Of a stretch of DNA of 45,924 bases, positions 1 to 45,924 are shown in pieces. Where the stretch lies: assembly GCA_021432655.1 (NCBI GenBank), contig MU271183.1:62001-107924 (forward strand), read 5' to 3'. The notes beneath the pieces were generated by a model. It was not told where the DNA came from, did not search any database, and worked only from the letters and a program-made list of their open reading frames with translations. Source of the stretch: Atractiella rhizophila (lineage: Eukaryota). Position 1 is the stretch's first letter. Every line of letters starts with the position of its first letter. The position numbers and the translations under genes are program-made.

Positions 1-479
1 TTGGACAGCTCGATCTCAATAATATGAAGGTGGTGACTCCAAGTTTTGAGACGCCGAATCTCAAGCTCAGCGTACGTTCAATCCATCGTTTTGCTCCATA
101 ACGGACACACTGACATTTTGGTGAAAAGTGGTGGATCTTGATCGACCTTGAAGTACCTGGGATAGGGAATGATGAGAAGATCGAGGTGCCGATCGAACTT
201 TCCCCAAATGCCACGGTTCTTAGGATACCAAAGCATTACAATGATAATGCGTAGACACCACATTCAGTCTGTACATAAACGTAGCCAAGATAGCATCCAC
301 GTCTGTATATAGTATTTTAATTACACTTAATGCATAGCGACTGTGAAGACCCGAACTGAAATAGTGACGCTTCAACTAATCAAGCACTCACTTCCTACAT
401 GGTTTACAATGTGGATGAAATGGCCCGCATACACTCCAGCCTACGTCAACCGATCTACAACTAATACACATGACTGGCA

Positions 480-1801
480 TTATTCTGATTTCGCGCTGGT
501 CCGCCTTTCTTTTTCTTCTTTCAGCGTCGTCTTCTTCAGACCGCTGAGAAGTTCTGCGACATCCTCATCCTCAGATTCAGAATTACGAAACAGATTTTTC
601 TCATCAGATCCACTTGAACTCGACTCCTTCTTGACCTTGAGGCGTGAAGGAGCACCTGTTGGGGCACCAGCTTCATTCGAGCCTTCGGAGTCCGAGATCA
701 CAACAGCCTTCTTCCTTTGGCTAGGTTTGGGTAAAGGTGACAGATCCTCTTCTTTTATCACAGGCTTCCTTTCAGTCTCACTGTGGCTTTCCTTCCCAGA
801 TCCCGATTCAACTGCAGTTACTCTCTTCATATTGTTCTTGGAGGACGAGGACGAGGTAATCTCTTTCCTAGCTGCAAGCTTAGCCTGCCTTATCGCCTTA
901 TATTTTTCTAGAGCGATGGCTGTCTGCCCGCCCACCATGTATTAGCCCATAGAAGTGAAGGTAGGGAACATGAAGAAAGGGAGACATGACGTACTTTACT
1001 TGGCGCTTGAGTCGCCAAACGGCGAGAACGACGAGGTTGTGTCTCAGAAATAGCAGTTTTCGCAAACGACTAGGATACAATAGTCAGCTGTGCGCTTCAT
1101 GAAGGGTACAAAGGGGACCTTTGTTAAAGTGTCCAGATCTTCGTCCTCTTCACGTTTCACTTTCGATGTATCATCCTCCTTGAGGTTAGTTCCCTCAGCA
1201 ACCCAAACCAACAAAGAAGCCCGTGCACACCTCATCTTCGCTTGCTTCTTCCGCCTTATCCTTTCCCTTTTTCCCACGTTTAACCTTTGAAGACTTAGAT
1301 GTAGGAGAGGGTTTAACCTGTTCAGTTACTCGAGCTCAGCAATGGCAAATGTGACAACATGGAGGACACTCACCTCATCCTCTTCACTATCTCCGTCAGA
1401 TATTTGGTCTCTCTCTCGTCTGATCTTAGAGGACTTTGGACGGGTTTGCAACGCTTCCTACAGTGGGGCTGCTTTCAGAAACAAGATCTGATAACACGAA
1501 AGAAAGTAGAGACCTCGTCTTCGCTTGCTCCTTCCTCACTACCCTCAGTCTCAACCTCATCGTCAGGGACGATGAACCCTTTATCTTCTTCATCTTCTTC
1601 ATCTTCCTCACTCTCCTCCTCCTCCGAGCCCTCAGAGTCATCACTTTCACTACCACTCTCACGCTCCATACCCAGTTCCGAACTACGGTCGCTCAGCGAC
1701 TGTTTCTGTTGCATCTTAGGCCGAATATTCGCCCTCGAATCTGATGTATCTTCTTCTCGGCTAGCAGTGGAGTCCAGGTCTTTGCGGTTAGATGGGGCCA
1801 T
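480..1801 (-). CDS. Hypothetical acidic/Ser/Lys-rich low-complexity protein, about 6 exons
   Basis: ATG at 1801 (MAPSNRKDLDS...). Phase-0 GT-AG introns join the exons in frame: ...GASEDE|EALQTR...SEEDE|VKPSPT...EASEDE|EDDTSK...TLTK|SFAKT...APSK|TAIALEKY...SAKSE, stop at 480. No recognisable domain. Confidence 0.65.
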
Positions 1802-2147
1802 GATGATAACGCCGTGATCTCGATCTCGTGAATCAGGAAGGTGCTTGTGCTCACAATAATGGATGACTGTGTGCATGAACGGCGTAACCTTGTTTGCTTG
1901 CTTGAGAATACCCTAGCCTGACACATTCGGACACAGTCATGATCAACATCATGACAATATTCTTCAAGGTGCTACTAGTAACTTCGTTCGCCTGAACGGG
2001 ATTTCGGCACACCTGCCTCTTGTTTAACGTTCGTAGGCACCAAAAGTCACAATGTGCACGTAAAAACAGCTTTGCGAATCGAGGTCTAACCTCTCTCCTC
2101 ATCACTTCTTGTGTTTGTCTCTTGACGATATCTGTCACTCTTTCATT

Positions 2148-2886
2148 ATGGTCAACTTCTCCTTCCTGCCCGTTGTCGCCATTTTCCTTGCTTCCGCTCA
2201 GGCAGCTACGAAGAACCTCATCAAAGTCAGTCTTTTAAAGGCTTGCTGAAATGATGCTGACGGACATGGTGCGCAGGACCCTGGTTTCGAACTGAGGGAT
2301 GGCTCGTGGAAGCTCAGTCAGTCTCTTTCTCACCGTTCTCTCCACTCTCCAACCGTGGTAGATCAGGTGGTGGAGGCACTATCACAGTAATTGATGGCGA
2401 CGTGGACAATGGTTACTGGTTCTCCTCTTATTACAAGGTTTGTCTTCTCTTCCATCCGTACACCTGCTAGCATGCATGCTCAAGGAAACATAGGCGAACG
2501 CTACCTCTCCCAGCTACGCGAAACAAACTGTTTCAGGTCTCAAAGCGGGTGTGTTTTATCTCCTCTTCATCAAGACTGCGCTAAGCTATACGGTGGGGTC
2601 TCAAGGAACAAAGTACACGTTGACATTCTCTCTTGGTGTTCAGAACCCTGACCTCCCTCCTGAAGAGGAGGATGAGAGAACCCCGATCAGCGATATCAAG
2701 CCTAAAGCTAAGGTGAACTTCGGGACGTTCTCTGCGGATCTATCCAAGACGCTTGATTATGGGTTAGGTGGTTATACCTTCACCTTTGCGGCGGCAAAGA
2801 GTGAGATGCTGCTGCAGTTTAAAACGTGGACAGAGGGAGTAGGGTTCAATATCAACATCGATGATGTGAAGCTAGTGAAGAAGTGA
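2148..2886 (+). CDS. Small secreted protein with a CBM4/9-like (galactose-binding beta-sandwich) domain, 4 exons
   Basis: Signal peptide MVNFSFLPVVAIFLASAQA. The spliced sequence KNLIK|DPGFELRDGSW...QTVSGLKAGVFYLL...GYTFTFAA...INIDDVKLVK matches the NLIxNPGFE / QTVxGLxxG / IDDVxL pattern of CBM4/9-type domains. Confidence 0.7.
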
Positions 2887-3543
2887 ACACATGTGAGCAC
2901 TTGGATTCTATACTACTAATATCAACACGATCATTCTCTACCTTCTTGCATGCCCTGCACTGGCAGTTCTCCACTTTATATAAGCTCCATACAAAACGAT
3001 CGCAAGTGCCAGATGCAGGATTCATGAACTTGCACCTTAGAGGAAATTGTGAAATTTGTGGAGTTGGCGGTGAGTAGCAAGCTCAACGGTCCCCGTGTGC
3101 TTTCAATGCTTGGCCTTCTTTCTAGTTCCTGCGTTCACGCCTTGTTTACAGCGTTTAGTCCCAATGCAAGTGCACCATCGTCAACGAATCATCTCTCTGC
3201 ATTCTCATCGCCTGCACCAAAGCTCCACGTTATGCGTTATGATAACACAACGGCATTGCCTCCCATCCGTTGTTTCCGTTCAAAGAAGTGGAACGGATTG
3301 GTCTGAATGAGAAGTCTTCTTGGGAGGACGGCGAGAAGCAAGTGGATATTTGTAGGATATTTGTGGAGGTACGCATGCGAGTGAGTGATACCTTGAAGAG
3401 GCCAGCTCAGTTCGTACCACTCACTGGAGATTCATTTCGAATTTAAGCAAGATTATAAGGGTTCACTGAAGCAGAAGTGAAGGGCAAGAAGAGCGAATGA
3501 GGGGGATGACAAATTCACTAAGACTCGACGTATTCACATGCTC

Positions 3544-4190
3544 TCACGCGCGCTTTCCATGCCTCTTCCTCCTCACCATTTTCTTCGCGGCAGCCCTCTT
3601 CACCAACTCGTTCTTGAAGTCCTCCGCTGCCTTAGTATGACTGTCTTTGACAGTTCCAAGAACAGAATTTGTTGCCAGAGCAATAGCAGTGATGGTCGTA
3701 TCCTCAGAGTAGATAGAGGCGTTATCCGGATCACTTGGGTCGGGAGTGATGGTGTAGGTGGACTGGGTGTAGGTCAAGCCAAGAGCATCAGACAAAGTCT
3801 CGATGCCGTCAGTCCTTCAGAAACACAAGTAAATAGATAGCACAAGAAAAAAGAGAGAGAGAATGCACTTGTTTGTGAATTTTGCCGTGTAAAAGATTGG
3901 TGCGGCAAGGCTGCCAACGATAGGCAGATCGTCCTAACCTCATTGTTAGCAACGCGCCACCTCGAGGTAGAAAAGCTTACCTTGATAACAACAATTCCAT
4001 CATCCGTCTGACAGAGTGGAGTAGCGAGGGGGTTGAGAGAAATGAGATCGAAGGGGTTCTGAAGGAGTGCAAGACCATCGGCCGCTGGGAAAGGCAGGTT
4101 GACGGTGAGTTGGAACGGGGCAGAAGAGTAGAAAATGTTGTTGGTGGGAGGCGTGCCGAGGGCAGGGATGGGGACGGGGCAGGAAGACAT
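3544..4190 (-). CDS. Conserved fungal protein, DUF7053-like (probable SRPBCC-type fold), 3 exons
   Basis: Spliced sequence: ...LALLQNPFDLISLNPLA...VIK|DDLPIVGSLAAPIFYTAKFTNK|TDGIETLSDALGLTYTQSTYTI...; stop at 3544. The LIxLNPL and YxAxF..DGxxT..AxG motifs were recalled from this family. Confidence 0.55.
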
Positions 4191-5474
4191 AATGATAATA
4201 GGAAAGATAGTTAACGAGGGGAACGGCTTCTGTAGACTTTGTTAGCTGTGCTTCATAAATAGTCAGAGACGATGAGTTTGGGGCCATCAGGCAGAGGCAC
4301 TAAGTGCCTCTTCGGGTTATTTACATAAAATTCGCTTGGCTTTTTGGTTCTAGTTTGACAATGAGTTTGACAGATTCGTCTACGACAAATAGCCGCTCAA
4401 GCGCTTAAACGAGAAGGAGCGCGTGCGAGGAGACTGAGGATTAAATATTGAATGTCGGCGTAGGACGTAAACGTCATCTTTGTAACGCTGTCACTGCGAT
4501 CCACGCTCTTAAAAGGAGTAGGATGAGAAATAGCTTTCACAACACGAAGAACTCGAAAATCCGAAAGCTCAGCGATCATGCATGCTCATGGTTCTTGGAA
4601 ACCACTAGAGATATACCATGCAACAATTCGCGTCAGCTCTTTCATGAGCTCTCAAAAAGGGACAACACTTGCAGGAGTCAAAGCTCCCCAAGTCGCAGTA
4701 AATCAGGGTCGAATCGCTCACCTAGCCAGAGGAGAAATAGCGAAAGAACAACAGCTGCTACTCCCTCCTTCATACTTTATATTGCATTGCAAGGAATGGC
4801 ACAGGGCTCTGTCGTTGCGTTTGGGATCATCATAACTTCGAATTTCCTGAAGCTCCCGTGGAAGCATGCTCCACAAGTTGATTAGTTCCTGTTGGCATGC
4901 TCAAGTTGTTGTGGCTTGGTGAATCCTGGTGCCTTTCCTTGTTTCCTCACTCCTGTAAAATGCGGGAACACTAAAGTTTATTCTAATTCGCATGCCGCGT
5001 GACTCTTCGATCTTGGACGCGCCAAGACCATCCAAGACAAATTCCCATAATGTTCTCCAGCAAGCAACGAACCCAGAACACACCTGAGCTGGCAGGACGC
5101 AGGACAACCGTTCTGGAAAATAAGGAGGAAAGGAGCAGGCTTGCAGACTTACAAAGTTGTGCTTGAGAGCAGACCGCAGTAGACTGCGTCGCGCTGAGAG
5201 TCTAGAAGGTGAGCGTGTTCCAAAAAGTTCGAGCACGTCTGGGTGTCCGTGTGTTGTGCAGATGTGGTAGATATAGATTCTTCCGAAGATTCTGTCACTA
5301 CGAGGCCTGCTCTAGCCTGTACATGTTGGTTGACTTTGCAATTCCTGAGCTTGTGCCTTGCCAGTGAACAGCTGGTTCTCAAGCTCGCCACTTTCCACCT
5401 TTACTGTCCGTGTCACGGACGATATCTGAAACTATTCCAACAGCTTTCTTCGGCAGGCTCTGCAGCTCTGCGGC

Positions 5475-7633
5475 ATGGACCGAAATCGCATTGCGCACTT
5501 CATCCGCCGTCCTCTCAGCATCCTTCTCCTCCTTCCACTCGTTCCCACCCTCTTTGTCCTCCTTCGGCCTCCCTCCACGTCAGGACCTACCGTACCCCTC
5601 ACTTCGCCTGTATCCCTAAATTCCACCTTTCCACCTTGCCTCCCACCCGTTTGCTCCCCCATTTCTTCACCACAAGAGTCCCTCGTCACTTACCTCTCCT
5701 CTCGCTTTCCGCCTCCCTCGTCTCCTTCTTGGCCGCATCTATGGATCACGCTTGCTGACGAATACTGGATCGATAAAGGTGCTGCGAATTTGCACTATTT
5801 CGTCTATGAGCGTCTGAACGCTGAGTGGGAAAGGAGAACCGAGTTGGTAATGATGTGTATGGATGAGGTGTGCTTGAAGAAATGTGAGGAACGGGGTTGG
5901 TGGTGTTTTGGAGGTTGGATGGAAGGAAGACCGGAAATATTGCTCAAGTACACATATCCTAAGCTCATGAGCATGATACAGATCTTGGAGAGCGGGAGAG
6001 TGCGTTATTTCTTTCCTTTCTTTCCGAGATACTCATGTGGATTGATACAAGTAGGACGTATTTTTCGTTGATTCGGATGTGTATTTTGTCGAGTTAGTTT
6101 GTCCGCTCGTCCTGCTCCTTCATAAGACATCCCTAACAACCCATTTAGGAATCCTGTGAGCTTACTCGCCTAGTCTAACGTAATGCTTAAGCTTGTGCAG
6201 TATCCTCACATGGGGGATCTTGGAAAATATGATCTGGTGAGCCCTTGACTTGGTCACGATTTCTTGTTGTTGACTGTCAATATCAGCAAATCCAAGAAGA
6301 GATGATCAACCGCGTTCGCCCTCCCGCCTAAACGTGCCATCGTTATTCTGACATATATCTATCGCAGCAAATCAACACTGGTTGGATGTACACTCAAGCG
6401 AACGAGAAGACAATATCGATATGGAGGTCGATTCTGGACTTGGACATGCATGAAGTGGTCAGTCTGTTCTTATGGCATTAATTACAAAAATTCAAGTTGA
6501 AGGCAGTCTCGTGACCAAGTAAACATGAATAACCTCCTCAAGTCATATGTACATAGGGAACAACCATCGGGAGGAACATTTCGAGACTTCACAAGCGAGA
6601 CAGGACTCAATGTCAGAGTATTGCCGAAGGAAAAGTTCCGTGCATACCATTTTTGGTGGAATTTGCCCCAGTCCGCTTTTCCTCTTACCTGCACCGTCAA
6701 AAATATTGAGCGAGGAATAGATGGGATGCTTCTGAACTGTCATACTTGCACATGACATGCGCGGATCAAAACGTGCGGTTTTCACCACCAAACAAGATAG
6801 TCGTCCTGACCAAAAGTTGTAGTGGATGAAAGACTACGTTTCCGCTTCCCTCGGATATTATCAAGATATCTTCTCGCGCTATTCCTCTCCGCCGAGCATT
6901 CTCACCGTCACCCACCTAACTGGCACACATTCCCATTTAGTTCAACAAATGCGTGTCCTCCTCTCCCTCGCTCACTACACAGGACGCGCCTTCGTCCCTC
7001 CCTTGTACGCCACGCTCACCGGCCTCCCAAGGGGAGCAACGACTACCCTAAACTCGTGGAACGTATTCCCGTTGGATCGCCTAGGCGATTGGTTAGGCAT
7101 GGATCTGAGAGAAGCTGATTATGAGCAGCATGCGAGGCGACGACTGCTGGAGCTAGGGGAAGAGGGGATGGAAGGACTGAAGAAGCTGAATGACGTCGTT
7201 GATTTGGACGTGAGAGGTTTTACTGGGTTTGGCCATGCAGTGACGGCGCTCAGGAGTGAAGGGGAGAAGGGAAGTTGGAGGGAGGAAGGATGGGCTATGG
7301 AGGACGCTTACGCGAATAACGGGATCATTGGAGGGGAACGAGGACTCAAAGGAAGAGGGATCATAAGACTGAATGGATGGGAGATATGGAGCGACTGGCG
7401 GAAGTGGAAAGTTCCCAAACGTGCTGAGAGGTATGTCACCTCGTTTTCCTTAGAGTAACACTTGTACTAAACGACTGTGTAGATTTATAGATCTTTGTGC
7501 AGACGTAGACGAGGGACCGGATTGTGGACGCTTATGTCGCGACAACGCTTTGATCATCGATCGAATACAGTCTGGAGATGCTCTAGCAGAACGATGGCAA
7601 TGGGAAGAGCTAGAGGAGGTATCACGGTGGTGA
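5475..7633 (+). CDS. Nucleotide-diphospho-sugar transferase (GT77-like, type II membrane) with a C-terminal O-fucosyltransferase-like domain
   Basis: N-terminal TM segment (PLSILLLLPLVPTLFVLL) and Pro-rich stem. Spliced GT-A motifs: K..S..QILESGR|DVFFVDSDVYFVENPYP, INTGWMY, RDQVNMNNLL. The C-terminal part has QMRVLLSLAHYTGRAFVPP. Includes a 7-nt micro-exon at 6149-6155; stop TGA at 7633. Confidence 0.75.
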
Positions 7634-7993
7634 TCACTTGCATTCCGTTAGAGATGATATCTACATTTGTACGCAGTCTCTCTCCCGATGTATTCTCGGT
7701 CACTAATTTATGAGCAAGGAGCATTACTGTACATACAACATAGTTAATACTGGTGCAACTGTTCACAGGAGATGATTTTCCGTCATGTGAAAGGATGTGG
7801 TGGACAATTTCCATTATAAGCCGCGCTGAGTACCATTTTGTTTATAAAAACTGACGAACTTGTACCAAATGCCAGGAGGATATCGTTATTTTTTTTACAT
7901 CCTATGGCGTTACATTTGTGTATTGTTACAACTGTCATTCATTTGCCATTCTTTAATACATATTCCGTTCCCGAGCTTTTGCACCCTTTTGTT

Positions 7994-9489
7994 TCAGAGA
8001 ACACGCCTGACAAGTTCTCCAATTTCTCTCGCGCTGGGCAGCTTCTCGCCAAGGCCATCATCGCTCCATCCGCCGTCACAACCCAACAAGTTTCTAGAGA
8101 CCTTAATACCGAGCTCCCTACAATCTTCCTCCTTCACGCCATAGCTTCCCGCTTTACTCTCTAGTCCCAACTCAGTCACCAAAAGCTGCACGGCATCCGC
8201 GAGCGCATAAGCCTTCTCCTCCTCCTTCTCCCCAGTTTCCTTCCTGTACTTCTCCGGCAAGCGGTCGTGCGCTCGGGCGAGGAATTTGATGACGTTTGGC
8301 GACAAGGAGTTGGAGGAGAGCAGCAATTTGATGGTTGGTGCAAGGGTCAAACAGGACGTTATCCCGTGCGGGATGGAGTATGTCGCTCCTAGAGCGTGTC
8401 CGAGGGAATGGGAGAGGCCTAAGACGTGAGGAACGACGTTTGTTCCCAGACTTTTTTCCAAATCGATCAGTGAGTGGGTGAATCAGTCGATCGTGAGAAC
8501 GGTAAGGGAGGAGACTCACGACATCCAAGCTCCTACGAAGGCTTCTTGACGAGCAGGCAGAGAGGAAGGATCCTTCTTGCAGGCGGGAAGAGCGGTAAAG
8601 AGGACTTCAAGAGCATCGATCGCTGCATATCTCGCTGGAACTGAAGCCCGTGGGCGATAGAGAGTCTCGACAGCATGGTCCACCGCTCTATTCCATTGAA
8701 AATGTGACTCAGTCCTCCAACGAAAATGAGCTAGGGAGGAAGACAAACCGGATTCCAGAGCTGAGCCAAAGCCTCTCTGGAGTATGAAGACTGACATGAG
8801 GGTCGTAGATTATCACCTTAGGAGCCATGCGAGGGTCTCCTGCACCGGCTTTGTGTCCTTCTGTGTTGGTGTAGCCCGCCGTCCTATTCCAATAGCACGC
8901 AATCAGTTATTCATATCCGGTTAGCAAAGCAGGTTGGCACACATCGTGAGTTCGGCCGCACTCAATGTCGTCGGAATGGCTACAGACGGGATAAACGCGC
9001 CGCCATTCTGTGCATTAAAGTATCCCACCAACTATGAAAGTAAATGACTGTTAGATCTGGGGAAAGAGAGTAGACGGATGGGAGACGCACCTTAGCAGCA
9101 TCGATGGGTGAGCCTCCTCCTAAACTAATTATTACCTCCACTCCCTTCTCCTTCGCAGTCGCCGCTGCCTCTTCGACTCCTTTAATCGGTGCATGTTCTC
9201 CAATATCCGTATAAGTTGCAATAACACTGTTTCCCAGCAATTTCTTGACCACAAGTTTCGATCAGTCAACTTGTCACAGCAACGGATGGTGGTTGAGACG
9301 AACTTGGATATCCTTCAACAATGGTGTTTTCGTAGCTATACTCTTGCCTGTGATGATGAGGGATTTGGGGAGCTTTCCATTGGAATCAGGGAAGAGAGAC
9401 TTGAGGATGGTCGGGAGCTCCTTCAGCTTTCCTTCCCCGTAATGGATCGCGGAGAGGGGTGTGGGTGTGTAAGTACCTCGAGTAGCCAT
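7994..9489 (-). CDS. Iron-containing alcohol dehydrogenase family protein (maleylacetate reductase-like)
   Basis: IHYGEG, LIITGKS, GGGSPIDAAK, PTTLSAAE, RAVDHAVETLY and GLSHSLGHALGATYSIPHGITS, which carries the metal-binding His residues. Confidence 0.9.
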
Positions 9490-10137
9490 TCCAGGACGGA
9501 AAATCTTAGCCAAGAACTCAGTGATTTTTCGCTCGACAGGTTTGTGAAGAACTGGATTTAGTGAATCAGAATGGTATGCTGACAACACTCTTTTATGGGC
9601 GATTAGGCTGGCGGGCTCGGATCAATCGATCATGCCTGTCCCGAGTGGTCCAGCTCACAACCGCGAGCCTACTCGCCTATTACTTTATGTGTGAGTACTC
9701 ACGCTGATAAGTGACCTCATTAACTACGAAGAAGAGTAAGCCTTCCAAGAAAGTCATAGACATCACATCTGGTTTCACGGTCGTGCATTCAAGTCACGTT
9801 TTCATAAAGTGCGCTTTCCGACCGCTGCGAAGCTGCGAGAAGCCTTGAACAACGACGAGTAAGAAAATCTGGGGAGTTGAAAGCTGTAGTCTGTTCTACG
9901 GCTCTGTCACTGGTGATATCGTTTTCCCGAGCTTGTAAGTGTTTGTTGTGTAGTTTCGGAAGTTTGGGGACGTGGATGTTGGAGGTGCCGAAAGCGAAAG
10001 GAGGCACTACACTCAAGCTGCCCGGGAAGGATAAAAACGGGGGCTTAACGAGTATTATTCCCTTCCGTGTCTTTCTGTCAAGAAGGCTCATAAAACGACG
10101 TGACTGACGCCACGGTGTCTTTGCAGGAACAAGTAAA

Positions 10138-11040
10138 ATGACCCGTCCCTCTTCCTCATCCATCTCCCGCCTCAATTCTCCTCATCTCCTCGAAGTGCCT
10201 CTCCAGGACTCGACGCGAAATCGAGGACGCAGTTCTTCGCTGTTGTCTGTCAAGGAGATACAAGACAATGATGATGGATTTGTGGACGAAGGAGCGATGA
10301 GCAACTACAACGCAGACTGGGTGAATTACAAGGGTACGTCTTTCCGACCAACAGACTCTAGGAGAGTTTGTTGATCGATTGCCGAATTTCCAGGCGCATG
10401 GATCCTCCATCTCCTCCTCCTCGCCCTCGCCAAGCTCATCCTCGACTCGCTCCCCTTCCTCTCCCAAAACCTCTCCTGGACCATCCTCAACATCGGCTAC
10501 AACCTCGTAACCTACATCATCTTCCACCACACCCTCGGAGTCCCCCTCGAATCCCAAACCTCAAACTATTCCGGAGTCTACGACCGTCTCACCCTCTGGG
10601 AACAAATCGACGAAGGCGACCAATACACGCCCTCGAAGAAATGGCTCAGCATCCTCCCCATAGCCCTCATGCTCTGCGCTAGCCATTACATCAAGGAAGA
10701 CAGCGGCACCTTATTCGCTCTCAACTTCATCGCTCTCCTGGTCCTCGGACTCATACCCAAGTTGCCCGTGGTCCACAGGATGAGGTTGAGGTGGGAAGGG
10801 TTTGGAGGGACGAAGGAGAGGCCGATCGGGTTCGAGATGAGCGGTCCGCCGGTACGTCTCCTTCACGCCTTTTTGCCTTGTCTTCTTTGGATACCGTTTG
10901 TCTGATGCTTGCTGGTGGTGGGATAGACCCCGATCGAGATGCAAATGAAAGGCATCCATCGCCCCCCTAGCACGGATGAGACGGAGGAATACGTGAATGT
11001 GGATGCCCCAGCGGAGGGAGGAGGAGGGAAGGAGTCATAG
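10138..11040 (+). CDS. ORM1: ORM1/ORMDL sphingolipid homeostasis protein
   Basis: RGRSSS phospho-motif, NYNADWVNYKG|AWILH, FHHTLGVP, YDRLTLWEQIDEGDQYTPSKKWL and IPKLPVVHRMRL. 3 exons, TAG at 11040. Confidence 0.93.
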
Positions 11041-11259
11041 ATTCCTTTCTCTTGCTTTTAGTGCCCATGCCCATGTTAAGTGGCTTGAGATATAGTGTTC
11101 CTAGAGCAGTGTAATGGACCTACTAATTCAAACCTTTCGTACATTGTCATCAAGCTTAAGTTCTTGTTGTTCAAGGAGAGGAGAGGTTTGGCAGTGATCA
11201 AAATCCCAAAATGCGCGCGTTGCAAGATGCAGGGTATATTTTGAAGCATGAAACAAAAA

Positions 11260-13219
11260 TCACCAATCCTCCCACTTATCCTCCTCCTTCTTCGCCGTTC
11301 CCACCGAAGGAGTCGGGACCGTCGCCCCCCTCTTAACCGCCCCCAGCCTCATACCCTTCCCCTTAGCAGACGCAGACGCAGGCGTAGGCGCCTCCTTCGC
11401 AGGCGGATCGTCGAACCCAAACTCCTTCCACTCGTTCGCGTTCTCCACCGGCCGCGCCGACTGACTGGTGGGCGACAGTTGGTCCGCGAAGAAGTCGTCG
11501 TTGCCTTGGTGCGAATAGCGCGTCGAGGGTTCGCGCGAGGAGTCGTCAAAGCCTTGATCGACGGTGGAATAGCCGTGCGTTTCGGGACGGCGGTCGACGT
11601 AGCCTGCCCCGACTGGAGGAACATGTCAGGTTTGGGAGTTCGGGAGGAGGAATCGGGACGAAAACAGATAACATGTGGAGGGAAGGGATGGGTGGGAGAG
11701 GGACGCACGTTCGCCAACATCGTACCCCGTCTCCCTCTTGATCATCTTTCCTCCTTGTCTCAATCCGTCGCCTAAATACGACCCTCCTTTCTGCAAGGTC
11801 TCCCCAGCGCTATGCAAGTAGTCCCAGCCCTGTTTATGGAGTTCAGGATCCTGTGCCATTCGCATGCCGGGCTGTACAACGCTCCTGCATCCATCCATAT
11901 GTCCCTTCAGTAATTGTCTCACCAACATATAGGGAAGGTTATAGCATGGTTAGAACGGGGACAGACTCATTGACCACCTTCGCAGCCTGGCCAAAAGCGC
12001 TGCTCAGAAATCCCCATCCCTTGCTCACCGCCTTTGCCGGATCATCTCTCAAATCATCCAAGGTAGGCAGAGCCCTCGAGCTCGTCGCCTCCGCGACCGA
12101 ATTCGAGGGAGTATACGACGTATTCCCGAACCCTCCATACTTTCCTCCCTGCGAAGGCGGCAGGTTGTCAGGCCTAGAAGCGTTCGCGGCACCGAGGGAA
12201 GCGAAGTAGTTCTCGTTCCTCTCTTTTTGTGACCCTCCCATCCCGAAATCTGAATTCGAGGTGGGGTTTGGAGAGGCGGAGCGGGACCCGATGGGTGATG
12301 GAGTGCTGTTTCCTCGCAATGAAGAACCGAGGCGTCCACCGGGCTTGCGTAGGGAGGAACTACCTATGCCCGTCGGTGTGGACGGTGTGGAAGGTCTCGA
12401 ACCGTTTGATGGCGATGGAGGAGGCACTTGGCTGGGATCCCAGGGACGGTTGGCGATGGTGGCCGCGAGCTTGGATTTGTAGAGGGTGGCGAATTGTGCG
12501 GTGTACTTTTGAGGGATCGGAAGGGTGGAGGAGTAGTCTGGAGACTAGTAGTTTCGTGATGTGAAATGAGAAAGAGGACAGTGGAAGAGAAGGGTAGGGA
12601 CGAACGGTTTCGAAGAATTCTCGGCACTGTCAAGACGACATCGAAGTCGAAGACGAAGATATGAGTTTGACGAATCATGGAAGGGAGGTGGTTGACGCAC
12701 TGCTGCGTTTCCTCCCATCTTCATATATTTCAACTGCTCCTCCGTCCATTTGTCCTGTTCACCATCCCATCAGTCAGATATTGCAGGAGACGAAGAGGGA
12801 GAAGGTACGGACCATGGTGATGGACCGAACAAAGGTGATGTGAACACCCAAGCCTCGATGTTGACCGGAGCAAGAGAGGCAGATAAACGTCCCGAAACTG
12901 TGGTTCTTATCAACTTTCCATTTCCCATTCCCAAACTACGAAAGAGGACTAACCTAAGCGAAGCCCACTTCATCACCCGTTGTCTTGTCAGCTTTCTTTC
13001 ACTGTTTTATTGCAAGGAACAGGAGGGAAGGAGAGGCAGGGGAGAAGGACCTGAGGCATGGGCGAGGAACAATCCATACACGTCTTATTCCTGTAACGAT
13101 ATGTGCATTAGCTCCTCATGCCACCTCGCATGTGCTAGACACTTGAAGAAGTAGGGATCAACGAACCCAGGCTGTTTCATGAGCTCCAAGAGGAGCGCTT
13201 TCGTCTCTGGATCCGCCAT
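11260..13219 (-). CDS. GCS1: ADP-ribosylation factor GTPase-activating protein (Gcs1/ArfGAP1)
   Basis: Spliced ArfGAP zinc finger NKTCMDCSSPMPQWAS...FGTFICLSCSGQHRGLGVHITFVRSITM and MKMGGN. Also NENYFASLGAANASRPDNLPPSQGGKYGGFG and C-terminal EEDKWEDW. Confidence 0.93.
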
Positions 13220-13321
13220 TTCTTGTCTCTGTTCTTTCTATGTCTGCCTGTTCCTTCTACCTAAGAAATATTAACCGCGGAATGGTCGTTAAGCACAAAG
13301 CAAAAGATACCAAAGTGAAAG

Positions 13322-13329
13322 GTCACGTG
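13322..13329. promoter_or_regulatory. GTCACGTG E-box (Cbf1/bHLH-type) in the 251-bp GCS1/AFG2 bidirectional promoter
   Basis: Exact RTCACGTG motif between the divergent start codons at 13219 and 13471. Confidence 0.35.
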
Positions 13330-13470
13330 GTATTTGTACGCCTAGTACGAAGAATCAATCTTTTCATTTTCGCGATCGCGTTTGCGTTTAAACGTTTCTC
13401 GATAACAGTTATAACTACTGCACCGTTTATGGTTGGCATAGATTTATGCTTTATCAAGTGTAAATAAAGG

Positions 13471-16427
<2,957 letters not shown>

Positions 16428-18058
16428 GATACCACAAATCAACACGATACTGGTATCCTATACATAATCTTTGCAATGATTCATGTTCACAAACGCTTAG
16501 ATACAAAGGACCAGTGACATGCATCAAGGCCGCACAAATTAATATAAAGCTGGACGAACCTCTCCACGTGATCAATAAACATCATCAATTAACTGGAAGA
16601 AGTAACACAATGAAAATAAAAGAATGGCTGGGAAGGATTTGCAGTGACTGGTCAGAAGCTTGGGGAGTGTTACTTGGCCAGCCACCCTGATGTTTCTGAA
16701 GTTGAAACCTCACTCTGGTGCGTATTTCCCATGCAGTACCGGGATAAGTGAAGAGGGCGGAGGGTTAGGAGCCCATGGGGAGACTTGACTACGTATGCTG
16801 TGTACATCGGTGAGCTCTTTGCGAGCAGAGCAGTCAAGAGGCACAATCCCCCGATTACCAGCGGTTGTCCCATCCATCCCATGTTGTCAAGCCCGTACCC
16901 ATAAGCCCTTCTACACTTCCCGGACTGCACAAGACCACTGGAGGGGAGGAATTTCTCAGAGGGACCAGAGAGTGGTGGCGATTTGCTCCAGGGCAATCTT
17001 GACATTGCTCTCACCTTGAATTATCAAAGACCACATCTCAAGGGTGATGCTTCGGGGGTTTTTTACTTTTTAACAATTTCTTCAGAAATCAAATCTAGAT
17101 CAAGATATACAGTAAATGTCGCATTTGAAGAATTCTTTTGCAAGCTATTCATCCGCTCACCTCCATCCTCACCCTACTCCTCCGTTGGCCTTGATGCGGC
17201 CAGAACTTGATGTTCTAAACGACGTAATTGTTCCCTCGCAGTCACTACCATGCGTGCTTGGTGCAGACATGACTTGCTATAGTCTGCCCTGTCATGGCGG
17301 TATATAGGCCCAGACATTATTAGAGACTAGAGCAGTCGAGTTCCATCCGCAAGGACAAGCAGTCATGGTCACCTGCCTTGCCAAAGGCGAAGATTAGTAA
17401 AAACAATCATCTTTTCTTAAAGATGAACAAATGCAGAATGTTGAGGAGGACATCTAGTCATTTCCTTAATTGACTAATCTCCAATCTAAATCGAGAGTCT
17501 AATTATCGGCTGCTTTTCACAAACAAAAGACTCACCGTGTCATTTTGTTTCTTATATTATGATGGCTTGAGCCTACAATGCATTCAGATCGATCAGATCA
17601 AGTGTCCCGATAATCTTGATATTGTTTATTGGTACTTTTGTTGTTGTCAATGTCAATGATTCATCCAGAACATGAAAACACAACATTCCTTTCTTTCTGC
17701 ATTCTATGTAATTGTTGGCAAAGAATCTTTGTAAATCGCAGCCATGCTGCTATCATGTAATAGGTCGGCCCCTACCTCCACTGACGTCTGCTATGCTTAT
17801 TTTTCCACCTGAAAACAATCGTATGTTCACACGTGCAGTCTTGTTATGGTCACGTTTTGTTACTCTGTAAACGCCGAAGAATCTAGTGATTTCATGGGTC
17901 CATTTGTCTCACACCCGGAACCTAAACTTTTCTCGATTCCGAAATGATTATAAAAAGGCGCTACTCCGTCTCCCCCCCCTCCACGTCTCAAAAACACCTC
18001 ACACTCAAATTCTCTCAAAAAAAAATCGGCTTGACGATACCTCGCATATTCCGGCAAT

Positions 18059-18879
18059 ATGTCTTCTGAACCCTTACTACCCCTGACGACTGAAATGAGT
18101 CCTAATTCTCCCCTCGTCGATCTCAACCCTCTCCTGTCGTATCCTCCGTACTCTTCTGCCTGGGGTCTTTCTTGGGACATCTACCAAGAGCTGAACATAC
18201 TGATTTGGGAGGCGAATCTTGAAGATCCGGAACTGAGAGAGGCAGCGGAGCTGATGCTGAGCTCTGATTTACCACCTTTTATCCATTTTGCTCTTGAAGC
18301 AGCGCTTGCTTGGGTCCACGCTAAGGCGATGGAAGCTTGGACGTTATACTCAGTCGCTTTCCAAGAAACATATCGGTTTCAAGTCAACACCTGCTCAGCA
18401 TACCAGGAGGCGACACTAATCAAGGTCTTTCGAGAGAAAATCGCTCGCGAATTGGAGGAGCTATATGGTACGCCACCTCTCTTTATTATCTTGCCGCATT
18501 TTAAGAGCCATATCCAGATTCCATCACTGGCGTCTCTCGCGTTCCGAGTGAATACAAAGACCCCTCCCGCTCTGTTCCAACCCGATCTCCGATTGTTCCT
18601 TTCCTCATGTGGCTCGAAAAGGATGTCGCAAACCTTTTCACCACCGCCGACATGGAAGCGCTAGACACGTATCGTAAGTACTTTTATCTTCCCATTACTT
18701 CGCTTCTCACCTGCACTTTGCCAGAAATGTACCTTATCGAGGTCGCTCGACGTGACAACCACTGGAAAGTCGTAGCACAAACGTTGAATGAACAGGCAGA
18801 GAAGGCATCTCCTTACATCGGCGGAATCGAAGTTTTTCGTAACGCTCTGAATGCCATCCGAAAACAGATGCACTTGTGA
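18059..18879 (+). CDS. Hypothetical alpha-helical protein, 3 exons, no recognisable family
   Basis: ORF MSSEPLL...LEELY is joined in frame through two short phase-1 GT-AG introns (gtacgc..ccag, gtaagt..ccag) to ...MWLEKDVANLF...RKQMHL and a stop. Confidence 0.6.
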
Positions 18880-19891
18880 CGGCTCGACTTCTCCCTTTGA
18901 CAACTCCACGCTCGTTATGATCTTCTTCCGCCGCTTCGTCCTTCTGACGTTCTATACATTCCTTTCCATTTTGATTTGGTTCCGATTTGGTCATTCGTTC
19001 ACCGTTTTCTCTCATGGCATCTGCACTCTGCATCTCACATCGTTTCTCAATTGCATTTGCATCATAGATTAGTGTATCGTCTCATTATAATTTCGTCGTT
19101 CTTGCAAAGTACAACTGTCCACTTTTCCTGTTCACAAGAGAACGCAAGTCCCAACAAACCATTGTATCCGGTATTGGTGCTAGTAATCATGTTTGTCATC
19201 TGAGTACCTATGGAATTGGCAGGGGATGCTAGGCGTTTATTCGCGCTTAGAGATATCAGTATAGCAGTACTAATTCTGTCTCCTGCTTCTGACGCTGCCT
19301 GATGCCTGAAAAGTCGAAAGAGGTTCGTTGTTCTGATGCTGGCATTTTTCAAATTGATCCTAGCCATAAAAGTGAACTATTGTAAAAATGGGGATGAAGA
19401 AGGAAAGAGACGACTCTTTTGAGAGCAAAAGATGTAAATTTCAAAACTATTTCTGCCAACATGTATTAGGGCATTGAGGAGCTGAAAGCCAAGGTAAATA
19501 TTAGGGATGGGATACTACTCGACAAACAGAAGAATTGGGGCGGGTCAATAAGGAACCCTTATGTGATCGTTACGGAAATGGTGTTTATCCTTCCAGAAAC
19601 GTTTGGTTAGAAGATAAACATCAGTTTACTACTGAAGAACTGTGAACTGGAACTGGAGAGAAGACATGCGAATGCGAGCCACAACGAATTGAAACTTGGG
19701 AGGGGAAAATGTGTACGTCGTAGCAGGGAAGCTGCAAATGATTAAAACCGAAACAAAACGTTGGAGTGGGGTTGTGGATCTGTTGCGCACTGACTGAGAT
19801 TTGATATTTGGTGGATGGAAACCGAGACAGAGTCAGAGAACCGAGACGACCGAAACCGAAACAAGCAAAATCAGAGAACAAAACGAAACGT

Positions 19892-20820
19892 TTAATAAGC
19901 CCTCGCGAGTCCGATAGGAGTCACTCCCTTGCCTTTAGGCTTCCTGTCTTCTTTCTTCCCACCCCCGCTTCCGGGTATGAAGGGGTTTCCCTTTTTGATC
20001 GCAGGGGTAGGAGCAGGAGAGACCTTCTTCCTTGGGTATTCGGAAGCGTTCACACCGTGGTTGGAGGAGGAGAGAGAGCGCTTCTCAGGAATGAACGAGT
20101 TCTTCCAGACCTTTCGAGGGACAAGAGGAGGGGTATCAAATGTAGGCTTAGAAGGTATCGTGGCAACAGCCGGAGGAGGAATGAGGGAAGCATCGTATTT
20201 CTTTCGGAGGGAAGGATCGGAGAGAGTGGTGTATGCCGTCGTAAGGAGTTGGAAGGCGAGATTGGCACATCCTTGCTCTGATGCCGAATGTTTATCGGGA
20301 TGTGTAGCGAGAGCCAACTTTAGGTGCTCCGTAATAAGTCAAGCATTAAACTCGCGAGAGGGAGACAAACAGATTTATATGCCTTTCGAATCTCGTCGAC
20401 GCTCGCATTCCTTTTCACTCCGAACAGCTCGTAGTGATCCTTCGCATCGATGAGCTTCTGCCAGTCGACCGTAGGGGCTTCAACTTTTGCCCTAATATGA
20501 ACTGGAGTTGAAGGAACAGGGTTCTTGGTCAACGACACAGCCGCTTCATTGACAATATCCAGGTCCAAATCGACAAGGATCTTCGCGGTGTCTTGATGCT
20601 GTTTGGAATGGGCAACGGCATTAATCACGACGGCCAACTCGTCATCGCTATGCGCCTTCTTCCATCGATTCAATAGCGCGAGTTTGTGCCAGTTGAAGAC
20701 AATAGATTCCTTTCTTGCCCATGAGAAACGACTTGGACGAGCTGGAGGAGGCTGAGTTGCTCGTGTGGTAGACATCTTTGAGGGAGACTGAAAAGTAGAC
20801 ATTGGAAAATATAGGGTCAT
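19892..20820 (-). CDS. J-domain (DnaJ class C) protein with unrecognised N- and C-terminal extensions
   Basis: DHYELFGVKRNASVDEIRKAYKS|LALATHPDK...AFQLLTTAYTTLSDPSLRKKYD, with an intact HPD motif. The start Met is uncertain. Confidence 0.85.
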
Positions 20821-22891
20821 TGGTCGTTAAGAAGAGGTTGAAATGAAACTGCTGGAACAAGGGGTAAAGCTTGTTCTTGATGCAAGCGTGATGCCTTGGG
20901 AGAGGCGATAAAGCTGGATAAAGTGGATGGAAGGGGAATTTCAAGTTGATACTGCCTTATAAGGACTCGCTTTGGGCACCGATAACTTGTCATGACGATC
21001 AGCACAGAGTTAGAACACCCGAAAATGAAAGGGCACGAACCTATGTCGTCACGATGAACCGATGAACCCCTGAACCAAAACAACCCAATTCTTTTATTTC
21101 CGCCTAGATCTATAAAGCAAATAATAATCAATATTCGACCAAACAGACGACGATCAGCTCCACAGAGGGCAAAGACACGTTTTTATGGCCAGGGAATGTT
21201 GTCGCGAAGTTGTATAACAGAGTTCGAACTTCTACCCACTTCCGGACCGCTTCCGAAAGGAAACACTGTTACAAAGAAGTTTGTTACTGATGCTGATTAA
21301 ATGGTGATTGGATGAAGCATGGTGGACGGATGGAGACCGGGGTGGATGGGGCCGTTCGAAAGTCATTGGAGGAGGTGCGCGTTCCGCGTTTTCATATTGT
21401 GGAAGGCGATGGTGAGAAGACATTCTACACTTACTTCCCGGGATTCCCTCAGTTGGGACAGGATTAGATTCTCTGGGCTTCCCTCCTTGGTCTGCAGCAG
21501 GCTCTCCTCTTCATTTTGACTTCAGGCGCGGTCTTGCTATGATCACGTGCCGCCTGTCTCTTCAGTTATTGAATGAAGCCCAGTGGTGCATTCCGTGGAA
21601 TAAAGATGGATACCGCCTAAATAGTTCTCGACAAGTTGTAATTCATGGCTTCTGAGCGCGAAGGTAATTAAGCGAGTCTACAGACTGGGCACAAATTGAC
21701 GAACCTTCTTTTCCATGTTAAAAGCCTAGATCGGCTTATTGTTTCATTGACGGCTGCCCAATATTCTTCTGCAATAGGTCACGGGTTGTGCTGGGTTGGT
21801 GATGTCGCTTGCACCATATTCTCCAAAGATAGTCCCCATTTTGGTACTGGAAATCAGGAATGTGATCTCCTTGCGCAATTAAAGGAAGCCAGCCAAAAGA
21901 GCTGCTGCGAAATTAGGAGGTGGGACATGGCACAGGCACTGGCGCTTGATACAGCTATTAGTGAGGGCTTCCGGTCTCGCTGCTCGATCCCAAACTTGAA
22001 GCAAAGAGATGCCATCATGGCGTCAGTTTTGACCGCTTCTTCCGCTTATTACAACTGCTCGACGAATCGTATCGGGAACATAACAAAGCTTTCTGTACTC
22101 TGTGCGAACATTGTATTTTTCGAGTATTCTCTATGCTTTTGGGGGTGATCAATACACGACTAAGGAAAATTTGAGGACGTTACAAAAAGCCTCAGCTGTC
22201 GATAGTCTTCCGCCTCATACCCTCCTCAGCGTCTTTCAATGACAGCTGAGCCAGTTTCAGTATTTTACAGTCCTGAAAGATACGGCGACATCGATCTTAG
22301 GTACAAAGAAACAGCCCCGACTGGGAACAATGCTCAAATTCGTTTCTCGTTCTCTCCACCGATTGCTCTCCTCGTCTCAGCAGGTATAACAGACCTGTAA
22401 TGTCTCCATTTACACCCACTCAGAAGCAAAAGGATGCAGGTTTAGAGGGACTAGTACATAATGAGAGATCCAGGTGCTAGTAGTGTAGCAGTTTTATGAC
22501 AACTATCTACATGACATCTTCGCTTCCTTGCGGGCTGGGCTCAAAAGATTTCTACCTTGCTCCCGCGGTCATTAATATCGCTGCTCAGCAGTCAGCTGGC
22601 TGGCTTGTTTATTTCTTCATTTTATGAAGACTGAAATGATGTGCTTTGATTGTCGCGCCGAGATATCGGTAAAATAGGGTTCATTCAAAGCACCAGATCT
22701 CGATCGCTACTGTAACTTCGATTTCGATCCAATTCTCTGGAACATCCAATGCTCGATTCGTGTCGCTGGCTTACTGCATATAAAGCCTCTCTGACTTTCG
22801 GCAGACTCTCTCGTCTTCTGCAGCCAACGAATGATTCAGCGACTGCAGACAACAATACCTCCAAAGCTATCTGCGACTGCGACATTTCAAC

Positions 22892-25330
22892 ATGCTTACC
22901 ACCAGCTCAACGACGAACAAACGCCCTTCTCCTACACCGAACCCCAGCTTCGAGGGTCGAAAGACGAAGAAGCCAAAGACTTCCCAGACGACGAAAACTA
23001 ACGAAGAAGAAGGTGTTTTGCCAGTGAAGAAGGCAAAGAACAGGCCAGAGGTCAAGCAGGATAAACCGTACCTTCGTCCTCTGCCTCCCGATTTGTGTCT
23101 CTACAATGAGCTGAAGGATGCTCTGGACAAACTTGGCGGAGAAGGAGAAGCGGGGGAAGGGACCAGGGTGTGGTGGATTCGTAATAAAGATCTCAGATGT
23201 ATGTCCTTTGCTTCGTTCAGGGTACAGCATCGTTCCATTGTAAACAATTCAAGTCAATACATGTCTTTGCCCGCTTGCATTACGGAGCAGATTGTTTTCA
23301 AATGTTGACGTTCACACTGTTGAGCATACCACATCGCGAATCAGAACGAAACTTGCTTGACGCATTCTGTGCACAAACCAATTTCCTTCGCTTGCTATTG
23401 ACTCTCTGTGAGGTAGCACTGATGCTGACGCGACAAATCAAACAGTACATGATAACCACGCTCTATCTCTTGCAACGAGAATTTCCAAGAATGGGTGCTC
23501 TGGGGGTCTGATCGCGCTCTACATAATCTCTCCAAGCGACTACAAAGCGCACGACCGTTCCCCTCGCCGGATCGACTTCATGCTTCGTAACCTCTCCAGC
23601 TTGCGGGAAGACCTTCACGCACTCAAAGTTCCGCTTGTAGTCAAGACAGTGGAAATGAGAGAAGATGTTCCCACGAAGGTGGTGGAGTGGTGTGAGCAGT
23701 GGACGGGGACGGGGTTGTATGGGAATATAGGTTCGTAACACAATTCCTCGAGTATAGGAAGCAATGTTAACGAGCAATTAGAACATGAAGTTGATGAGTT
23801 GAGACGCGACATCCGAGTCTTGAAGATTGCGAAGAAAAAACTTCCAAACCTCCAGGTTAAGTTTGTCGACGATCACTGCGCCATTGCTCCCCTCACACTT
23901 TTGACGAAACAAGGGAAACCGTACACTGTCTACTCTCCTTGGTATCGATCTTACATCTCCGCGCTCGACAATGACCCTTCCATGCTCGATCCCTATCCTG
24001 AACCCAAGGAGAACGCGGACAATAGCCTCATGCCTCTTGATACCGGTGTTCCGGACAGTGTCGACGGTTGGCAGCTAGAGAAAAAGGAAATGGAACATTT
24101 CAAAGCTTTGTGGCCTGCAGGAGAGGAAGAGGCGTGGCGCAGGCTGGATAATTTCGTAAAGGAGAAAGTCGGTGGATATGAAGAAAGTAGAGATAGGACA
24201 GACATGGAGGCGGGATCGAAGCTTTCGTACGTCTCCCTTTTGCTGTTTATCCGGAAATACTGACTGTATGGACGTGATGGCATGCTAGGACTTATATTTC
24301 GTCCGGGGTCGTTTCCATCAGGCAATGCCTGAAGGCAGCTATGAAGGCAAACGGCGGGAAGTTGCCTCATGGACACGGAGACGGTGGCGCCGAGAAATGG
24401 TTTTCTGAGTTAGCATGGCGAGATTTCTACCAACAGTTTGTTTCTCGTTTACCCATTCCGCAACGCTCAACTTTTCTTATGTCCTTTTTCTCTGTGGCCA
24501 ATAGTATTCTCGCTGCTTATCCAAGGGTTTCGATGGGCCGTGCGTTTCAAGAGAAGTATGATCATGTCATTTGGGAGGATGATGAAGAAGCAGACGAGGG
24601 ACTGAGGAGATGGAAAGAGGGAAAGGTGGGGTATCCCCTAGTTGACGCTGCCATGAGGATGTTGGCTTCCGAAGGTCTGTCTAATTCACTTCTGCCTCTA
24701 GGGTGAGCTAAATGAATTCTAACATGTTGTTGCACCATCGGAAGGCTGGATGCATAATCGACTGAGGATGAACGTGGCTATGTTCTTGAGTAAAGATATG
24801 ATGATCGATTGGCGGGAGGGTGAGAAGTGGTTCATGCAAAATTTAAGTACGCCCTTCCACTTGCATCCCAACGGAGAGTGAACACAACCATTGGGGATGT
24901 AGTTGATGGCGATTTGGGAAGCAACAATGGAGGTTGGCAATGGTCAGCTTCCACAGGGTGCGACCCTCAGCCATATTTCAGAATATTTAATCCCCTGCTG
25001 CAGAGTGAGAAGTTCGACCCGGAGGGAAACTTTATCCGTCGCTGGATTCCCGAGTGTTCGTCTTCACGCTTCTATCTCCTGCACTGCTGGAGAGGAGGCT
25101 GACAAGTCGACCGTCTTAAAGTGAAGAATGTGAAAGGGAAGGCGATTCATGATCCTTTCCACCGAATGGATAAGGATGCATTCCGGAAGACTGGTTATGC
25201 CGAGCCTTGGGTTGAGCATAAAGTGGGACGAGAAAGGGCATTAGCGAGATTTAAAGAGTGAGCTTACTCTCGCTTTCGTTGTTTCTGTCTGATTCTTGTT
25301 TATTGTGAACGCAGCCCAGGAAGAGTATGA
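22892..25330 (+). CDS. PHR1: Class I CPD deoxyribodipyrimidine photolyase
   Basis: [89 protein letters not shown], and [30 protein letters not shown]. Confidence 0.93.
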
Positions 25331-25632
25331 TTTACGATGTGTTAAAAGGTGTTTTTCATTCTACTCTTTGTTCAAAACAATTGTGTTTGCGGAGGATTAT
25401 CAAGAAATTCGGCGGCGTAAATGGCATTGTCTTTAAATAAATCTTCTTGCGACATGAAGAAACAAATGCAACATGGCTGAGGAAACGATCTAAGTCATCA
25501 GTGAAACAAAGGAGAACAGAGGCAGACCTCGAAGTCTCGCAGTCTGAAATGTATGAGAATGAGGGTAGTGATATGCAAGAACAACTTGAAGTTAGCTAAC
25601 GAGCAATAACAATACGAGGTCATGAGTACCAA

Positions 25633-28600
25633 TTACTCTGGCGAGTCGCCGAAAAGAGCAGAAAAGGTCTCTTTGACACTTTCCAGCGTAGGTTTCGGCT
25701 TCACAGGGGATGGGTTAAGATCCAGCGAGGCAAAGAGGTCATCGCTGAGAGGAAGGACACGACTGACTTCCTCAAACTTTTCACCCGGCATCAATGAAGC
25801 CTGTCTGGACGAGGCGGGAGCTGGAAGATTGTACGCCGACACCTCGGGTTTGAGTCCACTAACGGAAGGTTCCTTTGACGGTCGTCGAGATGCCGCGCCG
25901 TTGGTCATTCCACTGGGTTCTCTAGAAGGAGCTCTCGAAGAATGCAAGGCGTATTCCGAAGGAGTCGCAGTCTCAGCTGAGGTGTTACGTCCAAGAAGAT
26001 GAGAAGGGAAGATTGGTGGACTGCTAGGTGGGAGAGAAGTGCGATGGTCAAACTCGCTTGTCAAGTCCGATGGTCGCGACCGCTTCCTCTGAATGGCGTC
26101 GAAGGAGTTGAGGGCTGGGCGATTCTGCTTGGACTGAGGTGGGGCCTGCGGCGCCAATGAGCTCGAGCCTTGCTTTTCTGCCAGATACTGAGCGAGGGAT
26201 GGACCAAATGACAGGACGTCATTTCCATTTCCAACCTCTGAAGTAGGTGCTGTATCGCCCGTCGAACTTGAAGTCTGGAACCCGTTGCTCGTCTTCCGCC
26301 TCTTGGAGTTGGGAGGAGACGACGCAGTACCAGATGGCAGGGTATGCTTAGTGGCAGCAGATGAAGGAGACAGTTGAGACGGTGCGCTTCGTTTCTCATG
26401 AACAGCAACTCTTGAAGGGCCACTCTCACTTGATAGACTTGGGCCAAGAAAAGGGGGACGGGAAGACGAAGGCGGAGGGGCATTTGCCAACTTCTTGTTG
26501 AGAGCCATTGCAGCTTGCCTCATCGGGGATGTCTTGGGCATTGGTCCAACTCTTCTCAGCGGACTTTTGAATCTCTTCGGACTTGAAAGGGGCCGCTTTG
26601 GGCTTCCGGGAGGTCGCAATGTTGTGCCAGCCTGAGGCGCTCGACGAACAGAATGATTTCCGCCTTGCAGCATTTCACCGACCTTCCTTTTGGTAGCTCG
26701 AGGATTTTGTCGACAACGAAGGAAGGTGATGCAAGCTACAAGTTTACTAAGTCGTGGATCGGTGTATCCAGGTAGAGAGAGGCAAACCTTGGCAAAGACA
26801 CTCGTTCCTCTGTGCATGATAAAACCACTTGCTCGTCCTCCTCGTCCCACACTGTCTACACTTCGCATAATCCAGCACGTTCGTCCCATTCGAATCGAAC
26901 GTCGGCTCTCTCAAATGAACCCACTTCGTGCTCATGTCCGTGGTCCCTCCAGGAGTTGGCACATCCGAAAAAACCGAAGCAGGGGTCGGGGCCTCCCATG
27001 GTACCGGAGTGCTCTCGCAAGGCAACGGACGAAGAGCGGAAGTGGAAGGGAGTGGGGTGGGAGCGTTCCTCTTTGGCGCATACAGGGCGAGGCCAGCACT
27101 TGAGCTCCGCGTGGCTCGAGCATCATCCACCACTTCAATAATCTCCTTCCTCTTCACATTACTGCTCTCTTTTGGAGCGGGAGGGGGCGGTGGTGGGTTG
27201 GGTTGGGAAACAGGGAGGAGTGTGGGAAGACCTTTGCTCCGAGCGTGTGGTGGTAGAGGTCCTGTAAGCTTGGGAGGTGGCAGCACTGGAGGGGTTGACG
27301 AATAGTCGGCGGACGCATTGGGGCCTGACCGTCTCCTTCCTGTTTTGCTCAGAGACGGGCCTGCCTTTGCATTGGCGTTGCGACTAGAGGACAGATATGT
27401 CTGAGAAGAAGCCTTCGGTGGCTCTAGCTTTACGGGAGTGTACATAGAAGGGTTAGAGTGGACCGGAGTTTGAGAGTTGTTGCTACTATCCCGCTGACCG
27501 AGGTTAGATGCTGACGTCGTGCTCGTCGTCGTCAAGGGAAGATGCTCCGCAGAAAAGCTGAGGAAGTGAGAGGGGTCGGAGAAAGAGGAATGATGATTCC
27601 TCAAGAACTTCTCCGGCGCCACAATCGAACCACTGCCCAATTCCTGATTAGTCTGACGAGTCGAGACCGTTACCGTGTCGCTCGACTGAGACATCTTCTT
27701 CACGGGGTCTCCAGACCGCACACGCTCCCTCGGCAGGGATCCGCTGCTCGCCTTTCGCTCCAGCGACTGAGCCACAGCCGCTGGGATGCTATCCACCCGC
27801 TTTCCGCTCTCAGGCGCATCGTTCCCAGACCCCGCGGCTCGAAAGAACTCTTCCCAACTCATGCCTTCCATCGAGCCGACAACGTCTTGGGCTGGCGGTT
27901 GCAGGCTGGCATCGATCATGCTGCCTCCACCGAAAATGCCGCTGAGGTCGAGGGGAGCTGATGAGTTGTCGATGCCGTCGAAGAGGGCAGTGTTCGAAAA
28001 GTCGAAATGGGGGAAGAGGTCTGAAGAAGAGTCACCGGAGAGGAAGTTTGGGAGGTCGGGCATGGACATGGAACAAGGGTGCGAAGTCGCGGAGGCTGGA
28101 ATTGGAAGTTGAGAGGATGAAGAAATGCCGGTTATGTAGGAAGCCATGGTGTTGACGAATTGTTCTTGTGTGACCGTCTGAGTCTACGATGCGAAGAAAC
28201 TGTCAGAGCATGGTGGATAACTTGAAGGGAATTGACGTACCTCTACCAGCAGCAACGAGACCTCGAGCAAGTTTCCCTCGTCTTCCGCCTCATCGTCGTC
28301 CGAATCTTCAGACTCACCATACTCATTGACGATGCGTCCTATGACCGTCGTATCGCCCTCATCATTTTCGGCGACGATCCAGCTCAAGAGGCCCTTGCTT
28401 TCCAGCACAGACGTGTCCCTTGGATCCTTGTAATACAGCATAAAGTCTCTACTCTCCGAACCAAGCTCCGGCGCAGAAAGCAGGTCCGGCCTTCACTCAC
28501 CATTACCCCTGCCTCGACATAAGTAGGAACAAAGGATGCTCACCTGGACGAGAAAAGACTAATGACGCAGTTCTTCAGCTTCGTCTTTCCGAACCTCTCC

Positions 28601-28816
28601 CTCCCCCTCTCCCTCTCACCTCCATTCTCCTTCTCTCTTCGCGGCTTCCTCCTCTTGATAACGTCAACCTTCAGCGTCCCTTCCGGTCTGCAACACAGAT
28701 TGAAGCTTGGGGTATACTCAGGTCCAGGGGCCGTTTTGGAGCTCGAATAAAACAGTTTGACTGTACATCCTCAACTCAAAATACAACGATTGGAAGTAGA
28801 AAGCACCACCACCCAT
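25633..28816 (-). CDS. Ams2/Spt21-like transcription factor: N-terminal Ams2/SPT21-type domain, disordered middle region, divergent GATA-type C4 zinc finger
   Basis: N-terminus VKLFYS...RFGKTKLKNCVISL...PEL...DFMLYYKDP...SKGLLSWIV...VIGRI...LEVSLLL. The spliced finger is CRQC-x18-CQAC. The start codon is approximate. Confidence 0.7.
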
Positions 28817-29040
28817 GAGTCTGACATTGTTTGGCTTCGCGGTCGAAGGAAGGGTCGACGTCTGAACATCCTCCATCGTCGTTCCCGCGTATCAACGCGG
28901 AACTGAACAGGAGAGAAGAGCAAAAATCAGCGCCTGTAAAGCGCGTCACAGCTGCTCTCGAACACTTTAACAGGGAGAAGAAAGCGTCTGAACGTCGTCG
29001 TGATTCGGGGTGACGACCCAAAGAGTCCCTTATTGCATCC

Positions 29041-29066
29041 TCACGTGACCACAATCACATATATAA
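29041..29066. promoter_or_regulatory. TCACGTGAC E-box plus a TATA-like element upstream of the Ams2-like gene
   Basis: TCACGTGAC at 29041-29049 and TATATAA at 29060-29066. Confidence 0.3.
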
Positions 29067-29933
29067 GGTTCGGAACGCACTTTTTTGATTTTTTCATGAA
29101 CAACGAATCAAGCGGCGCATAAAGTGAGTATTTTCGCCCTTTCCTGCAGAATCAAAGTAGTTTCTGATGTGTGATGGATGGATCAGGTTCGGGTCTTTCA
29201 TCTATCGAGTTGGAAAGAATCCGCGTTCCAGCGCCGCAGATTGAACGTCTGCTTCGCTCACGGTGTGCTCGAGAAGTCGAGGGGAAATCGCCTGGTCTTT
29301 CTTTTGTGGGAGGCATGTGGTGGTATGAACTTGGACGGAGCGCGGTGTGTGATTGGACTACATTTTTATTTTGTGATATGGTAATGTGATTATGAAATTT
29401 TCGTTTCAGAAGGAGTTTGGATGTGGTGAGAGGTAGTTGGTTGGTCAGAGTTGGGCCAAATTTGCACGGACAGGAGGCAGCTGTTTGCTTATTCACAAAG
29501 AAGAGATGGTCATGGAGAAAACTAGCTCTGCAGCTTTATGCTCTTGAGTCTCTGGGTCCAGTTTTGAGCCGCTCCTTACTCCATCCAAAACAGAACGAAG
29601 GTAATAGGACGACAATCGCTTCAGTTCGAGACCATGCCATCAGTCCCAGTCCATCATGTATACAGGGACCAGGCAGAGATAAGGTACGGGAACGCATGTG
29701 AGTAGCAGCACTGACCACAACCTCAAACAGCAGATTGCTCAAACCGTCGACGGAAAGAGAGAGAAGCGAGAGAGCAATTCTGTCGTGATGAACTAGGAAA
29801 GGACCTCACCCGTTCATAACAATCTACACAGTGAGCACAACAATGAAGCAAGCAGAACTCTAAGATGGCCTCTTCCGACCTCGACCAAGCAAAGGAACGC
29901 ACGCCAGTCCCAAATTTTTCACATACATGAATT

Positions 29934-30431
29934 TCACTCATCCGCATCCTTCACCTCCTCCGCCTTCGGAATAGCCCTCAAACTCTCTCCTCTCATCTTT
30001 CCCGCAAAGTCCCACCTCCTCTACCCGAACCAATCCAAACCAAACCAACACACATCAACACCAATTCAATACACCACTTCACTGAGTAGATTAGAGGGAC
30101 GAGAAACGCACCTCGGTGCTCTTCAACAGTCCTAAGCTAAACAGAGGCAGGGCGACGATCCAAAAGACGCTGTGGAAGGTGGTCCGGGGTGTGAAGCGGA
30201 AGGTCTTGTATGAGTTGTCTCGTGCGCGCACCCAGGCGTCTATTGCTGGGTCGAACTAATAAACGTCATGTCGCACCCGCACCAAGAGATTGGAATGTCC
30301 TTCCATCAGTACTTGTTTGTTAGCTGGGGAAGGAGGGACTGACTTTGACGGAGTCTGGTTCACCAGTTAGTGGGCTCGTTTAGAATGAGAGGGTAGAGAG
30401 ATGTACGGTACTCGTGTGGTCCTCCTGCCAT
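29934..30431 (-). CDS. NDUFB4: NADH:ubiquinone oxidoreductase accessory subunit B15 (NDUFB4-like)
   Basis: Spliced sequence MAGGPHEYHSVKFDPAIDAWVRARDNSYKTFRFTPRT, a TM segment, then RRWDFAGK. It includes an 11-nt micro-exon. The DPA..W...R...Y..FRxTPRT pattern is typical of fungal B15. Confidence 0.8.
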
Positions 30432-30585
30432 GTTCGCTTTGGCAGAGTCAAACAATATCAATCCTCTAATCGAAATCGTCGTTTTGTCACCTTGGAGCTC
30501 CGTGCGGACGGGTAGTCTTCTATGCTTCCTATAGTTTCTTCCTTCCCGCTTAAAACTCACACACCATCATAACACTGAGCACAAC

Positions 30586-31739
30586 ATGTCTGCACCTCCA
30601 CCGCACACGTCCGCCTCAACCTCCAGCGGCAAAAAGAAGGCCTTGCCTCCACCTGCGACTCCGGAAGAGACTTACAAAGCACTCCAATCACGAATAGCCG
30701 CGTGAGTTTTCCCAGTCCAACGCAACTAAACGACCAAATATCGAAAGACGAAGAGAATTGTCCCGCAGAACTTGCTAGCATGCCTGCTGAGATGTTGATG
30801 TTGTGTAGACGGAGATATTCATGTTGACTTGAGATGTTGAGGGAGTGAAGGTGGAGATGTTGTTGACTTGGGAGGGTTAGGTAGACTCGAAAGCTCGAAC
30901 GCTGCGTTGGAGGAGGAGGTCAGGAGGGACGAAAGCGCTGCGAGGGAGAGGTTGGGTGGCGGTGGGGACGGGGATGGGGAAGTGTTGGGGAAAGGAGAAG
31001 TGGAGAGGAAGTACATCGAACTTGTCAGTCTCTCTTCATGCAGTCACTTCTTCGGGAAAGAGAGGGTTGAAAGATGGTTTTTGTTTGAGACAGTTCAAGG
31101 AGATGAAGAGGAACGAAAGGGAGTGGATGAAAGAGAAGAAGCGGCTCCTAAAAGACAAAGAACTAGGTGTGCCTCCCTCCTCTCTTTCTTTCTAACTATG
31201 CGCTTACGATTCGGCATCGCATCGATGGACAGTCAAATCCGACCTCACGAAAGCTAATGCGGCGCGGACCAAGCTCGAGAAGCTCTCGAGGGACCTGACG
31301 AAGGAGAACAAGCGCTTGGCGTCCCTTTCCGCCTCTACCTCTGCCTCTGCTTCCACTTCAACTTCCACCGTCGCCGTCGGAGGAGGGGCGAGTGAACGTC
31401 GACTGTCAACGTTAGAGGCGGAGGTGGAACAACAATACGAGGTCCGTCCTTCCCTGTCCTTCTCCCTTCTCTCTTCCCATTGTGTGATTGTGTGTTACGT
31501 TGGAGAGTGCAACTGATGATGAATGGTGGATGTGGATAGATGAGAGAGAAGTACTACGAATGCGTGCTCCGCGCTAAAGATTTGGAGGTCGCGTTGGAGA
31601 GGGCGAGAGGGGAGAAGTGGAGGAGGAGGGCGGAGGAGTTGGTGAGTCTTCCTCCGTCCATCTTTCTGTTTGGATGTGACTGATTGTTCGAGCAATGTGG
31701 GTGCGGTAGGAGAGGGAGAGGGAGAGGACGAAACGGTAG
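30586..31739 (+). CDS. Taxilin-family (myosin-like coiled-coil) protein, short form
   Basis: ETYKALQSRIA.LE, KYIELFKEMKRNERE..KEKKRLLKDKE, LTKANAARTKLEKLSRDLTKENKRL and YEMREKYYECVLRAKDLEVAL; about 6 exons. Confidence 0.7.
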
Positions 31740-32357
31740 CATTTCTTCGGTCTGGTCGACGTCTGCGTTGGCCAATTCGCAGTTGTGTTCCAAATGCCAA
31801 TTTCGAAAAGGGATATATACCGAGCGACTAGTATGGGGGACGGAGCTCGAAGGAGCGCGTAGATAGGGAGCGCTCTTCTTTGTTGTGTTTATACTTTGCC
31901 TTGCGAGGATGATATCAAGCATCAAGCACATCAGGGATCATGAATCATCAATGGGGGAATGGTGAGATAGTAATACAAGATAAATGTTGCTCGATATTCA
32001 CATTGATTGACATCATTTGCTCCAACTTAACGTACCATCGCCGTTTCCTTCTCTCTGCCACTCCGCTAACCAGTCCTACCAATCCACCCTTCTCCGTTCG
32101 CAAAAGTCTGAATTATCACATTATCATATCATCTTACGCCATTCTTCAGCTCATTCCTCTATCCTCCACGCATATTAAACCCGGCAAAAAGTGATGACCA
32201 ATAGATAGACTCGGGAAAGTTGGGTCTAACTTGGCGTAGATGATGATCGTGGAAAGAATGCCGTGATAGTCTTTAGGAGAGGAGAAGGTAGAGAGAGTAG
32301 GGTAGAGTTAGAAAAGACTACGAATCGCTCCTCTCTGTCGGTTCGCCTTTTGAGCTG

Positions 32358-32959
32358 TCATCCCGAAATTGACAAGTCAACACCTGACCGACTGATCCCA
32401 AGCGATAAGGGAGAAGCAAAGATCATGCATTTCGAACGAGAGCTTCTCTCATATGCAACGTAGCCCTCCCATTGCCTTCGCGGCCCTTGAAAAAAGATTA
32501 AGGAAGTTGGAGACGCACCCTTGTGGCCATTCCCGGTTTCCCTCTTCCTCCGACTTCTGCACTTGTCGTCTGAACAGGCTCCTCCCTTGAGGTGTTTCTG
32601 CTTCTACGACGAGTAAAGGCGAATCAAAGGATCGCTGTAACAATGCCTACCGACCCAAACGTACCACAGTCAGCAATTCACATTCAAACTTCAATATTCC
32701 AAGTCCATAACTTGAAGACTTCGCAACTTGAAATTTTCGTGAAATGACCTGAGGAGAAGATATAAAGACACACCTGCCTCCGTATGGATGCCAACTCGTC
32801 TTCTAAGGCTGATATCTCGCTGGAGGTGGGTTGGGCGGGAAGAGAGCGGAAGAGGAGGCGGGTGTGCTGGAAGAAGTAGGTGCGGAAGTTGTACGACGGG
32901 AAAGAGAGCGCGGCGCGGAGTGTGCGTCTGTATAGCGTTCGTAGGCTGGTGGAAGACAT
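32358..32959 (-). CDS. ISD11: LYR-motif protein Isd11 (LYRM4), cysteine desulfurase partner
   Basis: LYRRTLRAALSFPSYNFRTYF...FR...ELASIRRQ|ALLQRSFDSPLLVVE. The 3' exon and end coordinate are uncertain. Confidence 0.85.
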
Positions 32960-33127
32960 CCTTTCTGACCTTTCAGACTGTTTACCTCACTCTCGATATT
33001 CTGGATCTTGGATCGCTTCGTTGATTTGCTTTGCCTTGGTTTGGTTTGCTGGTTTGGTGGGAGAAACTTAAGTTGGCACAGTATCCGCCCGCAGGAAAGA
33101 TCAAATCCAGCGAGTTTGAAAGGAGAG

Positions 33128-35292
33128 ATGGAGGTGGATAGCGTGCCAAAGAAGAAGGCTACGGTGAGAGAGCTGAAGCAGAAGGACTCGGAGAAGGAAA
33201 AGGCGAAGGAGCGGGAGAAGGAGAAGTTCATTTGGAGACAGGTCCTCGCGAACCCTTACAGTGTTAAAGGACAGCGCTGGTGAGTTTGTCGTCTTTCTTT
33301 TAGTATCAGGGAGGGGAGGGAGTGTTGTTTTTGCTGCTCAGAAGGAAGATTCTGTGTGCTTTATGAAGCGCTGGTACATCTGTTTCGACTGGGAAGACTT
33401 CGTTTTCTCCATATGCTATTGTTCAATCTTGCAAACACCAGAACAAACCTGGCGTACCACAATAGTAAGAATTAAAGAGTACTGTTGGGAAGCTTCACAC
33501 ACGATGCCAACTTTGGACATGTTAACTTACTAACCTCCACAGGCCACACCTCCCATCCACTCCCGAAGGCCTAAACCTCTGCAACGAGCTCATTTCCCTC
33601 TTGTCTCCGATAGGAGAACGACGCAGCGCCGAATCGGGGTTGTCGAAGTCGAAGAAGCGAAAGCGCAAGGAGACCGCCGCGTCCTCGTCAGTGAGCACGA
33701 AGAAACAGAAGGTAGCGACCGAACCAGGTAGTACAGGATCAGGAGGGGATGTTCCCATGGAGGTGGACGCGACTGGTGGATCTCAGGACGCAGTCGTTGT
33801 CAGGTCGTATACGTTGAGGTCGGATAAGGTGGTGGAATATCGACCTCGTCAGAACTTGTTCAATGCTTCTAAAACTGCCAGCGGTCAAGAGGACGCGAAT
33901 GGGAAGTTGGAGCAGGGGGTGGAGGAAGTGAGAGGGGACGCGGCCGTCAACGATGAATTGCTGCAATTCGTCACGATAGGGATCAACGATGTCACGAAAC
34001 AATTGGAGAGGATGATACATTCTCGAAGAGCTATTGAGGTCGGCGCTTCAGATGATGTCCCGGTTGCCCAAGTAAAGGAGACGGAGAAAACGAACCCATT
34101 GGAAGATGTGCTCGCTTCCGTCTTTCTATCAAACCTCCAACCAGCCATACCACCTCCGATTTCTTTGCAAGCAGCTCCTCCAGAACTAGTATCGAAGAGG
34201 ATCCAGCTGGCGCAACTCTCCAAGCCCATGGGATCAGAAATCAGGATCAAACGGGACACAATAGCCCTCGACCTCGACCTTCCTTCTTTCCGATACCTCG
34301 CCAAACCCAACTCAGAACAAGACGTGGGGAATCAACCATCGTCGTATGCCCTATTCCAGGATATGCCATCCCTCCCCCCGATTCCTTCCCTCCCTGATTT
34401 TCATACGCAACCTCACCCTCCGATACTCGATGGGAAACCTCATCCTTCGAAGAATTCGGCTCTCGTTACGGATTCGGTCTTGAAAGAGCTTTATAGACCG
34501 ATGGTCGAAAGCATTTACAGGGAGGAGAGGGAGAGAAAGATTAATTTGAAGAAGAGGGGGGCGAAGATGAGGAGGGTGAAGAGGGAGGTTGAGAGGATGG
34601 AAATGTTGGTTGCGGCAGGAAAGTTTGTGAGCTCGAAACAGAAGATGCAGAAAAAGGAGAGAGGGGTGGAAGGGAGTGGCAAGAAGAAAGAGAAGAAGGA
34701 GCAGGTGGATCGAGGCGATGCGAGAATCGTCCTGGTTTGTAGGGACGACCTGAACCCGCAGAGCTTGACGGATCATCTCTTGCAGATGGTAGGAAGTTGG
34801 AATGCGTTATGCGAAGAGGAGACAAAGGCAGATGAAGGAGATGAACAAGCGGAGAGGAAATCATCGGAATCCAAGCCTGATAAGAAGGAGGAGAAGGTGT
34901 TTCTAGTCGCTTTACCACAGGGCAGTGAAGTATCACTTGCGAAAGCTCTCGGTGTGAGACGTGCAGCTGCCATCTCCCTTTCTTCGACCTTCCCCTCCCT
35001 CCAACATATCGTCTCACTTCTATCCACCAATGGCATCTCGCCCATATCCCTTCCGAACCTCAATCGTCCCACGTCTTATGAACAGACTCACATCAAGCAT
35101 CTGAAGACGAGCGTGCCGACGGACTTGAAGGAGCGGAAAGAGGTGAAAGCGGAGAAGAAGAAGAAAAGGAAGGAGGAGATACGGGCAAAGGAGAGGAAAA
35201 GAAAGGATGCGCTGAAGTTTGAGAAGAAGTTAAAGCAGAAGGAGCAGAAGAAAAACAAGACACAGATGATGGACCGGGCACCGTCACAATGA
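33128..35292 (+). CDS. POP3: RNase P/MRP subunit Pop3/RPP38-like (L7Ae fold)
   Basis: RQVLANPY...W|P, VTIGINDVTKQLE, IVLVCRDDLNPQSLTDHL, LVALPQGSEVSLAKALGVRRAAAI and YEQTHIKHLKTSVPTDLK. One intron at 33280-33542. Confidence 0.82.
33371..33522 (+). ncRNA. Candidate intronic box H/ACA snoRNA
   Basis: Lies in a 263-nt intron. Hairpin, then AGAACA (ANANNA) at 33440-33445, then a second hairpin (TGGCGT/ATGCCA, CAATAGTA/TACTGTTG), then ACA at 33517-33519. Folded by eye only. Confidence 0.35.
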
Positions 35293-35521
35293 AATCCGCT
35301 TTAGCTGTTGAAGTATTTACAAAACAGCTCGTTGTCATGCACTCTCATAATATAACGCGATTCGACGCGGAAACATCATGTGATCTGTGCAAAACGTGAG
35401 TTCAGGCAGATTCAGGTGGGTTGCGTCTCTGGCTGCCACGACGCTAGAGCGCGTCAAAAACGACGGGATTGGCCTCATCCTGCTCTATTTTAATGTTCTT
35501 TAGATAGTCTGTAGGGAGAAG

Positions 35522-38500
35522 ATGGACCCCAACGATCTATCACAGGTTCTACCAAGTTCCCCATTGAAGAAAGCTCGGCTCGCCATTGATGGAACAGCGA
35601 CCTGCCAACAAACATTTGAGGAGCCGATAACCACAATCGAAGAGCAGAATGACGAGAGTACAGTGGAATTTGCAACAGATTTGACGGAGGAGGAAGCGAG
35701 AAAGTCAAGGAAGTATCAAGATGAGGCACTTGTTGCTGCAAAGGCTGGGAACGTTATTGTCAGGATGCCTACGGTGCGTGTCACGATCAGTTCGCAACTT
35801 GTGTCAAGAAGCCTTTTTCATTCTGCCATATAGGCATGAAAGCCTGCTCATTCAGCTTGTAGGAAGTCGTCTTCTTGAAGCCGTCACACTTTTAGCCTTT
35901 TGAAAGCCACAGTGCAGAATCAGCTCACAGATTCATTTAGGGATCTGGAAAGACAATGATGGCAACTATGCTGATAAAAGACATGTTGTCCTCACCGCTG
36001 AGCCAAGGTGAAACCACACCCAAGGTCCGCCTCTTCACTTCCACTTAAATTGTGTTTCCAAATCCTGCTTGACAGAAAATCATCTTCCTTGTTCATACAA
36101 CGCTCCTTGTGCACCAGCACCACGCCACACTGTCCGCCTCACTCCCATCTCTCCAGTCCTCCTCATCTCTCAAATCCTACTACGGCATGGGATACGACGA
36201 CTGGTCATCTTCAAAATGGGAGGCCGAGTTCGAAGAGCTCACTGTGGCGATCATGACTGCCCAAATCTTCCTAAACCAGCTCCGAGCTGGGACATGGAAG
36301 ATGAACCGGTGTCAGCTCATTGTCTTTGACGAGTGCCACAATGCCACGAGAAATCATCCCTACGTTGCCATCATGAAGGAAGTTTATCATCAGATGCCTG
36401 CAGAGGAGAGACCAAAGATTTTAGGCCTCACTGCAAGCCCGATTCAGGATCCACAGGCTGATAAGGCGAAGAAAGATCTGAGGTGTCTGTTCTTCCTTGT
36501 CAATGTCATGATGCTGAAAATAGTACAGGGCTTTAATGAGCGTGCTAAATTGCGAAGTTCACGAGACAAAATTTAACGTCGACGAGCTGAAGATATTTTC
36601 TCCTACACCAATAGAAGAGATATACGAGTATTCTGCATCAACTTGGGATTCTGCGTCACTGCCAGCGATTTCACTGATTGAGGAAACCTTCAAGTCCTGT
36701 CAGTGGATTTGGGAAGCGTTTGCCGCGCCAGATAATGGAAAACCTAAAACTGAAGGGAAGGTGTTCAAGGGCTACAAACAGATAATAGAGGTTTGCACAT
36801 GCTGGTCATTAGGCTTTGGTTAATTATTTCGCAGCAACTCGGAACGATTGGAGGTGATGCCTACCTCTACCTTTGGCTGCTCGAATTCAAAGGCCACGTC
36901 GAGTCCCATCCGAGAGCCGATTATGGCGACATCAGAAAAAATTCTGTCAAAGTGCAAGAGCTTCAAAACTTCTACCAGCTGGTGAAAAAGCGGTACGAGC
37001 AACTTCCCGACTTCATCCTGCCTCCCGCTAGCCTAGCTAGGAAAAGGTTGCGTGATAACACGCTGAAGTCGATCGACGCTCCTTCTCTCTCCGACGTAGA
37101 GTTACTCAATCCGTCCTTCTCGCCCAAGCTTTGTCTACTCCTCCATCTCCTCCCCCGATACCCAGCTGAACACTTCCGCTGTCTCGTCTTGTGCAAAACA
37201 CGAGTGTCATGTGACGTTCTCTCCGAGATCATCCAGAAATTCTCTGGATACGACTGGATAAGACCAGGTTGGTTGGTCGGTCACGGAGATTCGAGAGACG
37301 GTGTAAAGAGGGAGCACCAAACGGAAGTGGAGGCTCAGATGAAGGTCGAAGAACAAATTAAAATGATGCAAGGCTTTAAGAAAGGAGAAATTAATTTGTT
37401 GGTTGCAACTAGCATTGCAGAAGAGGGTATTGCGCGTCGTTCTTCATCTTTCAATTGCCACGCTAATAGGTACCGTCGATAACAGGATGTTCCAGCTTGT
37501 AACCTTGTCATACGCTTTGATCCACCAACCAGAAAACTCATCGGCTATGTTCAGTCCCGCGGTCGGGCTCGACAACATAATTCGCATTATATCCTTTTCG
37601 CCGCTCTCTCCTCCGACGAACGAGTTGTCTACGAGGCGTGGCAGACAGAGGAGCAAGTCCTCCTTGAAAAATATAGGGAAAGGGAACGGCTTGAACAGTT
37701 AGTCGAGGAGGAATCGAGTGGATACGAAGGAGTGCTAACAATACCAGAAACTGGAGCATACCTCACTGGCGCGAGTGCTATTCCACTTCTTGCCTCCGTC
37801 TGCGCTTTATATCGCGTAAGACTTCTTTTGTTATCCCATGCCTAAGTACTGATGATTTCATGCGGAAGGATTCATACACACCGGATACAAAACCGATTTA
37901 CGAAGAAATAGTTTCCGGCACAGATCCCGACTCGAAAGACACGTTTCCCCACCCATATCGCTATCGTCTTCAATTGCCCTTTATCTCCACCTTGACCGCA
38001 AGCGACAGGGTCTTTTTGTCCGATCCTTTTCCGACGAAGAAGAAGGCAAAACAACACGCTGCATTCCGTGCTTGCCAGTTATTGCTAGAGAAGCAGAAGA
38101 TCGATCTCAATCTGCGGCCGGTGAGGAAACCCAAGCCCCACGGCAAGCAGACGGACTTTTGGTACGACGGGAACGGGGAGAAAGTCGTTGTGTATAAGCT
38201 TCCAGAGAAGGTAGAAGGTCGAATTCCAAATGTTTGGAAAGATATTTGGCAACCTGATGCAGAGTGTTGGTGCCATTGTTTGGAGGTGAAAGCGGGCAAG
38301 GCGGTGACAAAGATCGGCTTCATCTGTGGAAGGAAGGTGGAGGTCGCCGAATTTGGATGGGAGGATGTCGACTATGGGAACGAGAAAATCACGTTCAAGG
38401 TTAGCGATGAGAAGCTTCTGGAATGGGCAGATGACGGGATAAAGAAGAGCCATCTTCTTCGACTGGACGAATGGAATCGAAAGTGCTACATGGTGTCCCT

Positions 38501-40955
38501 TAATCGTCGCTTTGCGAGGGAAGATTTGGCGTATGAAAGAGAGTCGAATAGTCGAGTGGAACCCCAAAAGTCGCAACATCGACTGTTATGGCTTCTCGCA
38601 CCACTTTCTAGTGATGGTCACATCGACTGGTCATTGGTGGATGAGCCCTGGTCTCCACTTCCCAGATTTATTGAACACCTGAACCTACATGAGCTGCATA
38701 GCTCAGTGATACTTGTTCCTCATCGACCTCTCACCACCCGACTCTTCAACTTTGTTTCCCCTCGTCACGACGTCTCCACTTCCTCATCGGTCCATTTACC
38801 TCTTGCAAAACGCATCGAATGGATAGATTATGAACATTGGTTCACCAAGATGAGGAGACACCATGCATCGGTCCGAGCTCTCCCAGAAGTTACCTACTTC
38901 TTAGAACTTCAAAGTCATCCGAAGCCCAGGAACTTCCTTGCTCCATCGACCAAGGATTCTTACGAAGATCGTCGTACCTTTCTCGTTCCCAACAATCTTT
39001 GTGCAATCGATCTTTTAGGGGTTGGTGTATGGAAGACTTTTCGACATGTCCCTAGCTTTACCAGGAGGATTCACGACATGCTACTCGCTGACATGGTTGC
39101 GAAGGAATTGACGTTGGATTTCATTCCGTCTGAGTTGATGTGCCATGCCATAACTTTGCCAGTTTGCGGAGTCGGATATGACTATGAGTGGGTGCTTCGC
39201 ACATAACCTCCCAATTCCTCATTGATACGACATAGGCGGCTTGAATACTTGGGCGATTCTTTCGCAAAGTTGGTATGTTGCCCACCAGGCATAACAGATC
39301 GTTGAATGGGTTTGAAGGCATCGAGTATCCACTTGTATTTGCTCAAGGACAAAAACCAAGACCTACTGGACGAAGGACTTCTCAGCGCTCGAAGGCAGGC
39401 TTGTATCAGTAATTTCACCTTCCGGAAACGAGCGATCGAATCTGGGCTGCATAACTGCTTCTCTACTTTCATTTGTCGCATCAATGCCTGGCGGCCTCCA
39501 ACTTTCGAGGTTGACAACGACCTTTCTGCTGATGGATTGACAGTTGGACGCACAGTGGCGCGCCGTACACTCTCTGATGTGACTGAAGCGGTCATGGGTG
39601 CTGCCTACTTGTCTGGAGGGATACCAGGAGCTTTACATGCATCACAACAACTTGGCCTCTCGTTCGGGAAGGCTAAGGATGGTGATTGGGAGAGACGCTG
39701 GAATGAATTAGGGAATGAAGGCGATATCTATCCCGCTGGGCCCATTTTGCGAGAGTTAGAAGAAACAATTGGATGGATTTTTCGCGATTCGAGATTCCTA
39801 ATCAGTTCTCTGACACACAATTCATATACCGCCGCCGACGCATGTTATGAACGTGAAGAGGTCTGTCCTTTGTTCTTCTACTTATATTGTTGATTGACAT
39901 CTGTCCAGTTTTTGGGTGATGGTAAACTGTCCATTCATCCGCAGATCAGGAACTAATTGATGGCATCAGCCGTGATTGATTTCTTTGTCGCCTCTAAACT
40001 CTTTTCCCTATTTCCTCTTGCTCCACCTTCCCGCCTTTCAGTTCTCCGCTCTATGTTAGTTTGCAATTCGACCTTGTCATACCTCTCCCTCTCGTTATCC
40101 CTCGACAGTCACATCCGGCTCTCCGCAGCATCCTCCGCCATCGACGCCATCGCTGCTGCCCGCAAGGAATATTCTACCTTTGGACCTCTGGATAAGGATT
40201 GGCTCTCCAGGAAGCCTTGGACTTGGGATCCTCCCAAAGTTCTGAGTGATGTCTTTGAAGCTGTGATCGGCGCAGTGTTTTGGGACTCCAAATTTAACGT
40301 CCAGAAAGTCTGGGCGATCCTAGAGAGATTTTTTGCTGATCTCTTGAGGGTTATTCAGGACTGTGGAGATGTGGTAGCAGATCCGTGGTCAGTTATGGAA
40401 AAGAGGATCAGGCAAGAGGCTCGTTGTCATAAATGGAGGGTCGAGCATAGGTCCGTGCTTATTCTGAATTCCGAAATTTGAAAACTGAGGTTCGCCTTTA
40501 GTCAACTAGAACCAGGCGTTCGACTCGCACAGGTCATATTCCATGATGTCGAGATAGGATCCGGGACGGGCAAGACGCGAGCATTGGCAAAGATGGCAGC
40601 AGCGGATGCAGCCAATGCATGGTGGCTGCTCCATCGACAAGACGTGCGAAAGGAGAGCGCAGAGGATGATCAAGAAAAAATCTGCGATTGTCATTTCTTG
40701 AGGGAGCAGAAGAAAAAGGAGAAAAAGGAGGCGAAACTTAGGGAGAAGCTAGCTGCTAGAGATGTGACAAACAAGGCAGGGAAAACTACTGGAGAGGTCG
40801 ATGTGGAGCTCTTTAGAGAAAAGGAGGTCCCAAACTCTATAATCGAAGTTGAGAAGGAAACTGGACAGCGAATTGAACCTGGACAGCTTGACGAACTGGT
40901 CGAAGAAGTCGATGTGGATGATGTTGATTCTGAAGGCACAGACGAGGAGATGTGA
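35522..40955 (+). CDS. Dicer-like protein A: DExH helicase, HelC, DUF283, RNase IIIa, RNase IIIb, C-terminal dsRBD with CHCC-type residues
   Basis: Helicase motifs: RKYQ, MPT|GSGKT, VFDECH, ILGLTASP, LLVATSIAEEGIDV, YVQSRGRAR. DUF283: TGAYLTGASAIPLLASVC..DSYT...SDPFPTKKKAKQHAAFRAC. RNase IIIa: YERLEYLGDS...SDVTEA. RNase IIIb: YEREEFLGDA...SDVFEAVIGA. C-terminus: RCHKW..H..CDC. Confidence 0.93.
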
Positions 40956-41311
40956 TGCTTTGTGGACATTTGGATCGGCCAATGGATGTACGATAGACTT
41001 CTTGGGCATGTTGGAGTGTTAAGACATTAGATTCATGTACTCTATCATCAGGCCTATCTCCCAGCGTCATGTAAGGATGATGTTCAACTCATGCGCAAGC
41101 GGACGCGTGCCCCCCTGTTTTGGAGCGGGGGCTAATGAATTGAGCAAAACCCTGTGATCAACTGTGATGGCCTCCCGGGGTCGTAACAGGACAACAGGAC
41201 AAGTGGACAAGTGTTTTCGTCGTTTGCGATGATTGCGTCTCTCCTCCCCATCATTAATAAGCGGGTCTCCAGCATGAGGACAAACCCGCAAGCACCTCGC
41301 CACCTTTCATT

Positions 41312-43888
41312 ATGCAGGAATCATCCAGCGAGCGAGCAATGATGGGGATTGAGATGTTAACGTCCAGAAAGTATCAGGAGGAGGCGCTGATCGCTGCAAA
41401 GAGGGAGAATGTGATTATTAGAATGCCAACGTGGGTCTCCTCTTTACCAAATATTTAATTTCAGCTCCGCGGTGAGGCTCCTCGCTCCTGTGGTTGTGAC
41501 TGCAATAAAAGATGTGGAATTTCTAAAGCTCTGAAGCATGAAAGCTTCCACGGTCACTTCACTTGATCTCTTCATCTGTGCTGGTAGACTAGACAGGGAC
41601 ATCGTAGACATTTCTCACCTCGCGAGGGTACAGTACTCCCACTCCCTGTATCCTAGTAAATATCCAGATACAATATTTTACATTTTTCTCCCGGAAAAGA
41701 TATCTGTTTGAGTTGTGAGATTACGGGTGGATATTCCAAGGAGATTTGTGAGCGAGTCGGGGTGATATCGACATCCAACAAAAGGAGAATGAAGTTGTCT
41801 AGAATTGCTCAAAATCCCAACATGGCACAGTATCTGGGGATGTTTGATTTATTCAAAGCAAATTTGAGATTCTCACGCCTTTTTGATGTATTTTTCTTTT
41901 CAGTTCTTTGATGACAGTATGTTAGCCTGACTGACTTAAAATCACGCTGTTGTATAGAGGCTCTGGAAAGACTCACGTGGCCGCTCTTCTGATCAAAGAG
42001 ATGTTGTCCATGCCTCTGGAACCAGGTCAAACAGAGGCTAAGGTATGTATGCCTTGACTTCATCGCACTGGGCTGATGGAAAGAATAGAAAATCATCTTC
42101 CTCGTGGACAAAACGCTGCTAGTGCATCAACACATTGGTACACTGACGCGGTACATGCCTTCACTAGCGTCCCGCCTCAAACATTATTTTGGAATGAGCT
42201 GCGATAGCTGGCCAGTGTCTCAATGGCTCGAAGAATTTGCTTCTCTCGATGTTGCCGTCATGACAGCACAAATCTTCTTGAACCAATTACGTGCCGGGAC
42301 TTGGCTGTTAGACAAATGCCAGCTGGTCGTCTTCGATGAGTGCCACCATGCAACCAAGAGCCACCCATATGTTACGATCCAAGAGGAAGTGTACATGAAG
42401 ATGGAGGGTGAGAGACCGAAGATTCTGGGCCTCACTGCGAGTCCGATATACAATAGTGAGTCGGAGAAGGCGAAGAGAGACTTAGCGTATGTCTTACTAC
42501 TTGACTTCAAGCAAATGAGTCGTCGAGTAGTGACATTTGGTCTGGTGTAGCAAACTCGAACGTATCCTCGATTGTCGCATTCACGAAACTAAGCTTCACG
42601 TTGAGGAGTTGAAGCTGTTCTCACCCACTCCCGTTGAATCGATATATGGCTATCCAAGATCTGAATTAGGAGAACCTCGCCCCGTTTCTCCCATCGAAAA
42701 CTTATTCAAATCTTGTATCTGGATCTGGAAGAAGTTTACAGAAGGGCCGGGGAAGATGTACAAGGCATTTTTGGATGCAAACCAAGTTAAACGTTCCCAG
42801 TACCTTGATAACGTTGAGGCTGATTATGTTTTACAGCACCTTGGAACTGTAGGAGGAGACATATATCTGTACCTTTGGCTGGGCGAATTCAAGAACCATG
42901 TCGATAACCACCCCGCATTCCACTCGATGAAGCAGGACACACGTCGTTATTCGCAGCTTCAGCGGTTATATTCTCTAATGAAGACAGCTGTTGAAGCTCT
43001 TCCAACTTTTGTTCCATACAGTTCCTTCACCAGCGAACAGTTTCGGCACGACGACCTCGACCGGATGCAATACGATCCCTTCCCTTCTGAACTCCTAGTC
43101 AGCAATGACGGCTTCTCGCACAGACTTCGGCTGTTCCTATCCCTCCTTCCCATCTACCGAGACGTTGCATCTGATAAATTTCAATGTCTCGTCCTCTGCC
43201 AGACTAGGTTGCAATGCGAGGTATTGTGCGAAATTGTGAATCGCTTTTCCGGCTACCAGTGGATCAAGGCGGGCTGGCTGGTTGGTCATGGGGATAGCAA
43301 GGACGGAGTGAAAAGGGATATGCAAACAGAAGTCGAGGCCAACATGAAAGTGGAGGAACAACTCAACATGATGAATGGTTTCAAAAGAGGAGATATTAAT
43401 CTGCTCGTCGCCACCAACATTGCGGAAGAGGGGATTGTATGTTTGACACTGCTCCCTTCTTCCACATCAAATTGAGATTGCCATGCAACAGGATGTCCCT
43501 GCTTGTAATCTGGTTGTGCGCTTCGATCCACCGCAGACCTTGGTAGTTGTTTTCTCTTTTTGTGTGTGGTCAGTGATGACATATCATGGCACTGTGGCAG
43601 GTCTCCTACGTGCAATCTCGCGGACGTGCCAGGCGTCACAATTCATATTACGTCCTGCTGGCTTCCAACGAGGACGAACGGCAGAAGTATGTGAAATGGA
43701 AGGAACAAGAGCTGACTCTCCTGGCGCAATATCGAAATAGGGAGGACATGGAGAACCTGCAAGCACAATCGGAACCGGACCACTTTTTCTTCCAGGGAAG
43801 CGCATCAGCTTCGAAACGTTTGGCTGGAACGATGTCGATTTTTCCAATGAAGCTGTTTCTTTCTCCCTTGTCGGCACTCAGCTTATGA
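41312..43888 (+). CDS. Dicer-like B, 5' part: helicase-only ORF ending shortly after HelC
   Basis: RKYQEEALIAAKRENVIIRMPT|GSGKT, VFDECHHA, ILGLTASP, LLVATNIAEEGIDV, VSYVQSRGRAR. The frame then reads non-homologous sequence to TGA at 43886-43888. Confidence 0.75.
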
Positions 43889-45924
43889 CGTGGCAAGATC
43901 AAGAAGCAAAACGAAATGAGTTGCTACGACTGGACAAATGGAATCGCAAGTGCTTTATGGTCTCATTGAACCGACGGTTTGTGAGGGAAGACATTTCTCA
44001 TCATCAGGAATCCCTCAATGGAACTGCACCGGAGAAGTCGCATTTTCGATTACTCTGGCTTCTCGCCCCCCTTGACTCTGAAAATGCCGTCAATTGGACG
44101 CTAGTCGACGAACCTTGGATCCCCATTCGCAATCAGTGTGACTTGCAGGATCTGGAACAGTCGATTATTGTTTCGCCATATCGGCCACTCACCTGCCGGC
44201 TCTTCAAATTCATCACTCACCGTCCAGACATATCGCCTTCGTCTGAAATTCAACTCCCACTTCTAGGCAGAATTAAATGGGCGAATTATAGCGAATGGTT
44301 CTCATACTCGAGAAAGTATTATCCTTGTGTTCGGGCAACACCAGAGACTAACTTCTTCCTGGAACTCGAGAGCCGTCCCAAATCTCGAAATTTTCTTGAT
44401 GGGACGTCTCAATCGAAGCAGCTCAACCAGGGACCGCACCAATTGATCCTGCCCGACAACTTGTGCGCGATTGACCGCCTGGGAGAAGGCATGTGGAAGG
44501 CATTCAGGCATGCTCCCAGCTTCAGCCGGAAAATTCACGATGGGTTGCTGGTTCGGCTGGCAGCTCAGAAATGGAAGATGCAATCTGTACCCAGCTCCCT
44601 CCTTACTGAGGCCCTTACTTTGCCTGTTTGCGGTGTTGGGTTCGACTACGAGTGAGTTCCCCCATACCATGCTGCAAAATACTAACAAGTTCGCAGACGC
44701 CTCGAATATCTAGGAGACTCGTTCGCAAAATTGGTTTGTTGTTTAATACTTTTTCAGCAAGTTGTTTACGAGAATACAGGCTTCTAGCGTGCACCTTTTC
44801 TTGCTCGAGGATTCCACAGGAAGATTGCTAGATGAGGGTAGCCTGAGCTGTCGCCGTCAAGCCTCAATTAGCAACTTCACCTTCAGAAAGCGAGCATTGG
44901 AAACTGGAATACATAGCTATTTCTCCACGCTTCCTATACGACCCTATGCCTGGAAACCCCCTTCCACCGATTTGCACAAGCTGTCACTGGACGGCCAACA
45001 CCTGGTTCGGAATGTTACACGTCGTAGTCTGTCAGACGTCACCGAGGCGTTGATGGCGGCGGCGTACCTCACTGGAGGGATTGAAGGAGCCTTGGATACC
45101 TCTAGGGAGCTCCAGTTGTCGTTCGGAAAGCGTGAGGATGGAAGTTGGCAGGAACGATGGGAAGCTAAAATGCGAAATGAACAAGAGTATCCGGCTGGAC
45201 CTGTATTACGAGACCTAGAAACGACTCTCAATTATCGCTTTCGAGATTCCCGCTCCCTGTTGCGCGCATGTTGCCATAGGAGCTTCTTGGCCGCAGATGC
45301 CTGTTACGAAAGGGAGGAATTCTTAGGGGATGCTGTTATCGATTTTTTCGTTGCGAACAAGCTCTACCATCTATTCCCCAATGCGCCCCCCTCCCGATTA
45401 ACAGTCCTTCGCTCCATGCTCGTCTGCAATCCTACTTTGTCTTACTTAAGCTTCAAGCTCCGCCTTCACAACTATATTCGAATGTCTCCAGCGTCATCCG
45501 CCCACGCAGCCATCCACGCAGCACATGAGGAATTCAAAGAATTTTCTCCACCCGACTCTACCTGGCTTTCAAGTATCCCTTGGACCTGGGACCCGCCTAA
45601 AATCCTAAGCGATGTTTTCGAGTCGGTTATTGGTGCCATTTTCTGTGACTCAAAATTTGATCTCGATTTGACGTGGAGGATTTTGGACGATATTTTCGGA
45701 GAGTTGCTTCTCGTCATCCAAAAATGTGGTGATTTTGTGAGAGATCCATGGTCTTTGATGGAATTGCGAATGGTCAAGGACACTCGCTGTCGCAAATGGA
45801 AAGTGGTTCACAGGTACGTTAACGAATGACTATGAAGATAGATTTGTTCATGCCCTGGTAGTCAAGGGGAACCTGGCCTGAGGCTCGCCCAGATTATGTG
45901 TCATGACAAGGAGATTGGTTCAGG
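43885..45924 (+). CDS. Dicer-like B, 3' part: linker, RNase IIIa, RNase IIIb and start of the dsRBD; runs off the window end
   Basis: Collinear with Dicer A from GKRISFETFGWNDVD onward. Has YERLEYLGDSFAKL...SDVTEA and YEREEFLGDAVID...SDVFESVIGA, with no internal stops after splicing. It is in a different frame from the helicase part. Confidence 0.8.

Follow-up and report, generated by a model that had tools for sequence, protein, structure and literature searches.

Dicer B, the downstream member of a tandem pair of Dicer genes in Atractiella rhizophila, is divided in the genome assembly into a helicase reading frame and an RNase III reading frame that meet at an ATGA stop/start overlap, and the question raised by this locus is whether such an arrangement represents a Dicer made in two parts or a damaged record of an ordinary one. 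The locus was analysed within a stretch of 45,924 nucleotides (GenBank assembly GCA_021432655.1, contig MU271183.1, positions 62,001 to 107,924), hereafter called the window, in whose coordinates all positions are given; all features lie on the forward strand. Dicer B was found to be, very probably, an ordinary fungal Dicer, the copy in the window reflecting either an allele with a deletion or a fault of the assembly rather than a new kind of enzyme.

Gene Layout and Domains

The Dicer B gene occupies positions 41312 to 45924 and runs past the 3' end of the window. Exon 1 (41312–41430) and the start codon were taken from the mapping of a public protein model, P0001, while the remaining exons (41958–42040, 42087–42486, 42551–42785, 42837–43436, 43492–43541, 43600–43794, 43795–44651, 44697–44732, 44779–45811 and 45860 onwards, the last open at the window end) were drawn from joints in the transcript contigs of X3, a public run whose kind is unrecorded. 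Built in this way, Dicer B consists of 560 codons plus two bases upstream of the break and 663 codons within the window downstream of it, both stop-free. The C-terminal part, where a dsRNA-binding region is expected of a Dicer, is cut off at 45924 by the end of the window; the first residues beyond the final splice (SQGEPGLRLAQIMCHDKEIGS) correspond to those of Dicer A.

The ResIII/DEAD and Helicase_C domains were matched in Pfam, as was Ribonuclease_3 in two stretches (E = 1.3e-28), and the translation contains the motifs GSGKT, DECH, QSRGRARR, ERLEYLGD and EREEFLGD, with PTGSGKT formed across a splice supported by X3. Helicase motifs I, II and VI together with Helicase_C, which define the helicase of the Dicer class, are thus all present, as are the two RNase III signatures (E..LE.LGD), for which solved Dicers were the top matches. 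No PAZ match was obtained in Pfam for either Dicer A or Dicer B at E values up to 0.01, and neither of the two open reading frames of Dicer B beside the break matched Dicer_dimer (PF03368), the DUF283 domain expected of a Dicer. The first-pass annotation had seen no disabling lesion in Dicer B apart from the split, and this holds, both parts being stop-free and their motifs intact.

The tandem paralogue, Dicer A (35522–40955), was modelled from reading frame and homology only as a stop-free gene of 12 exons and 1592 aa, including one GC..AG intron (37432–37485) and a 13-base micro-exon (39909–39921). Against this model, the upstream part of Dicer B aligned to residues 58–606 with 55% identity and the downstream part to residues 798–1462 with 57% identity. 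The intervening residues 607–797 of Dicer A (37702–38327, including a 53-base intron at 37816–37868), in which Dicer_dimer was matched in Pfam with an E value of 5.1e-11, have no counterpart in Dicer B of the window. A tblastn comparison of the Dicer A segment with the window in forward, reversed and complemented form revealed no copy of the missing part elsewhere or in mirror image. Intron positions are common to the two genes at several places, but Dicer A has no intron where Dicer B has the one at 43542–43599.

The Break and the ATGA Overlap

The helicase frame, whose codons start at positions equal to 2 mod 3, extends without interruption from 43580 to the TGA at 43886–43888, and the nuclease frame, with codon starts equal to 1 mod 3, is free of stops between 43741 and 44655. 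The ATG at 43885–43887 overlaps this TGA, giving the ATGA at 43885–43888 that an AUGA-type bicistron would present. The split, the overlap and the loss of DUF283 had all been noticed earlier, and a frame change near 43790, with about 180 residues of Dicer A lacking a counterpart, was indeed observed. The exact place assigned to the junction did not stand: Dicer B was said to leave the Dicer A-like frame after ...MENLQ, whereas it stays in frame for 11 residues further (AQSEPDHFFF plus two bases), and the X3 contig described below sets the break between the adjoining bases 43794 and 43795. From there an out-of-frame tail of 31 codons (43795–43888), peculiar to the window form, leads to the TGA, so that the predicted product of this form has 591 aa. 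The window contains no N, and the flanks of the break are unique within it.

The ATGA overlap is a weak, incidental coincidence, since its Met corresponds to a Leu in Dicer A, as had been stated before and was seen again in the alignment of the two genes, and since one of the 19 stops in the shifted frame of the nuclease half is an ATGA; in the matching exon of Dicer A the share is one in 17. In the full-length transcript, the site is internal coding sequence (..GTQLMTWQDQ..).

A Transcript Contig Spanning the Break

The contigs of X3 skip eight GT..AG introns along Dicer B (41430/41958, 42040/42087, 42486/42551, 43436/43492, 43541/43600, 44651/44697, 44732/44779 and 45811/45860) and therefore derive from spliced RNA; the contigs of X1 and X2, two other runs with small shares, do not cover the break. 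X3 record 8, with a length of 2637 letters, spans 42834–45102 of the window in the segments 42834–43436, 43600–43794, 43795–44651 and 44779–45102, and carries 514 extra letters (record positions 907–1420) exactly between 43794 and 43795, with no window base skipped. These letters match nothing in the window. The two left-over bases of the helicase frame and the 514 letters add up to 516, or 172 codons, which restores the nuclease frame exactly, 43795 then being the first base of a codon of that frame, an outcome expected by chance in one case out of three. The size also agrees with the paralogue, as about 180 residues were expected (191 residues of Dicer A minus the 11 of Dicer B that stay unaligned) and 172 were found. 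With the insert, Dicer B already amounts to 1395 codons within the window, and by the frame arithmetic, record 8 would encode the single polypeptide that the window sequence itself does not.

The first-pass annotation had stated that an additional 600 bp or so at the junction would tell against its two-part reading. The 514 letters lie at just this place in a spliced contig and restore one frame, so that the routes it had proposed to a two-part Dicer, namely reinitiation, frameshifting and an internal promoter, are not supported. Its further opinion, that a very recent pseudogenisation or a misjoin was at least as likely, is supported for the two as a pair, the choice between them remaining evenly poised.

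Record 8 and the window disagree at 21 of the 1979 aligned letters, and record 8 therefore represents another allele or strain. Among the 40 listed of the 65 differences between the X3 contigs and the window, 25 were synonymous and 15 non-synonymous (7:3 in the part before the break and 18:12 in the part after it), so that neither half of Dicer B resembles a decaying gene. None of the X3 contigs listed has the junction of the window, and record 8 is the only one in the bin 43665–43815; since contigs show presence and not absence, the deleted form may nevertheless be transcribed. The idea that record 8 is a chimera of Dicers A and B made by a word-graph assembler was rejected, as the two genes share no word of at least 17 bases.

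The Public Protein Model

P0001 (NCBI hypothetical protein BT69DRAFT_1291807 of Atractiella rhizophila, 1222 aa) maps letter for letter on Dicer B of the window. It crosses the break by continuing into the intron over 43542–43572 and then reading 43605–43685, which encodes motif VI (QSRGRARR), in the wrong frame, and only because of this wrong frame does its 109-base "intron" at 43687–43795 (GTATGT..TTCCAG) fit; record 8 is continuous over 43600–43794. The model is otherwise a patchwork, with two spurious mini-exons placed in the first intron of 527 bases, a 51-base intron kept as coding and a 3' end that runs into the intron at 45812–45859. Lacking DUF283, with motif VI scrambled and a false C-terminus, P0001 is unfit to be cited for a loss of domains when fungal RNAi proteins are surveyed.

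Relatives and Searches

When the exon of Dicer A was compared with its best 25 representatives (E values up to 4.5e-13), the match began at query residue 35 or earlier in 24 of them. The single exception was P0001, whose match began at query residue 156. As the part missing from the window is present in 24 of the 25 best relatives, and as the exception is this locus's own model, that part is a regular component of this family. No relative with a split two-ORF arrangement was found among 55 representatives or in word-index searches. The exon of Dicer B returned only P0001 among the longer proteins of the protein collection and nothing among those of nearly its length, and the exon of Dicer A likewise returned only P0001. 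Metagenome contigs gave no relatives by protein and no matches to a 24-base pattern taken from the left side of the break. In the accessible parts of the literature on the Atractiella rhizophila or Atractiellomycetes genome, Dicer and RNAi, no paper on the Dicer B locus was found.

Explanation of the Split

The explanation preferred here is that Dicer B is a conventional Dicer whose order would be helicase, DUF283 and platform region, a pair of RNase III domains and a tail at the C-terminus, encoded in one open reading frame of a spliced mRNA. To judge from arithmetic and size alone, the 514 letters would encode the stop-free DUF283/platform part, and the occurrence of this insert in a spliced contig, together with the frame arithmetic, suggests that Dicer B is expressed as a single-ORF enzyme. 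The window copy would thus be short of a stretch worth 514 mRNA bases (172 codons) at 43794|43795, and the gap in the DNA would probably measure about 0.56 kb if Dicer B shares the intron that Dicer A has there. Since 514 bases do not make a whole number of codons, their loss puts what follows out of frame, and the helicase frame would then run for 31 codons to a chance TGA overlapping an ATG. The two-ORF appearance can therefore be regarded as a by-product of a frameshift by deletion and not as a device for making two proteins.

Within this explanation, a real deletion, private or specific to one haplotype, and an assembly error were given about equal chances. A joint with no letters common to both sides in record 8, together with a window free of N, favours a real deletion over a collapse of the assembly caused by repeats. 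If the loss is real in the DNA, the result would be a null or truncated allele encoding a 591-aa helicase stub, whose mRNA would be a likely target of nonsense-mediated decay, with the intact X3 allele doing the work. The strain from which the window derives may have the deleted form alone. The main value of these results is one of housekeeping, as the record contains a break and yet a two-part gene is not how Dicer B is expressed, and a real deletion on one haplotype would simply be a null allele of a gene that exists in duplicate.

A functional two-part Dicer was considered very improbable. It would combine a real deletion with a free helicase (591 aa) and a nuclease devoid of helicase and DUF283, the latter made by reinitiation at the ATGA (43885–88), by -1 slippage around C TTT TTC (43783–89) or from an internal promoter. 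The overlap and the required direction of shift (-1) are present in the sequence, neither half bears another lesion, and in each of them most of the listed differences from the X3 allele are synonymous. Nevertheless, a full-length, in-frame transcript form exists, so that no rescue mechanism is called for, and the restart Met is not conserved in Dicer A, the ATGA frequency is within chance, and no relative is so arranged. Moreover, a canonical slippery heptamer reads X XXY YYZ, and C TTT TTC departs from it because its first base is C.

A hidden splice in the deleted form was judged highly unlikely. In this case, the GTATGT donor at 43687, the strongest in the region, would be joined to the AG at 43763 (77 bases) or 43808 (122 bases), yielding one open reading frame and a single-chain Dicer without DUF283. 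Both joints are stop-free, frame-restoring GT..AG pairs that use AGs other than TTCCAG, the acceptor considered in the first-pass annotation and found there to differ in phase from GTATGT. Against this, record 8 is continuous through 43600–43794, showing the donor to be unused in that transcript, the splice would excise residues conserved with Dicer A (KYVKWKEQELTLLAQYRNRE), and about 90 formal frame-restoring GT/GC..AG combinations exist, so that some were to be expected anyway; none of these was seen in the X3 contigs. A branch-like CTGAC lies at 43712–16, inside the candidate 77-base intron.

The chance that the allele of the deleted haplotype is alive beside an intact one, providing a free RIG-I-like helicase and a minimal nuclease reinitiated at the ATGA, seems extremely slight; if true, such an allele would show a Dicer naturally "unzipped" at the very start of its existence. 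That the short window form is the original and the 514 letters an insertion in the X3 allele (a retained intron or a mobile element) is scarcely credible, for although the nature of these letters is read from arithmetic and size, the part is present in Dicer A and 24 of the 25 best relatives, and the window form is out of frame without the insert and exactly in frame with it.

Comparison with Known Systems

Victoriviruses use AUGA termination-reinitiation, and the same four letters, ATGA, end the upstream frame of Dicer B. The overlap of Dicer B, in contrast, is not conserved, as the restart codon is a Leu in Dicer A and the X3 form has one frame, and a frameshift by deletion is the simpler cause. 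Among solved proteins, the best relatives are canonical Dicers, Arabidopsis DCL1 (7eld) and DCL3 (7vg2), Drosophila Dcr-1 (8dfv) and human Dicer (5zak), which were matched by the RNase III exon of Dicer B with E values of 1.4e-29 to 1.5e-20. Dicer B shares with them the order of DExD/H helicase motifs, Helicase_C and two RNase III domains, whereas its copy in the window is devoid of the DUF283/platform part and has a broken frame. Helicase-less Dicers include the budding-yeast Dcr1 and Cryptococcus cases and the Giardia Dicer (2ffl), the last weakly matched by the RNase III exon of Dicer B (E = 2.6e-06). A product of the reading frame from M43885 alone would likewise be without a helicase. Nevertheless, the helicase-less Dicers are whole genes fixed in their lineages, whereas Dicer B has a full-length transcribed form.

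Dicer Pair and the Break in Dicer B

Two tandem Dicer genes, Dicer A (35522–40955) and Dicer B (41312–45924, running off the 3' end), occupy the + strand in the 3' third of the window from Atractiella rhizophila, a member of the Pucciniomycotina. In both genes, as stop-to-stop ORFs and Pfam show, ResIII/DEAD and Helicase_C pieces come first, and after them come a long middle exon and two RNase III domains. Dicer A was modelled, from frames and homology only, as a protein of 1592 aa with 11 introns. A 588-codon stop-free frame (33526–35292, + strand) with a lysine/glutamate-rich tail lies immediately upstream of it. The frame change and stop/start overlap reported for Dicer B in the first-pass annotation were confirmed, the helicase frame being open up to TGA 43886–43888, the nuclease frame opening at 43741 and ATG 43885–43887 overlapping the stop; comparison with Dicer A bore out that this Met aligns with a Leu, and every catalytic and helicase motif described as intact was present. 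With exons taken from the joints of X3, a public sequence run, Dicer B comprises 560 stop-free codons upstream of the break (43794|43795), aligning to A 58–606, and 663 downstream, also stop-free, aligning to A 798–1462. Residues 607–797 of Dicer A, which contain its Dicer_dimer/DUF283 match (Pfam), had no partner in the window's Dicer B, in agreement with the claim that about 180 aa including DUF283 were missing. In the window's record, Dicer B is an ordinary Dicer paralogue with a frame-breaking loss of the DUF283/platform part.

Transcript Evidence Across the Break

X3 was found by a search of public runs and contained 0.61 of the sampled words (its kind is unrecorded), with two further runs containing a small share; its contigs were compared with window 41400–45924. 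The contigs are spliced RNA, since they skip eight GT..AG stretches of 45–64 bases each and one of 527. The contig crossing the break (record 8, 2637 letters) matches 42834–43436, 43600–43794, 43795–44651 and 44779–45102, and the gaps in its numbering are explained by two short exons (43492–43541 and 44697–44732). Between 43794 and 43795 it carries 514 letters matching nothing in the window. The coding sequence upstream of the break leaves two bases over (1682 = 560 × 3 + 2), and these together with the 514 letters make 516, or 172 codons, so that the nuclease frame is restored exactly, 43795 starting one of its codons. Comparison with Dicer A led to an expectation of about 180 residues, against the 172 found, and the 514 letters are presumably free of stops and DUF283-like. 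Of 1979 aligned letters in record 8, 21 are not those of the window, two 188-letter contigs at 45073–45260 show 0 and 15 differences, respectively, and both variants occur at 42650/42666 and 45295–45352. Because the window's letters and alternative letters co-occur, X3 includes two or more alleles or strains, of which one is window-like in places; a heterozygous source or a mixture of strains is indicated. Two forms, one window-like and one different, were also seen at 45678–45764. Whether the loss is real or an assembly error, the Dicer B transcript in X3 appears to be that of a conventional Dicer.

Family Comparison and Selection

The 445-residue exon of Dicer A was scored against 1.84 billion representatives, giving 55 matches at E up to 0.001. 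The top match was P0001, the public NCBI protein model of the Dicer B locus, aligned only from query residue 156. The part missing from the window's Dicer B is standard in these proteins, since the remaining 24 of the best 25 matches aligned from query residue 35 or earlier; P0001, built from this record, was the only protein among those 25 without it. When searched against a word-index of longer proteins and the representative library, the exon returned P0001 (49–50% identity) and the Dicer A protein itself was not found; Dicer A may be unannotated or concealed behind the cluster of P0001. Among 40 listed differences of the 65 between X3 contigs and window, 25 were synonymous and 15 nonsynonymous (7:3 upstream of the break and 18:12 downstream). 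Judged from these substitutions, both halves of Dicer B have been under purifying selection; the gene shows no sign of decay, and the loss, if real, would be very recent.

Origin of the Loss and the Two-Part Reading

A real deletion has about an even chance of being the source of the loss, in keeping with a joint without letters common to both sides, the absence of N in the window, unique flanks and the presence of more than one allele in X3; an assembly error is given much the same weight. The window was also searched for the missing part in a displaced or mirrored position, and no such copy was found. Far less probable is the two-part Dicer proposed in the first-pass annotation, with separate helicase and nuclease made by ATGA reinitiation, frameshifting or an internal promoter. 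About 600 bp of extra sequence at the junction had been named as evidence against it; record 8 carries 514 extra letters there, by which the frame is restored, and the proposal is rejected with high confidence. TGA 43886–43888 is the first stop in the shifted frame, where an early stop is expected; this frame holds 19 stops over the nuclease half of Dicer B (10 TGA, one ATGA) and 17 in the exon of Dicer A (nine TGA, one ATGA). The slip site put forward, C TTT TTC (43783–43789), is no canonical heptamer, and nothing was seen that requires reinitiation or frameshifting at Dicer B. A word-graph chimera with Dicer A as the source of record 8 was excluded, as the two genes share no word of at least 17 bases.

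Corrected Gene Structure and Comparison of the Paralogues

The best database match of the middle exon of Dicer B was P0001 (NCBI 'hypothetical protein BT69DRAFT_1291807 [Atractiella rhizophila]', 1222 aa). Every segment of it maps letter for letter on the window; the public annotation was therefore derived from this very sequence and includes its break. X3 joints corrected P0001 at five places, all on the + strand. Removal of the first intron (41431–41957) results in a canonical PTGSGKT, where P0001 invents two mini-exons; a 51-base intron at 42786–42836, retained in P0001, is given by the contig joint 42782/42834 and one synonymous A>G as GT..AG; the intron at 43542–43599 is spliced in X3, P0001 reading through into 43542–43572; the coding stretch 43605–43685 takes the QSRGRARR frame; and with the intron at 45812–45859 removed the ORF goes on as in Dicer A, whereas P0001 reads into it and acquires a false C-terminus. 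The first intron of Dicer B has 527 bases, its others 45–64, and the first of Dicer A 167. In Dicer A, FLGD(A) of the second RNase III signature seems to lie on a 13-base micro-exon (39909–39921) flanked by two 48-base introns, whereas Dicer B has no intron there. The only in-frame intron predicted in Dicer A between motif V (..SIAEEGI) and DVPACN (37432–37485) begins GCGCGT and is thus GC..AG; if unspliced, TAA at 37480 would end the protein. Dicer B has GTATGT at that same place, and its intron at 42786–42836 has a counterpart at the same place in Dicer A.
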